The translations under genes and the position numbers were made by a program. A stretch of 64,000 nt of DNA from Candidatus Bathyarchaeia archaeon (GTDB lineage: Archaea; Thermoproteota; CALKCG01; B24): the NCBI GenBank assembly GCA_038870975.1, contig JAVZJD010000001.1, positions 800,001 to 864,000 of the forward strand, given 5' to 3'. Positions 1-64,000 of the stretch are shown piece by piece. The notes under the pieces are model-generated. The model had not been told where the DNA came from and did no database searches. It saw only the letters and a program-made list of their open reading frames with translations. How positions within the stretch are numbered: the stretch's first letter is position 1; the number at the start of each line of letters is the position of its first letter.

Positions 1-2
1 CA

Positions 3-608
3 GGTGTTAGATGTTGGGTTGAATTTCAACACATTTACGGTATAGCAGTCTGCCATATTCTGGGAAGACTAACAGATACTGGAATGCTATGTGCCTGTGA
101 GTCTGATATATACGGTGCTTTAACAATGCTAATACAGTATTTGGCTTCGCTTGAAACAACTCCTCCACACTTCGTAGATTGGACTATACGGCATCCAGAG
201 AAAGACAATCTCGTTTTGATGTGGCATTGTGGTAATGCACCTGTATCTCTCGCATGTCCAGAATGTCCCATAAACCTCAGATATCACAGTATTCTCTTCA
301 GAGACGTAGGTATAGATAGGTCTCATGGAACTGCGGAGTTCAAGCTTAAATCCGGCGTCGTAACCATAGGTAGGCTTACAGAGCATAAAGGTGAATTTAA
401 AATGCTTATAACACGTGGTAAAATCGTAGAAACCCCGCCGTATACTAGGGGTGCGTATAGTTGGGTTGAAGTTGAAGATTTAGATAGACTCTACAGGGTT
501 CTCGTAGAGGAAGGATTTGTACACCATGCGAGCATGATCCATGGAGATTATACGGCTGAAATTAAAGACGCGTGTAAATTCCTAGGAATTAAACCGGTAG
601 TCGTTTAA
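3..608 (+). CDS. L-fucose/L-arabinose isomerase family protein (5'-truncated by window edge)
   Basis: Frame is open from position 3 (GVRCWVEF...ACESDIYG...WHCG...GFVHH); these motifs are typical of the fucose-isomerase-like C-terminal region. Confidence 0.8.
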   Translation, partial: GVRCWVEFQHIYGIAVCHILGRLTDTGMLCACESDIYGALTMLIQYLASLETTPPHFVDWTIRHPEKDNLVLMWHCGNAPVSLACPECPINLRYHSILFRDVGIDRSHGTAEFKLKSGVVTIGRLTEHKGEFKMLITRGKIVETPPYTRGAYSWVEVEDLDRLYRVLVEEGFVHHASMIHGDYTAEIKDACKFLGIKPVVV

Positions 609-641
609 CGGAATTAAGTCTATGTTCGACGGTGTTTAACT

Positions 642-1643
642 TTGAGCATAACAGACCTTAAGATAGGCTTCATAGGATGTGGAGGTATAGCCCTCCACCA
701 TTTAAATCAGCTTGTAAGCCTAGGTGTTAAGCCAGTAGCCTTCTGCGATGTAGATAGGGCTAGGGCTTCATCGTTTGCTCAAAGAGTTGGAGCAGGCTCT
801 GTCTACACAGATTACCATGACATGTTTGAAAAAGAGCGTTTAGACGCGGTTTGGATATGTATCCCACCCTTCGCTCATAAAGACGAAGTGACAGTAGCTG
901 CTGAGAAAAACGTTAACGTTTTCATAGAAAAACCCATAGCGCTTGACATAGCTACAGCTAAATCTATGGTTGACTCAGTTCGTAAGTACGGCATTAAAAG
1001 CTGGGTTGGCTATCACTGGAGACAGTATGATGGCATCCAGAGGGTACGTACAGTCCTCATGAAGGAGGGCGGTAGAATAGGTCTAGTTGAGGGGTATTGG
1101 TGGGGTTGGATTCCATCGACAATTGGAGGGTGGTGGATTAGAAGAGATATGAGCGGCGGCCAAGTTGTAGAGCAAACCACCCACATATTCGACTTGGCTA
1201 GATTCCTATGTGGTGAAGTTGAAACCGTTTACGCTGAAATGGATACGATTCTACATACAGACATACCGAACTTCACCATAGAAGATGTTGGGGTCTTCAC
1301 GCTTCGATTTGCCAATGGTGCAGTAGGGGTAATATCGAATACGTCTGCTGCTCAACCTATAGGCGGGGCTGTAGGATTGAAGATTGTCGCTAAAAACGTT
1401 CAGTTGGAGATAAGCTCTCAATCTGCGAGAATGTATAAAGGCATGGAGCTCACAGAGATAAGGCATTCCGTAAATCCGTACCTTGAAGAAGATAGAAAGT
1501 TTCTCAAGAGTATAGTTGAAGATACAGACACAGAGGTTCCCATAGAAGAGGGTTTGAAGACTTTAGCTGTAACCCTAGCCGCCGTAGAATCTTGGAGGAG
1601 GAAGACACCAGTTAGAGTTGGAGAGTTACTCGGCTCAGTTTAA
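642..1643 (+). CDS. Gfo/Idh/MocA family oxidoreductase
   Basis: GFIGCGGIA Rossmann motif, FIEKP motif, GGQVVEQTTH. Confidence 0.9.
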   Translation: MSITDLKIGFIGCGGIALHHLNQLVSLGVKPVAFCDVDRARASSFAQRVGAGSVYTDYHDMFEKERLDAVWICIPPFAHKDEVTVAAEKNVNVFIEKPIALDIATAKSMVDSVRKYGIKSWVGYHWRQYDGIQRVRTVLMKEGGRIGLVEGYWWGWIPSTIGGWWIRRDMSGGQVVEQTTHIFDLARFLCGEVETVYAEMDTILHTDIPNFTIEDVGVFTLRFANGAVGVISNTSAAQPIGGAVGLKIVAKNVQLEISSQSARMYKGMELTEIRHSVNPYLEEDRKFLKSIVEDTDTEVPIEEGLKTLAVTLAAVESWRRKTPVRVGELLGSV

Positions 1644-4468
1644 TCCCAGAATGGGCGTGTTCTGATATATTCGATTTCGGCTTTCTGTATTTCTTTGAGG
1701 AGTTGCTCCTCATTTTTATACGGTTTGCTCAGTATCCTTGAAGCCGTAGTAGGTCCTATCCCCCTCCCAGCCATGACCATGACTGCAAGTTTACCTAAGC
1801 TCTGGACTAGACTAGCGCTCCTCCACAACCCCATCCATGCATTTTTCACTTCTCTACTCATTTTTCTATTTTCAAGCCAGCTTTTGATTATTTTCCTAGA
1901 GTCTTGGTCGGTTGGTCTGGTGACGGCTATAAGCGTCGATTTACACCGTGGGCATCTGATTTTCTCAGGTAGGTCTGCAACTTTAACGATCGTCTCCCAG
2001 TCGTTGTTATAGACGCATATAAGTTTCACACGTGTATTCATAAGTCTGAGTTTAAGCAGTCTCAGAGTCTCACCGTCTGAGCTTGCTGGTCTAAGGACGT
2101 CCTGCGGTAGAGCTCTTTCAAGTATAGGCATAGCCATTGGTGATGGGTTTAAACTGAAAGGTAAAACTTCTACGGTTATTTCACCTCTAGCAATACCCTC
2201 TAAAACATTCATCGCTCCTTTTAAATCCAGCTTATCCACCAGTATCTCTCTGAAGGTTTCACGGAAAACCGGGCTGGCTCTATATACTTCGATGAGTGCT
2301 TTAACTCTCGAAGAATTGTAATCTGCATCTCTGCTGACTATACCAGTTCTCTTCGCTACGTGCCAGAATCTCCACTTGAATAGGTTAGTCTCAGGAAGAA
2401 CTGCTTCAAGCAATTGGCCGAGTTCTCCCGGTTTAAGTCTTTTAATTTCTTCAGCAACGTTTTGAACCGACAAGTTGAATACGCCTAGGAGGCAAATCCT
2501 ATACGGGTCTACTTGAAAACCGACTGAATAGCCCGATCTATTACTAAGTACAGCTGTCAACGCTAAAGCCAGTGTCCTGTTTATTAAATCCCCAAAAGGT
2601 ATATGTACGACTACTGTTTCTCTAAAACCTTCAACCAATATCCTTCTAGGGTTGGGAGTGGGAAAACCTGCTTTACTCTGCTCTTTCACATATTCTACAA
2701 TCTTAGATTTTGCAGACTCCGTCAACTGGTAATCCTGTAGGTGTTTCAAAGGGTCTCCACCGCGTCTAATCTCATCATAGATCTTGCTGAAGGTTTCATA
2801 AACTTCAGATGCTACTTCTCTTGATACTGGGATAAGCTCCCCTTCCCACGAAGGTATGGCGCCGATTAATTCCCCCACAGGTTCAACGTTAACTACGTTC
2901 TTCTCGTGGTCTATACTTAAGATTCTCCAAGTCTGGCCTTTCATTATGAAGATAAGGCCAGTCTCACCAGTCCCACCTACGAACTCTTGGTCTAAGACAC
3001 CTATGGTTTTCCCATCTAAAGCGTTTCTAACGGTGTATTGTTCAACGTCTGGAATAGTTGAAAGATTTTCAAAGTAGTAACTATAGGTTTTACGTGTGGC
3101 CCGTAGCTCGCCATTGAAGAATCTAACTACTCCAATGTTGTTTAATAGGCTGACAACCTCGAGAAATTCGTCCATCGTAAGCATCCTATACGGATAGGCT
3201 CGTCTAATTATACCGTAAGCCTCCTCTGCTTTTACACGTTTAAAATCGAGAGTTAAGCCAGCTATTTGATGAGCCAAGACATCGAGCGCCAGCTCATGTA
3301 CCCTATTCCTCTCAAGAAGTCCATCAAACATTCTTCTGACTATTACTGCTGCTTCAAGGGAATCTTCAGGAGATACTGTTACGATTAATCCTCTACTCAC
3401 TCCGCCTACACAATGTCCGCTTCTACCGAGTCTATGCGTGAATCTGGTGACCTGTCTAGGAGACATATACTGGATAACCATATCAAGCCTTCCAATATCT
3501 ACGCCAAGCTCCATACTGCTAGTACATATTAAAGCGTTGAGACCTCCTTCTTTAATCCCTTCTTCAGCTTCTTGTCTAACATCTCTAGATAGAGAGCCGT
3601 GGTGGACTCCTACTTTAACGTCAGACGCTAAAACCCTCAACCTTGAAGCTAGTACTTCAGAATGTTCCCGCGTGTTCGTGAATATGAGTGAGCACTTATC
3701 TCTTGCATATTCCTTTAAAATTCTAATCCTAGCCACTGCATCTGCTGGCAGAGCGAGTTCCGTAGATTTTTCAAGGTCTTCTTTTGAATGATGAGGGTTG
3801 TCGACGACTACTTCGGCGTTTCTAGGCTCTTCAACAACGGCTAAGCTCATCGGTTTCGACCCGGCTATAAACTCTGCTGCGATATTCGGCTCAGCTAGAG
3901 TAGCTGATATTCCGATTAGTTGAAACTCCCCATTTTTAATGGCTTTAAGCCTCTCTAACGCTACGGCGAGTTGTACTCCACGTTTACTGTCAAGTAATTC
4001 ATGGACTTCATCGATAATGACCCACTTTAAGCTACTGAAATGTTCACGCATAATTCTACCTGGGAGAATAGCTTGAAGCGTTTCAGGTGTTGTTATCAAC
4101 ATTTTAGGGGGTTTTAACGCCTGTCTTCTCCTAGTCTTCTCGTCTGTATCGCCGTGTCTAACATCTACTTCTAAACCTATTTTCTCGCACAGCGTTTTGA
4201 TTCTCCTTAAAAGGTCTCTGTTTAAAGCTCTTAGAGGGGTTACATAGAGTATAACTGTACCTTTAGGTTTATCTCTAAGTCTAAGATATGCTTCAAGTAC
4301 AGGTATTAAAGCCGCTTCGGTTTTACCGTAGCCAGTAGGCGCTATAATAAGAGTATTCTTACCAGATAGAATAAGTGGTATTGCCTTCTTCTGTATCGCC
4401 GTTGGTTCTTCTAAACCCACCTCTTTGAGAGCCTCTAATAGTCTATTTGTTATCCCTTCAAACGGCAT
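1640..4468 (-). CDS. lhr: Lhr-family DEAD/DEAH-box helicase
   Basis: APTGYGKT, DEVH, SAT, HHGSLS, SSMELGVD motifs and C-terminal Zn-ribbon; ATG 4468 follows a GAGGAGG RBS. Confidence 0.9.
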   Translation of the reverse strand: MPFEGITNRLLEALKEVGLEEPTAIQKKAIPLILSGKNTLIIAPTGYGKTEAALIPVLEAYLRLRDKPKGTVILYVTPLRALNRDLLRRIKTLCEKIGLEVDVRHGDTDEKTRRRQALKPPKMLITTPETLQAILPGRIMREHFSSLKWVIIDEVHELLDSKRGVQLAVALERLKAIKNGEFQLIGISATLAEPNIAAEFIAGSKPMSLAVVEEPRNAEVVVDNPHHSKEDLEKSTELALPADAVARIRILKEYARDKCSLIFTNTREHSEVLASRLRVLASDVKVGVHHGSLSRDVRQEAEEGIKEGGLNALICTSSMELGVDIGRLDMVIQYMSPRQVTRFTHRLGRSGHCVGGVSRGLIVTVSPEDSLEAAVIVRRMFDGLLERNRVHELALDVLAHQIAGLTLDFKRVKAEEAYGIIRRAYPYRMLTMDEFLEVVSLLNNIGVVRFFNGELRATRKTYSYYFENLSTIPDVEQYTVRNALDGKTIGVLDQEFVGGTGETGLIFIMKGQTWRILSIDHEKNVVNVEPVGELIGAIPSWEGELIPVSREVASEVYETFSKIYDEIRRGGDPLKHLQDYQLTESAKSKIVEYVKEQSKAGFPTPNPRRILVEGFRETVVVHIPFGDLINRTLALALTAVLSNRSGYSVGFQVDPYRICLLGVFNLSVQNVAEEIKRLKPGELGQLLEAVLPETNLFKWRFWHVAKRTGIVSRDADYNSSRVKALIEVYRASPVFRETFREILVDKLDLKGAMNVLEGIARGEITVEVLPFSLNPSPMAMPILERALPQDVLRPASSDGETLRLLKLRLMNTRVKLICVYNNDWETIVKVADLPEKIRCPRCKSTLIAVTRPTDQDSRKIIKSWLENRKMSREVKNAWMGLWRSASLVQSLGKLAVMVMAGRGIGPTTASRILSKPYKNEEQLLKEIQKAEIEYIRTRPFWD

Positions 4469-4475
4469 TCGTCTG

Positions 4476-4583
4476 CTAATCCTCCTCTTCAAATAAAAAG
4501 AGGAACACAAGATACATTATCACAACTAGAATCACTAGTATCCACGTGATCGTAGGCGCGTTTTTCAGGAGCGTCTCCACCAT
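4476..4583 (-). CDS. Small (35 aa) single-TM membrane protein, not in ORF track
   Basis: MVETLLKNAPTITWILVILVVIMYLVFLFLFEEED*; purine-rich RBS upstream; stop lies 7 nt before the lhr start. Confidence 0.55.
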   Translation of the reverse strand: MVETLLKNAPTITWILVILVVIMYLVFLFLFEEED

Positions 4584-4677
4584 TTATCTCCGCCTCTCCC
4601 AGCCTTTTTAACATTACTTTAATTAGCACACTCATAAAATTTAAAAACTACAATTGCTTATAATTCTTGACCCCGTC

Positions 4678-5283
4678 ATGAGCAAAAGTACTGTAGAGTC
4701 GAGAGAGGTTAAATTTCCACCGAGTGAAGCATTCAGGTTTAGCATCGAAAGTATAAAGAGGCGTTTTGTAAGAGCTCTAATAACCGCGGTGTCGATAATC
4801 CTAGGCATAGCCTTCTACGTAGGTCTTAGAACTATGTCAGACATAATGATCGCTATATATGGGTCTTCTGAAGCAGCTAAAAGTTATCAACTCTGGATGG
4901 CTATAATATCTTTAATCGTCTGTGCAGTTGGAATATTAAATTCTATGTTGATGGCCGTTACAGAGAGGACTAAAGAGATCGGTACTATGAAGTGTCTTGG
5001 AGCAATGGATGGCCACATACTGATGATATTCATGTTTGAAGCCATGCTGGTAGGCATTATTGGAGGCTTACTGGGAGCTATAATAGGTTGGCTTGCCGGC
5101 GTCCTCATATACATCGGAGAGCATATGAATATAGTATTCTCCTCTACGCTTCTGGTAAACTACTTCATGAGAATGGCTGAGGGGATTCTAATAGCCATGA
5201 TTTTGAGCGTTGGAGCTACGATATACCCAGCATACCATGCTGCTAGTATGGACCCAGCTGACGCTTTAAGATTCGAGCTTTAG
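4678..5283 (+). CDS. Minimal FtsX/MacB-like ABC permease (4 TM, no extracytoplasmic domain)
   Basis: ERTKEIGTMKCLGA coupling motif; C-terminal PAYHAASMDPADALR. Confidence 0.85.
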   Translation: MSKSTVESREVKFPPSEAFRFSIESIKRRFVRALITAVSIILGIAFYVGLRTMSDIMIAIYGSSEAAKSYQLWMAIISLIVCAVGILNSMLMAVTERTKEIGTMKCLGAMDGHILMIFMFEAMLVGIIGGLLGAIIGWLAGVLIYIGEHMNIVFSSTLLVNYFMRMAEGILIAMILSVGATIYPAYHAASMDPADALRFEL

Positions 5284-5358
5284 ATTTCAAAAGAAGCCTA
5301 TTGAAAAAGGAAAACCTTTTATTAACATTTTTAGTCATAAAAATAAGGTGGCTGAAAC

Positions 5359-6081
5359 TTGCGGTATGAATATACAGTTGAAACGGAAGACCTGGCTAAG
5401 TATTACCAGCTTGGAGAGGTAGTTGTCAAAGCGTTAGACGGTATCGATTTGAGGATCAGACGTGGCGAATACTTATCTATCATGGGTCCCTCGGGGAGCG
5501 GTAAAACCACGCTTTTCAACATGATCGGTGGTCTGGATAGGCCTACGAGGGGAAGGGTCTACATAGATGAAGTCGACATATCTAAGCTTGACGCATATGA
5601 ACTCGCTTGGCTTAGATGCCGTAAGATAGGCTACATATTCCAAACCTTCAACTTAATTCCAGTTTTAACGGCGCTTGAAAACGTTACGTTGCCTATGATA
5701 TTCGCGGGTGTCCCTAGAGAAGAGAGAATGCGAAGAGCTGTGGAAATTCTAAACAGAGTTGGTTTGGGAGATAGGCTACACCATAAGCCTGCTGAGCTTT
5801 CTGGAGGGCAACAGCAGAGAGTTGCAATCGCAAGAGCCTTGGCTAACGACCCGGTCATAGTCTTGGCGGATGAGCCTACTGGAAACCTTGACCTCCACAC
5901 TGGATTGGAGATCATAAACATGCTTAGGCAGCTTAATGTTGAGAAGGGTGTGACGATTTTCACAGCTACACACGACTTAAAGATGATAGATGTATCGGAT
6001 AGAATAGTATGGATACGTGACGGTAAAATAGATAGGATTGAGAAGAGGGTCGACGTAGTAGTAGGTATGGAGGAGGTTTAA
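5359..6081 (+). CDS. ABC ATP-binding protein (LolD/MacB/FtsE-like)
   Basis: GPSGSGKT, LSGGQQQR, ADEPTGNLD, ATHD. Confidence 0.95.
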   Translation: MRYEYTVETEDLAKYYQLGEVVVKALDGIDLRIRRGEYLSIMGPSGSGKTTLFNMIGGLDRPTRGRVYIDEVDISKLDAYELAWLRCRKIGYIFQTFNLIPVLTALENVTLPMIFAGVPREERMRRAVEILNRVGLGDRLHHKPAELSGGQQQRVAIARALANDPVIVLADEPTGNLDLHTGLEIINMLRQLNVEKGVTIFTATHDLKMIDVSDRIVWIRDGKIDRIEKRVDVVVGMEEV

Positions 6082-6339
6082 TAGATTATACCCTATCTAT
6101 TTCACTCCAACTATCCATAGCCTTAATGTTTTCAATTCTGCATGGTATTTTAGTCGATGCTACTCCTTCATAGGACTAATTGTGGTCTATTGATGAGCTT
6201 GTATTTGCGAAGTTGATTTACGTTAAATGTTAATTATGCGGCGATGGTAAATTCTATATGTAGGTCATGACGTTAGTAAATGTAATATTTAAGTTGAGAA
6301 CATGATATGTAGCTACGTCGCTAAAGGAGGAGTGCAAAT

Positions 6340-8268
6340 TTGAAGATGCTTCTAGTACATGCTGACAGCTTTGAGTATAAAGTCACTAGTAAGGCAATAG
6401 ATATGGCTGAACCGCTATCAGAGCATATGAAGGAGGGGATGTTCAAAGAGCTTCTAGTAGTCTTCACGACGATTGAAAAAGGAGACGATAATCTTCAAAT
6501 TCTAAAGTCGGCTGTTTCAAACGTGAAGGATGTAGCTGATAAAATCGGCGTTAAATCCGTCCTGATATATCCCTATGCACATTTAAGTAGCAACCTAGCG
6601 GAGCCGGATGAGGCTCTAAAAGTCTTAAAATTGTTTGAAGAATCTCTGAAGGAGGAGGGCTTTACTGTTTACAGGAGTCCATTCGGGTGGTATAAGAGTT
6701 TCAAACTCAGTTGTAAAGGCCACCCCTTAGCTGAGCTTTCAAGGTCGATAACAACTACGGTAGAAACTGAAGAGTCTGAGAAGGCTGAAGGCACCCCGTC
6801 TAAACTGAGGGAATTTCACAGGTTTATAGTAATGGATGTCGACGGGTCAACGTATGAAGTTAATGTCGATGAGTGGAGAAACTGCTCCGTATTCAAGAAA
6901 GAGGGGAAAATCTACAGACTTCTAGAGACTTTCATCAGGAATGAGATCGAGGGAAACCCGCCTAAGAAGAAGCCCAAACACATAGAGTATATGCGGCGTC
7001 TAGAGCTTGTAGACTATTGCCCTGAGAGCGACGTTGGAAACATGAAGTTCTACTCCAACGGTGTTTTAATAGCCGACCTCATAAGAGACTATGCGCTTTT
7101 TAAAGTGGCTCTTCCATGGGGCGCTATGAAGATACAGAACCCCTTAATATACCGTGAGAGTGTTAAAGAGATCCGTGAGCTTATGGGAGAGTTCCATGAA
7201 AGAGACTATAGAATGAGTTATGGTGGGGAGAATTTCGTTTTAAGGTTTGCTTCGGATCCTGGAGCTTTTCCATTTATGCAGAAAACAGTCTTCAGCTATA
7301 GACATCTACCTGTTAAAATATACGAGGAGGTTCAGTGTTTCCGTCGGGAAAAGAGCGGTGAAGTCGTCGGCTTACGTAGGCTCAGAAGTTTTACGATGAC
7401 CGACCAGCATTGTTTCTGTCGTGACGAAGAACAGGCTAAAGGTGAATTTAGAAAACTATGTATAATGTTTAAAGACCTCATGAATATGATAGCTCCAGAT
7501 TCATGGGTCATGGGGTGGGAGGGCGTAGAGTGGTTCTACGAGGAGAATAAAGAGTGGCTTAGAAGTTTAACTGTTGAAATGGGTGTACCTGCATTCTTTA
7601 AGCTCAGCCGCGAGATGAGCCATTACTACGCGATTAAGAACGAGTATCAGGTTATTGGAGCTGATGAAGCTAATGTGCAAATAGCAACCGTCCAATACGA
7701 TATTAAAAACGGTGAAAGATTCCAGATAATGTACACAGGTGAAGACGGAAAGAGGCATCCATGTATAATCATACACGCCTCTTCATTCGGAAGCATAGAG
7801 CGTACTCTCTACGCCCTACTCGAAGTTGCAGCTAAAATGGAAGAAGAGGGAAGGCCTCCAATGTTACCAGTATGGCTTTCACCTGAGCAGGTTAGACTTA
7901 TACCAGTCGCTGAGAGACACTTGGCGAGCTGTAATGAGATAGCGGATATACTGGAGAAATCAAATATACGTGTTGGTATAGATGATAGAGAACTATCAGT
8001 TGCTAGGAAAGTTAGAGATGCGAAAACAAGATGGGTCCCATTTATTGTCGTTATAGGCGATAAAGAACTTAAAACGGGTAAGCTTCCAGTAGTCATAAGG
8101 GATAAGTCTACTCTGAAGGAAGACTATATTAAAGAGATGTCTCTAGAAGACCTCATCGGGGAAGTTGCATCTAGATGTGCTGGCATGCCGTTTAGAAGAA
8201 TGTACGTTCCAAGGGAGTTAAGTAAAAGGGTGATGTTCGTAACTTGGGGGCATGGCAAAAAACAATAA
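6340..8268 (+). CDS. thrS: Threonyl-tRNA synthetase, archaeal type
   Basis: Archaeal N-terminal editing domain (YPYAHLS, SPFGWYK, KGHPLAELSR), motif 2 FRREKSGE, GSIER, anticodon-binding domain. Confidence 0.95.
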   Translation: MKMLLVHADSFEYKVTSKAIDMAEPLSEHMKEGMFKELLVVFTTIEKGDDNLQILKSAVSNVKDVADKIGVKSVLIYPYAHLSSNLAEPDEALKVLKLFEESLKEEGFTVYRSPFGWYKSFKLSCKGHPLAELSRSITTTVETEESEKAEGTPSKLREFHRFIVMDVDGSTYEVNVDEWRNCSVFKKEGKIYRLLETFIRNEIEGNPPKKKPKHIEYMRRLELVDYCPESDVGNMKFYSNGVLIADLIRDYALFKVALPWGAMKIQNPLIYRESVKEIRELMGEFHERDYRMSYGGENFVLRFASDPGAFPFMQKTVFSYRHLPVKIYEEVQCFRREKSGEVVGLRRLRSFTMTDQHCFCRDEEQAKGEFRKLCIMFKDLMNMIAPDSWVMGWEGVEWFYEENKEWLRSLTVEMGVPAFFKLSREMSHYYAIKNEYQVIGADEANVQIATVQYDIKNGERFQIMYTGEDGKRHPCIIIHASSFGSIERTLYALLEVAAKMEEEGRPPMLPVWLSPEQVRLIPVAERHLASCNEIADILEKSNIRVGIDDRELSVARKVRDAKTRWVPFIVVIGDKELKTGKLPVVIRDKSTLKEDYIKEMSLEDLIGEVASRCAGMPFRRMYVPRELSKRVMFVTWGHGKKQ

Positions 8269-8327
8269 TCCGACGAATAAAGGTAAAAGTTAAAATAGTT
8301 GCCTCTCTTTCTCTTTAAAGCCTGGGG

Positions 8328-8639
8328 ATGGATATAGAGATCGTGGAAGAATTTTACAACCCACTGTTAGAGCGGCGGGAGATCAAATTCCTCGTGAAGC
8401 ATCCTAGACAGCCTACTCCGGCGAGGTTTAATGTTAGACAGGCTCTTAGAGAGAAGTTTAACGTAGACTTGGATAGGGTTATAGTTATCCGATTCTTTTC
8501 TAAGACGGGGTTGAATGTTTCGGAGGGGATATGCCATATATACGACAACTTGGAAAACATTAAATACCTCGTTTCTAGACATATTCTCCTAAAAAATCTT
8601 CCACCTGAAGAGAGAGCGAAGCTTAAGGAGGAGAAGTAG
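8328..8639 (+). CDS. rps24e: 30S ribosomal protein S24e
   Basis: [13 protein letters not shown] motifs. Confidence 0.9.
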
Positions 8640-8641
8640 AA

Positions 8642-8821
8642 ATGGGTAAGGAGGCTAAAGAACTATGGAAGCTTTACGAAGTCGACTATAAAAATATGCG
8701 TATAACTTTTAAAGGTAGGAAGTGTCCACGCTGTGGAAAGTTTATGGCCCACCATTTAAACCCTATGAGTAGATGGTCATGTGGAGGATGTGGATATACA
8801 GAGTATGAAAGAAAACAATAA
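8642..8821 (+). CDS. rps27ae: 30S ribosomal protein S27ae (59 aa, not in ORF track)
   Basis: [14 protein letters not shown]...[12 protein letters not shown]...[12 protein letters not shown]; directly follows rps24e. Confidence 0.95.
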
Positions 8822-8856
8822 TCATATTAGGTGTGGTTATGAGAAAAAGCGGGCGT

Positions 8857-10119
8857 CTAAAGTTCGTATATTGCAATAGGGTTTCTACATAGAAGGTCTT
8901 CAGCAATTTCTAACGCAAAGGATTTATCGTAGTACCCGTGTTCAACCATATCCGTCAGCGCATAGGCTAACTGCTCCTTCAGGAGGCGAACTTTTCCATA
9001 AATCCACTCGGCTACATATGCGTCACTAAAGAATGCATTAACTTTATTCCTTGGAAGCATTTGAATCCTCTCGAGAAGCCCCGCTCGCATGATATGGGGG
9101 TAGAAACTGTACCACCAGAAGCCTGAAAAATATACATTGGGGTAGTTTTTAGCTACAACGGCTATTTCATGTGACTGAATACTGTTAGCTAGGATTAAGT
9201 CGAATTTAACATCCTTAAATCTGCTGAATAGGACGTTACAGTAGTTTGTCAGAGCGTTTGGATTGAAAGCCACTATTGCGTAATCTGGTGGTGATGCGCC
9301 CGGCACAGGGCGTCTAACACCGAGCATTATCTGAAATACGATATCGTGTTCCTCGCATAAGCTTGCAACCCTGTAAATAATATACGATGAGAGACTTCTT
9401 AACTGCGCCCGTTTTAGAGGAAGCCCTTCAATTATTCTCCTTAGAGAATCATCAGCCTCTTCGGTGTTTACAAGTTTAAACTCATCTTCGGGCTGTAGGC
9501 TGACTGTTACAGTCTTAATATGTCTACTGAAGAATTTGAAAATCCTATTTAAACTCTCGTCTAGGTCTCTAAGTGCATTTATCTGAACACCTGTTGTTTT
9601 CACAAGTCTATCTAAGCTTTCCTTTGACAAACGGCTTATCAAAGGGTCTATTCTAAGGCCTCCTACGAATATCTTCGGGTCATAATTAGGTATAGGTGAC
9701 GCGTAGTCTAAGGTTATGAAAACCCTCCTTGCCTTAACTTTTCCATGCAATACTTTCTCAAACCATCTGGGGCTTTTAGAATTGGATTCAATAGTTCTTT
9801 TAACCTCATCCCAATCCTCTGGTTTAATCTTCTCTCCGCTCAATCCATATAGGTCGTTCAAAATCTTAAGTAGACACCAGAAGGTTGAGGTGTTCTTAAT
9901 AATCTCCATATTTCTCAATACCTTAGCCATATCTGCTTTCTCTAGAATGTCTCTTGGGACTCCTGCTGTAGCAAGCTCTGTCGCAATGTAATGGTAGAGG
10001 ATGATTCTTTCAGCACTATCTGCGCACGGTTTTTCAGGGTTTACATGTGTGTGAATATCGACCACGGCTATTTCAGCCAGCTTCTCCCTAATCTCATTGA
10101 ATAAGCCCGACATAGTCAT
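8857..10119 (-). CDS. uxaC: Uronate (glucuronate) isomerase-like amidohydrolase
   Basis: DIHTH metal motif, GFWWY and FFSDAY motifs. Confidence 0.7.
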   Translation of the reverse strand: MTMSGLFNEIREKLAEIAVVDIHTHVNPEKPCADSAERIILYHYIATELATAGVPRDILEKADMAKVLRNMEIIKNTSTFWCLLKILNDLYGLSGEKIKPEDWDEVKRTIESNSKSPRWFEKVLHGKVKARRVFITLDYASPIPNYDPKIFVGGLRIDPLISRLSKESLDRLVKTTGVQINALRDLDESLNRIFKFFSRHIKTVTVSLQPEDEFKLVNTEEADDSLRRIIEGLPLKRAQLRSLSSYIIYRVASLCEEHDIVFQIMLGVRRPVPGASPPDYAIVAFNPNALTNYCNVLFSRFKDVKFDLILANSIQSHEIAVVAKNYPNVYFSGFWWYSFYPHIMRAGLLERIQMLPRNKVNAFFSDAYVAEWIYGKVRLLKEQLAYALTDMVEHGYYDKSFALEIAEDLLCRNPIAIYEL

Positions 10120-10152
10120 GTGTTTTAAATGTACTATCCTCGGTTAAAGAAT

Positions 10153-11169
10153 TTAACTATTCTTCATCCAAACTATTTGAACATCTTCTATTCTCCATTT
10201 AGGCTTCACCAAGCTATCTTCCACATTTAACCTCAATCCGCTTTGGTAGGCTAGAATGCCGGTCCAAGCGATCATAACACCATTGTCAGTAGCGTACTCA
10301 GGTGGAACTACATGGAAACTAGCACCGTGGAGTTTAACCATTTCAGAGAACATATCTTTAATCCGCTGATTTCTCGCAAAACCACCTGTTAAGAGGACTT
10401 CTCTCTTACCTGTTTGAGCTAGGGCTCTTTCGACGACTTCAACTACCATAGATAATGCAGTCTCTTGAAGGCTGAAACATAGGTCTTCTAAAGATGCAGT
10501 CTTCTCTCTGAAAATCTTGAGAGCTGCAGTCAGAAGGCCTGAGAACTGTAAGTCCATACCCTTAACCGTATACGGTAGAGGTATGTAGTTTCCACCCCTT
10601 CTAGCAATTCTATCGAAAGCTGGGCCCGGCCAGGGGTTTTCAGCGTCAACTATTCCAGTTTCCCTGGCGAAAGTATCTATGCAATTTGCCAGAGTTATAT
10701 CTAAAGTTTCACCGAAAACCCTGTATCTACCAGCTTCATAGCCCAGTATTTGAGTCGTCCCTCCGCTTAGAATAACCACTAAAGGGTCTCTGGTTTTACT
10801 CATAAGCTTCCCAATTTCCACATGAGCTACTAAATGGTTTACCCCTACGAGTGGTTTATCAAGGTAAACCGATAGTGCTCTCGCTACTGTAGCAACAGTC
10901 CTTAGACATGGTCCAAGACCGGGGCCTTGAGAGAAGGCTATTAAGTCTATCTCCCTAGGTTTTACACCGCTTTTATTGAACGCTTCTCTTAAAACCTCAT
11001 CTGCAACTCTACTGTGGTGTTGCGACGCCTCCCTAGGGTGAATTCCTTTACCAGACGGTGGTATGTAAGAAGACTTAGACTCTGCAATGACTTCTCCATC
11101 TGAGGAGACTATGCCTACTCCAAACGTATGTGCGGTGCCCTCTATGCCGAGGCATAGTAAACGCTTCAT
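10153..11169 (-). CDS. kae1: KEOPS t6A37 threonylcarbamoyltransferase Kae1
   Basis: GIEGTAHT, GIHPRE, GPGLGPCL, HLVAH, GETLDI, DNGVMIAW. Confidence 0.95.
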   Translation of the reverse strand: MKRLLCLGIEGTAHTFGVGIVSSDGEVIAESKSSYIPPSGKGIHPREASQHHSRVADEVLREAFNKSGVKPREIDLIAFSQGPGLGPCLRTVATVARALSVYLDKPLVGVNHLVAHVEIGKLMSKTRDPLVVILSGGTTQILGYEAGRYRVFGETLDITLANCIDTFARETGIVDAENPWPGPAFDRIARRGGNYIPLPYTVKGMDLQFSGLLTAALKIFREKTASLEDLCFSLQETALSMVVEVVERALAQTGKREVLLTGGFARNQRIKDMFSEMVKLHGASFHVVPPEYATDNGVMIAWTGILAYQSGLRLNVEDSLVKPKWRIEDVQIVWMKNS

Positions 11170-11217
11170 TCAACCTTGAGAATTTTACGCTCCTCAAGAT
11201 TTAAACATTAGCCAAAC

Positions 11218-11838
11218 CTATTCTTCTGTAATCGCCTTCAATATTTCCTCTTCTGCGAATGGTCCATTTGGGCGTGCCCTTTGAATAAGAGGCGGTTTAA
11301 CAGTTAAGTCAACTATTGTTGAAGGTGGGTTTCTAGGCAGTTCTCCAAAATCTAAAACCAGGTCTACATCGCTAACAGCGTCTTTAATGCTGTAAGGCTC
11401 TGTCTCGCCGTGGATGTTTGCGCTCGTCGCTGTTATTGGCTTTCCAAGTGCTTCAACTATTGCTTGAGCCAATGGGTGGCTTGAGATTCTAGCTCCAATC
11501 CGAATTGGGTTTACAACGTCTGGTACCGTTGGTTTTTTCCATAGGACTATGGTTAAGGGTCCAGGTAGAAACCGCCTTATAAGCTTCATCGCCTCCTGGG
11601 TTAAATGGGCATACATACTCCACATTCTTACGTTAGCTACGAGTATTGTAAGGGGTCTATTTAATGGCCTACGTTTCACAAGGTATACTCTTCTAACGGC
11701 TTCAACTTCGTCTATCGCCGCTGCTAATCCATAGCAGGTTTCTGTCGGATAGACTACGATTCCGCCGTTTGTGAGAGTTCTTACGGCTTCTTCTACGGCT
11801 TTCTCAAATCCAACCTCTGAAACCTTTAAGATCTTCAT
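11218..11838 (-). CDS. L-threonylcarbamoyladenylate synthase (YrdC/TsaC domain only)
   Basis: YPTETCYGL, KRRP, PGPLT, TSAN, PSTIVD. Confidence 0.9.
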   Translation of the reverse strand: MKILKVSEVGFEKAVEEAVRTLTNGGIVVYPTETCYGLAAAIDEVEAVRRVYLVKRRPLNRPLTILVANVRMWSMYAHLTQEAMKLIRRFLPGPLTIVLWKKPTVPDVVNPIRIGARISSHPLAQAIVEALGKPITATSANIHGETEPYSIKDAVSDVDLVLDFGELPRNPPSTIVDLTVKPPLIQRARPNGPFAEEEILKAITEE

Positions 11839-12947
11839 ATGGCTGTACTCCAAAGCTCTGTTCCAGGTGGTGCCAAGACGACTTTTACAGCGTCCTCCAG
11901 AGACTTCTCAGAATACTCCATGGCTACTTTAAAGTTTTCAAGTTTGAAAACATGTGTAACTATGCTTTCTGCGTCGACTTTCTTCGTTCTAATGTACTCT
12001 ATCGCCAGTGGATAACAGTATGGGCCTAGGTGAGACCCGTAAATCGTGAGTTCTTTTCCATCCCCTATATCGCTCCAGTCTACTGTGACAGGGTCTCTGA
12101 ATACGCCGAATTCGACAAACCTACCCAATTTTCTAATCATACGTAAGCCCTGAACCACCGAGCTTGGGTGGCCAGCAGCCTCTATATATACGTCGCATCC
12201 ATATCCTCCAGTTTCACGTTTAACATACTCAGTTACGTCTATTTTAGCCGGGTTTAAAGCCTCATCGGCGCCGAGCTTAAGAGCTCTCTCAATTCTACTG
12301 TCTCTTACATCTAAAGCTATCAGTCTACCTGGACCTTTAAGCTTCGCCACTTGAAGCATACATAGTCCAAGCGGTCCCATTCCAGATATGACTACGTAGT
12401 CTCCAAGCTTTATATCGGCCCTCTCAACAGCATGTATTGCACATGCAAGAGGCTCTATTAGAACTGCCCATTTATCTGAAATTTGCTCTGGGACCTTATG
12501 TATTATGGAACCACTCGGATATATCATGTACTCGGCCCAAGCACCGTCATCTAAACCACCGTGGAAACCGAAAACCATCTGTTGCTCACACATCCAATAC
12601 TCTCCTCTAAGACAAAACCTACACTTCCAACATGGTATTATCTGCTCGGCAATCGTCTTATCTCCCACTTTAAATCCATATTTCTCCGCCACTTCTGGAT
12701 CGGCATCGACCACTCTACCTATAAACTCGTGACCTGGTATTACTGGTGCTTTAACGTACGGCTTTGGAGGACCCCAATACCTTGGAGACCCTCTGTAGCA
12801 TTTAATATCGCTTGCACATATCCCTGCGGCTAGAACTCTTACTAAGACTTCACCCTTACGAGGTTTAGGCTTAGGTACTCTCTCAAGTCTATAATCTTCA
12901 GGACCATGGCATACAACGGCTAACATATAATCATTCAAAGTGAACAC
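11835..12947 (-). CDS. Zn-dependent polyol/alcohol dehydrogenase
   Basis: GICASD, GHE, CWKCRFC..C structural Zn site, GMGPLG. Confidence 0.9.
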   Translation of the reverse strand: MFTLNDYMLAVVCHGPEDYRLERVPKPKPRKGEVLVRVLAAGICASDIKCYRGSPRYWGPPKPYVKAPVIPGHEFIGRVVDADPEVAEKYGFKVGDKTIAEQIIPCWKCRFCLRGEYWMCEQQMVFGFHGGLDDGAWAEYMIYPSGSIIHKVPEQISDKWAVLIEPLACAIHAVERADIKLGDYVVISGMGPLGLCMLQVAKLKGPGRLIALDVRDSRIERALKLGADEALNPAKIDVTEYVKRETGGYGCDVYIEAAGHPSSVVQGLRMIRKLGRFVEFGVFRDPVTVDWSDIGDGKELTIYGSHLGPYCYPLAIEYIRTKKVDAESIVTHVFKLENFKVAMEYSEKSLEDAVKVVLAPPGTELWSTAI

Positions 12948-13021
12948 CAGAAGTTAATCCCAGTGGGTTTAATTTAACAATTACCATTTCCGATGCTCTA
13001 AAAGGAGGGGGAATTTATTAA

Positions 13022-14011
13022 TTAAAATACTGGTATTATCCTCTCTCCTATCATTCTTATGGATTTTATGACGTCTGGGCCTATCGGTGAACCTACTACA
13101 AACTGAGTTACACCGGTCGCTAAAACCTGCTCTATTTTATCTATGCACTGTTTAGGGGTACCTGCTATTGAGAAGGCTTCAACCATTTCGCTCGTGACGT
13201 TTTTGAACGCTCTACCGAACTTACCCTGTACTAATGCGTCTTTTATGGCCTGAGCCTTCTCAAGATCTATCTCGTGTCTCTCTAGAACTATGTTTGGACT
13301 TCCACCAACTATAAAAGCGACAACAGGTATGGCTGCTTCAACGGCTTTAGCCTCCTCCTCCGCTATGGAGAAGCTCGTGTACGCGGCCACATCTAGATCT
13401 TCAATCTTTCTGTTTGCCTTTGAAACCCCTTCCCTTATTCTAGCGACGGCTTCCTTCAAGTCCTTGGGATGTGATGCGTTGATTAAAACACCGTCGCCTA
13501 TTTCACCCGCGAGTTTAAGCATCGCTGGACCTTGAGCTCCTATGTAGACGGGGATTTTAGACGGAGACTTGTAATTCAACTTGGCACCTTTAATCTTAAA
13601 CGCTTGACCATCTAGATCTACAGTCCCGCCGGATGTTAAAGTCCTAATGACTTCTACGGCTTCCCTAACGTAAGCCAATGGCTTTTCAAATTTCAAACCG
13701 ATTGTTGATAGAGTTACATAGTCTCCAGCTCCTATTCCACATACAACTCTATTTGGTGCTACTTCAGCTAAGCTGGCAATAGCCGTCGCAGTGAAAACAG
13801 GGTTGCATACATATGGGTTCGTTACACCCGTCCCAAGCTTTATACTATTGGTGTAATTGGCTATCAACGTCAATATCACATAGACATTTCTATTATTGTA
13901 GTGGTCAGTTATCCAGACGTAGTTGAATCCAGACTTTTCAGACTCTACAGTATAGTATACGGTTCTCCAGTATACTTCTCTCGGTACAAACTCTATCCCA
14001 AATTTAACCAT
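13022..14011 (-). CDS. mer: 5,10-methylene-tetrahydromethanopterin reductase (F420-dependent)
   Basis: KFGIEFVP, WITDHYNNRN, GVTNPY, GAQGP, LINASHPKD, GSPIGPD. Confidence 0.95.
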   Translation of the reverse strand: MVKFGIEFVPREVYWRTVYYTVESEKSGFNYVWITDHYNNRNVYVILTLIANYTNSIKLGTGVTNPYVCNPVFTATAIASLAEVAPNRVVCGIGAGDYVTLSTIGLKFEKPLAYVREAVEVIRTLTSGGTVDLDGQAFKIKGAKLNYKSPSKIPVYIGAQGPAMLKLAGEIGDGVLINASHPKDLKEAVARIREGVSKANRKIEDLDVAAYTSFSIAEEEAKAVEAAIPVVAFIVGGSPNIVLERHEIDLEKAQAIKDALVQGKFGRAFKNVTSEMVEAFSIAGTPKQCIDKIEQVLATGVTQFVVGSPIGPDVIKSIRMIGERIIPVF

Positions 14012-14022
14012 ACAACCACCCC

Positions 14023-14301
14023 TCAACCAGATATTGCATCGCGTAGTTTGCTAAACTCCACTCTTTCCGATAGGATACTCAACGTCTCCTCTTTCTCCAT
14101 ACTCGTGGCGATGTAGAGCATAGACTTCAAACACTCGCTACTCTTTAAAAGCCCCTCTCTAGCCAAGTAGAGAAACCTCACTACATGTGTAGGGTCGGCT
14201 TTATCTACATTCTTGGACTTAAGAAGAATCTCAAGAAGTCTTTCGAAAAGTTGACTTTTCAAGTCTTCGGGGAGGCTATTCAGAATGTTGTTAAGGCTCA
14301 T
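14023..14301 (-). CDS. Hypothetical helical protein directly upstream of mer
   Basis: 92 aa ORF with AGGTG RBS; stop is 11 nt before the mer start. Confidence 0.65.
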   Translation of the reverse strand: MSLNNILNSLPEDLKSQLFERLLEILLKSKNVDKADPTHVVRFLYLAREGLLKSSECLKSMLYIATSMEKEETLSILSERVEFSKLRDAISG

Positions 14302-14565
14302 ATAGACACCTACTACATATAACCTCTAATAGTTTTAAAGAATTTCCCTCCTGTCTCTTATAGACAGGATTTCTAATACACCTCCTACAGGCACTCATGT
14401 ACTATTTCAAGAATCAGTTAAACCACTTTTGCCATACTTTCGTAAACTCTGTTGTTGTAAATAAAATCTAAATCCAAGTGTATTTTAGTTATCCCTAAAG
14501 AGTTTCTAACTTCTCCTAAACAATGCTTTAGTCGAATTCCACTCTATATTCTTCTAAGTGGGAAA

Positions 14566-14949
14566 TTGAGCTCAATTGAATTAGCCGTGGAATACTTCAA
14601 AGCTATAGGCTATGATGTTAAGAGGAATGTAGAGCTTCAAGGCAGGTGGAATATGAAGTGGAGGTTCGACCTACTGCTTGAAGACAAGTTTAACCAGTTG
14701 AAGGGGGTTTGGATTAGAAATTGGAAGAGAACGGTTGGTGTAAACGTCGTAGTAATGCTCGATAGGGCATCTGAAGACGTAGGGCTTAGTAGACCGTTTC
14801 TCATAGCTAATGGCTTCAGCGCTTCAGCTTACGCATACGCCGATAGAAGGAGAATTGAACTTCTAACGTTTGAAGAAATCCTGGGCTTCATGAGGAGGTC
14901 TTTTTTAATGCCTCGCAAGTATGTTTCTGAGCGTTCGTCTAAATTTTGA
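14566..14949 (+). CDS. Mrr-like restriction endonuclease-fold protein
   Basis: YFKAIGYDV...FDLL...NWKRTVGVNVV...ANGFSASAYAYA pattern. Confidence 0.7.
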   Translation: MSSIELAVEYFKAIGYDVKRNVELQGRWNMKWRFDLLLEDKFNQLKGVWIRNWKRTVGVNVVVMLDRASEDVGLSRPFLIANGFSASAYAYADRRRIELLTFEEILGFMRRSFLMPRKYVSERSSKF

Positions 14950-15544
14950 GTTTCCACAGTCCTTTTTCACAGATAAACCTCTTCTTAGGGTCATTCGCTA
15001 AGAAATTAGCTAGACTTTTCGGGTTCGGCACTTCGAAGCCAGCGGCTAATACTTCACGGTGTACTTCTCTGATGCTCATAGACCTGCCCGCAAGTATGGA
15101 TTCTACAAAGTTTCTGATATCTTCCCTATACTTCACGTAGGTCCTAGGCTTTCCAAGCCTTCTAATTCTCCTGAAAATACTAATGAACTCATTATAATCG
15201 CTATCGTTTTTTTCTACGGTCAAATACTTACCCGTCGCTTCAGCTAAACCCTGTGCTATTAGATGATAGCATAACGATGTTTTTCCGTTTAAAACTCTAA
15301 AGTAGAAGTCGTCGCAACTACAGTATGGTGCTTCAGGTATGACTTCATAGACACCCTCCCTCCCTTCGACAGTCCACACAATTTTCCCGCTCGGTTTAAA
15401 CAGGTACATCCTAACCTTATCTTGTTGGACGATTTTAAGAGCCTCATCCAATCTTAAGCCTAAAGTCCTTCTAAGAGTCTTGATTTTTTCATCTATGCTA
15501 AGACCAGCTATGGAGGTGAACAGGTCTTTAAATTCTTTAGCCAA
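14939..15544 (-). CDS. SWIM zinc-finger protein with possible C-terminal winged helix
   Basis: YCSCDDF...CYHLIA SWIM motif. Confidence 0.75.
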   Translation of the reverse strand: MAKEFKDLFTSIAGLSIDEKIKTLRRTLGLRLDEALKIVQQDKVRMYLFKPSGKIVWTVEGREGVYEVIPEAPYCSCDDFYFRVLNGKTSLCYHLIAQGLAEATGKYLTVEKNDSDYNEFISIFRRIRRLGKPRTYVKYREDIRNFVESILAGRSMSIREVHREVLAAGFEVPNPKSLANFLANDPKKRFICEKGLWKLKI

Positions 15545-15592
15545 ACCAAGAAATAATATTATTCCTTATTTAAATATTCTAACTAGCCTCTA

Positions 15593-16468
15593 TCAACATA
15601 TGACTTTAGCTACATACCCTCCCCTATCGATTTTAAGACTTTTGGCGATTGGGTTGCACTTTGCCCTTAGAAGGAGGAAATATCCTTTTTCCCTTATTCT
15701 CCGCAGGTTCTGCAAATTCTCATAGTTCGCCATACCCTTCAATACGGCGAACTCCGTATTTTTGAACATATCTAAAGCCTCTTTAGATAAAACCTCTGGA
15801 GCTAGATAGGTACAATCTCCAATAGCAATTACTTCATCAGCGTCATTTATGATACCAGATTCTTCAGCCTCCTCCATAGTTGCATCATTCTGATATGGTT
15901 CACTTCTAACAGCTACTACGACTCTAGCACCCAACCTCTTAAACTCCCTAACCAAAAGCCTATCTAAAACTATCTCTCCAGCGTTATCGCACACGTAGAG
16001 TACAGTTGATGCTCTCCTGGCAAGCTCATACGCGGTAGTAACATCGTCTACATCAAGTTTAATGTTCTGAAAGGCGTTGTTTAACCCGTTTAAGTTAAAT
16101 GTGTACCCCGAAACCCCTAGATCTATAGCATTACCGATCAGACTGAACCTCACGGCGATGTTAAATCTTTCAAAAGAATCATTGGACTTATTGACCATCT
16201 CCAAAGCTTTAGGTAGTATCTCCAAAGCCCATCTATTCGCCTCCCTCTTTTCACCTCTGTACGGATCTACGCCCAGCCTCTTACGTACAAGCCTATAGAG
16301 CTCCGTAGCTATCTTAGTCGTATGCTTAGTCTCCTTAATAAGCTCGGAAAACTTTTGAATGACCTCTAGACATATCTCGCAGGCCTCAGGACTATCATTC
16401 AATACCTTCATAACTTCGCGGCATCTAACGTCTACGAGACAGGGTATACACTCGGCTTTAACTTCCAA
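15593..16468 (-). CDS. DUF89/ARMT1-like damage-control phosphatase
   Basis: CIPC, DPY, GNAID, DNAGE, QNDAT, KGMANYE, LRAKC. Confidence 0.9.
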   Translation of the reverse strand: MEVKAECIPCLVDVRCREVMKVLNDSPEACEICLEVIQKFSELIKETKHTTKIATELYRLVRKRLGVDPYRGEKREANRWALEILPKALEMVNKSNDSFERFNIAVRFSLIGNAIDLGVSGYTFNLNGLNNAFQNIKLDVDDVTTAYELARRASTVLYVCDNAGEIVLDRLLVREFKRLGARVVVAVRSEPYQNDATMEEAEESGIINDADEVIAIGDCTYLAPEVLSKEALDMFKNTEFAVLKGMANYENLQNLRRIREKGYFLLLRAKCNPIAKSLKIDRGGYVAKVIC

Positions 16469-17133
16469 CCCCTATTAAACACCTCCACGCAATCGAACTG
16501 CTTCAACCAGCTTCCTTCTTCAACTTAAGGCTCATACATAAAGTTAAATATTAGCCACTAGTGAATCCTCCTGATTCAACCCTTACGTACATTAAATTAT
16601 CGGCTTAACCGAGGGATTTTTACGGCTTCTAAACTCCCCAGTCTATTGATAAGACTTTTTAACTACGTAGCTTATGCCACTATTACACTAAGTATCGACT
16701 CTTCTGAATATAACAACCGAGGAATATTGAGTATTAACTTAAACAACAAGCGTGTGAACAATTAGGCAACCCATCTTCTAGATAAACATATCAGATGAAG
16801 TCATCTTAGAGTCGGAGGAGGCCTTCAACCCTAAAGGGAAAAATCGGAGAAACGTAAGGCTAGAAGGGGTCTACTCGAAAATACATATAAATTTCATTGA
16901 AATTCGATGGAGGAAATACGCATCTTATAGGAATATTCCCCTTTTAAGCATAACCTATACAGTGAGGAATTTATGAAAACATCAAATATTCACAGCGGAC
17001 ATTTAGAGGATAAAAGTAACTGCTCGTCATTCAAACTCGCATCGTCGGATCTGCTGTTCAATAGATGCAAGTGGAAGTAAACATTTAAAGTTAAATGCTG
17101 GCTTTCTCCATTTAGCTTGTTGGGGGAATATTC

Positions 17134-17925
17134 ATGAAGATCTGCATAGCTGGCAAGGGAGGCGTAGGTAAAACATTTGTCGCGGGTACACTCGCTAGAC
17201 TTTTCGCTAGAGGTGGTTTTGATGTTTTAGCCGTTGATGCGGACCCAAATCCAAACTTAGCATTATCACTGGGGATACCTGCTTCAGATGCGTTTAAAAT
17301 AACTCCTCTTCTGCGAGATTCAAGATTGATAGAGGAGCGGACGGGTGTAGCCCCCGGTTCTGGATGGAGTGTGATATTTAATATTGCCCCCGACGTTAGA
17401 GACATAGTTGATAGGTTTTCGATAAGAGGCCCAGACGGTGTTAAACTTCTCGTAGTCGGCTCCATCGACTACGGCGGTGCTGGATGCTTCTGTCCTGAGA
17501 CCGCTTTTCTGAAGACTCTCCTAGCCTACATAATGGCTAGGAGGCGGGAGGTTGTTCTAGTCGATCTGCAGGCTGGTCCAGAACCTTTTGGAAGAGGCGT
17601 TGCAAAACACGTAGATGCTATAGTAGTGGTTACAGACCAGTCTCTCAAATCTATGGAAACTGCTAAGCGGATTTTCCGCCTTTCCAAGGGTTTAAACGTT
17701 AGTAGAATAATGGCTGTCGTCAATAGGGTTACCAACCTCTCAGATGCCCCAATATCTACACTGGAGGAGATTGGCTTTGAAGTATTGGGTGTTATACCTT
17801 TCGATGAGTCTGTAGTCGAAGCAGATGAAAAAGGGTTGGCTCTTATAGATTATAAAGCAGACTCTAAAGCCCTTGAAGCAGTTAGAAAAATCTACAGTAG
17901 ACTTTCGTCTCTTTCCAAGGAGTAA
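17134..17925 (+). CDS. cooC: CODH nickel-insertion ATPase CooC
   Basis: GKGGVGKT, DADP, GCFC Ni-binding motif; next to cdhB. Confidence 0.9.
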   Translation: MKICIAGKGGVGKTFVAGTLARLFARGGFDVLAVDADPNPNLALSLGIPASDAFKITPLLRDSRLIEERTGVAPGSGWSVIFNIAPDVRDIVDRFSIRGPDGVKLLVVGSIDYGGAGCFCPETAFLKTLLAYIMARRREVVLVDLQAGPEPFGRGVAKHVDAIVVVTDQSLKSMETAKRIFRLSKGLNVSRIMAVVNRVTNLSDAPISTLEEIGFEVLGVIPFDESVVEADEKGLALIDYKADSKALEAVRKIYSRLSSLSKE

Positions 17926-17931
17926 TTAGGC

Positions 17932-18465
17932 TTAGACTTTAAGCTTATTTACCAGGTCTTCTAAGAACCGCTCCCATTCATCAATATTCATGTTTCTGAG
18001 GCTCCAAGAAGCATTCGGCTGGTAGAACCTGTCTAGGCTTATAGTTTTAACGGATTGAGCGAAGTTTTTAAGCCCCGTCAATATCAGCCACGCCATGTAA
18101 TATGGGAGGCCTACAACCACTAATGTTTTATAAGCTCCCTTTCCATCTAAACCCATCCACTCCGGGTCTGAAGCTTTATTCGCTACCTCTACCGGCGAAA
18201 TCCAAGCGGTATTCAACAGTCTACTCTTAATTTTAACGTAAACCGTAGAAGAAGTGGCAATATGCGCATCTACAGCTTCAGCTACGTCTACTATATAGTC
18301 TAGAAGAGAACGTTTAGAAAGGACCGTTGAAATTCCATCGCCACATACCATTAGTATTCTCCCACCCTGTTTGAGGAGTTCTGCTGCAAGCTCAGGCTTC
18401 TCAATTATTGTTGCTCTCCTAGTGCCTGGGACTTCAGCCTTCATCCAAGGCTCGCTACGCCACAA
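17932..18465 (-). CDS. cdhB: CODH/ACS complex epsilon subunit
   Basis: PW.KAEVPG, W.GLDGKG.Y, YQPNASWS; TTG at 18465 directly follows the cdhA stop. Confidence 0.9.
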   Translation of the reverse strand: MWRSEPWMKAEVPGTRRATIIEKPELAAELLKQGGRILMVCGDGISTVLSKRSLLDYIVDVAEAVDAHIATSSTVYVKIKSRLLNTAWISPVEVANKASDPEWMGLDGKGAYKTLVVVGLPYYMAWLILTGLKNFAQSVKTISLDRFYQPNASWSLRNMNIDEWERFLEDLVNKLKV

Positions 18466-18467
18466 AG

Positions 18468-20819
18468 CTATTCCCTCCTCCTGATGAGCCTGGGCAGTAA
18501 AGTCGGGTCTGGTATTGTCTTCTCTTTCCAACCCTTCTCCTTTAGAAGGGCTAGTATCTCATCTTTCATCGTTATGGGTATGTCGGCGGGGGTTCTAACG
18601 AAGAGGTGTACATCTTCTGGAAGTGTATTGTAGAACTTCTTGTACAAGTCTACATAGTGTGAAAGCTTTATGGCTCTACCCTTAGTAGTGTCATTCGGCC
18701 TCATACACAGCTTCGCTATCATAACAATGGCCTCCTCCTTCCTCTCAGCCATGTAGAATAGGTGTTCAGGAGCTGGTCCACAGTAGACTCTCTCTCCTGT
18801 TCTAGCGTTGTAGACAAACCAGTCCTCCTCTCTATCGGCACGTCCTAGTAGAGCCCTCCTATACTTAGAACCATGCGGTCCAACTATGACCGGGACTCCA
18901 AGCCTCCAAAAGCCTGAAGCTATTGATGCCGCCTTCTGGCTCATGGCGCCCCAAGCAACTCCAACGGCTCCAACTCTATTAAGTACGTAGTCCGCAATTT
19001 CTTCGTAATTCGCTCTCAATGGCCTTCTCGCGAATATGTTCGCTATTTTAATGGCGGCACCAGCTATGTGCGCGTTTGATATGCATGAGCCTACGTTTAC
19101 AACCCCCCCTGCGTCAAAGCCTCCTGGGAATCTCTCGTAGAGCGTCTTCCCCTCTTCGTCCTTATACATGCCTAGTGTCATAGCGGCACATCCAGATGCG
19201 AGTATTATGTAGCGTCTCTTGGCAAATTCTTCAGCCATTTCGTAGACTTCTCTCCCGCCGTATGCGTAGTTTGCGCATCCCACGAATGCTATAACGCCCG
19301 GTATTTCGCCAAAAACAATTGGTCCACCTACGGCTCTTATCTCAGTATCTTTTATAGCCCCTCTTCCGCTTCTTATCTTATAAGTCTCCCTCTCAAACAC
19401 GTCGTCAGCCCAAACTATCATACTGTGTATTGGAAGCTTCGCCCTACATACGCCCTCACACTTTACACATCCAATACATTGTTCATAGAGACTACTCAGC
19501 ATCGATAGGTCTCCTTTAGCCGCGGCAGTCATAGCATCCATTATGGGGAGGTTGTTTGGACACGTCCTCACACACTCCATACATTTGATGCATCGTTTAG
19601 CGTACTCTACTATGGCTTCTCTGGAAACGGGCTTCTCCTTATACTGCTTTCTCTTCGGAGCTAAAGCAATAGCAGCTTTAACAGCCACTTCTCCAACCTT
19701 CTCCGCGTCGAAAATTAAAACCCCATCCTCCCTTCCTTCAACCAAGTCTTTCACGATTTCATCTACAGGGTCTTCCGTACGGTCCCTCAAACCTTGACAG
19801 TTCTTCTCACTCGTAGCTATGAAGACAGCGTTCACTTTCCTAGCTTCATCTATTAAATTCGTCTTTATACACTGTTCATCGACAACGACAACATCAGGCA
19901 GTCCCGACCTTATATAGCGAACCTGCCAGGAGATTGGTCCGATTATCTTCGCTCTAGGATTGTATCTTGTAGCGTCATGTGCAGTGCAGCATAGGCCTGT
20001 AACTTCAACTTGTCCCAATAAACCACTTTCAATAAGGTAGTCGATTATACCTGCTGCAGATGGGACATTATGCCCTACGACCATTATAACTGGTTTAGAT
20101 TTATCAACGGTGCCGAATCCTAAGTCGACCAATGGGGCGTCTGGGTCTGACTTCGGGAAACCCATGACGGATATTTGCGCTATATCTGCTACTTCCATGG
20201 CTAGATGGTCCAGCATACCCGTATGGAGGACTTTAGATTCAAAATCTAGCGCATTACCCTCTTGACCAGTATGCGTAGAGGCAAGTAAGTGTATCAGCTG
20301 GTTATCCACATAGCTGAGCACGTCTTCAAGGTCTCTCAAAGTTCTAGGCCTTATACCTGTAACAAGTCTAGTTATAGGCGCTTCAACGCCGACCCCTTCG
20401 CCTAAGTCTATCGGGCTATCCCTCCCATATCTTTCGATTAAATATTCAACCAAGTGTTTGGCATGGCTCGTGTGGGTTGACGCCCCTATGCAACAGGCGA
20501 GTAGCACTATCCTAGACTGTTGGGCAGCCATATCTAAGCCACATGCCCCGCGTTTACCCATGGATAAGTCACACTTTCCAAAAGTGCATAGGCAGCATAG
20601 CTCGCAGAATGGCATGTAAAACGGTCTATAGCGTTTGAGGAGAATATGGTCCCAACTTCTGAGGTCTCTTATCGAAGGCATCGGTGTTGGACCCATGGGC
20701 TCTTCAAATTCTTCGTAGATTATACGGTCGATGGATATTTCAACATCTCGTAGCACTCCAATTGTAGTAGTAGCTTCTTTTAATCTAACGTAGAGGTCTT
20801 TTTTAACCACTAAGCTCAC
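18468..20819 (-). CDS. cdhA: CODH/ACS complex alpha subunit
   Basis: CELCCLCTFGKC, GHNV, LCCT, DEQC, two CxxCxxCxxxC motifs, GCANY, GSCISN. Confidence 0.97.
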   Translation of the reverse strand: MSLVVKKDLYVRLKEATTTIGVLRDVEISIDRIIYEEFEEPMGPTPMPSIRDLRSWDHILLKRYRPFYMPFCELCCLCTFGKCDLSMGKRGACGLDMAAQQSRIVLLACCIGASTHTSHAKHLVEYLIERYGRDSPIDLGEGVGVEAPITRLVTGIRPRTLRDLEDVLSYVDNQLIHLLASTHTGQEGNALDFESKVLHTGMLDHLAMEVADIAQISVMGFPKSDPDAPLVDLGFGTVDKSKPVIMVVGHNVPSAAGIIDYLIESGLLGQVEVTGLCCTAHDATRYNPRAKIIGPISWQVRYIRSGLPDVVVVDEQCIKTNLIDEARKVNAVFIATSEKNCQGLRDRTEDPVDEIVKDLVEGREDGVLIFDAEKVGEVAVKAAIALAPKRKQYKEKPVSREAIVEYAKRCIKCMECVRTCPNNLPIMDAMTAAAKGDLSMLSSLYEQCIGCVKCEGVCRAKLPIHSMIVWADDVFERETYKIRSGRGAIKDTEIRAVGGPIVFGEIPGVIAFVGCANYAYGGREVYEMAEEFAKRRYIILASGCAAMTLGMYKDEEGKTLYERFPGGFDAGGVVNVGSCISNAHIAGAAIKIANIFARRPLRANYEEIADYVLNRVGAVGVAWGAMSQKAASIASGFWRLGVPVIVGPHGSKYRRALLGRADREEDWFVYNARTGERVYCGPAPEHLFYMAERKEEAIVMIAKLCMRPNDTTKGRAIKLSHYVDLYKKFYNTLPEDVHLFVRTPADIPITMKDEILALLKEKGWKEKTIPDPTLLPRLIRRRE

Positions 20820-20922
20820 CTTTTTATGAGAAACACCTCAAGTATTTTCAATCTTCAATAAAACTTTATCTTCTTCTAAAAACCATTTATCCTCACGTAG
20901 AAGGAGGTTAGAAGAATTGTCT

Positions 20923-22341
20923 ATGTTTCAAGATATACCAGTTGACGTAGGTATTGCCTACGAAGGGGAGCGGATTAGAAGGGCTGAAATGTACGTTGAA
21001 TTCGGCGGACCAGATATTAAATTTAAATTTGAACTTGCAAGGGTTAGAAGACCTGAAGAGGTTAAAGATGGCGAGATAATCATCGTCGGTCCAGATATTA
21101 AAGATATCCCGGAGGGTAGTAGTGTACCGTTTGGTATACTCGTTGAAGTTGCAGGTAGCCAGCTTGAAGAAGAGCTTGAAGGCATTATAGAGCGTCGTAT
21201 CCACGAGTTCACAAATTACGTGCATGGTTTTATGCATTTAAATCAACGTTACGACATATGGTGTAGGCTTAGTAAGGAGGCTTTTAAGAAAGGGTTTAAC
21301 AGCTTCATCTACCTAGGGAAAGTCTTAATTAGACTCTACAAGGCGGATTTCCCAATAATCGAGAAAATCCAGGTGACATTCATAACAGACCCCAAAGAAG
21401 TTGAACGAATGTATTATGAAGCTCTTAGAATATATGAGGCTAGGGATGCGAAAGCTAGAGGTCTTAAAGATGAAGACGTTGATGAGTTTTACGGGTGTAC
21501 TCTCTGTCAATCTTTCGCTCCAACACATGTATGTGTAATCACTCCGCAAAGATATTCAAACTGTGGAGCCATAAGTTGGTTTGACGGTAGAGCTGCGTCA
21601 AAAGTAGACCCTAAGGGTCCGATATTTAGAATACCTAAAGGTGAATGTTTAGATATGGTAAGAGGAGAGTATTCTGGGGTCGATAAGATTGTACAGGAGA
21701 AATCCCTTGGGGCGATTAAACGCGTTCATCTATACACCGCCTTCGGCTATCCACATACCAGTTGCGGGTGTTTTGAAGCAATAGCCTTCTACATACCGGA
21801 AGTTGATGGATTTGGAATTGTACATAGAGATTTTAAAGGTACGGCTGTAAATGGATTGAAGTTTTCAACTATGGCTGATACGACTGGTGGAGGTAGACAG
21901 GTAGACGGCTTCCACGGGATATCCATAGAATATATGCGTTCTCCTAAGTTTCTCGTGGCGGATGGTGGATGGGAGCGGGTCGTCTGGGTTCCAAAAGCAG
22001 TATATGAAAGGGTTAAAGATTTTGTGCCAGAGAAAGTCAGGGATAAAGTAGCGACAGATGAAGATGTTAAAACTATAGATGAACTTAAGGAGTTTTTAAA
22101 GGCTAAGGGGCATCCAGTAGTCAGTCGGTGGAAGCTGGTAGAGGCTGAGGTTAAACCAGCGGAAGTTAAAGTTGAAGAGACTGCTGGAGTAGCATTGCCT
22201 CAGCAGACGCAAGCTATGGTTTTAGAGGGTGTATCTATTCCTGGTGTTCCTATAACGTCTGGAGGATTTAAGATAACTTTGAAAGGTGCTAGGATAAACA
22301 TTGACAAGGTCATAATTAGACGGAGCAGTTCGACAAGCTAG
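20923..22341 (+). CDS. cdhC: Acetyl-CoA synthase beta subunit
   Basis: YEGERIR, GCTLCQSFAPTHVC, HTSCGCFE A-cluster motifs. Confidence 0.97.
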   Translation: MFQDIPVDVGIAYEGERIRRAEMYVEFGGPDIKFKFELARVRRPEEVKDGEIIIVGPDIKDIPEGSSVPFGILVEVAGSQLEEELEGIIERRIHEFTNYVHGFMHLNQRYDIWCRLSKEAFKKGFNSFIYLGKVLIRLYKADFPIIEKIQVTFITDPKEVERMYYEALRIYEARDAKARGLKDEDVDEFYGCTLCQSFAPTHVCVITPQRYSNCGAISWFDGRAASKVDPKGPIFRIPKGECLDMVRGEYSGVDKIVQEKSLGAIKRVHLYTAFGYPHTSCGCFEAIAFYIPEVDGFGIVHRDFKGTAVNGLKFSTMADTTGGGRQVDGFHGISIEYMRSPKFLVADGGWERVVWVPKAVYERVKDFVPEKVRDKVATDEDVKTIDELKEFLKAKGHPVVSRWKLVEAEVKPAEVKVEETAGVALPQQTQAMVLEGVSIPGVPITSGGFKITLKGARINIDKVIIRRSSSTS

Positions 22342-22352
22342 GAGGCGTAGGT

Positions 22353-23585
22353 ATGGGCTCTACTAAAGCCCCTAAGAAGACTTTCGAGGCGATGGTGTTT
22401 GAAGCGCTATCTCAGCTTTTTCAGAACCTTAAAGATGCGGAAATAGAGCTTCAGAACGTTAGCATTGAGGCGGATGAGATAGAATTAGAGCCTGTCGTTA
22501 GAACGGTTTTAGCTCAAATACCTACGGCTAAAATAGCTGAAAAACCCACTGTTAAACGTCTTCCAGAGAAGCTTTTAGAAGCCGAATTCACACCTCCCAT
22601 AAGCGAATACCCCGGCCGCGTGGTAGAGGTTAAAATAGGAGCCACTAAGAGTGAAGGCGGCTCTAGAGGCAAAAGCATCACCATCGGCGGTGAAGTAGCT
22701 CCGGCTTTATACGTATTTGACGGTTTAAACCCCCATCCTCCTGTTGTATCGATCGACATATTCGACGCTAGAATACCTCTAGCTAAAGCCGTTAAAACAG
22801 AAGTTGAAGATGTTTTAAACGACCCTGTTGAATGGGCTAAGAAGGCAGTTCATAAGTTTGAGGCGGAAATCGTCAATTTACACCTTGTAAGTATAGATCC
22901 TCTCCTCAACGATACTCCGCCGACCGAGGCCGCTAAAACTGTTGAAAATGTATTACAGGCTGTTGACGTTCCTATATGCGTCGGCGGTTGTGGCGACCCT
23001 TTGAAAGACTTGAAGGTTTTTGAGAAAGTGTGTGAAGTTGCAGAAGGTGAAAGAATACTGATAAACTCTGTGACTTTAGACATGGATTATAAAAGGCTTG
23101 CAGAAGTCGTTAAGAAGCATGGTCATGCTGTCATAGCGTTCACATCTATGGATATGGATATGGCTAGAGAGCTCAACAGGAAGCTGTATGAAGTGCTTCC
23201 TAGGGAAAGCATAGTTATTGATACTACGACTGCAGCCTTAGGCTACGGGTTAGATTATGCTTTTACAGTTATGGAGAGGACGAGGCTGGCTGCTTTAATG
23301 GGTGATGTTGAACTTCAACATCCGCTATCTTCAGGTACGACTAATGCTTGGGCTGCTAGAGAAGCTTGGATGAAGCTCGACGAGTCTAAATGGGGACCTA
23401 GAGAGCTGAGAGGACCAATCTGGGAGGTTGTAACTGCTCTTACGCTTCTGCTCGCTGGTGTAGACTACTTTATGATGATGCATCCTTTGGCTGTTAAAAC
23501 GACAAAGCGTGTGATTGAGAGGTTTACCAGTGGAGGGATGTTTGATTCGTCTAGGTATCTAAGCTGGGCGTCGTTGGACATTTAA
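22353..23585 (+). CDS. cdhD: Corrinoid Fe-S protein small (delta) subunit 1
   Basis: GATKSEGG, TAALGYGLDY, TNAWAAREAW, MMMHP. Confidence 0.95.
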   Translation: MGSTKAPKKTFEAMVFEALSQLFQNLKDAEIELQNVSIEADEIELEPVVRTVLAQIPTAKIAEKPTVKRLPEKLLEAEFTPPISEYPGRVVEVKIGATKSEGGSRGKSITIGGEVAPALYVFDGLNPHPPVVSIDIFDARIPLAKAVKTEVEDVLNDPVEWAKKAVHKFEAEIVNLHLVSIDPLLNDTPPTEAAKTVENVLQAVDVPICVGGCGDPLKDLKVFEKVCEVAEGERILINSVTLDMDYKRLAEVVKKHGHAVIAFTSMDMDMARELNRKLYEVLPRESIVIDTTTAALGYGLDYAFTVMERTRLAALMGDVELQHPLSSGTTNAWAAREAWMKLDESKWGPRELRGPIWEVVTALTLLLAGVDYFMMMHPLAVKTTKRVIERFTSGGMFDSSRYLSWASLDI

Positions 23586-23593
23586 TAGCGGAG

Positions 23594-25027
23594 GTGTATG
23601 AGTTGGCTAGAAGTTTAAGCCCACTAGAGGTCTACAATCTCCTACCTAAGACAAACTGTGGGAAGTGTGGTGAAGCTAACTGTCTAAGTTTTGCAACTAG
23701 GCTTGTAAACCTTGAAGTTGAGATTGAAGAATGTCCTCCCTTGGTTGAAGAGGTGAAACACCGGGAGAACTACTTTAAGCTCAAAGACCTCTTGAAGCCT
23801 CCAGTCAAGGAAGTTTTGATAACAAGAGGGGGGAAAGCCGTTAGAATAGGTGGAGAATACGTCCTCTATCGTCACGAGTTCACCTATAGACGTCCAACGG
23901 CTATAGCTATAGACATATCTGACAGTATGACGCCTGAGTCTATAATCGACCGCGTTAAACAGATAGAATCGCTATCCTACCCGTATATCGGTAAAGAGCT
24001 TAAGCTAGACTTAATAGCCGTTAGGTCTGTTACGGGTGATCCTGAGAGTTTCCGTAAAGCTGTTAGAGTGGTATTGGATAATTCAAGCCTTCCCATTGTG
24101 CTCTGCTCGTTAAACCCAGATGTTTTAAAGGCTGGTCTTTCTGAAATGCCTGGTGACAAGCCGCTCATATATGCTGCTACCGTAGACAATTGGAGTCGAA
24201 TGGCTGAACTGGCTTTGGCATACGATTGCCCACTCGTCGTCTCTGCTCCAAATAATCCCGTCGCGCTTAAAAGTCTAGTTAAAACTCTACTCGAATGTGG
24301 CTTGAAAGACTTGGTTTTAGACCCTGGATGTATGGGCGGAGAAGGCCTCTACGATACAATTGTCAACTTCACTATGCTCCGTAAGGCTGTCTTCAGGGCG
24401 AACGATTCCCTCTTGGGTTTCCCTCTTCTAGGGGCTCCAATATCAGTCTGGCTTGAAAAGGGTAGAGCTTTAGATAGGAAGTGGGAGGAGTGCTACCTGG
24501 CGGGTATGCTCATAGTTAGATTTGCAGATGTTCTCATCATGCACAGTTTAGACGGTTGGGTTCTTCTACCGCTGCTAATACTTAGAGACAACATATATAC
24601 AGACCCTAGAAAGCCCGTTTCAGTTAAACCTGGGCTTTACAAGATAGGTACTCCGGATGAGAATAGCCCCGTTATGTTCACATCGAACTTCGCATTGACA
24701 TACTATACGGTTTCTTCAGACATACAGGCGGCTAAAGTAGACGCGTATCTCATAGTTGTCGATACTGAGGGGCTTTCAGTGACCTCAGCTGTAGCTGGAA
24801 GAAAACTCACGGCTGATAAAGTTGCTGAGGCTATTAAAGAGTCTGGTATTGAAAATCAGGTTAAACACAGATACCTCATAATTCCAGGTAGAGCTTCCAA
24901 GCTTAGTGGTGAAATCGAAGAGGCTACTGGTTGGAAGGTTCTAGTAGGACCATTAGACTCTTCAGAAATCCCTAAATTCTTGAGTGAAAACTGGTATGGG
25001 AAGAGACTCTGGGAGGCTGGAAGATAG
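23594..25027 (+). CDS. cdhE: Corrinoid Fe-S protein large (gamma) subunit 1
   Basis: LPKTNCGKCGEANC..CP, YTDPRKP, NFALTY, VGPLDSS. Confidence 0.95.
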   Translation: MYELARSLSPLEVYNLLPKTNCGKCGEANCLSFATRLVNLEVEIEECPPLVEEVKHRENYFKLKDLLKPPVKEVLITRGGKAVRIGGEYVLYRHEFTYRRPTAIAIDISDSMTPESIIDRVKQIESLSYPYIGKELKLDLIAVRSVTGDPESFRKAVRVVLDNSSLPIVLCSLNPDVLKAGLSEMPGDKPLIYAATVDNWSRMAELALAYDCPLVVSAPNNPVALKSLVKTLLECGLKDLVLDPGCMGGEGLYDTIVNFTMLRKAVFRANDSLLGFPLLGAPISVWLEKGRALDRKWEECYLAGMLIVRFADVLIMHSLDGWVLLPLLILRDNIYTDPRKPVSVKPGLYKIGTPDENSPVMFTSNFALTYYTVSSDIQAAKVDAYLIVVDTEGLSVTSAVAGRKLTADKVAEAIKESGIENQVKHRYLIIPGRASKLSGEIEEATGWKVLVGPLDSSEIPKFLSENWYGKRLWEAGR

Positions 25028-25028
25028 A

Positions 25029-25784
25029 GTGATAATTTCAGTAGCAGGTAAAGGTGGGACAGGTAAAACCACTATAGCAGTTTTAATCTTGAAAGCTCTG
25101 ATCGAGGAGACGAGTAAGACAATCCTCTTTGTAGACGCGGATCCGTCTACGAATGCTCCGGTTGTTCTAAGTATGCCTGTTAAGAAGACGGTTGGCGAAG
25201 TAATAGAGGAGTTTAGAAAAACGGTCTTAGATACTACGGAGCTTACCGTCGACAAGAGTAGGATTGTTGAGAAATGGGTTATGGAGGTTCTGATGGAGTC
25301 TCCTAGGTTCGACCTGTTGGCCATGGGTCGGGGTGAAGGAGAGGGGTGTTACTGCTACGTAAACTCTGTTTTAACGTCGATATTAGATAAACTGGCTGGT
25401 AACTATGACGTCGTTATAATGGATATGGAGGCTGGATTGGAGCATATAAGCCGTAGGACGGACAGAGACGTAGACATTATGTTTGTCATAACAGATCCTT
25501 CTAGGATGAGCCTTGAGACGGCTAGGAGGATTAAAGAGCTAATACCGGAGGTGCATGTTGAAATAAGAAGGCTCTATGTTATCGGCAATAAGATTCCGTA
25601 TGAGGAATTTGAAAGCTACGCTAGTAAAGTCGGAGAATTCGACCTACAGCTTATTGGAGTAGTACCTCCAGACCCTGAAATATTAAACTTCAGCGTGAAG
25701 GGTTTATCTCTTCTGAATATACCTGATAATTCCCCTTCCTATGAAGCCGTTAAAAAGATATGTCGTAAAGTCGGGTTAATCTAG
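25029..25784 (+). CDS. cooC: Second CooC/AcsF-type nickel-insertion ATPase
   Basis: GKGGTGKT, DADP, GCYC, DMEAGLEHISR; start uncertain (24984 or 25029). Confidence 0.85.
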   Translation: MIISVAGKGGTGKTTIAVLILKALIEETSKTILFVDADPSTNAPVVLSMPVKKTVGEVIEEFRKTVLDTTELTVDKSRIVEKWVMEVLMESPRFDLLAMGRGEGEGCYCYVNSVLTSILDKLAGNYDVVIMDMEAGLEHISRRTDRDVDIMFVITDPSRMSLETARRIKELIPEVHVEIRRLYVIGNKIPYEEFESYASKVGEFDLQLIGVVPPDPEILNFSVKGLSLLNIPDNSPSYEAVKKICRKVGLI

Positions 25785-25800
25785 CAAGGAGGCTTCTACA

Positions 25801-26748
25801 CTGTCTCTTCCCCTTCCAATAGAGTCCTATAGAGGTGTTGTTGCAAGAGTGAAAATAGGAGCTACGAAATCCGAAGGAGGCTCGAGAAGTTACTCCACTA
25901 CCGTCGGTGGGGCTGGGACACTACCATTCTATACGTTTGAGGGTTTAAACCCTCCGCCTGTACTAGCGCTTGAAGTATACGACTATTTAGATAGTCCTCC
26001 AGTCGGTGTTATGGAGGCCTTCGGCGACGTAGTGATGAATCCTGTAGAGTGGATTAGGGTTATAGATAAGTTCAACCCAGACGTTATAAATTTAAATGTT
26101 AGGTCTATCTCTCCTTTATCTCTAAATAGGAGTGTTAAACATGCTATACGGTTATTGGAAGAGGCTTTACAGGCTACCAGCCGCCCATTAATGGTTACAG
26201 GTATAATGGACCCGATTCACACGGAAGATATATCTAGAAATAGTGAGTTTTTAAAACTAGCCGCTGAATCTTTCAAGGGCGAAAGGCTTCTCATAGGTCC
26301 TGTAACAGCTGAAGCATATGAGGCTGTTGCTGAAGCCGCTTTAACAAATGGTCATAATCTACTGGCCAAGTCAAATATGGATGTTAACCAAGCCATTAGG
26401 TTAAACGAGCTCCTCTCGGCTAAAGGCTTTTCAACCGACCGTATCGTCGTAGATGTTACGACTGGAGCATTAGGCTATGGAATTGAATACACCCTCTCCA
26501 CTATGGAGAGGCTTAGGCTTAGAGCTTTACAAGGGGATAGAATGGCTGGAAGCCCCATGGTATTCTTTGCCTCTGAAAACGTCTTCATAGCTGAGTTTAA
26601 AGAAACTCCTCTAAACCCTTCAGTCTACGAGGCTGTGGCCGCCGTGGCAGGTTTAATGTCTGGAGCAGACTTAGTGTCGTTATTCTACGTAGAAAGTCTA
26701 CACATGGTTAGGTCGTTTTTAACAGAATTTCCCTGGGGAGGCGGTTGA
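25801..26748 (+). CDS. cdhD: Corrinoid Fe-S protein delta subunit, divergent paralog 2
   Basis: GATKSEGG and GALGYGIEY motifs; similarity to CdhD1 extends upstream to an in-frame CTG at 25801 after GGAGG. Confidence 0.85.
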   Translation: MSLPLPIESYRGVVARVKIGATKSEGGSRSYSTTVGGAGTLPFYTFEGLNPPPVLALEVYDYLDSPPVGVMEAFGDVVMNPVEWIRVIDKFNPDVINLNVRSISPLSLNRSVKHAIRLLEEALQATSRPLMVTGIMDPIHTEDISRNSEFLKLAAESFKGERLLIGPVTAEAYEAVAEAALTNGHNLLAKSNMDVNQAIRLNELLSAKGFSTDRIVVDVTTGALGYGIEYTLSTMERLRLRALQGDRMAGSPMVFFASENVFIAEFKETPLNPSVYEAVAAVAGLMSGADLVSLFYVESLHMVRSFLTEFPWGGG

Positions 26749-26773
26749 AATCTCAGAGAAAAAGCTTAGTCCA

Positions 26774-28105
26774 ATGGATATATATAGGCTTCTGCCTAAG
26801 ACGAACTGTGGAAAATGCGGGTCGCCAACATGTATGGCTTTTGCCTTTAAACTAGCCCAAGGAGCTGTAACAGTCGATAAATGTCCATTTCTCACGGATG
26901 AAGCTAAACGTGCCCTAATGGGTTTAACAGCCCCCCCTGTAGCCGTAGTCTCTATAGGTCATGGGGGTAGAGAAGTCAAATTAGGTGGAGAGCGCGTTTC
27001 CTTCAGGCATGAAGATAAATTTTACAATGAGCCAGCTATAGCCGTAGAGTTAAACGACCTTATAGATGTAGATGCCCTTGAGACGGCTTTGAAGACGCTA
27101 AAAGAATATGAAGTTGAGAGAATGGGTCAAACTTTAAAGATAAATATGTTGGCCCTTAGAAACCTCTCAAGTGAGGATGATGCCTTCATAAGGCTGGTAG
27201 AGGCCGTTAAAGCTGTGGGGTACCCGTTGATAATCTCCACTGAAAACCCCACGTTGGCTAATAGGACTTTAGATATCCTCAAAGGCGAGCGCCCCCTCCT
27301 ACATGGTGCGTCTCTGAGAAATATCACTATCATGGCTATGCTCGCTAAAAGGTTCAACTGTCCAATTTCTATAAAAGCGTCTGACTGGAGGGAGCTTATA
27401 TCCTGCATCGATAGGCTTAAGGGGTTGGGCTTCTCGGAAATAGTCTTACAGCCTCCAGGCGATACGCTTAAACAACTCGTAGAGAATTTGACGATTATAC
27501 GTAGACTCGCTATCGACAAGAAATTCTCTAAACTTGGATATCCCACAATAGTTTTCTCTAGCGATGTTAAATCCAATGTGCCAGAACATCTAACGGTTTC
27601 AGCATTACTGGTTCGATATGCGAGTATAATCGTAGTTAAACCTGAAGTATTGCCACTTATACGTCCAGTAATGCTTCTCAGGCAGTCGATAATGATGGAT
27701 CCGAGGGCTCCGATATCCATCAAGTCAGGCCTATATAGGATAGGTAAGCCTAGTGAAAACAGTCCAGTACTATTAACGACAAACTACGCTTTAACATTCC
27801 ATATATTGAGAAACGACTTAGAAAATCAAAATGTGGACTGTCATCTCCTTGTGGTTGATACGGGAGGTCTCTCGGTAGCCTGCTCTGTAGCTGGCAATAA
27901 GCTCAAGCCGGACTCTGTTAGGCAAATGATTGAAGAAACGGATTTAGAAGCTAAGGTGGCACATAGAACGCTTGTGATCCCAGGTAGAGCAGCTAAACTG
28001 GCTGGAGAAATTGAAGATATAACTGGCTGGAGGGTTTTAATAGGCCCGTTTAATTCGAAGGATATAGGAGATTTTCTCAGAAAACATAATCTTATTGGAC
28101 GGTAG
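26774..28105 (+). CDS. cdhE: Corrinoid Fe-S protein gamma subunit, divergent paralog 2
   Basis: LPKTNCGKCGSPTC..CP, FRHE, DPRAP, TNYALT, IPGRAAKL. Confidence 0.9.
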   Translation: MDIYRLLPKTNCGKCGSPTCMAFAFKLAQGAVTVDKCPFLTDEAKRALMGLTAPPVAVVSIGHGGREVKLGGERVSFRHEDKFYNEPAIAVELNDLIDVDALETALKTLKEYEVERMGQTLKINMLALRNLSSEDDAFIRLVEAVKAVGYPLIISTENPTLANRTLDILKGERPLLHGASLRNITIMAMLAKRFNCPISIKASDWRELISCIDRLKGLGFSEIVLQPPGDTLKQLVENLTIIRRLAIDKKFSKLGYPTIVFSSDVKSNVPEHLTVSALLVRYASIIVVKPEVLPLIRPVMLLRQSIMMDPRAPISIKSGLYRIGKPSENSPVLLTTNYALTFHILRNDLENQNVDCHLLVVDTGGLSVACSVAGNKLKPDSVRQMIEETDLEAKVAHRTLVIPGRAAKLAGEIEDITGWRVLIGPFNSKDIGDFLRKHNLIGR

Positions 28106-29837
28106 CCTCGTTAACGATTTCCTTTATCTTGGCTTCTGCAACGGTTAAAGCCTTTTTAACGTCTTCAGGGCTTATCACACCGTTTGCAGTGGCTGTTTCA
28201 AAGATTCTCTTGGGGATTTTAAGGTTTTGAAATCTAAAACCCTCTTTGAACTTAAACTTATACTTTAAACCGTAGGTTATCCTTCCGATTTTCTCAAGAC
28301 TTTCAACATCGTGGCTGAAACCTATCACGTTTAAAGCCTCCAATACTGTATGCTTATCGTATATGTCTCTTGCGAATAGACATACACCGCAGCTTTCCAA
28401 TATACATCTCCACGCCTCTTCCTTTAAGAGGATCTCCACGGCGTTGACAGGGTCTATAGTGAAACCAAGCAGTTTTTGATCTAAACTGTATCCGGCGTTG
28501 CTCAGATGGCTATGTCTCGCCCCTATAGCCGTACCTATTATGAAAGCCAGTCCAGTATGGTAGCCTGCTAAACCATTTCCTCCAATTGCAACTAAGAATT
28601 CCTCGCCAAGGTTTTTATACGGCCTCCCTTGGGCCATAGACAGGTAGAATTCGTTAGGCATAGTTATAATATGCTTAATCATTTCAATGTATTTCTCTAC
28701 GTCCCCCCACTTGGGTTCAACAATCGTCTCATCTAGGCCTATCAATCCTTTTTCATATGCTTCAGTAGCCCATGCAAGCATAGTTCCAGTCATCATAGCG
28801 TCTAACCCGTATCTATCGCAGACAGCTCTAAGCTTAAGTACATCCATGGAGTTTCCAACGCCTAGGTTTGAACCCAACGCGTATATCGGCTCGTAGTCAT
28901 ATCCTACCTCTAAAGACTCGACTTCATGCTCATCTGCGAAGAAGCTTCTCAATATGGCTACGTGTTTACACCCTATTGGACATAGGGGGCAGGTGTTCTT
29001 CCTAATTAGGAGGTTGTCGGCGAAGTATTCTCCTGAAATTTGATCAGCATATTCGAAATATCCAAGTTTAAAGTTCATCGTTGGGAGTGCTTTAATCTTA
29101 TTTAAAGTTAAAACGTTCTGAGGTGTTCCAAGGTCGTGGTATTTACGCATCTTACCGCTTTTAACAACATCATCGTAGATTTTCTCGAACATCCTCTTAT
29201 ATGCATCTAGGTTCTTAACAGATATTTCACCGCATCCTGTGATACGTATGGCTTTAAGGTTTTTGGCGCCCATTACTGCACCCAAGCCTGTTCTTCCAAA
29301 GAAATTATACCCGTCTACGAGAACGTTGGCATAGTAGACAAAGTTTTCCCCAGCGGGTCCTATGGCTGCAGTCGACCGTATACCGCATGGGCTTGGTTCA
29401 TCCAAAGCCATGATAGTGCTTAAACTACTCATCTTTTTTAAAGAAGATGCACTGTTGATTTTAACCTCTCCATTGTCTCCAATATCAAGCCACACCGGTT
29501 TTGAAGAAGCCCCTATGATGACTATGGCCTCGTATCCAGCCAGTCTTATGGCTACCCCGAGTCTTCCACCAGCATGGCTTTCACCCAGGTTTCCAGTTAA
29601 CGGCGATTTGAACATGGCGATAGTCTTCGAGCATACTGGGTAAAGACCTATGAACGGCCCCGATGCTAATACGATCGGGTTTTCAGGTGCAAAGGGGTCT
29701 ACGCCGTCTGGGCAATATTCATTCAGTAGGTTTATTGCCAGTCCGGAGCCGCCTATAAACCTCTCCACAAGCTCTCTCCTATTTTCAACCCAGCTTAAGC
29801 CATCTGTCAAGTTTATGAAGAGTATATCTCCGTTCAT
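28092..29837 (-). CDS. Aldehyde:ferredoxin oxidoreductase family (W/Mo-pterin)
   Basis: KSPLTG.LGES.AGG, IGPAGE, GRTGLGAVMG.KNLKAI, CPLCPIGC, YEP, CDRYGLD. Confidence 0.9.
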   Translation of the reverse strand: MNGDILFINLTDGLSWVENRRELVERFIGGSGLAINLLNEYCPDGVDPFAPENPIVLASGPFIGLYPVCSKTIAMFKSPLTGNLGESHAGGRLGVAIRLAGYEAIVIIGASSKPVWLDIGDNGEVKINSASSLKKMSSLSTIMALDEPSPCGIRSTAAIGPAGENFVYYANVLVDGYNFFGRTGLGAVMGAKNLKAIRITGCGEISVKNLDAYKRMFEKIYDDVVKSGKMRKYHDLGTPQNVLTLNKIKALPTMNFKLGYFEYADQISGEYFADNLLIRKNTCPLCPIGCKHVAILRSFFADEHEVESLEVGYDYEPIYALGSNLGVGNSMDVLKLRAVCDRYGLDAMMTGTMLAWATEAYEKGLIGLDETIVEPKWGDVEKYIEMIKHIITMPNEFYLSMAQGRPYKNLGEEFLVAIGGNGLAGYHTGLAFIIGTAIGARHSHLSNAGYSLDQKLLGFTIDPVNAVEILLKEEAWRCILESCGVCLFARDIYDKHTVLEALNVIGFSHDVESLEKIGRITYGLKYKFKFKEGFRFQNLKIPKRIFETATANGVISPEDVKKALTVAEAKIKEIVNEATVQ

Positions 29838-30245
29838 TTAGACCTCCTCACCGTAGTATAGGACTTCGTGTGGACAGAATTTTGCGCACACTCCACACTC
29901 TATGCATATTATCGGCCTCTTACGCTCATCATCCCACTGTAGGGCTTTCAAAGAGCATGCATTTAGGCACGGTCTGTCTTCACAATTTTCACACTTTTCA
30001 GGGTTTAGGAGTTCTACTCCTCCGCCACTCCTCGGCTTTAAAACCTCATATGGGCATGCTGAAGCGCAGTCCGGCTCTTCGCATCCAGAGCATACTGTTA
30101 CTTTAAACCCTAATCCGCTTCTTGAAATCCTTATAGCTGAATACTTAACCGATAAGACACTTCTCAATTCTCTAGAACATACAAAGACACATGTAGCGCA
30201 GTTCATACATCTGTCTTGGTTCTTCACTATAAGCTTAATAGGCAT
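29838..30245 (-). CDS. Multi-[4Fe-4S] ferredoxin-like partner of AOR
   Basis: Four Cys clusters (CMNCATC..C, CSGC..C..CP, CENC..C..C, CIECGVC..CP); abuts the AOR start. Confidence 0.9.
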   Translation of the reverse strand: MPIKLIVKNQDRCMNCATCVFVCSRELRSVLSVKYSAIRISRSGLGFKVTVCSGCEEPDCASACPYEVLKPRSGGGVELLNPEKCENCEDRPCLNACSLKALQWDDERKRPIICIECGVCAKFCPHEVLYYGEEV

Positions 30246-30317
30246 ATTTTATCAAATAGTTAAGCCTTAAAGCATTATAAAAACCTCTTGAGCCTACTTA
30301 GGGCTCGACATATCTAT

Positions 30318-31226
30318 TCATTCTTCGCTCTTCCAATGCTTGACCTCAGAGCGGTCTACCGGGTTCAGCTCGTAGAGTTCTTTCCTCCTAGCCTCAAGCA
30401 TATTCAACTCTTTCCCAGCGTATTCTGCAGAGGTTAAAATTTTCACACCTCTTCTTTCAGCTTCTAAGAGGAGTTCAGATACTCTTTCTCTCCACTCTAA
30501 ATCCCTGAGCAGATGATGGTCTAGAATCATCTGCTCGACGCCTGGCTCTAAAACCCTGCGGAGATTGGCTATAGACGCTTTCAAACTGTTCACAGAGTAT
30601 CTATAGCCAAGCATGTACGTCATAGGTCCATCGATCATGACTACTTTAGGCCTCTTCTCAAGTATGAACTCAACCTGGTCGTTTAAACTCGGGCCTTCGA
30701 CATCGCTCGTGTATAGGAAGCTTTCATCGCCTTCACGTATATAGACTTCAACTACATACCCGAGTTTGGAGTTTGTGCCGTGGAATACAGGCTTGGAAAA
30801 TTCAAGTCCAGTCTCTCCAACCTTCATTTTAAACCCTTCAGCTATCTCTATCTTCTCGGGCAGTCCTTCTATCTGTTTTAGGAAAAACCGTGCTCTTTCT
30901 CTTTGGCTGTAGTTTATATTGTCTCTAGGATTCTTAATGATTACAGTCTTCCCCTCGTAAATCTCAAGGTTTTCCCAGGGGTTGTGATGGTCATAGTGGT
31001 AATGTGTAACTATGATTACGTCTACTTTAAGAGCGTAGTCGACGATGGTCTTCCAATCTTCCTCCAGCTTCCTCCACTCTAGAGGATGCGGAGGCAGACC
31101 ATACCTGTAGGGTCCTAGGGCGACACCTGGGTCTATTAAAATCTTTAAATCCCTAGTTTCCACAAAAGTAGCCATGCTTCTAGTGCCCATTGAGTCTGAG
31201 CTTAGAGGTAGAATTTTCATAGTCAC
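30318..31226 (-). CDS. MBL-fold metallo-hydrolase (UPF0282-like)
   Basis: DSMGTRSMAT, RYGLPPHP, THYHYDHH, SDVEGP, DHHLLRD. Confidence 0.85.
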   Translation of the reverse strand: MTMKILPLSSDSMGTRSMATFVETRDLKILIDPGVALGPYRYGLPPHPLEWRKLEEDWKTIVDYALKVDVIIVTHYHYDHHNPWENLEIYEGKTVIIKNPRDNINYSQRERARFFLKQIEGLPEKIEIAEGFKMKVGETGLEFSKPVFHGTNSKLGYVVEVYIREGDESFLYTSDVEGPSLNDQVEFILEKRPKVVMIDGPMTYMLGYRYSVNSLKASIANLRRVLEPGVEQMILDHHLLRDLEWRERVSELLLEAERRGVKILTSAEYAGKELNMLEARRKELYELNPVDRSEVKHWKSEE

Positions 31227-31320
31227 TAGATTAAGTCCTTATACGACAATATAAAGTGTAGACTAGGCCGTACACGTCTGGCTATCGACGTCCGTTTAAA
31301 GCTGATTTAATTGTCTCCTA

Positions 31321-32880
31321 TTATTCTCCGCCAATTTCCTCCAACACTTGAAAGACTTCTCTATAGGTATTCTTAACGGCAGGGTACAGTTTAACGTAGA
31401 CGCTGTAGAATCTATCGTATGCCTTTTTAACGTTCAAATTCGGCTGGTAGATTTTAGACTCTCTGTAGAACTTAGATACTGCGTCGTCGACGTCTTTATA
31501 CAGCTTGGCTCCCAATCCAGCAAGCATGGCGGCTCCAGCGGATGAGGCCTCCGTTATATTTGGCACTATGACGCGCTTACCCGTTATATCTGCCTTAAGC
31601 TGAAGCCAAAACCTTGACCTTGCACCGCCTCCAACAGTCCTAATCTCCTCTATTTCAACGCCGAGCTTCTCCAGTGTTTCAATGTTTAGTCTAAGCTCAT
31701 ACGTTACTCCTTCAACGATAGCTCTTATTATCTCTGGCTTTCCATGTGCTACTGTCAAGCCTATGATCAATCCTCTGGCATACGTATCCCAGTTCGGTGT
31801 TCCAGCACCCATAAAGTACGGAGCCACTAGGAGACCCCCTGAACCTACAGGGGCTTTAGACGCATCTTCCATCATGAGGTCATAAACGCTAACCCCCTTC
31901 TTTGAAGCCTCTTCAACGTATTTTTCTCCAAACTTGTCTCTAAACCATCTTAAGAGTAATCCAGCAGTCGGGTTTGCTCCGAGTATTAGGTAGCGATTTG
32001 GAGCTACATGGCAGTAGCTTGCAAAACCCATCGGTATCATCTCTCTAAGGAGCAGAGGCGTATACAGAGATGCAACTATACTTTCGACTGTACCAGTTGC
32101 AACATATGTGGCTCCCGGGTTTACAGCACCTACACCTAGTGTTCCACATGCCTGGTCGTGTCCACCTGTGACTACTAGTGTACCTTCGGCAAGTCCAGTT
32201 TCCTCTGACGCCTTTCGAGATACTTCTCCTACGACTTTACCAGATGGATATGGTTCTGGAAGCTTATCCATATCTAAACCTGAGAGTTCGAGTAGTTCGT
32301 AACTCCAGTTAAATCGTCTGATATCGAAAAGCATGGTTCTAGAAGCCAGCGAGTAATCTATGGCTGGGACTCCACAGAGAACCATATTGATATAATCCTC
32401 CCATAGAAGAAACTTCCAAGTCTTCTCGTATATCTCTGGTTTATTCTGCTTAAACCACATGAGTTTAAATAGCGTGTAGACAGGTGAAGATGGGTGTCCA
32501 GTTATATTAAAGAGCTCCTCTCTCTCTATGAGCTTGAGAAACTCATCGTGCTGTTTGACAGCCCTATCGTCCCACGTAGTTATGCAGCGGTATAATGGGT
32601 TAAGCTCTTTATCTAAAGGTGTGAAAGCTTCTCCCTGGGCTGAAACGCTTAGGGATTCTACTTCCTCCGCACGAATCCCAGCCTTAGCTATAACCTCTTT
32701 TACTGTTTCAACCACCCCATGCCAGACGTCTCCAGGCTCCTCCTCAGACCAGCTAGGCTTTGGATGATATAGAGGGTACTCCCTGTACGATTGAGCGATT
32801 AAACGTCCACTATCGTTGAATAACACGGCTTTACATCCGGTTGTACCGACATCCAACCCTACTAGATACATCGGTAACAT
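31321..32880 (-). CDS. FGGY carbohydrate kinase (xylulokinase-like)
   Basis: GLDVGTTGCK, WDDR, GGHDQ, GGGARS. Confidence 0.9.
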   Translation of the reverse strand: MLPMYLVGLDVGTTGCKAVLFNDSGRLIAQSYREYPLYHPKPSWSEEEPGDVWHGVVETVKEVIAKAGIRAEEVESLSVSAQGEAFTPLDKELNPLYRCITTWDDRAVKQHDEFLKLIEREELFNITGHPSSPVYTLFKLMWFKQNKPEIYEKTWKFLLWEDYINMVLCGVPAIDYSLASRTMLFDIRRFNWSYELLELSGLDMDKLPEPYPSGKVVGEVSRKASEETGLAEGTLVVTGGHDQACGTLGVGAVNPGATYVATGTVESIVASLYTPLLLREMIPMGFASYCHVAPNRYLILGANPTAGLLLRWFRDKFGEKYVEEASKKGVSVYDLMMEDASKAPVGSGGLLVAPYFMGAGTPNWDTYARGLIIGLTVAHGKPEIIRAIVEGVTYELRLNIETLEKLGVEIEEIRTVGGGARSRFWLQLKADITGKRVIVPNITEASSAGAAMLAGLGAKLYKDVDDAVSKFYRESKIYQPNLNVKKAYDRFYSVYVKLYPAVKNTYREVFQVLEEIGGE

Positions 32881-33012
32881 CTTAAACTTATTCTCAATTA
32901 TAAGTATCTCCTTACTAAAGACGCTAATTCATAAATACCCATCTCCTTTAATATCATCATAGTTCAGCGAAATAAGCTAAGTATTTAAAAAGGCAAAAAC
33001 GCAATAAGCAGA

Positions 33013-33188
33013 TAGCTTCATCTCAAAACCTTTAGGTGTATGGCTATGCATGCTAGATCTATAAGTCCTATGAAAGTTGCTGCAAGCCTCTCATGCGTCA
33101 TGGAAAGCCTCCTAAAGCCTACCTTTAGCCATGCGAAGAACCTTTCAACGCACCCTTTCATATGCTTGTAAGCTCCCTTTTCGAGCAT
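33013..33188 (-). mobile_element. IS5-family transposase C-terminal remnant
   Basis: Minus frame ending at TGA 33018 reads YKHMKGCVERFFAWLKVGFRRLSMTHERLAATFIGLIDLACIAIHLKVLR*, resembling the IS5 VERxFxWLK..FRR...YER tail; N-terminal part absent. Confidence 0.75.
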
Positions 33189-33315
33189 GTATCGGCCTTA
33201 AGTGGAAGAAGGGAACTTATGAGCTACCATTCCCTATCACTTAACTCCCTAAACTCCATAGAAAACTTCTACGCTAAGAAAAATTTAATAATTTCTAAGA
33301 CTTAGAACTTTTATA

Positions 33316-33951
33316 ATGAAACGCCTCATTCTTTCCAGTTTTTCAGTTCTAATAGTAATGCTAATTTTTACAATTTCAATCGGCTTTTCAACAGAGAATG
33401 TGCCAGAAACAATCGTTTATGTCGATGGACGATGGATTCGTAGCGACGGAACTACACTCAAACTCAGTTTCATACAAGACCCAGGGATTCATGTTAAGCC
33501 TCGGACTCCAGACTTCTTAATGATGCCATATGAGGAGTATCTTAAGCTAAGTGAAAGTGGAAAACCAATAATTAAAGCCATGAAGGTCATATGTCAGTAC
33601 AAAGATACCGGAGTTACGAAAACCTTTGCTGTTGTAGAGCCAAAGCTCATCATCATAGAGTATCCCATAAGCGGCTCTCTTTCCCCAGGATACGGCCATC
33701 TTTACGGAAAGTTCTGCTCTTGCGTACAGATAGAGGTTGAGGTGACTTGGACACCGGGCGATCAAGTACTTGGCATAGGTATCGTAGACGCTGATACTGG
33801 AAAGGTGACCGGATATTGGTACACTGGCGGCTCTGCACTGGCGGTGTTCAGCACGGATTGGACGAAGTGTTACTATATCTGTATCCTGAGTTATCATGAT
33901 AATACTAAGATTATTACATATAATGGAGTAATAAGATGTTATGTATGGTAG
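33316..33951 (+). CDS. Hypothetical secreted beta-rich protein
   Basis: N-terminal MKR plus hydrophobic signal; no recognised family. Confidence 0.65.
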   Translation: MKRLILSSFSVLIVMLIFTISIGFSTENVPETIVYVDGRWIRSDGTTLKLSFIQDPGIHVKPRTPDFLMMPYEEYLKLSESGKPIIKAMKVICQYKDTGVTKTFAVVEPKLIIIEYPISGSLSPGYGHLYGKFCSCVQIEVEVTWTPGDQVLGIGIVDADTGKVTGYWYTGGSALAVFSTDWTKCYYICILSYHDNTKIITYNGVIRCYVW

Positions 33952-34120
33952 TCACCAACCTTCTTAAATTCTGTACATCTTTACATCGCTTTCTCATCGA
34001 TAATGATAGAGTTTTAGCTATTTTTGGATCTTTACATCAACCGATAATATGCCTAGTTTAAATTACATGGTCTAGGATAGGTAAGAGTTATATTCCTTCC
34101 GCCCCTATCTTTGAAGTAAT

Positions 34121-35005
34121 ATGGTCAACGTTATTTTAGACACGGATATAGGTGACGATATCGACGATGCACTGGCTCTTCTACTGCTTCTGAAATCTCC
34201 AGAGCTTAACGTCAAGGCCGTCTCGACGGTTACTGGAGATGTCGAGGCAAGGTCTATGCTGGCGCTCAGGATAATGGAGGAGATGGGTGTTAAAGATATC
34301 CCTGTAAAGCCTGGTGCTTCCAATCCTCTCTTTGGACGTTGGCCGCCCGGTGTTAAGCCTAACCAGGCTATTGCACTTGAAGGCTGGGAGAGTAGACTAT
34401 TGGAGAAGTGGCGTAGCTATAAGATGAGCATTGCAGAGTTCATAGCCTCGTTTATAGAAGAGTCTAAAGGTGAAATTGTGATCATAAGCGTAGGTCCTCT
34501 AACTAATATAGCTTTAGCTTTAGCGGCGAACCCGTGGATTGCAGATAAGGCTAGACTTGTCATGATGGGTGGATGCTTCTCTAAGCAGGTAGCTGAGTAC
34601 AATATTCATAGGGATCCTGAGGCGGCTAGGATAGTGTTCGAATCCGGTATTCCATTGACGATGGTCGGGCTGGACGTGACGCTGAAGTGTGTAATGAGCG
34701 ATGAGCAGGTTAAAGCGTTTAAGTCTTCGAAGCTTCCAGAGGTCCGGTTTGTATCTAAAATGATGGATGCTTGGACAGACGCCACAAAATTTAAGAACCC
34801 TGTACTTCACGATCCCCTAGCTGTAGCCGTATGCTTTACACAGGGTTTCGTCACGGTTAAGCCCATGCGTATATCCGTTGAGACCCGAGGAGAATACACC
34901 AGAGGCTTTACAGTGCCGGTGGAGGGGACGCCTAATGCAGAGGTATGTATCGACGTGAATAGCGACGCCTTCCTAGACTTCTATATGAAGCGTGTCTTAG
35001 GATAG
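34121..35005 (+). CDS. Inosine/uridine-preferring nucleoside hydrolase
   Basis: DTDIGDDIDD, GPLTN, MGG, EYN..DPEAA, HDP. Confidence 0.92.
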   Translation: MVNVILDTDIGDDIDDALALLLLLKSPELNVKAVSTVTGDVEARSMLALRIMEEMGVKDIPVKPGASNPLFGRWPPGVKPNQAIALEGWESRLLEKWRSYKMSIAEFIASFIEESKGEIVIISVGPLTNIALALAANPWIADKARLVMMGGCFSKQVAEYNIHRDPEAARIVFESGIPLTMVGLDVTLKCVMSDEQVKAFKSSKLPEVRFVSKMMDAWTDATKFKNPVLHDPLAVAVCFTQGFVTVKPMRISVETRGEYTRGFTVPVEGTPNAEVCIDVNSDAFLDFYMKRVLG

Positions 35006-35008
35006 CTA

Positions 35009-36013
35009 TTGGGAGGTTGCCGTGTTTTGAAGGTTTCCGATTTAGGTGAAAGACTGCTTATCGAGCAGATATGGAAGGTTGTTGAATCAGACCCTGAGGA
35101 GCTTCTAGGTGCAGGTTTAGACGATGCGGCCGCCAAGGAGATTGGCGAAGGTCTCGTCTTAGTTGTACATACGGATATATGGGTTGAACGTGCTGATCTA
35201 CTGCCGGGTATGAGCTGGTATTCTGCTGGTAGGAAGGCTGTAATAGCTAATATTTCAGATATAGCTGCTAAAGGAGCTAGACCTTTAGGTATTCTGTTTA
35301 GTGTAGGTCTACCGTCAAACTTTCCCTATGAATCGTTTAAAGAGCTTGTTAAAGGTCTTGGAGATGCCGTTGCGGAATACAATACCCACTTGCTCGGTGG
35401 GGATTTAAGCGAAAGTAGTGAAGTCATACTGGCGGGTTTCATAGTAGGTTTAACTCATCGTGGTAGGCTACTCTCCCGGAGGGGAGCTAAGCCGGGCGAT
35501 ATAATCGCTACGACGGGGACTCTGGGCCTTACATCCGTAGGCTTTAAAATACTCTTAGAGGGGTTTGAAGCCCCGGAAAATTTAAAGAATAAGGCTGTTG
35601 AATCGCTGTATAGGCCTACGGCTAGGCTTAGAGAGGGTTTGGCCTTAGCAGGCTCTGGAGCAGTATCAGCCTCTATGGATATAAGCGACGGTTTAGCCGT
35701 AAGCCTAAATCAGTTAGCCGAGCTCAATAGTGTGAAGATAGTTGTAGAAGATATTCCAATAGCTTCTGAAGCTGAAGAGTTTTCGAAGATGCATGGATTT
35801 GACGTTGAACAACTCGTCTTATACGGAGGGGGTGAAGAATATGAGCTACTTTTAGCCATCAAGCCAGAGATGTGGACTGAAGCAGTAAAAACCGTGAAAA
35901 ACGTAGGTAGCACACTCTATAAGATGGGCATAGTAGAAGAGGGTAGTGGGGTTTACACAGTTGATGGTGAGAAAATCGTAGCCAAAGGATGGGAACACTT
36001 TACAAAAGCCTAG
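35009..36013 (+). CDS. thiL: Thiamine-monophosphate kinase
   Basis: DDAA, NISDIAAKG, GGD, DISDGL, GGEEYEL, GWEHF. Confidence 0.92.
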   Translation: MGGCRVLKVSDLGERLLIEQIWKVVESDPEELLGAGLDDAAAKEIGEGLVLVVHTDIWVERADLLPGMSWYSAGRKAVIANISDIAAKGARPLGILFSVGLPSNFPYESFKELVKGLGDAVAEYNTHLLGGDLSESSEVILAGFIVGLTHRGRLLSRRGAKPGDIIATTGTLGLTSVGFKILLEGFEAPENLKNKAVESLYRPTARLREGLALAGSGAVSASMDISDGLAVSLNQLAELNSVKIVVEDIPIASEAEEFSKMHGFDVEQLVLYGGGEEYELLLAIKPEMWTEAVKTVKNVGSTLYKMGIVEEGSGVYTVDGEKIVAKGWEHFTKA

Positions 36014-36061
36014 AGGTTTTATCTGCTTGGAAGAGGTAGGCCAACTATCGTATGCTCTATC

Positions 36062-36649
36062 TCATGTGGTCTTTGATTTTTCAGCTTCTCTGTAGATCAT
36101 GTAGGGATAGATGAGGCCGATTAAAACGAAGACACCTACTATGATGAAGACTGTTTTAAAGCCGTATTTTTCAACCATTATTCCGCCCACGGCGGCGGTT
36201 AACGCCTGTCCTAAGCTCGTCACCGCGCCGTTTATACCCCATTCGAAGGACTCTTGACCTCTATCTATGTATCTTGTGAATAGGCTCATGAAGGGAGAGT
36301 ATCGAAAAGCCACTCCGACGGCATTTATAATCTGGAGTACGTAGATATGCCATGGCAGTCTAGCGAAGACGTATAGGAGGTAACAAAGGCCTATTAGAAT
36401 CGTCCCTACTGCTGAAAGAGTTATTCTCTGCCTCTCACTAAACTTTTTGTCTACGTAGTAGGCTGAAACAAGTCTTGCAATTGAGAAGGAAGCCATGTAG
36501 ACTGCTGAGGCAAACCCTACAACACCTATTGAACCACCTACAATACTATTAGCGACGAATATTGCGAAAATAGGAGCAGTTAATCCGCTGACCGTTAAAA
36601 CGTGAAATTCAAAGGCAATTAAATACTTCACTATATTATTGATCTTCAT
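36062..36649 (-). CDS. Half-size (about 6 TM) MFS transporter
   Basis: 195 aa hydrophobic protein; APIFAIF, FTRYIDRGQESFEWG, GGIMVEKYGF. Confidence 0.75.
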   Translation of the reverse strand: MKINNIVKYLIAFEFHVLTVSGLTAPIFAIFVANSIVGGSIGVVGFASAVYMASFSIARLVSAYYVDKKFSERQRITLSAVGTILIGLCYLLYVFARLPWHIYVLQIINAVGVAFRYSPFMSLFTRYIDRGQESFEWGINGAVTSLGQALTAAVGGIMVEKYGFKTVFIIVGVFVLIGLIYPYMIYREAEKSKTT

Positions 36650-36929
36650 AGTCGCTCTCTCTTCTAGCTTGCGTAGGATTTCAACGTGATTTATAAGGCT
36701 TCCTTCAATAACACCTGCATATCTATGGATTTAACATAAGACCGATTTACACAATTTATCCCTCAGGATATTTCTGAAAAAGGTAGTCGGCTTCATGAGA
36801 AGAAGTTAACGTCGTATTTAAGTCAAAAGCCGACCTAAAAATTTAATAAACGAGTCTACAGAAATCTTCCCGTAAACAAGGCCTCAATTCAAACCAAAAC
36901 AGTAAGAAAAACACCATTTCAGCAACAGT

Positions 36930-37004
36930 GGGCCGGTAGTTCAGCCTGGTATGAATACCCGGTTTGCACCCGGGTGGTCGCGGGTTCAAATCCCGCCCGG
37001 TCCA
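36930..37004 (+). tRNA. tRNA-Ala(TGC), intronless
   Basis: GGGCCGG/CCGGTCC acceptor stem with G3:U70, anticodon arm CCCGG-TTTGCAC-CCGGG, GGTTCAAATCC T-arm. Confidence 0.95.
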
Positions 37005-37437
37005 CTTCCACGGGTTTTTCCATTGAAGTAAAACTCATGTAGATTATTAATCTAGATCTTTTAATGGAAAGTAAGTCGTATCATAGCTTTTCCGTTTTCC
37101 ATTGATACTGACATTTGACTTCCCATTTAGCTCTAATGTTTCTTGAAGGTTTGATTTTCAACTCTGCTCCACATTTGCTGTGCCTCCTCCTTTCCATAAA
37201 CATGTCTACCCGGTTATACTCGGTAGATATTGGAGGACTTTGGAGCTCTGAAACTTCACTTGAAGGATGGGAGGTGAGTATAAAAGTGATCATTCAAAGG
37301 GCGTCCATAAGCGATCTACATAGTATTTGCATAAAGAAGGAAATTATTAGATGTTGTTTTTATCGTACACGTAGGGTTTATTTCGAGTTTTCTACAACTG
37401 CAAAAATTAATAAATATTCTACCTCTAGAATCCTGAT

Positions 37438-40434
37438 ATGGTGGGAAAAGACTTGGTTGATGAAAAGCTTTTCAAGAAGCCAAGTTCGGAGTTTAAGGGA
37501 GTGCCCTTCTGGTCGATAAACGATAGGTTAGATCCAAGAGAGACTATGCGGCAAATAGCTCTTCTAGACGAGGGTGGATATGGAGGCGTCTTCTTCCACG
37601 CCAGGGAAGGGCTAGTGACACCATTCCTCGGTGAGGAATGGTTTAGAGCCTTTAGTGCCGCTGTTGATGAGGCTAAGAAGCGCGGCATGTATGTGTGGAT
37701 ATACGATGAGCTTAGGTGGCCCTCAGGCTTCGCAGGCGGGATTATTCCGGCTTTAAGTGCAAAGTATAGAGCTAAGGCTATTGTAATGATTCCCGGTGAA
37801 ATGGCTTATGGCGGTGAAGAAGTGATAGCCAATTTTAAGTGTAAACTGGATGACAGGCAGATACCCTGCGATTATACGCTTGCGAAGCCGGGTGAGGAAG
37901 AAGGTGGCCATCTATACCTCTCGTTTATAGTGTATGTTGCGCCGCCTGGTGAGGTATGGTATAGCGGCTTTAGTTACGTCGACCTGCTTAATCCAGAAGT
38001 CATCGAGAAGTTTCTGGAGGTTGCATATGCGCCGTACGTCAGCCGCTTCAAGGACGATATTGGAAAATGCATACCCGGAGTATTCACAGACGAGCCTAAC
38101 ATTGAAAGTAGCAGGCCTAGATTATTCGGCTTTCAAAATACAGTCCCGCCTAGAGGCTCGAGAATACCTGTGTCGGCTTTACCGTGGACTGACAACCTCG
38201 CCGAACGGTTTAAGGAGTTGAACGGCTATAGTATAGTGGATAGGCTGCCGGAGCTGTTCTTCGACGTTGGAGATTACATGAAAACCAGATATGACTTTTG
38301 GAAGACGGTAACCCTCCTATTTTTAGAGGCTTTTTCCAAGCAGATTTACGATTGGTGTGATAAGCATGGGTTGAAATTCACCGGCCACTACTTGGCTGAA
38401 GATTCTCTTCTAAGCCAGTTGACGTGCGCTGGAGCGGTAATGCCCCACTACGAGTATCAACATGTGCCTGGTATAGACCATCTAGGTATGCATGTCTGGG
38501 GTAGCCTATTAACCGCCAAACAGGTCTCAAGCGTTGCAAATCAGCTTGGGAAGGAGAGGGTTTTATGTGAAACATACGGTTGCACAGGGAATTATCCGTC
38601 TTTCGCCGATAGAAAGTGGATTGGAGATTGGCTTTACGCTATGGGTGTTAATCTGCTGAATCACCATTTAGTTCCATATTCTATGCTGGGTAGAAGGAAG
38701 AGAGATTATGGATTGAACTTCCACTGGAGTCAACCGTGGTGGAAATACAATAGAATCATAGAGGATTATTTCGCAAGGCTGAGCTATATGCTCTCTAGAG
38801 GTAAACGCATAGTTAACCTGCTGGTTATTCATCCCATTGAGAGTGCATGGGCGACGTTTTCACCCCTAAACCCGTCTAAAGTTAGAGAGCTGGATAAGCA
38901 TCTTACGAGCCTCCTCAGAACGTTACTCTCTATACATGTTGACTTCGACCTTGGAGACGAGGCTTTAATGGCGAAATATGGTTGTGTTAAGAATGGGAAA
39001 CTTCAGTTAGGCAAAATGGCTTACGATGTCGTTGTAATACCGCCAAGCGTAACCCTTGAGGAGACTACGGTCAAACTGCTGAAGTACTTCATCTCTTCCG
39101 GCGGCAAGCTCATAGCTATACAGCCCACGCCATTCCTCATAAATGGAAAACGAAGTGAAACTATCAGTGAAGTGTTGAACAAAGCCTACGTCGTCAGTAA
39201 AATCGACGAGAAATCTCTATCGGAGGCTCTTAAAGACCTGCCGAAACTGATAGAAGTAAAGGGCGATGATGGAAACGTCCTCTACCATTTAAGGCAGGAG
39301 GAGAGCGGCGTCCTCATACTATTCTTGGCTAACAGCAGTAGAGAAAAAGCCTACAACCTGAAGATATCTATCAAAGGCTTATATAATGTCGAAATGTGGG
39401 ATGCTATAAGCGGAGAAAAGACGTATTGGCCTTCAGAAGTCGAATTTGGAGAAACCGTCTGGAATGTTAGGCTTGAGCCAATTGGCTCAGCTCTCTTCGT
39501 CTTAAAGCCGGGAGAAAAACAGTCGACGCCTCAGTGTGAATGTAGAGTTAAAATATGCGAATCCTCCATAGGCGGTCCTTGGAAAATCAGAAGATTGAAC
39601 TTGAACACCCTCGTTTTAGACTACTGTAGGTATCGTGTTAGTGGAGCTTGGAGCGATCTCATGCCTGTTTGGAGGGCACACGACGCTATAGTGCGTAATG
39701 GGCTTGGCACGAGATTTACCGTGAGGTTTGAATTCGAATCTGACATAGACTTTAAAGATGGAAATGTATATCTTGTAGTTGAAAAGCCGGAGCGTTATAA
39801 GATCAACGTGAATGGTGTTGAAGTCTGCTTTAAATCGGATAAATATTGGATAGACTGGAACTTTCCAATGATAGATATATCAGGCATCGTTGGCAAAGGC
39901 TTAAACACCATTGAGCTAGAGGGGACTGTTGGCGTAGAACCAGAGCTGGAGAACATCTATCTACTCGGAGACTTCGCGGTTAGGGTCGGCGCTAGAGGCA
40001 CCTCAAGGATAATTGGAGAGCCATCACAGGTAGACCTCGGAGACCTGTGTCAAATCGGCTACCCATTCTACACAGGTGAGATGGAGCTGACTGCGAAAGT
40101 AGACCTTAACATACCAGAAAAAGCCAGGGTTGCTTTGCAGTTCGAAGGGTTGAACGCATCGCTAGCTGTAGCCTACGTGAACGGTAAAGAAGCCGGAAAA
40201 GTTATACTACCACCATACACGGTTGAGATTACAGACATAGTGAAGCCCGGAGAAAACGAGATAAAGATAGTATTGGTTGGAAGCCTGAGAAATGCTCTAG
40301 GTCCACTACACTACAAAGGTGGTGATCCGCCATTTATAGGCCCGGAAACATTCAGAGATGCTGTACACTGGACTGACGAATACGTGTTGAGACCCTTCGG
40401 TTTAAAATCCGCTAAAGTAATAATGTTCAAGTAA
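37438..40434 (+). CDS. Large glycoside hydrolase, GH106/GH2-like
   Basis: PFWSIN, GGVFFHAREGL, WIYDELRWPSG, FTDEP, PGIDHL, CETYG. Confidence 0.8.
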   Translation: MVGKDLVDEKLFKKPSSEFKGVPFWSINDRLDPRETMRQIALLDEGGYGGVFFHAREGLVTPFLGEEWFRAFSAAVDEAKKRGMYVWIYDELRWPSGFAGGIIPALSAKYRAKAIVMIPGEMAYGGEEVIANFKCKLDDRQIPCDYTLAKPGEEEGGHLYLSFIVYVAPPGEVWYSGFSYVDLLNPEVIEKFLEVAYAPYVSRFKDDIGKCIPGVFTDEPNIESSRPRLFGFQNTVPPRGSRIPVSALPWTDNLAERFKELNGYSIVDRLPELFFDVGDYMKTRYDFWKTVTLLFLEAFSKQIYDWCDKHGLKFTGHYLAEDSLLSQLTCAGAVMPHYEYQHVPGIDHLGMHVWGSLLTAKQVSSVANQLGKERVLCETYGCTGNYPSFADRKWIGDWLYAMGVNLLNHHLVPYSMLGRRKRDYGLNFHWSQPWWKYNRIIEDYFARLSYMLSRGKRIVNLLVIHPIESAWATFSPLNPSKVRELDKHLTSLLRTLLSIHVDFDLGDEALMAKYGCVKNGKLQLGKMAYDVVVIPPSVTLEETTVKLLKYFISSGGKLIAIQPTPFLINGKRSETISEVLNKAYVVSKIDEKSLSEALKDLPKLIEVKGDDGNVLYHLRQEESGVLILFLANSSREKAYNLKISIKGLYNVEMWDAISGEKTYWPSEVEFGETVWNVRLEPIGSALFVLKPGEKQSTPQCECRVKICESSIGGPWKIRRLNLNTLVLDYCRYRVSGAWSDLMPVWRAHDAIVRNGLGTRFTVRFEFESDIDFKDGNVYLVVEKPERYKINVNGVEVCFKSDKYWIDWNFPMIDISGIVGKGLNTIELEGTVGVEPELENIYLLGDFAVRVGARGTSRIIGEPSQVDLGDLCQIGYPFYTGEMELTAKVDLNIPEKARVALQFEGLNASLAVAYVNGKEAGKVILPPYTVEITDIVKPGENEIKIVLVGSLRNALGPLHYKGGDPPFIGPETFRDAVHWTDEYVLRPFGLKSAKVIMFK

Positions 40435-40574
40435 CAGCCTATTCTTCTATTCTCCTAGTTTTTTTCCATCCTAGCCTCTGGACATAATATTGCAGATTGT
40501 TAAAATACTGGATAAGAGCGGTTTTCTAGCCCATTAATTATAACGTCTTAGTCATTATTAGAATTGGATTCGCG

Positions 40575-40890
40575 TCCTTCGCAGAGATGGATCCACCGTA
40601 TACATGTAAGTGTTTTAAGAACCGCTAGAGATGGTAGGATGCTTCATATATCGTCATGCGGTTCTTATATGTTGTCTCCAGTTCTCTCTATATCCTGCCT
40701 TTTTCGTATACTCACCCTTAAGAGAGTATAGTTCGAAGGAGAAAGCATCTAAAGCCTCTGTAATATCTGATGAGAATAGCCTTTTATACCATAGGACATT
40801 TAAGGCATCAAAACTATAGCCTCAGGGATTAAAAGCTCTATCCCACCATTGACATAACAATCTCTAATCTCTAGAGTGACTTTATAGAAA
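40575..40890 (-). pseudogene. vapC: Frameshifted VapC/PIN-domain toxin pseudogene
   Basis: Frame-hopping translation gives LEIRDCYVNGGIELLIPE / ALNVLWYKRLFS..EALDAFSFELYSLKGEY / KNRMTIYEASY / SLAVLK / TYMYTVD, matching the PIN pattern TIYDASYxALA...TAD. Confidence 0.65.
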
Positions 40891-41455
40891 TGATGTAACT
40901 AATAGGAAATTTATGAATTTAAGGTTTAATTCTTCAACCTTCTTGAAGAATAGTCTTTTAGAATTAGAAAGTTCTTAAAAAGTAGAATAAAGCTTTTAAA
41001 TTGGTAGAGAAATAATTTAGAAACTGTAAAGTATGATCGGAAACATGCAAATGGAATGAATCTTAGGTGCTTTTTCCCTTCTCAATTCCATTGGCCCCCC
41101 TTGTAAATGGTGGAAAGTCGTGAACAACTTCTTCTCAGTTTTTAACCAAGTTTGAATAGAGCATGCGGTAAGAGAAGCTCGATGATAATCATTCATGTCA
41201 TCCATGGAAAGGAAAAGACTTAAACCCATCTTAATATGGGTTCCTAACATTACTTTGAAGAGCAGAGATAAACTTGGCTTCTCTATAAAGACGTAAGCTG
41301 ATTCTATTGTCGGAGTTGAGGAAAAGATGTAAAAGTAACTTCATAAAGCCGCACTTAAAACCCTATGCCTACACAGTTGTACAAGGCCAGAGAATAAAAT
41401 ACTATATGTATCATGGGAAAATCTATAGGAGCTCTCCCACGGTTTTGGACCACAG

Positions 41456-42790
41456 CTACCTATACAGTATGAGCACAGAATCCCCTGTAAACGGCGTTTT
41501 AAATGATCGCCATCCTCCTCCCAATACTGTACCAGCCGACATAATGCTACCGTCGACTGGATGCATCCACTCTACCTTCAATTCACCATCTACACTCCGC
41601 AAGTCAACCTCAACCTCTCCACCTGAAGGCAGATAGACGACGTAAACATAACCAGGCTTTGCTAGACAATACTTTGTTGAAGCTAGATCGGGCATAGGAA
41701 GCATCTCGACTAGGTTGAATCGTCTCGCTATCCTACGGGTGTTACCCATAGCTCTACGTATCTCCTCAGCATACGGGATATCATCCGCAGGTGTTAAACC
41801 AGCCCATGTAACAGTCTGATTGTTTAAACCGACTATTCGGTCCATGAAAAGGGGGTTATGTCCTCTAGTAAAGCTCTTCCAAACCCACTGTGGATTGCCC
41901 CCCTCACCCCATAAGTGGTCTGTGTCGTTTAAAACAACCTTCCTACCGTCATTCACAGGAGGGTCTTCACGGTATCCATACTCCGGGTTGGGAGATATCC
42001 AGTCGGCTGGACTGCTGAAAAGGTCAGCATTAGTTCCACTCCGTTCACCACCATATTGAAAAGTCATTCCTACTGGGTGTTGCTTAGGCATCTCAACCTC
42101 ATAAGATTTGACAAAGCGTATAAAGTAGTACTGCCACTCAGTCGAATAGTTGCCAGCTTCATTACATACTTCGTAGAGGACGTTGTCAAATTCGTTCACA
42201 GTATCTATAACCCTGCGGACATAGTCTTCCTGTAAGGTTAACACCCGCTTATTCTTGAGAGTATAGTAGTCTAACCGCCCACCGTCTACAGTATTCACAT
42301 TGTTATCTGGATGAAAAGGATGAAACTCCCAACCTTGAACGGTGAATTGAGCGCAATGTCCCTCAAAAAGCATAATAGATACGTAAATCCCTCTTTCAGC
42401 AGCCATTTCCACCCTGCTGCGTAGACGCTGAAAATACGATTCATCAAACACATGCAGGTTGAATTTAGGCTTCCCATCTCTCGCAAGACCAGGCCCAGTA
42501 CGTTTCCAAGGATGTGGTTGACTGAATGAAAACGGTCTAGCTAAGTTATAGCGGTATTTCGGCATCTCCCAACGCCACAATCGGATGAAATTATGGTTAT
42601 ATCTTTGGAGAAAATCTAGATAAGCGGAAAAGTCGAATGGGGAAGGTGGGTCGGTTATTCCCATATCCTGTAGATTATTCCACGTGTGAGAACCAGTCAG
42701 ATAGATGGCACGTTCATCATCGTCTGTAAAATAGCGGGGGTTCTTCAGATTTACGTGAAGAGAACCCTTTAAACACCCCACTTCTCCCAC
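41456..42790 (-). CDS. TIM-barrel glycoside-hydrolase-like protein (DUF6298-like) with C-terminal beta domain
   Basis: NPRYFTD..AIYLTGSHTW, YEVCNE, DTDHLWG, YVVYLPSGG. Confidence 0.7.
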   Translation of the reverse strand: MGEVGCLKGSLHVNLKNPRYFTDDDERAIYLTGSHTWNNLQDMGITDPPSPFDFSAYLDFLQRYNHNFIRLWRWEMPKYRYNLARPFSFSQPHPWKRTGPGLARDGKPKFNLHVFDESYFQRLRSRVEMAAERGIYVSIMLFEGHCAQFTVQGWEFHPFHPDNNVNTVDGGRLDYYTLKNKRVLTLQEDYVRRVIDTVNEFDNVLYEVCNEAGNYSTEWQYYFIRFVKSYEVEMPKQHPVGMTFQYGGERSGTNADLFSSPADWISPNPEYGYREDPPVNDGRKVVLNDTDHLWGEGGNPQWVWKSFTRGHNPLFMDRIVGLNNQTVTWAGLTPADDIPYAEEIRRAMGNTRRIARRFNLVEMLPMPDLASTKYCLAKPGYVYVVYLPSGGEVEVDLRSVDGELKVEWMHPVDGSIMSAGTVLGGGWRSFKTPFTGDSVLILYR

Positions 42791-42860
42791 CTACGTAAAG
42801 CATCTGTCAATGTTGAGGATTTAAAAATTATGCGATAGTGTAGTTCTCATACTTAAAACG

Positions 42861-44213
42861 TTATTTTGCTATTTCTTCAAGAATCCTCCCTTTTGTTTCA
42901 ACACCAAGTAAGACTACTGTAATAGCTCCTAGTAAATGGGCTACGGCAAACACTGTAAACGCTGCCGCCAGCCCTCCATAGGCATATAGAAGTGGTGTAG
43001 CTGTTGGTGCAACTACTCCAGCAAGACGACCTATGCTTGCGGCTATGCCTGACCCCGTCCCCCTGATACGAGTCGGATATAACTCTGGCGTATACGTATA
43101 TAGAGCCGACCAAGCACCTAAGTTGAAGAATGAGATAACAGTGCTCCAAAGGAGGATAAACGTCGGGTCTAAAGCCGTACTTAGTAAAATACTCCCCACA
43201 CCGGCTAAAGCGAGGTAAATAGTTGCAATGGGCTTTCTACCTACGCGGTCAAGCAAGAGCGCTGCACTGTAATAACCTGGAACTTGTGCTAGAGTAACTA
43301 TCATCGTCCATTCAATGGATTTAACCACGGTAAGCCCCATTTCTCTCACGTAGAATGTGGGAAGCCATATGAAAATCCCATGGTAGGTATATACCAAGAC
43401 AGCCCAAAGCATCCAAAGCAGAAGCGTCCTCTTCCAATAGAGAGAAGACCAAAGCTCTCTTATAGACTCCATAATACTGTACCTCCTGAAGCCGATGATC
43501 GATGGTTTTTCTTCAACGAAATCTTCTGGGATTAATCCATGTTTCTTAAGCAGGCTTACTGCTTCACGGACTCTCCCCTTAAGCTGTAAATACCTTAGTG
43601 ATTCTGGTGCGAAAAATACGACTAGATGTACTAAAAATAAAGGTATTAACGCCACTAGAAACGTCAGACGCCATCCAAAACTTGGAAATAGCACATAGGG
43701 GAAGATTAGGGAGAGCAATGCTCCATATACCCAAGAAGCTTCAATTAGACCTAAGAAGCGCCCCCTATATTTTGCTGGCACATATTCTGAAACGTAAACT
43801 CCTGGTTGTGGTAAAGCCCCTCCTAGCCCTATTCCCGCTAAAAAGCGTAAGAGAGCCATTGTTATAGGGTCTGATGCAATGGAATTGAGTGCTGTAAAAA
43901 CAGTCATAGTTAATATGGTGAAGAGAATAGTCCTCTTTCTACCTATACTATCAGCAAGAATACCGCAGGATAATGCGCCAATAAACATCCCTAGGTAGCC
44001 ACTACTTAAGAGAAGACCAGATGTAAGAGGTTGCGTCTCCAATCTAAACTCTTTAATTATCGGTGTTAGAACAGCTGCTATAAGCATAACATTCATACCT
44101 GTGAAGCAGTAAATGAGACTACCTAGGAGAAGTAGCCTATAGTGAAAGCGTGAAAGTGGTGCTTTTTCAAGTAGGTCTATCAGAGATTTCTTCTCCAATT
44201 TTTCACTCCTCAT
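42861..44213 (-). CDS. MFS transporter (12 TM, sugar/aromatic acid type)
   Basis: GILADSIGRK, PESLRYL, DRVGRK, ELYPTRIRGTG. Confidence 0.92.
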   Translation of the reverse strand: MRSEKLEKKSLIDLLEKAPLSRFHYRLLLLGSLIYCFTGMNVMLIAAVLTPIIKEFRLETQPLTSGLLLSSGYLGMFIGALSCGILADSIGRKRTILFTILTMTVFTALNSIASDPITMALLRFLAGIGLGGALPQPGVYVSEYVPAKYRGRFLGLIEASWVYGALLSLIFPYVLFPSFGWRLTFLVALIPLFLVHLVVFFAPESLRYLQLKGRVREAVSLLKKHGLIPEDFVEEKPSIIGFRRYSIMESIRELWSSLYWKRTLLLWMLWAVLVYTYHGIFIWLPTFYVREMGLTVVKSIEWTMIVTLAQVPGYYSAALLLDRVGRKPIATIYLALAGVGSILLSTALDPTFILLWSTVISFFNLGAWSALYTYTPELYPTRIRGTGSGIAASIGRLAGVVAPTATPLLYAYGGLAAAFTVFAVAHLLGAITVVLLGVETKGRILEEIAK

Positions 44214-44341
44214 GCGATTTGACTAATTTTCCTAAAACAGTCTTAAGATTGAAAGCTGGAATTTAAACTTATTAGGAAGCACATATCTAAATGGCTCTCC
44301 TAGTAGGCTTAAACGTGTAGTCGTTAGATGCCATATGAAAA

Positions 44342-44899
44342 CTAAAGTGTTAATGTTAGAGCAACTTTTTCAGCAATTAGATTTTTAACAGCCTCCCACT
44401 TTCCCTTTGAATAATCAACTTCGCTTTCAACAGTTTCCTCTGAAATCCCGTACATCTTCATAATCCTATCTGATCTGTCTTCCTCAAGCAGGTGCATGTC
44501 CACATGGTTACAGTAGCGTTCCATAAGATTATTCAATACCTCTTCAACTCTATCCCTCTCCTCACAGACAACTATGAAAACAACGTCGCATAAGCCTCTC
44601 TTAATGCCTAAGATATCGAGTGCCTCGTTTATCTGACGCTGAGTAGATGCTCTGACCAAAATCTCCATGGATAGGCTCTTAGCTATATTCAGTTTACAGT
44701 TGAAAGCCTCCAAAGCAGTTAAAACAGAGATAAGAATATGTTTAAAGCCAGCTACATTCTTAGCATCTAAAACCTGGATATTCAAACCGCCGAAATCTTC
44801 CCGGACCTTTCCAATCAGTAGCTCAGGATCTTCCACATAGACTCCTCTAACAGTTAAAACCCCAAGGTATAATCCATATCCTTTAAGTTCCACTATCAT
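44342..44899 (-). CDS. cgi121: KEOPS subunit Cgi121
   Basis: QVLDA..VAG..H, NIAKSLSMEILVRASTQRQI.EAL..LG. Confidence 0.85.
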   Translation of the reverse strand: MIVELKGYGLYLGVLTVRGVYVEDPELLIGKVREDFGGLNIQVLDAKNVAGFKHILISVLTALEAFNCKLNIAKSLSMEILVRASTQRQINEALDILGIKRGLCDVVFIVVCEERDRVEEVLNNLMERYCNHVDMHLLEEDRSDRIMKMYGISEETVESEVDYSKGKWEAVKNLIAEKVALTLTL

Positions 44900-45485
44900 G
44901 GAGAAACTCCTTCACTATCCTATTGACTATTTTCCGTTTAACACCAGCCTCCACAAGAATCCTCTTAACGTCCCTTAAACTTCCCCCTTCAGCCTTAACT
45001 TTCAACCAGATCTTCGTAGCAGACTCTCTAATCTCATGTGGAAATATTATCCAAGCCTCCGTTTCCCTAACGTAATAGTCGGGCTTCACAATAGACCAAG
45101 GCTTAAAATACAGACACGCTATCCTAGTCTCTGAAGCACCCATATCTTTAAGATGGTTTTTAACAAGCATTAGACTTTTACCTGTATCTGCCACGTCATC
45201 GACTAACAAGACTTTCCTACCAGCCACGGAAACCTGTATATCCTGCGTTATCGAAGGCTCATCTCTAGTCTTCCCAATGTCCAGGTAAAACTCAACCTTT
45301 ATACTCGTAATATTTGGATTATCTAAAAAATCGGATAGAAGCCTAGCTGGCACCCATCCTCCTCTAGCTATGCCGACGATTAAATCAGGTTTAAAACCTG
45401 AAGCTTTAATCATCGACGCTAAATCTATACACATCTCGTAAATCTCATCCCAACTTGGGGCCTCATAAGCCACCATTTTAACCAC
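44883..45485 (-). CDS. Purine phosphoribosyltransferase (type I PRTase)
   Basis: IARGG, VLLVDDVADTGKSL, WIIFPHE. Confidence 0.9.
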   Translation of the reverse strand: MVKMVAYEAPSWDEIYEMCIDLASMIKASGFKPDLIVGIARGGWVPARLLSDFLDNPNITSIKVEFYLDIGKTRDEPSITQDIQVSVAGRKVLLVDDVADTGKSLMLVKNHLKDMGASETRIACLYFKPWSIVKPDYYVRETEAWIIFPHEIRESATKIWLKVKAEGGSLRDVKRILVEAGVKRKIVNRIVKEFLHDSGT

Positions 45486-45537
45486 CAGCCGAGTGAGGCA
45501 GTTAAATTTACGCTCAAATAGTACGTGGAGCGTTAGA

Positions 45538-47310
45538 CTATTCTAAGCTTGCTCTAATTAAGTCTAACGCATCTGCAACAGTCTTAGTGACGTTGAAAAC
45601 CTTTGCAGCATACTTCTCGTAAACTTCTCTTCTACTTGCAAGCCTGTAAAGTCTATCCATGAATATTCTTCCACCTTCAGGATTTTTAGCATTAACAACT
45701 ATAAAGGAGTAGTATCTGAAGAAGTCGTCTCCAGGACTTTTCCTGAAACCACTCTCACTTATACGTTTAACAACATCCTTAAGTTGCTTCTCAGCAACTC
45801 TATCGCCTTCCGAAGCCCTCTTTCTAACGTAATTTAAAGTATAATCCCAAATCTCCTCAAAAACCCTTCTCTCCTCACTCCCCTCAGGGAATTCAGACAA
45901 CGTTTCAAAAAACTTAAGCTGATATACCGTAGACATTTTAAGCTTTAACCTACCTCCACATGCCTTTGAAATAGTTCGATACACCTCGACGCTCTTATCA
46001 CTACCGGAGTGGAAGTCTAAAATCGCATTGAAATGCTCAGCTATAGACGATAGCACTCTAACCCTACCCTCAAGTTCATCCAAAGAGCCCCCATAATCCT
46101 CCCTCTTACTGAAACCCACATTGGGGGCTACCAAGTCGACGGGCATACCCATCCTCCTACACTCAGAGAGACAGTAGAACAACTCTTTAGGGTCTGTAAG
46201 CTCAGGTGTTTCATCAAGTGAAAGCTCATAGCTGAAATCCCAATCAACCTTACGCTTGAAATACTCATACAATTCTCTAGACTTAAGTAGGCATAATCGG
46301 TATTTTAAAGCGATCCTCATAACTTCCTCCTCCGTAAATGATATTTCAACCGAATCCAATACATAGCGATGGTTTGGACGAATATTACGAAGTACTTCAA
46401 AGGCTTCTCCACCAAACTCCATCAGAAACCTCTCTTCAACTCTTTCAATAGGCCACTTCGATGGATCTACAAACTCGTACCTGATAAGATCAGAAGCGTC
46501 AATCGTAATACCTCTCACAAAACCCGTTTTAACAGCCTCATCGATCACTCTTCTATTGTAATCCATAGAGGCTTCCAACCCCTCCGTCTCGCCCCCCTCC
46601 ACCCGCTCTCCATGTGATATTATCCTAGCTAGAGCTCTACCAGGCTGTCTAACGATGATTAAATGGTCTATCTCAGTACCGTAATCGTCGAAACCAGCTT
46701 TAAAACACTCCAAAGCAATAGTGTTATATAGGGTTTCAGCATCCAGCCCAGTATGACCAAGCCACTCTGGATACAAGCCAGGTGGCGCATTTACGACCTC
46801 TTTAAGGGAAAACTCTCTACCCGCTGACAATTGGAAATCCGCTGAAACACCAATTTTTTTCAAAGTATTCAATAAGTGATTAAGGGTAAACAACATTCTA
46901 ACACCCAATCCTAGTCTAGGCTTTCTACCCAGGTTTTTCGGCCCAAATTCAGGTCTTTCTCTCAAAAGCCTCCTCAAATTGTCAACATTAAAATCGACTA
47001 TAGATACTAAGTAACCGTAAAATTCACCTACAATATTATCCTTGAAAACAGTAGGAGGCTCTACTCCGTTCTTCGCCAAATACAGTATTTTCTCAACTCC
47101 ACATAAATCAGTCACACAGCATAACGCATCGCCTTTAACTCTAATCGAGTCGACCATCAATTTAACTTTTTCAAAATTGCGGTTTATATGCTCTATTATC
47201 TCTCTCACTTCCACTGTTAGACCAGCCCTCAAAACCCCGGATGCATCGACAAGTCTACACAGTTCTTCCAATTCACTCTTGAGAGCATCCTCCACCAATT
47301 GACAAACCAA
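45538..47310 (-). CDS. uxaE: Tagaturonate/fructuronate epimerase (UxaE) family protein
   Basis: ELSLDETP..T.P.E, APNVGF.K..DY.G, DFHSGSDK motifs. Confidence 0.7.
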   Translation of the reverse strand: MVCQLVEDALKSELEELCRLVDASGVLRAGLTVEVREIIEHINRNFEKVKLMVDSIRVKGDALCCVTDLCGVEKILYLAKNGVEPPTVFKDNIVGEFYGYLVSIVDFNVDNLRRLLRERPEFGPKNLGRKPRLGLGVRMLFTLNHLLNTLKKIGVSADFQLSAGREFSLKEVVNAPPGLYPEWLGHTGLDAETLYNTIALECFKAGFDDYGTEIDHLIIVRQPGRALARIISHGERVEGGETEGLEASMDYNRRVIDEAVKTGFVRGITIDASDLIRYEFVDPSKWPIERVEERFLMEFGGEAFEVLRNIRPNHRYVLDSVEISFTEEEVMRIALKYRLCLLKSRELYEYFKRKVDWDFSYELSLDETPELTDPKELFYCLSECRRMGMPVDLVAPNVGFSKREDYGGSLDELEGRVRVLSSIAEHFNAILDFHSGSDKSVEVYRTISKACGGRLKLKMSTVYQLKFFETLSEFPEGSEERRVFEEIWDYTLNYVRKRASEGDRVAEKQLKDVVKRISESGFRKSPGDDFFRYYSFIVVNAKNPEGGRIFMDRLYRLASRREVYEKYAAKVFNVTKTVADALDLIRASLE

Positions 47311-47407
47311 TTAAAGAAAGCATTTACAACTACATTTAAGTTTAATTCCACACTTCTGCAAAGACAAACTCTTTTATAGTCCACATTCAAACCTTTAAAT
47401 TGAAAAT

Positions 47408-47486
47408 GGGGCCGTCGGCTAGTTTGGTCTAGGCTACGTGGCTCGGGCCCACGTGATCGCCGGTTCAAATCCGGCCGGCCCCACCA
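47408..47486 (+). tRNA. tRNA-Pro(CGG), intronless, CCA encoded
   Basis: GGGGCCG/CGGCCCC acceptor stem plus ACCA; anticodon arm CGTGG-CTCGGGC-CCACG; GGTTCAAATCC. Confidence 0.95.
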
Positions 47487-47641
47487 CTCTCTCATGATAA
47501 GAATCTCTTTTAAATCAAACAGTTCTCAAATGGGGGAAATATACTCGGCTTAATCTAACACCACTTAAATACGTCATAGTGGTGACCTATGTAGGTAACA
47601 TTTATATTATTTCTTAGACTTCTAATTTTCTGGTAAGTCCA

Positions 47642-48403
47642 TTGGACCGGGGTACCCCTAGCATATCTGAAATCGTCTCTACAACAATTCGAGAATTTAA
47701 TGAAACTTCTAACATGTTGAGAGACATGCGTATTAAACTGGAAAAGCTCAATCAATTGATTTCAAGCGGTCAAGTCAGCTCTCAAACAGCTGAATCCATA
47801 AGGAAAGACTACATATCTCAACTCATAGGGCTTCTAGACAAGTTTTTCAAGCTTAGATCAGAGCTGGAAGACTTAAGAGTTAGGTGTATAGTTGAAATGG
47901 AAAGGGCTAGGGTCAACGCTAGTGCAACGGGCTCTTCAGAGATAGTATCAAGACTTGAAGAACTTACGATAAGGATAGATGATGCCTTAGAAAGCCTAGA
48001 TATGGACGCCAGGCTCTTCATAGCTTCTCAGTACATCCAACACCTTAAAAGCCCAGATGTAGACCAAAGTACTTTAAAGGAGAAAAAGCTGGCATACCGT
48101 AGATTCGTCGACTCGATAATTGAAAGCTGGCTTGTAGATAAGGCAGATTTAGAATCGGAGCTATCCGATCTTGAAAGGGATGCTAACAATCTTAGGGAAC
48201 AGCTTAAAGAGCTGTGGGTTAGATTCATGGTCGGCGAGTATGACAGGGGGGAATATGATGCTAAGAGGGTTAGACTAGAGGAAGAACTTTCATCTATGAA
48301 TTCACGTATAACGGAACTTAGGAGTAGGTTGGATGCAATAGATGAGCGGATAATCGAGTTAACAAGCGTAATAGGAGCTGAGGAGGTTGAAGAAACCAGT
48401 TAA
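47642..48403 (+). CDS. CdvA-like coiled-coil protein
   Basis: All-helical heptad pattern with LNQLISSGQVSSQTAE and LWVRFMVGEYDRGEY turn motifs resembling the CdvA coiled-coil domain. Confidence 0.6.
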   Translation: MDRGTPSISEIVSTTIREFNETSNMLRDMRIKLEKLNQLISSGQVSSQTAESIRKDYISQLIGLLDKFFKLRSELEDLRVRCIVEMERARVNASATGSSEIVSRLEELTIRIDDALESLDMDARLFIASQYIQHLKSPDVDQSTLKEKKLAYRRFVDSIIESWLVDKADLESELSDLERDANNLREQLKELWVRFMVGEYDRGEYDAKRVRLEEELSSMNSRITELRSRLDAIDERIIELTSVIGAEEVEETS

Positions 48404-51086
48404 TATTTTAATAGGAATTTTACTTCTGTCGACGCTTCTACCTGCTGCTTCTATTCTCAGCTCGGTTTTAGCCGGGTCGGAAACCAATCCAATACGAGTA
48501 TATGTTGAAACGCCTTTAAAACTCAAGTATGTTTCTGAGCCTGTTGTTTTTTCCGCTAATTTCTCCTATGGTGAGGCTGGTTTAGGCTCTCTGAGGGTTT
48601 TGGATGAGAATGGTTTTGAAATACCATATCAGATACTTGAAGCCCAATACTATCCAAACACTCAATACTACAGCTACGCTAAAATCCTAATCCTAACAGA
48701 CGTCTCAAGCAGTATGAATAGAAGCTACACACTCAAATACACACCGCAAGCTACAATCACACCAGATTATACAGAAAAGTCAGACTTGAAAGTGTTCAAA
48801 GTAGTTGTTGGAAATGAAACGCACTTAATCATTAAAAACAGCTACGTTCAAGCTGTCTTCATAGAAGGCTCTCCACTCGGTCTTTACGCTCTCTACGACC
48901 TCTCCTCAGGCTTAAATGAATCTATAGTTCCACCCTCGTGGAGCTTTGCATCGCCATGTGTAATGGTAAACAACACATGGCTCACGCCGGCCGATATGAG
49001 TAAGACAAACGTGACTATCTCAATCAACGGCTCACTTTGCGTCGAAGTCCGTGTAAAAGGCTCTTATCCTGGTGTTTTAGTTGAGAGGGTTTTCAGGTTT
49101 TACGCTAAAAGCCGCTTCTTCGACTTTGAAACAATATTCACACCCATAGGAAGCCCAACGATCACAGCCATAAGCCCATTCAACACAATGTACCGAAGAG
49201 AACTATACCAGATACTGCTATTATCAGACGGCTCTATCCTACCGTTGGCTTCGACATCTTACGTCGGATCGTTTAAAGCTGGAAATTGGTCTGCAATTAC
49301 CGGATCACATGGAGGAATATGGATAGCAATCGAACCTAGAGAAATTTTAACGCGTCTCATAATGCAGACCGATATACCAGGCTACTATATGATGACTTAC
49401 CTCGCCGACTGTATGAAACTCATTGAGGGCCAAACTTTGGCCTTTAAAGGTAGAGCTACATTACTTCATGAGCATTTTGATCTAAAAATGCTGGAGAATG
49501 AGTTTCTGAGGTTTAGAACACCCCCTATTGTCAAAGTTAAAACCCCTATGGCTTTGATTAAAGCTCAAGGACCGAGTCAGACGCTCCTAGGCAACTTTTT
49601 CACGATAGACCTAGACGTTATTGGTTTAAAGGATTTAAACGATGTGCTTTTGAATGCTTCTTATGGTTCTGGTTTGGAGTGTTTTTCTAAGGCTGTCTAC
49701 CGTAGCTCTCTACCAGCCTATAGTATTTGGACTACTCGCTGGCTATTCAGAGCTAAAGCTGAAGGCATATACAACATAGAATTCACACTAACAACATGGA
49801 ATGAAACATACACACTAATATACCCTATGAAAGTATTTCTACCTATTATAGCACCGTCCGTCAACGTAACGTTCTTCGTCTCAGATTACGATGGTGAATC
49901 CATCCAAAGAAATATCATGCTTAAGCTTGTAAACCCGGCTGGTATAACACTAAATCTCCCTATAGGCTCCTCTGGTAACGTGTCGGTTAAGATTCAAATG
50001 GGTCGGTATGAATGGTACGCATACGATGGAAATCAGACGATAGGTAAAGGCGTGGTGGAGATTTTCAGACCTGAGAATATAACTCTGAGGACTTGGCTTT
50101 ACGATTTCAACGTCGTGGTTTTAAGCACCGATGGTAGTCCATTGGCAGGTGTTTTAGCGATTCTCAAATCTCTGACTATGAATACAACAAAGGAATACGT
50201 CCGTTTATCCGGTTCAACAGGCTTAATACGGTTCAGCGACATCATAAATGGATCTTACAATCTTAAAATACTCGGATGGCAAGGCGAATTAATTGAAAAT
50301 ACAACTGTAACCATTCAGAAGGATGAGTTATACCATAGGGTAGTAGCTGAAGCTTGGGTTGTTAAAGTCCGAGTTTTAGATACAGATAGAGCCCCGGTTT
50401 TCAATGCATCTGTTTACCTACTCGATGAGAACATGACTCAGATAAAGACAGTAGAGACAGATGAGAACGGCTATGCTCTTCTAGGTGGGTTGGTTAGAGG
50501 AAACTACAGTATTAGAGTTGAATACTCAGGTGTGGTGGTCGGCTATCAGTACTTTAAAGTACCTATTGAAGGTCAAATTTTAGAAGCACCCTGTCGCATA
50601 TGTAGACTAGAAGTCATTCCTGTCGATCCGTGGAATAATCCTCTGATAGGATCGGAAGTTACTATATCGTTTAGACCAACACCTTACACATATCAGACGT
50701 TCAGCGGGGTTTTCAAGGATCCTGAAAAGCCAATATCCCTTTTGTTGCCTGAAGGTTCTTCATGCACTATTAGGGCCTTGAGCGGCCTGTATGAAGGTTC
50801 TTCAGATATAGTCGTTAGAAGGTCTACTAGGCTTGTCTTAAACACATCTATAAGAATGTCAGCTGTATTCATGCCTGGGTTGACGGTCTTCTTCTGGATA
50901 TTCGTGGTGTATAGTTGGCGGAGGAGGATTAGAGTCTTCTCGGTTGAGGTTTTAAAATTGAAGAGCATGCTGTCTAAACTCGAGGAACTCTACCGTAGTG
51001 GTGAAGTAGATGCCCCACTCTACGGAAAACTTAAAAGAGAGTATGAGGATAGGTTACATAAGCTTCTCGAAGGTGGTTCATCTTGA
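48387..51086 (+). CDS. Large single-pass surface glycoprotein (beta-sandwich and carboxypeptidase-regulatory-like repeats) with cytoplasmic helical tail
   Basis: Signal peptide, many NxS/T sequons, repeats such as V.VLDTDRAPV.NASV..TDENGYA..G.Y.I, C-terminal TM then LEELYRSGEVDAPLYGKLKREY. Confidence 0.8.
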   Translation: MKKPVNILIGILLLSTLLPAASILSSVLAGSETNPIRVYVETPLKLKYVSEPVVFSANFSYGEAGLGSLRVLDENGFEIPYQILEAQYYPNTQYYSYAKILILTDVSSSMNRSYTLKYTPQATITPDYTEKSDLKVFKVVVGNETHLIIKNSYVQAVFIEGSPLGLYALYDLSSGLNESIVPPSWSFASPCVMVNNTWLTPADMSKTNVTISINGSLCVEVRVKGSYPGVLVERVFRFYAKSRFFDFETIFTPIGSPTITAISPFNTMYRRELYQILLLSDGSILPLASTSYVGSFKAGNWSAITGSHGGIWIAIEPREILTRLIMQTDIPGYYMMTYLADCMKLIEGQTLAFKGRATLLHEHFDLKMLENEFLRFRTPPIVKVKTPMALIKAQGPSQTLLGNFFTIDLDVIGLKDLNDVLLNASYGSGLECFSKAVYRSSLPAYSIWTTRWLFRAKAEGIYNIEFTLTTWNETYTLIYPMKVFLPIIAPSVNVTFFVSDYDGESIQRNIMLKLVNPAGITLNLPIGSSGNVSVKIQMGRYEWYAYDGNQTIGKGVVEIFRPENITLRTWLYDFNVVVLSTDGSPLAGVLAILKSLTMNTTKEYVRLSGSTGLIRFSDIINGSYNLKILGWQGELIENTTVTIQKDELYHRVVAEAWVVKVRVLDTDRAPVFNASVYLLDENMTQIKTVETDENGYALLGGLVRGNYSIRVEYSGVVVGYQYFKVPIEGQILEAPCRICRLEVIPVDPWNNPLIGSEVTISFRPTPYTYQTFSGVFKDPEKPISLLLPEGSSCTIRALSGLYEGSSDIVVRRSTRLVLNTSIRMSAVFMPGLTVFFWIFVVYSWRRRIRVFSVEVLKLKSMLSKLEELYRSGEVDAPLYGKLKREYEDRLHKLLEGGSS

Positions 51087-54000
51087 AAATGGTGAAAAAC
51101 GCTATTTTTCTACTTCTCCTTTTAACTCTTACACAGGTCTACGGATTTAATCTACCCGTGAAAGCCCAACAAACATCTGCAACGTCAACACCATATGTTA
51201 AATATACTTTAATAACATATTTCATGGACTATTTAACAAACTCTCCAGAGCCACGTTTAAACGTCACTTTGGTTTTAAACGGTTATACTGTAAAAGGTTT
51301 AACTGACGACTTCGGCTCTTTAAAATCCTCTTTTAATGCTTCGAGAGATTTAGCCAACGTTATTCTATTGAATAGTCTATCAGTATATGGTAATTTTACA
51401 GTCGTAAAAATTCAAGACTACATGATGGAATACTTAAGATACGATGTTACATACTCAAGAAACACAATAACCTACAGCGGTTTAGAAGTAAGGCCGACAA
51501 TAGTGACTGCAGAGAAGGAAATACTACTGTACTACTACATATACACGTTGAAGAGTAGATTCGTCAATGTAAGCGATTTAGACGTTTCAACGATGGAAAT
51601 TCTACCAAACGGTGAAGTGCAATTCAGAAGGGATAAAATGGTTTTAGACGCTAGACCAGCCGTACCCGTAAATAGACAGTTGAGTAGATATGAAAGCCTA
51701 TACCTATTCCCAATAAACTACACGGTCACAGTCAGAGTGAGAATCTTCAGGTTCAGGTTCTTACCTGAAACGTATCCAGTTAAAGTATTCGTTACTGAAA
51801 ACACATCCTACGTTAACGTTATGGGTCCGGTTTTACACTTCAGAATAAACGAGACAATATCACCTCTGATAGAGAGGATAGATACTCTGAAAACCCTAGG
51901 ACTTCCAATGGTAGATGAGGAAAGGCTTGTTACAAAAATAGTCAATCAGAACACCAACATACTTCAGCTGATTGAAAATCGGAGTTACGATTCAGCGTTA
52001 ACTCAACTGAGATTCCTAGCTAAAAAGATATCAAATCTCCAATCCAATCTGTCAAATCTCAATGCGTCTTTAATGTTATCATGTGTAATAGTTATAGCAT
52101 TCATATACGCATTTTCATCACTTACTTCCACTTTAATAACGGACGACGCGAGGAAGAAATTCTTGTTGAAATTCATACTATATTTCACGCTGTTCTTCAT
52201 CTTCCTTGTATCCCATAATGAATTTAAAATAGCATTATCAATACTTTCATCCAACTTCCTACTTACAGATATTAAATATTTAGACAATTTCACAGTCCTA
52301 GTTATAGGTTCAACCCTCGGCAGTCTAGGTATTCTAATACCAACATTAATATCTCTATATTCTCCACCAATCATAAGTTTAAGCCTAGATCTAAGCATAA
52401 GAGACGTAAAAAGACATCTGACAAGATCAATCCTAACAATCATAGCATTCTCTCTCATAATTGCATCAGTCTTAGCAGTATTCAAAATATCCTACAGTCA
52501 CATTTTAACTGAGAAAACAATTCAGACGTCCTTCAAAACAGACGTAATAGGTCTACAGTCAACTCAGGAAAATATAATAGTTAAAAACGATTTAATCTTC
52601 ATAAAATCCATGGAATGGGTAAATACAACATACTACGTTAAATCACTCTATGATACTATTACAATAGGTCCATTGTCAGGGTTCACTGCTATAAGATTGG
52701 TTTCCCCGAGCTCTGGACTCCTAGATCAGAGGCTTGACATAATTGGTGTGGACCCTGTTTTCCTAAACGACTACTTCAAGTTCTCTCTAAATATTGTAAG
52801 AGGTAGCTATATTTCTGGGAATGAAAGTGCAATTCTAGTGCCTTCTTCATTAAGCAACTCTTTAAGGCTCTCTGAAAAAGTCCGTGTTAGATTCGTAATA
52901 GTGAGTAATATTGCCAATAACTTGGTAGACGTCGCCGAGTACGACTTAGGCGACTTCATAGTTAAAGGCTTCTTCAATCCAGACTCCGTTGAAGAAGTTA
53001 AACTTCCAGACGGTTCTCCGCTGATAGAGTATCCATATAGGACGATAATAGTCTCTGAGTCTCTCCTTCCAGACTCTATTGACGCCCGTAGGTTGAGAAT
53101 AACAGTACCTAGGCTCTCGCTGGGGATTTCGCAAAGTGAGCCCTATTATATAGATATTTTCAAAGTTAAGCATGCTTTTATAGTTCCAGAACCAAAATTC
53201 CACGTGGACGTCTATGAAAAGGCTAGAGAACTTCTAGACCTTACAGGATGTAGAGTCTTCGCGTATTCAAATGGGGTATGTAAGACATTTGAAGAACTCT
53301 ACATTCTGAACATAGTCGGCTTTTCATCGATTATTCCACCTATTCTCATAGTGACTTCAATAATAGTTCTAACCATGAACTCTATAATCTACGAGAGGCG
53401 TAGGGAAATATGGACTCTAGCTGTTGTAGGAGGTAATCCACGTTCTATAACAAATATGTTTCTAATGGAAGCCCTCATAACAGGACTCCTATCTACAGCG
53501 ATAGGATATTTATTCTACACTGGCTTCTACTTGACGTCTGGCGTTCTCGCCCCGTTGGTAAGTAACTGGTACCCTGAATTATTCAACATATTTACTGAGA
53601 TGAAAATGGCTTCAGGCTTTGAGCTGACGTCTATTTTAGTAATAGTGCTCGTAGGATTAGGTGTCCCACTACTTGGAAGCTATATTCCATGCGTTAAAGC
53701 TCAAGGGCTAACCCTGCTTGGTAGAAGCCCTAGACGAAACATAGGTGCCGACGTGCGTAGACGTGGCGACACGGCTGAGTATGTGCTTCCAGTTAGAGCC
53801 ACACCGTTAGACGGTGAAGCACTATACACATATTTAAAGGACAACTTCTTCACACGTGCCTTCCAAGTTAGAAAGCTCTCTGGAAACGCCTACCAAGATG
53901 GGACATTCGACTTCAAATTCACATTCCAGTTTAGAAACGTGCTCACAGAATGTGTACTCAGAGGTGTTAGAAGAGGAGATACCATATATCCAATCTTGGA

Positions 54001-54700
54001 ATTCCCAGCCGAATATTCTGATGCCATGGACCTTCACAAGTTCATATATGAGCTTGAGAAGACTACGCTTAACTATCCGTCGTGGAGGGAGAGACGTATA
54101 AGATTAGACATAGTCAGAGTTCAGCCTGTGACCAGAGTCAGAACCGTAGATGACGTTCTAAGAGACGTTAAAGTCATAAGAGAGCAGTTGCACGTAGTTA
54201 CAAGTAAGCTTAAGACCATAGAGAAGCTTAAGGCTACAACCCCATCTGAGCTTTTAGCAGAGTACGAGGCTAAATATGCTGCTCAAGCCGATAGACTCAA
54301 TAAGGCTATAAAGCGGCTTGGATTGGAACTTGAACCGTTGTATGAACAGCTCAACAGTGAAGTTCAAAAACTTAATACAGAAATCGAAAAGCTCAACATA
54401 GCTTATAAACTAGGAGAAATGTCTGAGGAAGATTATAAGACTTCATCGGAGCCTCTGAAGACTAGGCTTAACGAGCTTACGAGAAAGCTTGAAGATATAC
54501 GCTTCGTATTAACCCAGCTTAAAATGCCTAAAGTCACAATGCCAAGTATTAGAGCACCTGCGGCTAGAAGAGCTGCAAGACGTAAGCCAGCTGAAGAAGC
54601 ACCGGGCCTCATGTACTGTCCATACTGTGGAAGTACAAACCTCACTAAAACGCCGAGCGGTTCAATAGTATGCGGTAGATGCCGTAGAAAACTCCGTTAA
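51083..54700 (+). CDS. Giant FtsX/MacB-like permease with C-terminal CdvA-like coiled coil and Zn ribbon
   Basis: RDVKRHLTRSILT TM motif, MacB-like extracytoplasmic core (IIGVDP..RGSYI), ERRREIWTLAVVGG coupling motif, coiled coil, CPYC..CGRC. Confidence 0.8.
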   Translation: MKMVKNAIFLLLLLTLTQVYGFNLPVKAQQTSATSTPYVKYTLITYFMDYLTNSPEPRLNVTLVLNGYTVKGLTDDFGSLKSSFNASRDLANVILLNSLSVYGNFTVVKIQDYMMEYLRYDVTYSRNTITYSGLEVRPTIVTAEKEILLYYYIYTLKSRFVNVSDLDVSTMEILPNGEVQFRRDKMVLDARPAVPVNRQLSRYESLYLFPINYTVTVRVRIFRFRFLPETYPVKVFVTENTSYVNVMGPVLHFRINETISPLIERIDTLKTLGLPMVDEERLVTKIVNQNTNILQLIENRSYDSALTQLRFLAKKISNLQSNLSNLNASLMLSCVIVIAFIYAFSSLTSTLITDDARKKFLLKFILYFTLFFIFLVSHNEFKIALSILSSNFLLTDIKYLDNFTVLVIGSTLGSLGILIPTLISLYSPPIISLSLDLSIRDVKRHLTRSILTIIAFSLIIASVLAVFKISYSHILTEKTIQTSFKTDVIGLQSTQENIIVKNDLIFIKSMEWVNTTYYVKSLYDTITIGPLSGFTAIRLVSPSSGLLDQRLDIIGVDPVFLNDYFKFSLNIVRGSYISGNESAILVPSSLSNSLRLSEKVRVRFVIVSNIANNLVDVAEYDLGDFIVKGFFNPDSVEEVKLPDGSPLIEYPYRTIIVSESLLPDSIDARRLRITVPRLSLGISQSEPYYIDIFKVKHAFIVPEPKFHVDVYEKARELLDLTGCRVFAYSNGVCKTFEELYILNIVGFSSIIPPILIVTSIIVLTMNSIIYERRREIWTLAVVGGNPRSITNMFLMEALITGLLSTAIGYLFYTGFYLTSGVLAPLVSNWYPELFNIFTEMKMASGFELTSILVIVLVGLGVPLLGSYIPCVKAQGLTLLGRSPRRNIGADVRRRGDTAEYVLPVRATPLDGEALYTYLKDNFFTRAFQVRKLSGNAYQDGTFDFKFTFQFRNVLTECVLRGVRRGDTIYPILEFPAEYSDAMDLHKFIYELEKTTLNYPSWRERRIRLDIVRVQPVTRVRTVDDVLRDVKVIREQLHVVTSKLKTIEKLKATTPSELLAEYEAKYAAQADRLNKAIKRLGLELEPLYEQLNSEVQKLNTEIEKLNIAYKLGEMSEEDYKTSSEPLKTRLNELTRKLEDIRFVLTQLKMPKVTMPSIRAPAARRAARRKPAEEAPGLMYCPYCGSTNLTKTPSGSIVCGRCRRKLR

Positions 54701-54704
54701 ACCA

Positions 54705-55268
54705 TCACGTTATTTTAACTCTGGTGGCTAAACCCCTCTTCTCCAATATTTCAGCATTTTCTTCAGGTATATACGCTATATCCTCAGGTTTAAACGGTCC
54801 ATATGTCTTTAAATCTACCCCAACTATAGCTGGGCTTTCCTTTAAAAACCTAACCAGTACGATTCTATTTTTCAAATCTTGAATAGATATTTTAGGCTCT
54901 CTACCGTTTAAAATGTCCTCGAGAGCCTTATCGCTCTCTTCCTTGAAGCGTTTTAAATACCTTACGAGTATATCCTCTTCGTCTGTTAGACTAGACCTAT
55001 CCAATTCCTGGTTTTTAACTACTTTAGAAATAATCTTATCAAACCTTAACCTGTACAGTCTCGTAAAGAGGCTGGAAGCATTTTCCAATTCACCTTTCAA
55101 CAGTTCAGCAGATATACTATCCAAGTCAACTATCCTAAGATTTTCAACCAACTGTCTAAAGTATATGCTCGTCCTCCTATAGAAGTCTCTGGGAAGCGGC
55201 TGTAGACTTTCACTGGTCCTCTCCATCCTCCAAGCGCTGAGAATTTCGTCGTACATTTTCCCCCTCAA
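54705..55268 (-). CDS. GINS complex subunit (Gins15/Gins51)
   Basis: LQPLPRDFY, LRFDKI, LTDEE, PAIVGVDLKTYGPF; downstream of priS. Confidence 0.9.
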   Translation of the reverse strand: MRGKMYDEILSAWRMERTSESLQPLPRDFYRRTSIYFRQLVENLRIVDLDSISAELLKGELENASSLFTRLYRLRFDKIISKVVKNQELDRSSLTDEEDILVRYLKRFKEESDKALEDILNGREPKISIQDLKNRIVLVRFLKESPAIVGVDLKTYGPFKPEDIAYIPEENAEILEKRGLATRVKIT

Positions 55269-56500
55269 ATTACGTAAGCTAAACCTTTACATACTAATAA
55301 AACTGCAGCTGAAATAGGGAGCTCTATATCTACCTCGCTATATGGACCGAAGGTAGATTCTCCAACTCTAAACTCCGGGCTTTCGTAAACGTGAACTTTC
55401 ACTTCACCTTTTTTAAAAGTCACCGCTTCTTTAAGAGGGTCGAAGCTTTCAAGGTCTCTCAACACTTTAACTTTTCTTAAGCCCGTTTTACTATGTAGCG
55501 TCCCCTCCAACCTTATAAGTCTATGGACATCGGCTGTAACAACTGTGTCTATTAAGACTCCGCTTTTCCTAGCGGCTTCTAAAAATATAGCCTCCCATGT
55601 TCTACTATCGACTCCAACCATTTGGTTAAACTTCCCCCTCCACCACAGCTCGACTATCTTCTCCTTATTCTCAACTATGCTTGAAGCGACTTTATCTTTA
55701 ACCCCGATTCTCAAAAGGTCTTCTAACCCATAATTGAGCACTATATCATACCCGTTCTTCATGAGTCTTTCAGCCCAAGTTGAAAATTTTAAAGCCTTAG
55801 CTAGTTCTTCATCGCTCGTCAAACTCCCTAGACCATGAACCAGCGGATCTATCCCAAGTCCAGTGATGTAATCTACTATTTCTCTTCTAGCATCTTGATC
55901 CAATACTTTAAATTCTTCGCTCTCAACGTGTACATGATACCCCCTGTGTCCGGAGAAGTATAAGGAAATCTCCTGGTCGGTTAACCCGAAGTCTGAGTAG
56001 AGAAACTCTAAAAGTTTAATCGTCTCTGTTTTAGCTGCTTCAAGACATTCAGAGCAAAACCAAGCTCTTTCATCAATCCTCTTTGAGCCACACTTAGGGC
56101 AGTTTTCCGGAGCTGAACCGTTTCCGTTTTCACCACAATCCAAACACCTCCATCTATCATGCCTCCTCTTACAAGAAGTCTGTATATGGTCGGCGTCTAT
56201 GTCGAACACTAGATCTGCTCCAAGCCACCCTTTCCCCTCCATGTTTGGAGCGGAGGGGTTTAAATAGTATGCAGTTGAACGGTAACAATCTGCTGGCACT
56301 TTTTCGCATAAGAATTTTACGAGGTCTCTCCAATCTTCGAAGCTTAAATGTCTAATCATTGTACGTGTTTCCAACGTTAAAAATCCAAATTCTCTATACT
56401 TTATGGAGGTTACCTTTTCAAATACTGCCTCCTGCTCATAAAACCTCTTGAATAGGTTTCTCAGAAACCTCAGGTTTCTCTCCCTCTCCAATTCTTCCAA
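55265..56500 (-). CDS. priS: DNA primase small subunit
   Basis: REFGF, DLVFDIDAD, FSGHRGYH, RLIR..GTLH.KTG; probable TTG start at 56500 or 56491 after AGGAGGA. Confidence 0.93.
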   Translation of the reverse strand: MEELERERNLRFLRNLFKRFYEQEAVFEKVTSIKYREFGFLTLETRTMIRHLSFEDWRDLVKFLCEKVPADCYRSTAYYLNPSAPNMEGKGWLGADLVFDIDADHIQTSCKRRHDRWRCLDCGENGNGSAPENCPKCGSKRIDERAWFCSECLEAAKTETIKLLEFLYSDFGLTDQEISLYFSGHRGYHVHVESEEFKVLDQDARREIVDYITGLGIDPLVHGLGSLTSDEELAKALKFSTWAERLMKNGYDIVLNYGLEDLLRIGVKDKVASSIVENKEKIVELWWRGKFNQMVGVDSRTWEAIFLEAARKSGVLIDTVVTADVHRLIRLEGTLHSKTGLRKVKVLRDLESFDPLKEAVTFKKGEVKVHVYESPEFRVGESTFGPYSEVDIELPISAAVLLVCKGLAYVI

Positions 56501-57530
56501 TCCTCCTAATAGCTCTCCTATAGTAGGAGAGCGGGTGTTTAACCCCTCTACAGAACCTCCCCCCTTCGACACATAAACCGTGTGTCTTAAGGGTTTCACA
56601 CTTAGGAGGCGTATACTTTGTTCTAGACCCCCTTAAACCAGCTATGTGCTCGACTTGATAACGTGTTATCCTTTCATTGGCATCTGGGAGTTTAGTAAAC
56701 AGCTTAACGATATCTTCTGTGTCGACTCCAATATTGAGAAGGAAGCTTGTTATGGCAAATCTAGCGGTGTGCGGTAGGTGTTGTCCGTTGATCAGTGCTT
56801 GGTAAAACGCTCCAATACATGGTGGGAAGGCTTCTAAGATGATCTTACCCTTATACTCTTCTAATTCCTCTACTTTAGGCCTCTTCTCAGATATGAGAAG
56901 TCTGATCTCCTCAACTATCTTCCCAAGTCTACCAGGTAATTCTCTATCAAATCTATCTTCAAGCTCATCTTCAATCATGTTTTTAATTCCTTCAGCTATG
57001 AGCCTAGTGAATTCCCCCCGCGTCAAATACACGTAGCCGTCTTTTACAGGCTTGTTTATGAGCTTCCAGCTTCTATCCCTGAATATTGGAGCGATTTGAA
57101 GGTAGTTTTTAACGCTTAAAGCGTAGTCGTAAGGTGCTCTTTGCCTTATGGGTTCAGCCTTCCACATGAGTACTTCATTGGCTATTTTGAGGAAAATCGT
57201 CTGACTCTTCTCTTTTTGAAGGATTTTTACGAGTCTTTTTGCCTCGGCTGAAGCATACCTCTGGCTTAGAAATGTGTCTCCGACAGCCTTAACTATGGCA
57301 AGTGCCAATGGAAAAGATAGAAGTTCAACATCTACATTGCTCTTAAAACTTATTTCTTCTCTATCTAAAGCTTCTCGAATTCTCTCCGCCGCTCTATTGA
57401 CGATTTCTTCAAACTCTGGCTTTTCAAAATCTGCTAGGAGAATATCTCCAGCTCCAGTTTTAACCTTGAAGTATTCACTCGCCTCAGGTATAAAGGGGTA
57501 CTTTGCTAGGGTCTCTATAGATTCTTCCAT
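56436..57530 (-). CDS. priL: DNA primase large subunit
   Basis: AKYPF, FPPC, H.ARF, YQVEHIAG, PPKC..C..C Fe-S motif. Confidence 0.93.
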   Translation of the reverse strand: MEESIETLAKYPFIPEASEYFKVKTGAGDILLADFEKPEFEEIVNRAAERIREALDREEISFKSNVDVELLSFPLALAIVKAVGDTFLSQRYASAEAKRLVKILQKEKSQTIFLKIANEVLMWKAEPIRQRAPYDYALSVKNYLQIAPIFRDRSWKLINKPVKDGYVYLTRGEFTRLIAEGIKNMIEDELEDRFDRELPGRLGKIVEEIRLLISEKRPKVEELEEYKGKIILEAFPPCIGAFYQALINGQHLPHTARFAITSFLLNIGVDTEDIVKLFTKLPDANERITRYQVEHIAGLRGSRTKYTPPKCETLKTHGLCVEGGRFCRGVKHPLSYYRRAIRRIGRIGEGEKPEVSEKPIQEVL

Positions 57531-57554
57531 GAAATCCCTTTTAACACCGCAATT

Positions 57555-58301
57555 CTATTCTACATATGGAGCTACATAGTACACTAGCTTACCTTGGAGG
57601 ATTTCAAAGTTTAGCTTAAGAGGTTTATCTGTACTAAACTCTAAACCGACAGTTCCAGCCAAATTTGAAGCAGATTTAACAATGTCTTCTAGAAACGTCA
57701 AACTATAACTTGCACTACTGGGTTGTTTAACCTGCAGTTCTAAAAGTGCTTCACTCGTCCTATCGAGCTCAACGGTTATCTCTCCAAGTTCCCCGCTGGC
57801 CTCTATAGTTAAACTATCCGTAGTGGCTTTAAACCTTAATATATCGCTAACAGTCGCGGCGTCGGCAACAGTCCTGCTGAGACAGCTAGAGGTTATCTTC
57901 GCCATAACGTCAAATTCTATCTTTAACGGCGGTATCTCCTCGCTCGTAAGCTGTAAAGTAGGCACGATAAGCCGCCTCCTATATCTACCTGAAAGCCTCA
58001 TCTCAAGTTTACCTACGGATTCGTCGAAAATCAACTCGAGGGTTTCATCACTCGCCCTCCTAAGAAGCTTTAACGACTCTTCGATGTTCAACCCTATAGT
58101 CATAGGTTTATCTACTTCAAACTCGTCGAATGCACTTCTACTCCACTCGAAGTCCACCATGGCTACATGGCTCGGGTCCATGGCTTTAACTTTAAGCCCC
58201 TCTTCGTCAGCCGTTATACATACTTCGTCCACTAATGCTGAAAGCGACGTGAGGATATTCCTAAGCGTTTTAGCATCAGCCATAGTTAACCTTAGAACCA
58301 T
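57555..58301 (-). CDS. pcn: DNA polymerase sliding clamp PCNA
   Basis: KAMDPSHVAMVD, FDEF, DKPLKL, YYVAP. Confidence 0.95.
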   Translation of the reverse strand: MVLRLTMADAKTLRNILTSLSALVDEVCITADEEGLKVKAMDPSHVAMVDFEWSRSAFDEFEVDKPMTIGLNIEESLKLLRRASDETLELIFDESVGKLEMRLSGRYRRRLIVPTLQLTSEEIPPLKIEFDVMAKITSSCLSRTVADAATVSDILRFKATTDSLTIEASGELGEITVELDRTSEALLELQVKQPSSASYSLTFLEDIVKSASNLAGTVGLEFSTDKPLKLNFEILQGKLVYYVAPYVE

Positions 58302-58492
58302 CTAATGAATACACCTCCCATAAATAGGGTCTATGAACACTATTATAAGCATTATTACAACCGCTCTAGTAAAAAACGTCTATACATAGTACGTTTTACT
58401 AAATTTTCCGACTATAGTTTAAACATCCGTCTGATAGACTTCAATCTTTACGACAATTTATAAAAGCATCTTTCGTTTACAATCTATCTACT

Positions 58493-58657
58493 ATGAACAC
58501 TACAAACTTAGAATTTGAGAACCTTAGAAAGCTCCTACTACTGGATGTTGAAAAAGCCTTCGAAGAGTGTAACATGCTACTTTCAATTCAGCCGCATCCG
58601 GACGATACGGATATTGCAGCTGGAGGAACAATAGCCAAGCTTGCTAAGAAGGGATGT
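58493..58657 (+). pseudogene. PIG-L family (diacetylchitobiose-type) deacetylase, 5' fragment
   Basis: QPHPDD..IAAGGTIAKL motif, truncated at the mobile-element junction. Confidence 0.85.
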
Positions 58658-59855
58658 TCAGCAGTTTCTAAATAGTTAACTTTATTAACGCTTCAGAGTA
58701 TACTCTTTTTGTGGAGGTAGTCCTCGGCGTCCCATTCAGCTACGAGGCGAACAGCGAGGTTAGGAAGCTCTTAGAGGACTTTAGAGACATGGTGAACTTC
58801 TGCATAGACTTCTCCGTTAAGAGGAGGGTGACCTCTTATGCTAGGCTTAGGAGGGGCGTCTATGAGGAGTGGAAGAGGAGATGGGATTATTCCACGCACT
58901 TCTGCCACTCAGCGTGTAAGATAGCTTTAGCCATGATCAAAGGCTACAGGAGGAGGCATAGGGAGGGGAAGCCCGAAGCCAAGAAGCTCTTCATGCAACT
59001 CGACCCTCAGCTATACAAGTTCTACGGTGATGAGATTAGGATATCTGTTAAGCCCAGGAAGTTCCTCTTCATAAATTTGAAGTATGGCGAGTACCAGAAG
59101 AAGTTTATAGATGCATGGAAAGAGGGGAAGCTGAAGACTGGTGAAATAACGATAAACGAAACAAAGATAATCGTGCCTTTCAAGAAGGAAGTAGACATGT
59201 CGAATCCGAGCGATTGGATAGCAATAGACATCAACGAGGGCAACGTTACGGCTGTCAGCTCTAATCCACACGTCTTAAGGGTTGAAAGCAACCTGAGGAC
59301 TATCCATACAACCTACTTCAATATCATCAGGAGGATTCAAAAGCTGAAGAAATACAAGCCTAAGACCGCTGAAAAGCTGGTTAGGAAGTATTCTGGCAGA
59401 AGAAAACGCAAAGCTATGGATGAATGCCATAAAATTGCTAAGAAGATCGTAGACTTCACAAAGCAACATAATATGGGAATAATCATGGAAGACCTCAAAG
59501 GAATTAGAAAAAGGATCGACCGCACTAAAAACCTCAACCGTAGGCTACACTCGTGGAACTTTAGAAGACTACAATTCTACATCGAGTATAAGGCAAAGCT
59601 GAATGGTTTACCCGCAATTTACGTTAACCCGAAGGGAACCTCGAGCCTATGTCCGATATGTGGTGGAAGATTGGCATCGAATGGATATAGGCTTAAGAGA
59701 TGCGAATGCGGTTACGAAGAAGATAGGGATGTGATCGCATGCCTAAACATGCTCAGGATGAGGGGAGTTCCGTTGCCCCAGAAAGCCACTTATGAGGCTT
59801 TTAAAGCTGAGGTGGAACGGATAGTTATAAAATGTTAACTATCCGACAACGGAAC
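58656..59855 (+). mobile_element. Non-autonomous TnpB-only IS element (IS200/IS605 or IS607 superfamily)
   Basis: Bounded by GTTC...ATAGTTAAC and GTTAACTAT...GAAC; interrupts the deacetylase; no tnpA inside. Confidence 0.8.
58711..59838 (+). CDS. tnpB: RNA-guided endonuclease TnpB
   Basis: RuvC residues AIDINE, IIMEDL, DRD..A..N; Zn finger CPICG..CECG; YKA motif. Confidence 0.92.
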   Translation: MEVVLGVPFSYEANSEVRKLLEDFRDMVNFCIDFSVKRRVTSYARLRRGVYEEWKRRWDYSTHFCHSACKIALAMIKGYRRRHREGKPEAKKLFMQLDPQLYKFYGDEIRISVKPRKFLFINLKYGEYQKKFIDAWKEGKLKTGEITINETKIIVPFKKEVDMSNPSDWIAIDINEGNVTAVSSNPHVLRVESNLRTIHTTYFNIIRRIQKLKKYKPKTAEKLVRKYSGRRKRKAMDECHKIAKKIVDFTKQHNMGIIMEDLKGIRKRIDRTKNLNRRLHSWNFRRLQFYIEYKAKLNGLPAIYVNPKGTSSLCPICGGRLASNGYRLKRCECGYEEDRDVIACLNMLRMRGVPLPQKATYEAFKAEVERIVIKC

Positions 59856-59875
59856 AGGAGTCGGCTGCTAAAACA
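59762..59875 (+). ncRNA. Predicted TnpB omegaRNA (scaffold plus downstream guide)
   Basis: Hairpins GGGG/CCCC, AAAGCC/GGCTTT and CGGATAGTTA/TAACTATCCG; loop GTTCCGTTG is complementary to terminal CAACGGAAC; 5' boundary uncertain. Confidence 0.6.
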
Positions 59876-60373
59876 CTTGGGGTATCTGAACTTATATGGC
59901 TCAATTATAGAGATTCGGAGCTTGAACCGACGATAGAACTTAGAAACAAGCTTATAACGCTTATAAGAAGGTTTAGACCAGACATGGTATTAACGGTAGA
60001 TCCGTGGCTCCGATATGAAGCACACCCAGACCATAGAGCCACTGGAATAGCCACCTCTGAGGCTTTTCTCCTAAGCGGTTTTCCGAATATCAATCGCATA
60101 GACTTGGTAAACGGACTAGAGCCTCACACCCCTAAATTCATAGCCTACTATTGGACTGAGAAACCAAACATCTACGTCGACATCACCGAGTATATTGAAG
60201 TCAAATTCAAGGCTATTATGGCGCATGCATCTCAAACATCCAGTAGAATGGTAGGCATATTAAAAGCGGTTTTCAAACTTATGGGTGAAAAAGCAGGTTG
60301 TGAATACGCCGAAGCCTTTAAAGTTCTAGCATCTTCAGCTCTACATTGCAACATATATGCGTCAGAACTATAG
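59852..60373 (+). pseudogene. PIG-L family deacetylase, 3' fragment
   Basis: In-frame EQESAAKTLGV..WLNYRDSEL...DPW..YEAHPDH...VDIT..K..A..AHASQ. Confidence 0.85.
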
Positions 60374-60413
60374 GTTTGATCGAAAAACATTTTATGGGCA
60401 ATCTAAGGCTGTT

Positions 60414-62495
60414 TTAATCGCTAGACGTATAGTAGACTCTGTAGATTACTACGCCTGTGACTCTACCATTGTATCCTCCTGATGCTAGACTGCTTGAGTA
60501 GAATACAGGCTTTATGTGCTCGGATTCGTGGAATATTGGACCTAAGTAAATTCCTCCACTGTCGATTGGGTAGAATTTGAAAGGTATGAGTTCTCCTATT
60601 AAAGATGCTGAGAACTTAGCTGTCGGATTTCCATCGGTTATATAGTCGGTCTCGTTTAAACCCGCTATTCTAATCATCCATATGAATTTGTTCTCCTCAC
60701 CGTAACCCTCAGGTTGATAATAGTAGTAGCCTCCATAGCTTCTGACGACGAAGTCTACGAAGACCACTACATAGCTCACGTTGTACTGCTTCATCGTCTG
60801 TATTGCTTCTTCTTCCGGCGATAGAAAAGTACGTGCTATTACAGCTATTTGGGTAGAGTTTAAAGTTGCATTGTCTGCAAGCGTTGTCTTATTGCTCATT
60901 ATGGTTATCCAATAGCCGTAGTCCCACCAGGCCATTACTACGGAATCGTCTGGAACGTTTTCTTTAAGCCATTTTAAAGCTTCAATCCAGTCTCCCCTAA
61001 ACTCATTAACTGGGACTGATGAGCATGCTAATGTGACAGGGCTGTCGGCGGTCTGTATGCCGAAGTAAACAAGCGGGATTACAGAAAGAGACACTAATAG
61101 TACTCCAAATACCACTATCACCTCCTTTCCGAGAGATATCCCTCTTCTTCTAGCCGTAGATGAGCTTTCAAAAACTCTAGTCAAAGACTTGAGTATTTTA
61201 ATTATAGAGTATGCTCCTGCTAAACACGCTGGTGCGGCTAAAATTAACACTAGTCTAACGTAGGATGCTGCCGAGTATAGAGTTGTTAAGAGCTGTATGA
61301 CTAAGAAAATATGTTTATTGTCTAACTCGTAGACAGCTATCAGCACGTAGACTGGTATTAAGGCCAGCAGGAAGCCTAGGCTTGTGAAGAAACTTATCCA
61401 AGTTGCAGGTCTATGCTCTCCAACAGACTGTATGAGGGGTATAAACGCTCTATACAATGGCTCTAAAACTGCGTAATACTTAGTAGGTACCCCTGTCACG
61501 AGTCCGAGCGTCCATGCCGCGTAAAACACTGCTATAGAGGCGGCGATGAACGCGGTTACAGCAGCTAGACGCATTTTAAACCTCTCTACTTTTCTATTAA
61601 CGATAAGACCGTAGGATAAGAATATGAGAAGACCTAGTGCAGCTACACCCGTTACCTCTCTTATTATGCCTAAACCGACTCTTGGAACACTTATGGCTAT
61701 ACATAACCCGCTACATATCATAATTCCATATGAAACTACATACTTCGTTCTATAATCCTTTAAAACTATGAAGAAGGTTGAAAGAGCTAGAAGTCCTAAA
61801 GCATATCTCGCAGTCCCCCACGATGCAAACAGATATCCCAACATCACACCCGTTAAAAGCGCATAAGCTAGAGAGTTTTTAAGGTCTCGCTCTGGGTCCA
61901 TAGCCCTCACGTAGAATAGGGAGAGTAAAGTCAACGCGAATATTCCAACTGTTTCGTCGTCAAACCATCCGAGGTGTGTTCTAGATATGTAGGCTGGGCA
62001 GACTGCCATGAAAAGCGAGGATAGTAATGCTACGGATAATCCACCGTAGTCCTTACCCAAGTAGAATATGGCTATACACGTTAAAACGGACATTATTATT
62101 GGAAAATAGCATAGGAATTCATACAACGTCATCGAGAGGCCGATCGTTTTTGCAATAATGTAGAAAAACGCAGCAGTCATAGGTAACCCAGGATATATTG
62201 TCCTAGTCATATCTCTACCGCTTGGATACCACGACTTATAGTCTCTCCAATCAAGCCAAGATAGAAATCCCTTCTCCATTATTCTCTCTGTTACTCTATA
62301 CTGTAGATATGGGTCAAACTCGTGAAGATATACTCCCCACTTCGCAGGTAGCGATCTTATAATAAACGCAGATGCTAGTATCAAACACATAGCAGTTAAA
62401 ACCAATAAAGTTTTAACTGTTCCACGCGTCACTTTAACTTCCTTAAGAAGTTTAAAAAACTCCGTCAATCTCCTTAGTGTTTTCTGAGACATCAA
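60414..62495 (-). CDS. aglB: Oligosaccharyltransferase AglB (STT3 family)
   Basis: EFDPY, WFDDE, SVGEH, WWDYG, DNAT; multiple TM segments. Confidence 0.95.
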   Translation of the reverse strand: MMSQKTLRRLTEFFKLLKEVKVTRGTVKTLLVLTAMCLILASAFIIRSLPAKWGVYLHEFDPYLQYRVTERIMEKGFLSWLDWRDYKSWYPSGRDMTRTIYPGLPMTAAFFYIIAKTIGLSMTLYEFLCYFPIIMSVLTCIAIFYLGKDYGGLSVALLSSLFMAVCPAYISRTHLGWFDDETVGIFALTLLSLFYVRAMDPERDLKNSLAYALLTGVMLGYLFASWGTARYALGLLALSTFFIVLKDYRTKYVVSYGIMICSGLCIAISVPRVGLGIIREVTGVAALGLLIFLSYGLIVNRKVERFKMRLAAVTAFIAASIAVFYAAWTLGLVTGVPTKYYAVLEPLYRAFIPLIQSVGEHRPATWISFFTSLGFLLALIPVYVLIAVYELDNKHIFLVIQLLTTLYSAASYVRLVLILAAPACLAGAYSIIKILKSLTRVFESSSTARRRGISLGKEVIVVFGVLLVSLSVIPLVYFGIQTADSPVTLACSSVPVNEFRGDWIEALKWLKENVPDDSVVMAWWDYGYWITIMSNKTTLADNATLNSTQIAVIARTFLSPEEEAIQTMKQYNVSYVVVFVDFVVRSYGGYYYYQPEGYGEENKFIWMIRIAGLNETDYITDGNPTAKFSASLIGELIPFKFYPIDSGGIYLGPIFHESEHIKPVFYSSSLASGGYNGRVTGVVIYRVYYTSSD

Positions 62496-62521
62496 GCCAC
62501 CCCATGTAACTAAGGTAAAAA

Positions 62522-62707
62522 CTACTCGGAAAATCCGTCATTTTGAATCCTTTTAACCTCAACCCTTTCAGGGCTCAGCTTTAAAGGCTTATTACAATTC
62601 GGACATATGCGGTTGTACTTGCTGAGTATTTCCTCAGGATTTACCAGCTCATCTCCACAGTACAGCATGTGTTTACAATTGCTACAAACAACCTTCTGAG
62701 GCATCAT
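62522..62707 (-). CDS. Small Zn-ribbon protein
   Basis: CSNC...CPNC, 61 aa, co-oriented upstream of aglB. Confidence 0.75.
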   Translation of the reverse strand: MMPQKVVCSNCKHMLYCGDELVNPEEILSKYNRICPNCNKPLKLSPERVEVKRIQNDGFSE

Positions 62708-62749
62708 AAAATGACTCCCATTACCGCTATTAAACTTTTACTAGCTCAC

Positions 62750-63790
62750 CTATTCAACGTAGGTTACCTTTCCTGTTTTAACGAATTTCAAAGGCGCTCC
62801 TCGCTCTAAAGCCATATGATAAGTTAAAGCGTAAATCGGCGGCAACTCAACCAAAGCATCTGTATAATCGTCTGGCGGTTCGTCGATTCTAATCGGCATA
62901 CATTTTCCAAACGTTTCACCCTCAGCATAATCTATTAATACAGTCGGCGAGCCAAACTCCGCTACGTCAAATGCCATTTTAACGTTCAAACTCCTCGTCT
63001 CCTTCGGTCCTGACATAACTATTACACCCAACGTTGGACTTACTATCTCCATTGGACCGTGTCTAAATTGTGCTGCTGAATAGCCTTCACAGTGGATTTT
63101 AGCCATTTCCTTCATAACCAACGCCCCCGTATATGCGGATGAAACTGTAGGCCCTCTGCTCACGATCACAATTGAATTACACCTAGCAAGCTTTACAGCT
63201 ATCTGCCTACAATCATCTAAACATCTACGTTGATATTTCTCTATGATATCTGCAGCTTTTAACAGTTTTTCTTTTTCAGAATCTACTTTTTCTCCCGCAA
63301 AGTCTGCTGACAGCATGTGTAAAGCCGCCAGTAAAGCCAAGTGGCTTTTAGAAGCTGCTAAATGTTCTTCTCCAGCCTTAGTGGGAACCACTAGATGGCT
63401 CTTAGAGGCTAAAGTACTGTTTGGATTATCTGTTACAGCTACTGTAAACGCATCTTCAGGCATAGACTCTAAAAGTCTAACTACTTCAACAGTTTCACCC
63501 GACCTTGAAGTTATAACCGTTACAGAGCCTTTTAAAATGTCAACCATATAGTGTAGGAGCTCAGATGTCTCAACGATCTGAATGTTCAACCCAGCTTTAT
63601 TCAATTTAAACCACGATGGTAGAAGCGCATAGTATGAGTTTCCCATACCTGTCATAACTATACGTTTAAACTCTCCCCTCTTCACTCTTTCAACTAGGCT
63701 TTCAACTTCGCCTCTAACGTCTAAGTATGAAGCTACAGTACTACGAATAGCCTTAGGCTGGCTGAACATCTCTTCTAGAAATAGGCTCAC
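62750..63790 (-). CDS. Double SIS-domain sugar-phosphate isomerase/deaminase (GlmS C-terminal/GlmD-like)
   Basis: EMFSQP, TGMGNS, SRSGET, MKEM, FRHGPME. Confidence 0.88.
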   Translation of the reverse strand: MSLFLEEMFSQPKAIRSTVASYLDVRGEVESLVERVKRGEFKRIVMTGMGNSYYALLPSWFKLNKAGLNIQIVETSELLHYMVDILKGSVTVITSRSGETVEVVRLLESMPEDAFTVAVTDNPNSTLASKSHLVVPTKAGEEHLAASKSHLALLAALHMLSADFAGEKVDSEKEKLLKAADIIEKYQRRCLDDCRQIAVKLARCNSIVIVSRGPTVSSAYTGALVMKEMAKIHCEGYSAAQFRHGPMEIVSPTLGVIVMSGPKETRSLNVKMAFDVAEFGSPTVLIDYAEGETFGKCMPIRIDEPPDDYTDALVELPPIYALTYHMALERGAPLKFVKTGKVTYVE

Positions 63791-64000
63791 GGGAAATCAC
63801 TGTCTAAAGTTGAAGACAATCGCTATTTAAATGTGTCTTTTCATAGTTTTTCAAGTTTAAGTTTCAAACATAGGCTCTCAATCCACCATTAACATCTTAG
63901 GGAAGTGTAAATCTAGCTTTAATGAGCTTAAAATCTTCTCTATTCATACTTTCTCATGAAGCACCGTAATCGATCCACATAGTCACAGCGGTATTCTTGT

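Follow-up and report, generated by a model that had tools for sequence, protein, structure and literature searches.

A second CdhE in a Bathyarchaeia cdh operon carries a cysteine at the cap-helix site that HgcA also occupies with cysteine

The window analysed here, a 64,000-nucleotide stretch of DNA from a Candidatus Bathyarchaeia archaeon (GCA_038870975.1, JAVZJD010000001.1:800001-864000), encodes two pairs of corrinoid iron-sulfur protein (CFeSP) subunits in one cdh operon, and the large subunit of the second pair, CdhE2, carries a cysteine (Cys370) in the cap helix, at the position where HgcA has its own. CdhE2 is a true, full-length CdhE, not HgcA. The position of the cysteine is right and the link to HgcA is unsupported; special chemistry at this site is possible. 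Because cysteine also occurs at this site in ordinary, sole CdhE copies of related archaea, the residue in CdhE2 most likely represents tolerated variation and not a step toward HgcA. Our literature search found no description of a Cys-bearing CdhE or of a tandem second CdhDE.

Identity of CdhE2 and position of Cys370

When the start of the gene is taken as the ATG at 26774 (Table 1), residues 362-376 of CdhE2 read DTGGLSVACSVAGNK and residue 370 is a cysteine, whereas the equivalent site of CdhE1 reads DTEGLSVTSAVAGRK, with Ser398 encoded by TCA. The public gene call for cdhE2 (P0007, 451 aa) begins at ATC 26750, 8 codons further upstream. The initial annotation had pointed out the motif, its cysteine codon and the contrast with CdhE1, all of which proved exact on translating the ORF and checking the codon, and it had placed the cysteine at the HgcA-equivalent cap-helix position; our alignments bear this out, with Cys370 at the position of HgcA Cys93 and CFeSP Thr374. 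In phmmer searches against PDB chains, residues 309-411 of CdhE2 align free of gaps with 2h9a and 2ycl, Cys370 falling on chain residue 374, a threonine, and the same residue lies opposite the single Thr of the SVLT cap helix in 4djd and 9fzy. A MAFFT alignment with 234 CdhE corrinoid domains puts Cys370 and the NVWC cysteine of HgcA into one column (35 of 35 HgcA). Given this shared column and the gap-free alignment to solved CFeSPs, we regard Cys370 as equivalent to the HgcA cysteine.

Table 1. Coordinates of the CODH/ACS gene cluster and of the CdhE2 features in the window
Feature	Position	Strand	Description
cooC1	17134-17925	+	CODH/ACS cluster of the window
cdhB (17932-18531), cdhA (18468-20819)	17932-20819	-	CODH subunits, divergent; Pfam Prismane and CO_dh
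cdhC	20917-22341	+	acetyl-CoA synthase; PF03598 and PF19436
cdhD1	22353-23585	+	canonical CdhD with N-terminal extension, 410 aa; NF003375 535 bits, TIGR00381 475 bits
cdhE1	23594-25027	+	canonical CdhE, Ser398 (24785-24787); NF003195 586 bits
cooC2	24984-25784	+	P-loop ATPase of CooC/AcsF type, encoded between the two CFeSP pairs; Pfam CbiA, AAA_31
cdhD2	25849-26748	+	short small subunit, 299 aa; PF03599
cdhE2	26774-28105	+	large subunit of second CFeSP, 443 aa; PF04060 and PF03599, NF003195
[4Fe-4S] motif	26807-26884	+	Cys12, Cys15, Cys20, Cys37 (CX2CX4CX16C), invariant columns; PF04060 residues 7-39
motif DTGGLSVACSVAGNK	27857-27903	+	residues 362-376; end of strand beta2 plus cap helix
predicted cap helix	27875-27892	+	residues 368-373; AF2 model, DSSP
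Cys370 codon TGC	27881-27883	+	residue of the cap helix beneath the corrinoid cobalt; same alignment position as Thr374 of 2h9a/2ycl and as the Cys of HgcA
AOR gene (28092-29837), polyferredoxin gene (29838-30245)	28092-30245	-	AOR-family tungsten-type oxidoreductase and polyferredoxin; AFOR_N, AFOR_C, Fer4

Against the CdhE profile NF003195, CdhE2 scored 488.3 bits (cut-off 306), with residues 1-438 on profile positions 6-446, and its Pfam matches have E-values of 1.9e-88 (PF03599) and 2.3e-14 (PF04060). In an alignment of 59 sequences (A1), the columns of all four [4Fe-4S] cysteines are invariant, those of D362, G365 and V368 are invariant or nearly so, and the corrinoid-binding motifs are retained. 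The AF2 model of CdhE2 has a mean pLDDT of 93.6, and DSSP assigns a strand to residues 356-361, followed by the predicted cap helix. Its top Foldseek matches are the CFeSP large subunits 4djd_C (E 2e-47), 4c1n, 2ycl and 9fzy_F (TM 0.79). Structures of this bacterial protein (AcsC/CfsA/CdhE gamma) are available from C. hydrogenoformans (2H9A, 2YCL, 4C1N), Moorella thermoacetica (4DJD) and C. autoethanogenum (9FZY). CdhE2 has the domain plan of these proteins, with a [4Fe-4S] domain at the N terminus, a TIM barrel, and at the C terminus a Rossmann corrinoid domain that bears the cap helix, and its gene adjoins that of a small subunit; identities to them are 31-35% in the Foldseek alignments and phmmer E-values 1e-81 to 1e-95. 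It differs from them in having Cys for Thr in the cap helix and in being a second copy within an archaeal cdh operon.

The cysteine of the mercury methylase HgcA is the Co-S ligand in the methyl-Co(III) state; HgcA also has a C-terminal five-helix transmembrane (TM) domain and a partner, HgcB, whose C terminus bears a Cys pair. HgcA takes its methyl group from SAM and, unlike CdhE2, has no Fe-S or TIM-barrel domain. What HgcA (NF040863; Parks 2013, Cooper 2020, Zheng 2024) and CdhE2 share is a homologous corrinoid-binding domain with Cys in the identical cap-helix column. CdhE2 scored 95.8 bits against the HgcA profile (cut-off 275), over residues 311-439 only, and since CdhE1 scored similarly (88.2 bits), CdhE2 is not noticeably more HgcA-like. 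The N(V/I)WC(A/S) motif is absent from CdhE2, which reads SVACS and matches in Val and Cys alone, and two hallmarks of HgcA, the Trp before the cysteine and AAGKG after it, are missing around Cys370. There is no TM domain in CdhE2, as its 443 residues align to the soluble CFeSP fold with none past the corrinoid domain, and no HgcB is encoded near cdhE2: the nearest ferredoxin (Table 1) scores 38 bits against an HgcB cut-off of 99, ends in YYGEEV where HgcB has its Cys pair, and belongs with the AOR gene. No HgcA was found in the window's genome (1.85 Mb, 93% complete). A solved HgcA was not found by sequence among PDB chains at E <= 0.01, and the sole HgcA-type Foldseek match of the CdhE2 model is the 2020 integrative HgcAB model 9a0b. 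Profile score, motif, the missing TM domain and the missing HgcB rule out CdhE2 as an HgcA, and on this point we concur with the initial annotation, which had called it a full-length CdhE.

Possible roles of Cys370

We think it fairly probable that CdhE2 belongs to a second CFeSP in which a Ser-to-Cys exchange is tolerated and which carries out ordinary methyl-cation transfer and not HgcA-type chemistry. CdhD2 and CdhE2 would together form this CFeSP, with its [4Fe-4S] domain, TIM barrel and corrinoid domain. The cap-helix Ser would have become Cys through a single base change (TCN to TGY) that was fixed early in the paralogue lineage, and the thiol of Cys370 would fill the lower axial space in the manner of Thr or Ser, keeping water and base off the cobalt. 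If the residue is indeed non-ligating, a Cys some 3 Å under cobalt would be compatible with the ordinary methyl transfer of the acetyl-CoA pathway, and Cys alone would give no basis for calling HgcA-like function in metagenomes.

A different role, which we regard as possible but doubtful, is that of a switchable lower axial ligand: the thiolate of Cys370 would be on cobalt in the CH3-Co(III) and Co(II) states and off in Co(I), and would adjust both the redox potential and the strength of the Co-C bond in a specialised methyl carrier, as might also be the case in other Cys lineages. In solved CFeSPs no residue on the lower face lies nearer to cobalt than the Thr, with O-Co distances of 3.2-4.6 Å (PMC4934906) or 2.8-4.1 Å, with 3.2 Å in the best density map (PMC13331322). 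By homology Cys370 would therefore be the residue nearest to cobalt and not one pointing away from it, and a thiolate at the distance of the Thr oxygen (2.8-4.6 Å) could coordinate Co(II) or CH3-Co(III). At the homologous position of HgcA a Co-S(Cys) bond is experimentally proven, measuring 2.5 Å by EXAFS in the methylated protein (PMC11588087). Judged by these analogies, ligation of cobalt by Cys370 would be plausible in its geometry, and we put it forward tentatively; the absence from CdhE2 of the Trp and AAGKG hallmarks speaks against it. A ligand of this switchable kind may be compatible with ACDS, in the way that MetH alternates between His-on and His-off cobalt.

To our knowledge, a Co-S(Cys) bond to a methylated corrinoid has so far been proven for one methyltransferase only, HgcA, which is membrane-bound and hard to study. 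If any natural Cys CFeSP ligates cobalt, it would offer a soluble model for which orthologs with Thr or Ser, found in operons of the same types, would serve as natural controls. Were ligation true of the CdhD2E2 clade and, independently, of the sole CdhE copies of some Bathyarchaeota, these would be the first soluble, crystallisable CFeSPs with thiolate ligation and would provide a natural Thr/Ser/Cys series in which to study the influence of the trans ligand on Co-C chemistry. Ligation in the paralogue could then also fit the carrier for a donor of methyl groups different from CH3-H4MPT.

Cysteine within the paralogue clade

The CdhE2 clade, which extends from 100% down to 50% identity, has Cys in 11 of 12 clusters formed at 90% identity, and its codon is TGC in some orthologs and TGT in others. 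A sister group, with about 42% identity to CdhE2, has its genes in co-directional (Fd-)AOR-CdhD-CdhE operons that lie away from any cdhABC, and a tree that joins it to the clade is not rejected by the AU test (lnL +9.7, p 0.67). Cys is found there in P0029, P0031, P0127 and G094, and at 90% identity the two groups comprise 14 Cys and 3 Thr clusters. The residue is retained down to about 40-50% identity and is one of only seven positions that discriminate the two groups, taken as one clade (88% of the clade against 1% of other CdhE). Its conservation in the clade exceeds the expectation for a neutral site, which counts against tolerated variation; as a clade signature under purifying selection, with synonymous change between TGC and TGT, the cysteine argues for a role as ligand.

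Conservation is, however, not strict among CdhE2 orthologs, and the initial annotation had itself named a lack of conservation as something that would refute its reading. The exception within the clade, P0018, has Thr in the same cdhC-D1-E1-D2-E2 / AOR-Fd arrangement as in the window, and P0301 and P0033 of the sister group also have Thr. Orthologs that keep the gene order yet have Thr, and Thr proteins from AOR-CdhD-CdhE operons of the type that also encodes Cys proteins, are evidence against a ligand role. Among the genomes searched, no members of the clade turned up outside the relatives of one archaeal order and the G094 lineage; the class-level search comprised 17 genomes, equal to the order-level set.

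Cysteine in ordinary CdhE

Seventeen of 235 CdhE/AcsC sequences have Cys at the site, where Thr (104), Val (52) and Ser (42) are found along with Asn (10), Ala (6), Pro (2) and Gly (1). A metagenome locus sample gave Thr 57, Asn 8, Val 5, Ser 3 and Cys 1, the Cys being carried by the window's own organism alone; the scan, run with the clade alignment, used generic Fe-S motif patterns, returned mostly bacterial AcsC and serves as a background sample only. That other working CdhE have Val, Ala or Pro at the site indicates that no ligand is needed there, and this weighs against ligation by Cys370. On the IQ-TREE tree the Cys state accounts for at least 4 to 5 changes, and Cys arose four times or more. 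When 401 genomes of the phylum were scanned by pattern, members of five families had the Cys motif.

The cysteine also occurs sporadically in ordinary CdhE, a second observation that the initial annotation had named as refuting its reading. Three genomes of one family (f30: G203, G215 and G227, 94-97% complete) have a single CdhE match each, of 622-625 bits, and it is Cys-bearing; in G215 and G227 it comes after cdhA and cdhC, all on a single contig and strand, and in G203 the cdhA match is divided between two contigs. G305 has one full-length Cys CdhE match together with a 43-bit N-terminal fragment at a contig end. Locus L154 is a complete cooC-cdhABCDE operon whose last gene encodes the Cys-bearing P0140 (UCD96078.1). 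P0322, with Cys, is 85% identical to P0324, with Ser, and only 73% identical to P0140, with Cys; such comparisons of sequence indicate that Ser and Cys interchange between close relatives of ordinary CdhE, and a swap at 85% identity is a further argument against ligation. Complete ACDS operons whose one CdhE has Cys show that the residue is compatible with normal delivery of methyl groups to ACS.

These canonical proteins (P0140, P0322 and those of G203, G215, G227, G305 and G021) have the same Cys at the same site as CdhE2. They are CdhE1-type, 52-60% identical to CdhE1, and each is the sole CdhE found in its genome. Their genes stand in cdhABCDE operons with a long CdhD, in contrast to the short CdhD2 beside CdhE2, and the residue next to the Cys is Asp or Glu (AVDC, AVEC), where CdhE2 has Ala.

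Relation to HgcA

The initial annotation had suggested that CdhE2 is an evolutionary intermediate toward HgcA or a methyltransferase with a different acceptor. We consider it very unlikely that CdhE2 is such an intermediate, or a corrinoid methyltransferase acting on a non-ACS acceptor such as a metal or metalloid. The common Cys column is consistent with a kinship to HgcA, as is the raw identity of the CdhE2 corrinoid domain to HgcA, which ranks 5th among 234 CdhE (32.0% against a median of 27.7%), and a tree constrained to unite HgcA with the CdhE2 clade is not rejected (lnL +5.5, p-AU 0.64). A control that unites HgcA with bacterial AcsC nevertheless fits at least as well (lnL +7.8, p-AU 0.70), and both constrained trees outscore the quick free search. 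The tree was built on 135 columns, with the Cys column removed, and since a domain of this length cannot place HgcA, it lends no support to an intermediate. Thus the alignment of CdhE, AcsC and HgcA upholds the equivalence of the column, and the domain tree, which does not resolve the placement, fails to uphold a kinship of HgcA with the clade.

Other comparisons point the same way. HgcA is monophyletic in the corrinoid-domain tree, and the path from HgcA to CdhE2 in the FastTree phylogeny (2.79) equals the family median (2.78), which means just that no support was found for CdhE2 being nearer to HgcA. Only five positions, mostly conservative, are common specifically to the clade and HgcA, and the clade consensus matches 42 of 96 HgcA-conserved columns against 41 of 96 for other CdhE. 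The HgcA sequences come from a set of 120 genomic loci recovered with a degenerate DNA pattern encoding NVWCAAGKG, of which 35 entered the alignment, so that their flanking motif is present by construction. The near-equal scores of CdhE2 and CdhE1 on the HgcA profile, the lack of a TM domain, of HgcB and of HgcA in the genome, the narrow range of the clade in the genomes searched and the location of the gene inside a cdh operon all count against an intermediate. A published study places the split between CdhE and HgcA very deep (PMC10083202); the CdhE2 clade, unlike this split, was found only in a few Bathyarchaeota families.

The cdhD2-cdhE2 gene pair and its genomic setting

Our work delimits a second, apparently free-standing CFeSP lineage in Bathyarchaeota, together with a recurrent link to AOR-type oxidoreductases. 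In the window, cdhE2 begins 25 nt after the end of cdhD2, whose product matches PF03599 with an E-value of 5e-29 and scores under the cut-off of every NCBIfam CdhD model (195 against 280 in one instance). On the TIGR00381 profile the match of CdhD2 sets in at position 78 and on NF003375 at position 119, compared with positions 3 and 82 for CdhD1; as judged from these profiles, CdhD2 lacks the N-terminal region of archaeal CdhD, and it is as short as bacterial AcsD. In Methanosarcina acetivorans this N-terminal region forms a coiled coil that oligomerises the CoFeSP into the ACDS scaffold (bioRxiv 10.64898/2026.07.07.736967). CdhD2E2 thus belongs to the same operon and families as the archaeal ACDS gamma-delta CoFeSP (Methanosarcina CdhDE; CdhD1-CdhE1) and differs from it in the missing coiled-coil region of CdhD2 and in CdhE2, which shares only 35-39% identity with CdhE1-type proteins and carries Cys in place of the Ser398 of CdhE1.

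Because CdhD2 is without the scaffolding region, we infer that CdhD2E2 is probably a free, bacterial-style methyl carrier serving the single acetyl-CoA synthase of the genome. A whole-genome search gave one match only for this enzyme, cdhC, and the genome encodes four PF03599 proteins, namely the D and E subunits of the two pairs; CdhD2E2 presumably serves the same CdhC as CdhD1-CdhE1. As regards possible partner enzymes, no AcsE-type pterin methyltransferase was found in the window's genome (93% complete), which contains two MtrH homologues and one small B12-binding protein.

In the genus, 5 of 6 genomes, counting that of the window, have the cdhD2-cdhE2 pair in the same order, as does 1 of 2 genomes of the sister genus; Bathyarchaeota MAG B24 is among the genomes in which the pair is conserved. 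The two genes are functional and under purifying selection, with dN/dS values of 0.135 for cdhE2 and 0.106 for cdhD2, against 0.061 for cdhE1 and 0.102 for cdhD1. It is hardly credible, then, that the pair is a redundant or decaying copy on its way to losing function, with Cys as a chance substitution: although both of its proteins evolve at about twice the rate of CdhE1 and CdhD1 (identities of CdhE2 and CdhD2 to G002 of 88% and 89% against 95% and 93%, and to G007 of 65% and 67% against 81% and 80%) and CdhD2 falls under the CdhD cut-offs, the reading frames are intact in 6 of 6 family genomes carrying the pair, gene order is conserved, dN/dS stays at 0.11-0.14, the four Fe-S cysteines and the corrinoid-binding motifs are kept, and the fold is predicted with high confidence.

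The AOR gene converges on cdhE2, with a 3' overlap of 14 bp. This AOR-polyferredoxin neighbourhood of cdhE2 is conserved in relatives, as is the position of cooC2 in the operon. AOR-Fd genes flank several CFeSP gene types in these archaea, with Cys, Ser or Thr at the site, and in one lineage they share an operon with CdhD-CdhE. An AOR as a partner specific to the Cys form could be ruled out, given that AOR-Fd genes also flank the Ser and Thr types and that AOR-CdhD-CdhE operons exist with Thr. Next to their canonical operon, relatives in sister families possess an additional AcsB-like ACS together with a CdhE and a short CdhD, a combination that has been reported elsewhere as well (bioRxiv 10.64898/2026.07.07.736967). 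The window's family appears to have kept the CFeSP part alone of this extra set.

AOR-linked corrinoid protein genes

Operons in which genes for a tungsten-type aldehyde oxidoreductase (AOR), CdhD and CdhE, in some cases preceded by a ferredoxin (Fd) gene, are co-directional and overlapping occur in four separate sources, with no cdhABC nearby (see table). The cap-helix residue of their CdhE is Cys in three of these sources and Thr in the remaining one. A stand-alone CFeSP operonically fused to a tungsten-type aldehyde oxidoreductase seems to be undescribed. One idea is that aldehyde oxidation would provide the low-potential electrons with which Co(II) is activated to Co(I).

Across the archaeal order to which the window belongs, the CFeSP gene that comes last in CODH/ACS clusters is faced convergently by an AOR and polyferredoxin pair. 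In some clusters that last gene encodes CdhE2, with Cys, in others CdhE1, with Ser, or a CdhE linked to AcsB, with Thr, and the pair is present in all three situations; in the window the cdhE2 and AOR genes overlap by 14 bp at their stop codons. The window's AOR-linked polyferredoxin carries CIECGVCAKFCP, which resembles the C(M/I)ECGA motif of HgcB; its score against the HgcB model, however, is only 38 bits, far from the cut-off of 99, and, unlike HgcB, it has no C-terminal Cys pair.

Location of AOR-linked and ACS-linked gene sets in the window and at the loci compared
Feature	Locus	Positions	Strand
Convergent AOR + polyferredoxin pair	window	28092-30245	-
AOR-linked polyferredoxin	window	29838-30245	-
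Convergent AOR + polyferredoxin pair, other loci	L143, L147, L144, L149, L156, L157, L158, L192		
(Fd-)AOR-CdhD-CdhE operon	L159	930-5416	
(Fd-)AOR-CdhD-CdhE operon	L155	2-3000	
(Fd-)AOR-CdhD-CdhE operon	L189 (G094:C22)		
(Fd-)AOR-CdhD-CdhE operon	L271	5274-9368	
Second AcsB-like ACS with short CdhD + CdhE	L144 (G013:C16), L149 (G010:C11), L145 (G008:C29), L160, L161, L192		

Gene order in relatives

In relatives, a short CdhD and a CdhE are accompanied by a second ACS, which is long (about 700-730 aa), AcsB-like and equipped with a prismane-type N-domain; this set lies either beside the canonical cdhABCDE operon or apart from it. The pair of short CdhD and CdhE is also present in the window's family, but there with a single ACS. 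In the complete 1.51 Mb Bathyarchaeota genome CP070765.1 (L153:5977-9437), a 242-aa product comprising only the C-terminal ACS domain is followed by cdhD and a Cys-bearing cdhE, with no cdhAB adjoining these two genes. This CdhE is identical to that of locus L154, where it closes a full cdhABCDE operon. In GCA_027492035.1 (L156:10409-12443), whose CdhE2 ortholog carries Thr, cdhE2 is separated from cooC/AOR-Fd by two inserted genes, one for an MtmB-family methyltransferase and one for a small B12-binding corrinoid protein. This arrangement hints that the second CFeSP may be connected with the use of methylated substrates.

Start codon and residue numbering

In the public annotation CdhE2 is P0007, a 451-aa product whose call begins at ATC 26750, with GGAGG 8 nt before it. 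Because there is no in-frame ATG, GTG or TTG from the stop at 26720 to 26774 (window 26720-26776), the true start is uncertain; the 'SPM' stretch ahead of the Met at 26774 is kept in CdhE2 orthologs.

The cap-helix Thr has been numbered 378 in Moorella and 375 in C. autoethanogenum (PMC13331322, Fig. 6 legend). Since the aligned PDB chain sequences give the opposite, 375 in 4djd (Moorella) and 378 in 9fzy (C. autoethanogenum), the two numbers may have been interchanged in that legend.

Follow-up and report, generated by a model that had tools for sequence, protein, structure and literature searches.

Three co-oriented genes of a Candidatus Bathyarchaeia archaeon, here called g1, g2 and g3, encode a soluble helical protein, a single-pass surface glycoprotein and a giant MacB/LolE/FtsX-type permease whose cytoplasmic end carries a three-helix coiled coil of the CdvA type. 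The best explanation, which we hold with moderate confidence, is that they form an envelope module, conserved within and restricted to the lineage of Bathyarchaeia-type Thermoproteota, whose proteins would be joined via the tips of helical hairpins. The genes lie in a window of 64,000 nucleotides, the whole stretch of DNA that was analysed, and the positions of features are given in its numbering.

Operon organization and conservation

The ORFs of g1 (47642-48403), g2 (48387-51086) and g3 (51083-54700) were all present on the + strand as overlapping, co-oriented genes, in agreement with the first-pass annotation of this DNA. The overlap amounts to 17 nt between g1 and g2 and to 4 nt between g2 and g3, the latter becoming a gap of 2 nt if g3 starts at the ATG of the public gene calls. 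A TATA-like element seen in the sequence ~38 nt upstream of the g1 start (TTTATATT, 47601..47608, + strand) is a candidate promoter for the operon. In public records, proteins of these types are labelled "FtsX-like permease," "hypothetical protein" or, once, "CdvA-like protein."

The co-occurrence of the three genes in other genomes, on which the first-pass annotation had made its proposal depend, was found in seven Thermoproteota families (f1, f4, f19, f27, f38, f47, and f48), mostly as a single operon, and the operon was also present on a JGI metagenome contig. Profile A4, which corresponds to the marker domain of g3 (see below), was detected in 28 of 401 sampled Thermoproteota genomes (13 of 161 genera), and orthologues of g1 were found in 12 of 41 relatives. 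Linkage is broken in two genomes of one genus (G006 and G007), where g3 lies apart from g1-g2, and in G098, where g1 lies apart from the others. A 589-aa "fused" g1 of this last genome was discarded as a scaffold-gap artefact, and a 323-aa ORF upstream of its g2 is not g1. The location of the operon beside the GINS-PriS-PriL-PCNA cluster, to which attention had been drawn, holds for a sister species as well, but only within the genus; because other families have different neighbours, this adjacency was given no functional weight and was dropped as a clue.

The cytoplasmic parts are the best-conserved regions of the three proteins. Invariant residues cluster in the g2 tail, in the loop between TM2 and TM3 of g3 and in the g3 cytoplasmic module, and the ectodomains of g2 and g3 are only 20 to 25% identical.

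The permease g3 and its cytoplasmic module

The 1205-aa product of g3 (51083..54700, + strand) is, by its family profile, a MacB/LolE/FtsX-type permease, and it also bears a CdvA-like cytoplasmic module. Its signal peptide is followed by an N-terminal ectodomain, three additional TM helices, the four TM segments of the MacB/LolE core and a cytoplasmic C terminus of 340 aa. The ectodomain (residues 27-329, with 10 sequons) and the extra helices (residues 330-425), located by hydropathy and sequon scans, occupy 51161..52357 (+ strand); this ectodomain received no family assignment. The type VII ABC core, defined by Pfam FtsX and alignment, extends over 52427..53674 (+ strand) and comprises TM1, an extracytoplasmic domain of ~275 aa (residues 468-743) and TM2-TM4. 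The earlier description of g3 as an FtsX/MacB-type permease was borne out by this topology, by the match of residues 754-872 to Pfam FtsX (PF02687, 43.7 bits) and by the family profile, which matched LolF (3e-14, across TM1-TM4) and then YtrF, MacB, LolE and FtsX; LolF and MacB align to g3 at full length. The protein has the traits of a type VII ABC permease, namely, an FtsX domain and a four-TM core in which TM1 and TM2 are separated by a large extracytoplasmic domain, and the TM2-TM3 loop contains invariant residues (ERRRE..L..LGG.P).

Permeases of the MacB/FtsX type are mechanotransducers driven by an ATPase. No cognate ATPase is fused or adjacent to g3: there were no ABC_tran matches within ~20 kb of the gene, the nearest ABC_tran genes (at 805 kb and 875 kb) each lie beside their own membrane partner, and no ATPase gene was found in any of the orthologous operons examined. 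The lack of an ATPase concerns the operon alone: elsewhere in the genome an orphan gene for an ATPase of the LolD/MacB/FtsE type, without a permease neighbour, is located at G000:C2:380213-380953. Genes for solute-binding proteins or hydrolases were likewise absent from the operons examined. The suggestion of a polymer uptake machine found no support, the solved relatives of g3 being type VII ABC mechanotransducers (LolF, MacB, LolE, and FtsX) and no uptake component having been found.

Beyond the core, residues 885-1000 (53735..54082, + strand) correspond to an alpha/beta domain, the marker domain of the family, which was modelled by AF2 with a pLDDT of 80 to 90. In a VIA comparison with the PDB this domain matched KA1 domains (4yom_A, Z 8.7; 5wi2_B, Z 8.5; 5iri_A, Z 8.3; 3osm, Z 7.7), and the model suggests a KA1/AMPK-CTD-like fold.

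Residues 1023-1150 (54149..54532, + strand; second tip ..LNIAYKLGEMSEEDY..) correspond to the CdvA-like three-helix coiled coil, recognized by Pfam, hhalign and fold comparison. In hmmscan, g3 matched the Pfam CdvA model (PF18822) over profile positions 12-109 of 123 with 27.6 bits (E 3e-6) for a cut-off of 30, and in a six-frame search the score rose to 32.5 bits, above that cut-off; the model was matched by 6 of the 10 members of the g3 family. When the C terminus of g3 was aligned by hhalign with 30 CdvA sequences, a value of 96.7% was obtained (E 3e-10, 122 columns), with a score of 74 versus 34 for the reversed control. The AF2 model of this region places the coiled-coil helices at 147-174, 180-234 and 240-272 (model numbering), and among 48,161 PDB chains its first match was 9s9g_A, the CdvA filament of S. 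islandicus, with a rmsd of 3.0 Å over 128 residues and a Z of 13.1 (runner-up, 9.8), values near 12 to 13 being attainable by chance for helical bundles according to the structure tool itself. In PDB sequence searches, the g3 C-terminal profile retrieved no CdvA at E <= 1 and the full-length profile retrieved it only at E 0.32; Foldseek against the PDB gave nothing at E <= 0.001. The first hairpin tip of g3 is devoid of the G-E-hydrophobic motif. Taken together, the profile evidence and the predicted fold give good support to the presence of a CdvA-type three-helix coiled coil in g3.

The protein ends in a four-Cys zinc ribbon (residues 1177-1200, 54611..54682, + strand; Pfam Zn_Ribbon_TF, E 0.0017) that resembles those of L37Ae/eL43. 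Among the genomes compared, this ribbon occurs only in the taxonomic family of the archaeon under study, and it is absent from the g3 orthologues of f4 and f19.

The hairpins of g1 and g2

The surface glycoprotein g2 (899 aa, 48387..51086, + strand) contains a signal peptide at its start, Ig/transthyretin-like repeats, a TM helix and a cytoplasmic tail, and bears 21 N-x-S/T sequons. CarboxypepD_reg, bMG3 and SpaA-type domains were found in 6 of 6 orthologues. The N-terminal ectodomain (~480 aa) received no assignment from Pfam, NCBIfam or PDB-profile searches, and the ESM Atlas yielded weak leads to PcRGLX-type lyase domains, with scores (0.84 to 0.87) under the threshold of the tool. A hydropathy scan located the TM helix at residues 824-842 (50856..50912, + strand). 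The basic stretch WRRRIR directly after this helix puts the 57-aa tail (residues 843-899) on the cytoplasmic side. Conservation and hhalign delimit in the tail a helical hairpin (residues 860-887, ..LEELYRSGEVD.., 50964..51047, + strand), and the last 63 residues of the protein hold 16 of its 48 invariant columns. The alignment of the tail, taken as 40 residues, with the first hairpin of CdvA (residues 82-126) gave 84.8% and a score of 37 (reversed control, 15), and PF18822 matched it with 12.9 bits (E 0.11), in a single hairpin only. A resemblance to CdvA is thus plausible for the g2 tail, restricted to that one hairpin. A tail of the g2 type is also encoded directly upstream of distant g3 homologues.

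The product of g1 (253 aa, 47642..48403, + strand; ORF with translation and AF2 model) is a soluble, all-helical protein of two three-helix units: a hydropathy scan revealed no TM segment, and AF2 modelled six helices (pLDDT 90.2, pTM 0.79). Its N-terminal hairpin tip (residues 31-58, ..LEKLNQLISSGQVSS.., 47732..47815, + strand) is conserved across families. By hhalign this hairpin paired with the g2 tail at 90.6% (score 42; reversed control, 16) and with the first hairpin of CdvA at a marginal 50.7%. The C-terminal half carries a putative CdvA-like three-helix coiled coil, assigned by fold match (residues 119-252, tip ..LWVRFMVGEYD.., 47996..48397, + strand). When its residues 119-237 were compared with the same 48,161 PDB chains by VIA-align, 9s9g_A was again the best match (rmsd 2.3 Å, 119 residues), with a Z of 12.1 that lies in the range just mentioned for helical bundles (runner-up, 10.2). 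Pfam search gave no PF18822 match at E <= 1 for the g1 of the window and weak ones for the orthologues from G010 and G035 (20.3 and 25.4 bits, respectively). Resemblance of g1 to CdvA is therefore plausible from the fold match and from these orthologues.

The first-pass annotation had proposed one helix-turn-helix motif for all three proteins. The four strings that it quoted were located in g1 (residues 36-57 and 191-208), g2 (865-886) and g3 (1104-1120). The likeness of the whole domains exceeded chance, but the consensus as written did not, no single spacing being suited to all four strings: used as a literal regular expression, it matched 0 of 4 strings and produced one unrelated match in the genome, which is the chance level. 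With 28-residue HMMs of single proteins, only the detection of the g2 tail by the g1 N-terminal hairpin was achieved (iE 0.013), those made from the C-terminal tip of g1 and from the tip of g3 detecting neither of the other two proteins. When the 2709 ORFs of the genome were searched with a pooled motif HMM trained without CdvA, the best non-self match was CdvA (E 0.04). When reversed and column-shuffled sequences were used as hhalign controls, g3 C terminus versus CdvA, g2 tail versus CdvA and g2 tail versus g1 were clearly above them, and g1 versus CdvA was marginally so (36 versus 28 for the reversed control). The CdvA likeness claimed for the three proteins is firm for g3, by profile and fold, and plausible for the other two, by fold and weak orthologue matches in g1 and by one hairpin in the g2 tail.

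Proposed assembly and comparison with known systems

Domain identities, topology in the membrane, synteny and the pattern of conservation come from the analysis itself; the contacts between the proteins, the energy source and the extracellular target are what we infer. In the arrangement that we favour, g3 is a type VII ABC mechanotransducing permease with a KA1-like domain, a genuine three-helix coiled coil of the CdvA type and, in its own family, a zinc ribbon at its cytoplasmic end. The glycosylated single-pass surface protein g2 would contribute its sole strongly conserved part, a hairpin equivalent to the first hairpin of the coiled coil, and g1 would be a soluble protein with two three-helix units in tandem, of which the second is CdvA-like. 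The three proteins would assemble beneath the membrane by their hairpin tips, like head-to-tail CdvA subunits in the filament. Movements of the MacB-type core, possibly powered by a LolD/FtsE-type ATPase encoded elsewhere, would be coupled to the cytoplasmic coiled-coil scaffold and, on the other side of the membrane, to the ectodomains of g2 and g3, which evolve fast. In the CdvA filament, hydrophobic residues at the tips of the two hairpins (A90, L94, I100 and I149, M153, I156) provide the longitudinal contacts (PMC12818579), and L94 and I100 align to hydrophobic positions of the tip motif that the N-terminal hairpin of g1 has in common with the g2 tail. Prediction of a complex of the g3 C terminus, the g2 tail and g1 gave 0.48, and a control with the g3 chain swapped gave 0.58, a non-specific result that weighs on neither side as regards binding.

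The same operon with the same function could also operate with coiled coils that act only within each protein, as a homodimeric stalk for a dimeric g3 and as a self-oligomerizing or membrane-proximal SHOCT-like hairpin for g2, g1 being a separate regulator. The dimeric nature of MacB-type permeases and the weak cross-detection between motifs speak for this arrangement, as do the weak SHOCT and GvpG matches. SHOCT-like bihelical domains occur at protein termini near the membrane, and they are predicted to be generic membrane-proximal anchors and to assemble sub-membrane complexes (PMC11237479). We nevertheless regard it as unlikely, given that nothing else in the genome resembles the g2 tail or the N-terminal hairpin of g1 as much as these two resemble each other and that the tail of a surface protein is kept across families with 25% of its columns invariant, which argues for a specific partner.

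A direct role in division is more doubtful still. In that case g1-g2-g3 would be a missing platform that tethers CdvA filaments to the membrane or nucleates them: the module would anchor or nucleate the Cdv (ESCRT-III) system, CdvA protofilaments would be joined or capped by the CdvA-like domains of g3 and g1, and the MacB-type core and g2 would tie the ring to remodelling of the envelope, as an archaeal counterpart of bacterial FtsEX built on a different cytoskeleton. CdvA is a soluble, filament-forming ESCRT-III recruiter whose attachment to the membrane is unexplained; the paper on its structure reports that its filaments showed no binding to membranes and speculates about tethering partners yet to be identified (PMC12818579). 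In agreement with such a role, g3 is a membrane protein that itself bears a CdvA-type domain, the genome (92.9% complete) has a cdvB-cdvA-cdvB-vps4 locus and FtsZ was not found in it, and in G035 the cdvA/cdvB genes are ~5 kb from the triad. However, the g3 marker has the narrow distribution given above, and CdvA was present in 52 of 81 genomes of a separate sample of the phylum; in G000 the triad (847-855 kb) is 600 kb from the cdv locus (C1:245-249 kb); and g1 and g3 have neither a PRC barrel nor a recognizable CdvB-binding peptide. Moreover, CdvA-like coiled coils are promiscuous, with fusions to FHA, zinc-ribbon and TM2 domains among those known from our profile search and from PMC10936438.

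Finally, it is very improbable that the operon encodes no more than an ABC system that exports or takes up an extracellular polymer, with a shared ATPase and a convergent, unimportant coiled-coil similarity: the conserved TM2-TM3 coupling loop, the orphan LolD-type ATPase, a GH15-like ectodomain on one distant family member and the below-threshold lyase leads for the g2 ectodomain would fit it, but the operons examined lack ATPase, solute-binding protein and hydrolase genes, conservation is strongest in the cytoplasmic module and not in the ectodomains, and the g3-CdvA similarity is well above controls.

As a candidate envelope module joined by hairpin tips, g1-g2-g3 can be set beside several known systems. 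CdvA polymerizes into filaments, binds the winged helix of CdvB through a C-terminal peptide and requires its PRC barrel for the double filament. Its structure (9s9g), in which three helices form a coiled coil and the hairpin tips are of the G-E-hydrophobic type, is the top PDB fold for both g3 and g1. Unlike CdvA, g1 and g3 showed no PRC-barrel match (the true CdvA of the genome, at G000:C1:247024-247791, has one) and no identified ESCRT-III-binding peptide, and their genes lie outside the cdv locus; furthermore, the g3 domain sits on a polytopic membrane protein and g2 has one hairpin only. The NCBIfam CdvA model (NF041007) gave 13 bits against a cut-off of 350.

The SHOCT domain (PF09851), a short helix-Gly-helix unit by the membrane that had also been mentioned in the first-pass annotation, is a weak alternative as a label: its scores were 13.0 bits for the g2 tail and 13.4 bits for the g1 orthologue of G035 (E 0.07 to 0.09), far under its cut-off of 27, and the CdvA and GvpG models score equally or better.

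With type VII ABC systems (MacB, LolCDE/LolF, FtsEX, and YtrF), g3 shares the four-TM core, the extracytoplasmic domain between TM1 and TM2 and the coupling loop, but no lineage examined has an ATPase gene in the operon, and g3 is extended by an N-terminal ectodomain with three TM helices and, on the cytoplasmic side, by 340 aa. The analogy with FtsEX, which connects a cytoplasmic machine with partners outside the cell, is purely functional. The PADLOC model CARF_m8--CARF_LolE_TM (PDLC01991), beyond which PADLOC made no defence-system assignment, matches g3 residues 259-811 with 85.9 bits over model positions 4-501 of 810, and in g3 orthologues the match extends to position 606. Two paralogues in the genome match it far better (313 and 201 bits), and these have no adjacent ATPases and a post-TM4 alpha/beta domain sized like that of g3. 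The C-terminal part of the model, CARF by model name only, is unmatched in g3, where the CdvA-like coiled coil takes its place.

Other proteins also use this coiled coil as a portable module, in some cases combined with a zinc ribbon: the CdvA passages of PMC10936438 list Halo_FHA arCOG13166, the zinc-ribbon proteins arCOG03733/03734 of Thermoproteales and extra Bathyarchaeal proteins, and our profile search also surfaced FHA and zinc-ribbon fusions. Those passages mention neither a permease fusion nor an operon with a tail-bearing surface glycoprotein, and a full-text literature search returned no report of a CdvA coiled coil joined to an FtsX permease. A permease, a surface glycoprotein and a soluble protein with all or part of the CdvA coiled coil in each represent, as far as these sources go, an undescribed architecture that may link scaffold and envelope. 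The g1-g2-g3 module is a testable candidate for fixing a CdvA-type scaffold to the membrane and connecting it to the cell exterior, and it indicates that a coiled-coil adaptor can serve as the cytoplasmic output or input module of the giant LolE-type permeases without ATPase that are common in archaea.

Operon layout and conservation

The three genes lie on the forward strand and overlap: g1 (window 47642-48403), encoding a soluble helical protein of 253 aa, shares 17 nt with g2 (48387-51086), encoding a single-pass surface glycoprotein of 899 aa, which in turn overlaps by 4 nt the gene for a MacB/LolE/FtsX-type permease of 1205 aa, g3 (51083-54700). The genome (G000) is a Bathyarchaeia-type MAG of 1.85 Mb in two contigs, C1 and C2, with a completeness of 92.9%, and the window corresponds to C1:800001-864000. 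A 330-nt gap separates g1 from a UxaE-like gene upstream and contains a tRNA-Pro (CGG) gene (47408-47486, forward strand), and a TATA-like sequence, TTTATATT, is located upstream of g1 at 47601-47608. Downstream, the genes for GINS51, PriS, PriL and PCNA are convergent with the operon. This adjacency, pointed out in the first-pass annotation, is found here and in a sister species but is absent from other families, and is therefore local. Elsewhere in the window (4654-6081, forward strand) is an ordinary paired system, in which the gene of a MacB/LolD-type ATPase (240 aa) comes after that of a small FtsX-type permease, which reads as one ORF of 209 aa but may be split.

The three genes do occur together elsewhere, mostly contiguous and beyond the family of this genome. 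Homologues of all three were found in families f1, f4 and f19 (41 relatives compared), and contiguous, co-oriented triads were observed in G261, G291, G297 and G173 (families f27, f47, f48 and f38, respectively), with products of approximately 252 to 267, 889 to 901 and 1082 to 1135 aa, as well as on a JGI metagenome contig. Two further distant g3 homologues are located at contig starts, and the ORF directly upstream of each ends in a TM helix plus a g2-type tail. The exceptions were the genus of G006 and G007, where g3 is not linked to g1-g2, and G098, where g1 is at another location. The cytoplasmic alpha/beta domain serves as a marker of g3; its profile (A4) detected 28 genomes out of 401 Thermoproteota sampled (13 of 161 genera), almost always with one copy per genome and in proteins of 1082 to 1151 aa. 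An HMMER scan of 1.84 billion representatives yielded some two dozen clusters (50% identity) in which the g3 C-terminal module is complete. In public records, the proteins of this operon are named "FtsX-like permease," "hypothetical protein" or, once, "CdvA-like protein."

In g2, 16 of the 48 invariant columns fall within the last 63 residues, and ectodomain identity is only 20 to 23%; the G035 orthologue has no N-terminal ectodomain and retains the stalk, TM helix and tail. The invariant residues of g3 cluster in the cytoplasmic module and in the loop that joins TM2 to TM3 (ERRRE..L..LGG.P). Thus, the conserved business end is the membrane and its cytoplasmic face, and the ectodomains are fast-evolving.

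The length of g2 is 899 aa here versus 1523 to 1559 aa in sister species, the genus of G006 and G007, and family f4, where an N-terminal module of ∼650 aa is present in tandem duplicate; one copy seems to have been lost in G000. In the G002 protein (L020:2892-7463), one stretch is identical between both copies, as reflected in identical antisense ORFs (L020 3608-4123 and 5480-5995). For its part, P0056 (L052:3229-8256), a 1675-aa family member with an enlarged ectodomain showing a weak GH15 (glucoamylase-like) match and with no g2 gene upstream, may be a fused form.

Protein anatomy and likeness to CdvA

No TM segment was detected in g1, whose high-confidence model (pLDDT, 90.2; pTM, 0.79) consists of six helices forming two three-helix units. 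The g2 product carries a signal peptide and 21 sequons, together with Ig/transthyretin-like repeats (CarboxypepD_reg, bMG3 and SpaA); its single TM helix (residues 824 to 842) leads into a basic stretch and a tail of 57 residues. The g3 product starts with a signal peptide, an ectodomain (27 to 329) and three extra TM helices, and its core is a complete MacB/LolE/FtsX unit (TM1 at 449 to 467, an ectodomain of ∼275 aa, and TM2-TM4 ending at 864); a ten-member family profile matches LolF (3e-14), YtrF, MacB, LolE and FtsX over the entire four-TM unit. For the cytoplasmic region (865 to 1205), the model (pLDDT, 77) shows an alpha/beta domain (885 to 1000), a three-helix coiled coil (1023 to 1150) and a zinc ribbon. 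In a second look at Foldseek candidates, the alpha/beta domain repeatedly aligned with KA1 and AMPK C-terminal domains (4yom_A, Z 8.7 over 102 residues; 5wi2_B, Z 8.5; 5iri_A, Z 8.3; 3osm, Z 7.7), a resemblance of the predicted structure at the fold level only.

The first-pass annotation had described all three products as carrying CdvA-like motifs, and the three fared differently. The likeness of g3 is real. Its score against the Pfam CdvA coiled-coil model PF18822 was 27.6 bits (cutoff, 30), rising to 32.5 bits in a six-frame search of the genome, which retrieved g3 and the true CdvA only. The C-terminal alignment matched 30 Thermoproteota CdvA proteins along 122 columns that span the three helices (hhalign, 96.7%; E, 3e-10), with a score of 74 versus 34 for the reversed alignment and no more than 16 for column shuffles. 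Among 48,161 PDB chains searched exhaustively, the first match of the g3 model was the Sulfolobus islandicus CdvA filament chain, 9s9g_A (Z 13.1; rmsd, 3.0 Å; 128 residues; runner-up, Z 9.8).

For g1 the likeness is chiefly structural. Residues 119 to 237 of the model also matched 9s9g_A best (Z 12.1; rmsd, 2.3 Å; 119 residues; next, Z 10.2), orthologues from two other families reached 20 to 25 bits with PF18822, and the hhalign score against CdvA was barely higher than that of the reversed control (36 versus 28). Since the comparison tool itself cautions that a Z near 13 can arise by chance among helical bundles, g1 is only probably CdvA-like. The g2 tail, a single hairpin, aligned with CdvA residues 82 to 126 (84.8%; score, 37; reversed control, 15) and with the g1 N-terminal hairpin (90.6%; score, 42; reversed control, 16). 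The four strings quoted in the first-pass annotation were all found in the translations of g1-g3, but no single spacing reconciles all four with its consensus. With 28-residue HMMs, each from one family, cross-detection was limited to g1-N with g2, and a pooled model trained without CdvA gave the CdvA first tip as the top non-self match among 2709 ORFs (E, 0.04). Support for the likeness is weaker from the bare motif than from whole domains.

Further structural matches of the models of g1 (residues 10 to 123) and g3 (model residues 208 to 273) were Asgard OST1/ribophorin I, in its cytoplasmic helical domain (8whn_A; Z, ∼10), and the ESCRT-I core hairpins 2caz_D and 2p22_A (Z 9.4 to 9.7), in agreement with the published similarity between the steadiness box of ESCRT-I and the CdvA hairpin.

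Related permeases and possible energy source

No ABC ATPase gene was present in the g1-g2-g3 operons examined; the conserved coupling loop of g3 is compatible with docking by an ATPase encoded elsewhere. A candidate shared motor for orphan FtsX-type permeases is a LolD/MacB/FtsE-type ATPase of 246 aa (G000:C2:380213-380953; L074:3714-4454), whose gene has RLI on one side and a dephospho-CoA kinase gene on the other, with a RecJ-type nuclease gene nearby and no membrane-protein gene within 3.5 kb. Two other giant FtsX-type permeases without an adjacent ATPase are encoded in G000: a 1062-aa protein (C2:760110-763298; L075) and a 1566-aa protein that has an M28 peptidase ectodomain (C1:544597-549297; L076). 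Against the PADLOC model CARF_m8--CARF_LolE_TM they scored 313 and 201 bits, respectively, far above the TM part of g3 (85.9 bits), and, like g3, they have after TM4 an alpha/beta domain of comparable length (colinear in hhalign, 29%). Together, these matches and the common domain suggest that LolE-type membrane modules may form a broader class in archaea, whose cytoplasmic modules can be exchanged and in which g3 would be the coiled-coil version. In the genus of G006 and G007, the orthologue of the 1062-aa permease adjoins g3 in convergent orientation.

Proposed assembly and comparison with known systems

[quoted passage not shown] When the CdvA of this genome was aligned to the 9s9g chain, and the operon proteins to CdvA, L94 and I100 mapped to hydrophobic positions that are conserved in the first-tip motif, which occurs both in the g2 tail and in the N-terminal hairpin of g1; the counterpart of the g3 motif is the second tip. 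By analogy with these filament contacts, we propose that g1 may assemble beneath the membrane with the g2 tail and the coiled coil of g3 through their hairpin tips.

The main conservative alternative, that the coiled coils serve purely within each molecule or for homo-oligomers, is unlikely. Membrane binding by CdvA was not seen by the authors of the structure, who speculate on unknown tethers (PMC12818579). A direct role of the operon as a CdvA tether in division is an attractive idea and would suit a genome with a Cdv system (cdvB-cdvA-cdvB-vps4 at C1:245-249 kb) and with no tubulin/FtsZ family match in the whole 92.9%-complete assembly, but it appears rather improbable given that the operon is narrowly distributed, that no PRC barrel is present and that the cdv locus is unlinked, 600 kb away in G000. 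In G035, CdvA-like and ESCRT-III-like genes are located ∼5 kb upstream of the triad (L073:5591-6892; G035:C15:127.6-128.9 kb). A plain polymer transporter is very unlikely.

Makarova et al. described fusions of CdvA-like domains with zinc ribbons and with FHA domains, as well as extra CdvA-like proteins in Bathyarchaea; in their passages mentioning CdvA, no permease fusion appears (PMC10936438). Our profile search also retrieved CdvA-like fusions with FHA, zinc ribbon and TM2 domains. The domain architecture and the operon are real, conserved and undescribed, and are built of known kinds, namely, a type VII ABC permease and CdvA-like coiled coils.

Follow-up and report, generated by a model that had tools for sequence, protein, structure and literature searches.

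A probable tnpB-only element of the IS607 family in a PIG-L deacetylase gene of a hot-spring archaeon, with loss of 30 host codons

The IS607 family, which includes IS607, IS1535, ISC1904/ISC1926, and CboIStron, pairs a serine recombinase (TnpA_S) with TnpB, and an inverted domain order, with the HTH domain first, is typical of its transposases. IS607 elements are exchanged at a GG dinucleotide found at both termini and in the target, leaving no target duplication and producing scarless donor joints, and the transposases show minimal target specificity beyond GG. In the published elements, a TGGG TAM stands against a TCGG right-end tip, and TnpB-stimulated recombinational repair has been documented for the family. 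Here we analyzed a window of 64,000 nucleotides (positions 800001–864000 of contig 1 of genome G000) from a hot-spring archaeon, in which a PIG-L family deacetylase gene (window 58493–60373) is split by a 1.2-kb insert carrying only tnpB. Our analysis indicated that this insert is very probably a non-autonomous, tnpB-only member of the IS607 family, and that the accompanying loss of host DNA is a single secondary event outside the insertion mode of the family. The copy is classed as non-autonomous because it lacks tnpA; its ends, its GG cores, and a serine-recombinase partner resident in the same genome support the IS607 placement and account for ends that had appeared odd.

Both halves of the host gene lie on the forward strand. 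The 5' fragment (58493–58653, including the left GG core) aligns with its orthologues up to ...LAKxGC, and the 3' fragment (59853–60373) is 79–83% identical to them. In the Pfam comparison, the N-terminal fragment (58493–58657) covers positions 1–25 of PF02585 and the C-terminal fragment (59852–60370) covers positions 58–128, so that about 32 profile positions between them are absent. Comparison with five intact orthologues, four from the same genus and one from the same family, revealed that 30 codons (90 nt) lying between ...G-C and E-Q-E-S-A-A-K in all five are missing in the window; the stretch found only in the orthologues reads Q-V-V-Y-V-T-V-T-D-G-G-A-G-T...S-I-R-R-R. A reading of the window made from its sequence only had proposed the replacement of about 30 codons without target duplication; the missing stretch is exactly 30 codons, and no duplication is visible around the insert. 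Once the GG cores are assigned, the gap in the host measures 95 nt and runs from the GG of AAG-AAG-GG to AACAGGAG. The earlier count was 90 rather than 95 because five bases, ATGT at the left junction and G at the right one, could belong to either host or element.

The interrupted allele is real and is no assembly artefact. Two metagenome contigs match the locus with 99.8% identity over 6.5 kb and have identical junctions. The exact TnpB protein is encoded in 11 conspecific contigs, all of which carry the same filled-and-deleted allele in the same neighborhood (PCNA, PIG-L', tnpB, 'PIG-L, and AglB). In the metagenome scan and the exact-protein look-ups, we found neither a conspecific empty allele nor an undeleted filled intermediate.

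To define the ends of the element, we compared it with other copies recovered by DNA search from the same and related genomes; some of these are full-length, some have internal deletions, and some are reduced to an end. A common layout unites about 20 genomic and metagenomic copies: W-GGG is followed by a variable linker of 6 nt and the conserved left end, and the right end terminates in CAACGG. The linker is preceded by GGG or GG, usually with A or T before it, and is most often 6 nt long, the commonest spacing being GGG, 6 nt, and AGCAG. The window copy fits this layout exactly, with A-GGG as the target or TAM-like motif (58650–58653, forward strand), ATGTTC as the linker (58654–58659, forward strand, delimited by copy comparison), and then AGCAG. 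The GG cores, at 58652–58653 on the left and 59851–59852 on the right, also recur in about 20 copies. Linkers elsewhere read CTTGTC, TTTAAC, TCGTTC (copy L117), TAAGTC, and others; a sibling copy of more than 80% identity, from which the native linker could be read, was not present in the protein collection. In the orthologues, GGC or GGT TGT stands at the linker position, the host junction reading GG[C/T] TGT CAA, and the window reads AGGGATGT followed by TCAGCAG. Therefore, host and linker agree in the four nucleotides that follow GGG, and ATGT can be assigned to either because it is identical to the expected host bases.

The conserved left end (AGCAGTTTCTAAATAGTTAAC...) together with the region upstream of tnpB occupies 58660–58710 on the forward strand. 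Similarity to the sister-genome copies starts at 58658–58664, and the left-end similarity begins at AGCAGTTYCTRAATAGTTAAC, window position 58660. GTTAAC and ATTAAC motifs stand one helical turn apart in this end, and the left-end motif is common to the window element, an autonomous IS607 copy, and a MITE of the same genome. The gene tnpB (58711–59838, forward strand) starts with GTG and encodes 375 amino acids matching PF07282 (E 5e-17) and, weakly, PF01385. The right end with the putative omega-RNA scaffold (59745–59852, forward strand, set by the right-end alignment of copies) begins within the 3' part of tnpB and contains the hairpin GGATAGTTA...TAACTATCC; its last bases are CAACGG. Seventeen right-end copies align to exactly the same last base (...GGAACGGATAGTTATAAAATGTTAACTATCCGACAACGG, window position 59852), past which their flanks are unrelated.

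These boundaries change how the two junctions are read. The end sequences quoted in the sequence-only reading are present where it had placed them, and the match between them is real and conserved: ATAGTTAAC and GTTAACTAT form a motif around the palindrome GTTAAC that is part of the right-end hairpin. The motif is, however, subterminal rather than a terminal inverted repeat. GTTC and GAAC, which had been taken for the inverted ends of the element, are not its termini, because the linker varies among copies (one other copy reads TCGTTC) and the AAC on the right belongs to the host; GTTC is the tail of the variable linker, and GAAC is the last G of the element followed by host AAC. A role for the two as joining microhomologies falls with this, since they are not ends and unrelated bases stand at the right junction of other copies. 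We also considered whether GGRT upstream of the left end represents a host-derived distant TAM and rejected this, since the empty sites share only GG and the rest belongs to the element.

The autonomous partner that the sequence-only reading had suggested looking for is present on contig 2 of the same genome and is a serine-recombinase element. It spans about 1.85 kb (contig 2, ~680731–682577; L008, 769–2615) and encodes a TnpA_S of 208 amino acids and a TnpB of 393 amino acids. The TnpA ORF (contig 2, 680787–681410) lies upstream of tnpB and comprises a MerR-type HTH (MerR/HTH_17) at residues 6–53 and a Resolvase catalytic domain at residues 64–196 (PF00239 at 2e-22), the same arrangement of N-terminal MerR-like HTH and Resolvase domains followed by tnpB that is found in the described IS607 members. 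The tnpB of this element is the only other one in the genome that spans most of the query, and the two are 36% identical. The right ends of the autonomous and window copies are nevertheless identical over their final 46 nt, including the shared C-terminal residues EVERIVIKC, which suggests either an exchange of ends or selection for the binding sites of the resident transposase. On the reverse strand of contig 2 (713333–713553), a MITE of ~220 bp carries both ends of the family and, in comparison with G001, forms a clean GG insertion in a coding region.

The genome holds one intact TnpA_S and one decayed fragment. The latter is a remnant of a second IS607-type serine recombinase gene on contig 1 (507276–507536), 52% identical and with two in-frame stops. 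Separately, TnpB fragments and solitary right ends in both orientations were observed on contig 2 (775659–776271, 777792–777853, and 778615–778711); this cluster is probably made up of family members that have decayed or lie nested in one another.

Taken with the described systems, the locus resembles IS607 in having GG cores at both junctions, no target duplication, short subterminal repeats in place of a true terminal inverted repeat, and other copies that are scarless GG insertions. The W-GGG and ACGG of the window group are the counterparts of the published motifs, with W-GGG/CGG mirroring TGGG as TAM and TCGG as right end. The TnpB likewise shows the RuvC and zinc-finger (TNB) domains of the family, as judged by PF07282 and by sequence matches to Cas12f/TnpB. 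Unlike IS607, the window copy has neither tnpA nor a group I intron, and it is accompanied by a 90–95-nt host deletion, which is undescribed as an outcome of IS607 transposition. The tnpB-only elements of the IS200/IS605 family (IS1341 group) are similar in their TnpB gene, in a structured omega-RNA-like 3' end that reaches the boundary, and in the lack of target duplication. In contrast to them, the target here is GG, whereas theirs is a tetra- or pentanucleotide that abuts a hairpin in the left end, and the ends are common to a serine-recombinase element. A search of the genome (92.9% complete) for a Y1 (HUH) transposase (PF01797) was negative, although control genomes were positive. We therefore rejected membership in IS200/IS605, and the classical elements of that family, against which the sequence-only reading had measured the insert, were the wrong frame of reference: ends, GG cores, and partner are those of IS607.

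Analysis of TnpB indicated that Cas12f/TnpB structures match it by sequence, with the region of the catalytic RuvC Glu aligned. The Asp, Glu, and Asp residues and the CxxC...CxC motifs are present by eye, and the RuvC and zinc-finger motifs thus look intact. In the last ~110 nt of the element, two stems show compensatory changes across the 17 right-end copies: stem 1 changes from CCACC/GGUGG to CCAUC/GAUGG and CCCUC/GAGGG, and stem 2 from GGAUAGUUA/UAACUAUCC to ...GCUA/UAGC.... The two covarying stems fit a putative omega-RNA scaffold that would end at the tip of the right end; no Rfam family was matched by this end. From published IS607 TnpB biology, we infer that the putative guide would be the first ~16–20 nt of the 3' gene fragment (AACAGGAGTCGG...). 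With both GG cores and both ends intact and a source of TnpA_S present, the window copy is plausibly still mobilizable.

To see whether host DNA is lost regularly, we predicted empty sites as left flank, GG, and right flank and compared them with the sister genomes. Exact GG insertions were found for the autonomous copy against G003 and G001 (...GGTTGG followed by TTATTT...), for the MITE against G001, and for copy L052 of G002 against G000. Copies L033, L034, and L044 are clean to within 3–6 nt; they lie between genes or at gene ends, where identity is only ~80% and further indels occur close by. A loss of tens of bases was seen in none of the six other evaluable copies. Scarless GG insertion thus characterizes the family but not the window copy, which is 90–95 nt short in comparison with five orthologues. 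For L032 and L071, G000 has no orthologous region in which an empty site could be read, and the flanks of L032 are rearranged in other congeners. In a separate observation, the flanks of the full-length copy L041 (G002:C60), compared with contig 2 of G000 (574467–575078), showed ~110 nt inverted and ~500 nt absent, which may be an element-associated rearrangement.

Because the other copies insert cleanly at the standard target (W-GGG with a GG core), the loss in the window is read as a one-off, the very outcome that the sequence-only reading had named as contrary to its proposal. That reading had offered two routes, replacement of the intervening DNA at short homologies or a deletion after insertion; short homology may indeed have acted, but systematic replacement is unsupported.

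How the 95 nt were lost has to be read from the two host sites. The gap is flanked by the host AGGG preserved in the window and by a downstream host site, AG[A/G]G followed by AACAG. The downstream point in the orthologues reads CGT AG[A/G] G followed by AA CAG, with AGG in one of the five and AGA in three. Our best guess, inferred from these sequences, is a canonical insertion followed by a deletion between 8-nt direct repeats (AGGGATGT). TnpA_S would move the element in trans, with strand exchange at the GG dinucleotide, and once the element has left, TnpB with its omega-RNA would cut the empty site, which the W-GGG motif and the right flank define. Both junctions are canonical in form, with host AGGG, the 6-nt linker, and the left end on one side and the right end ...CAACGG followed by host DNA on the other. 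The insertion would have taken place at the downstream site, between ...CGT AGG and GAA CAG; with AGG as the Arg codon, this site would be an AGGG target. The host's own AGGGATGT (codons K-G-C) would thereby have gained a second copy, made up of host AGGG and linker ATGT, 95 nt further downstream, and a slippage or microhomology deletion between the two 8-nt repeats would have removed one repeat and the intervening DNA. The product would be exactly the present sequence with both ends intact, and the 4-nt identity of host and linker would be accounted for. If the ancestral downstream site had carried AGA, the core would be AG and the repeat would shrink to 5 nt, which would argue against this repeat route; it also counts against the route that the searches yielded neither an empty nor an undeleted conspecific allele and no sibling copy of more than 80% identity with ATGTTC as its linker.

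The proposed deletion resembles IS-associated adjacent deletions and repeat-mediated slippage deletions in that host DNA beside an intact end is lost and in that the endpoints allow the reconstruction of a short direct repeat (AGGGATGT). DDE transposases generate the classical adjacent deletions by intramolecular transposition, whereas here the putative agent is host slippage/MMEJ or the serine recombinase; the sequence fits both slippage and a recombinase-mediated deletion. In the recombinase version, the element would first have inserted canonically at one of the two GG sites; TnpA_S would then recombine the GG core of one end with the other host GG/TAM, which lies at a distance of 95 nt and in direct orientation, and so excise the host DNA between them as a small circle and leave a perfect junction. 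Both junctions do have the form left by the recombinase: each has a GG core, and the linker shows the modal 6-nt spacing. AGGG stands at the left host site and, in one orthologue, also at the right one, and the genome holds an intact TnpA_S of a family whose targets need little beyond GG. [quoted passage not shown] If true, it would be an activity so far undescribed for serine transposases, and such elements could erode adjoining genes while staying mobile.

Two canonical junctions could also have been obtained without unusual chemistry if insertions had occurred at both GG sites, on the same or a sister chromosome copy (for example, by a local hop), and homologous recombination had then taken place within the element. 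A TnpB break at the vacated site may have been the stimulus, in line with the recombinational repair documented in IS607. This would, however, require two independent events 95 nt apart in the same orientation, and neither a single-site allele nor the reciprocal duplication product occurs in any of the 11 conspecific contigs, which makes this explanation very improbable.

The insertion followed by deletion has a further counterpart in which the order is reversed, the 95 nt being lost first and the element inserting cleanly at the GG of the junction, or in which the left end is partly host, a random deletion having taken the host DNA together with the first 4 nt of this end. Under the reversed order, the predicted empty site, AAGAAGGG joined to AACAGGAG, would simply be the deleted gene, and a host-derived GGATGT is favored by the frame, in which GGA TGT encodes the conserved Gly-Cys. 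The apparent dispensability of the host gene in the genus, where the G003 lineage has independently lost ~350 nt of it, also speaks for this explanation. Nevertheless, an insertion exactly at an older deletion junction would be a coincidence of about 1 in 50–100, and a truncated left end would require chance to recreate W-GGG, the modal 6-nt spacing, and the GTTC of another copy's linker; we regard both variants together as quite unlikely. We retain canonical insertion followed by deletion between the direct repeats as the preferred reading.

The lesion in the G003 lineage (L017, G003:C14 ~1346–1500; metagenome locus L076) affects the same PIG-L gene and removes ~350 nt, comprising the promoter and the first ~95 codons, without leaving an element remnant. 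An 8-nt match to the tip of the right end (GATAACGG) at this locus was considered as a trace of a shared or hot-spot insertion and was dismissed, since alignment with the intergenic region of G001 identified it as native sequence; the lesion is a plain ~350-nt deletion unrelated to the element. Separately, a second, distant PIG-L paralogue (~33% identical, 231–240 aa) was observed in all five congeners. It was not found with the same query in G000, the assembly being 92.9% complete, and because of its absence from this search result, G000 may be without any intact PIG-L family gene.

The main value of the analysis is a correction, in that archaeal TnpB-only elements are easily filed under IS200/IS605. 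The element in the window is an ordinary passenger of the IS607 family. The loss of host DNA is a single event in a dispensable-looking gene, with no sign of a new insertion mechanism. Together, the autonomous copy, the tnpB-only copy, the MITEs, and the empty sites form a natural set for an archaeal IS607 group, useful for defining its TAM, its linker, and the boundaries of its omega-RNA.
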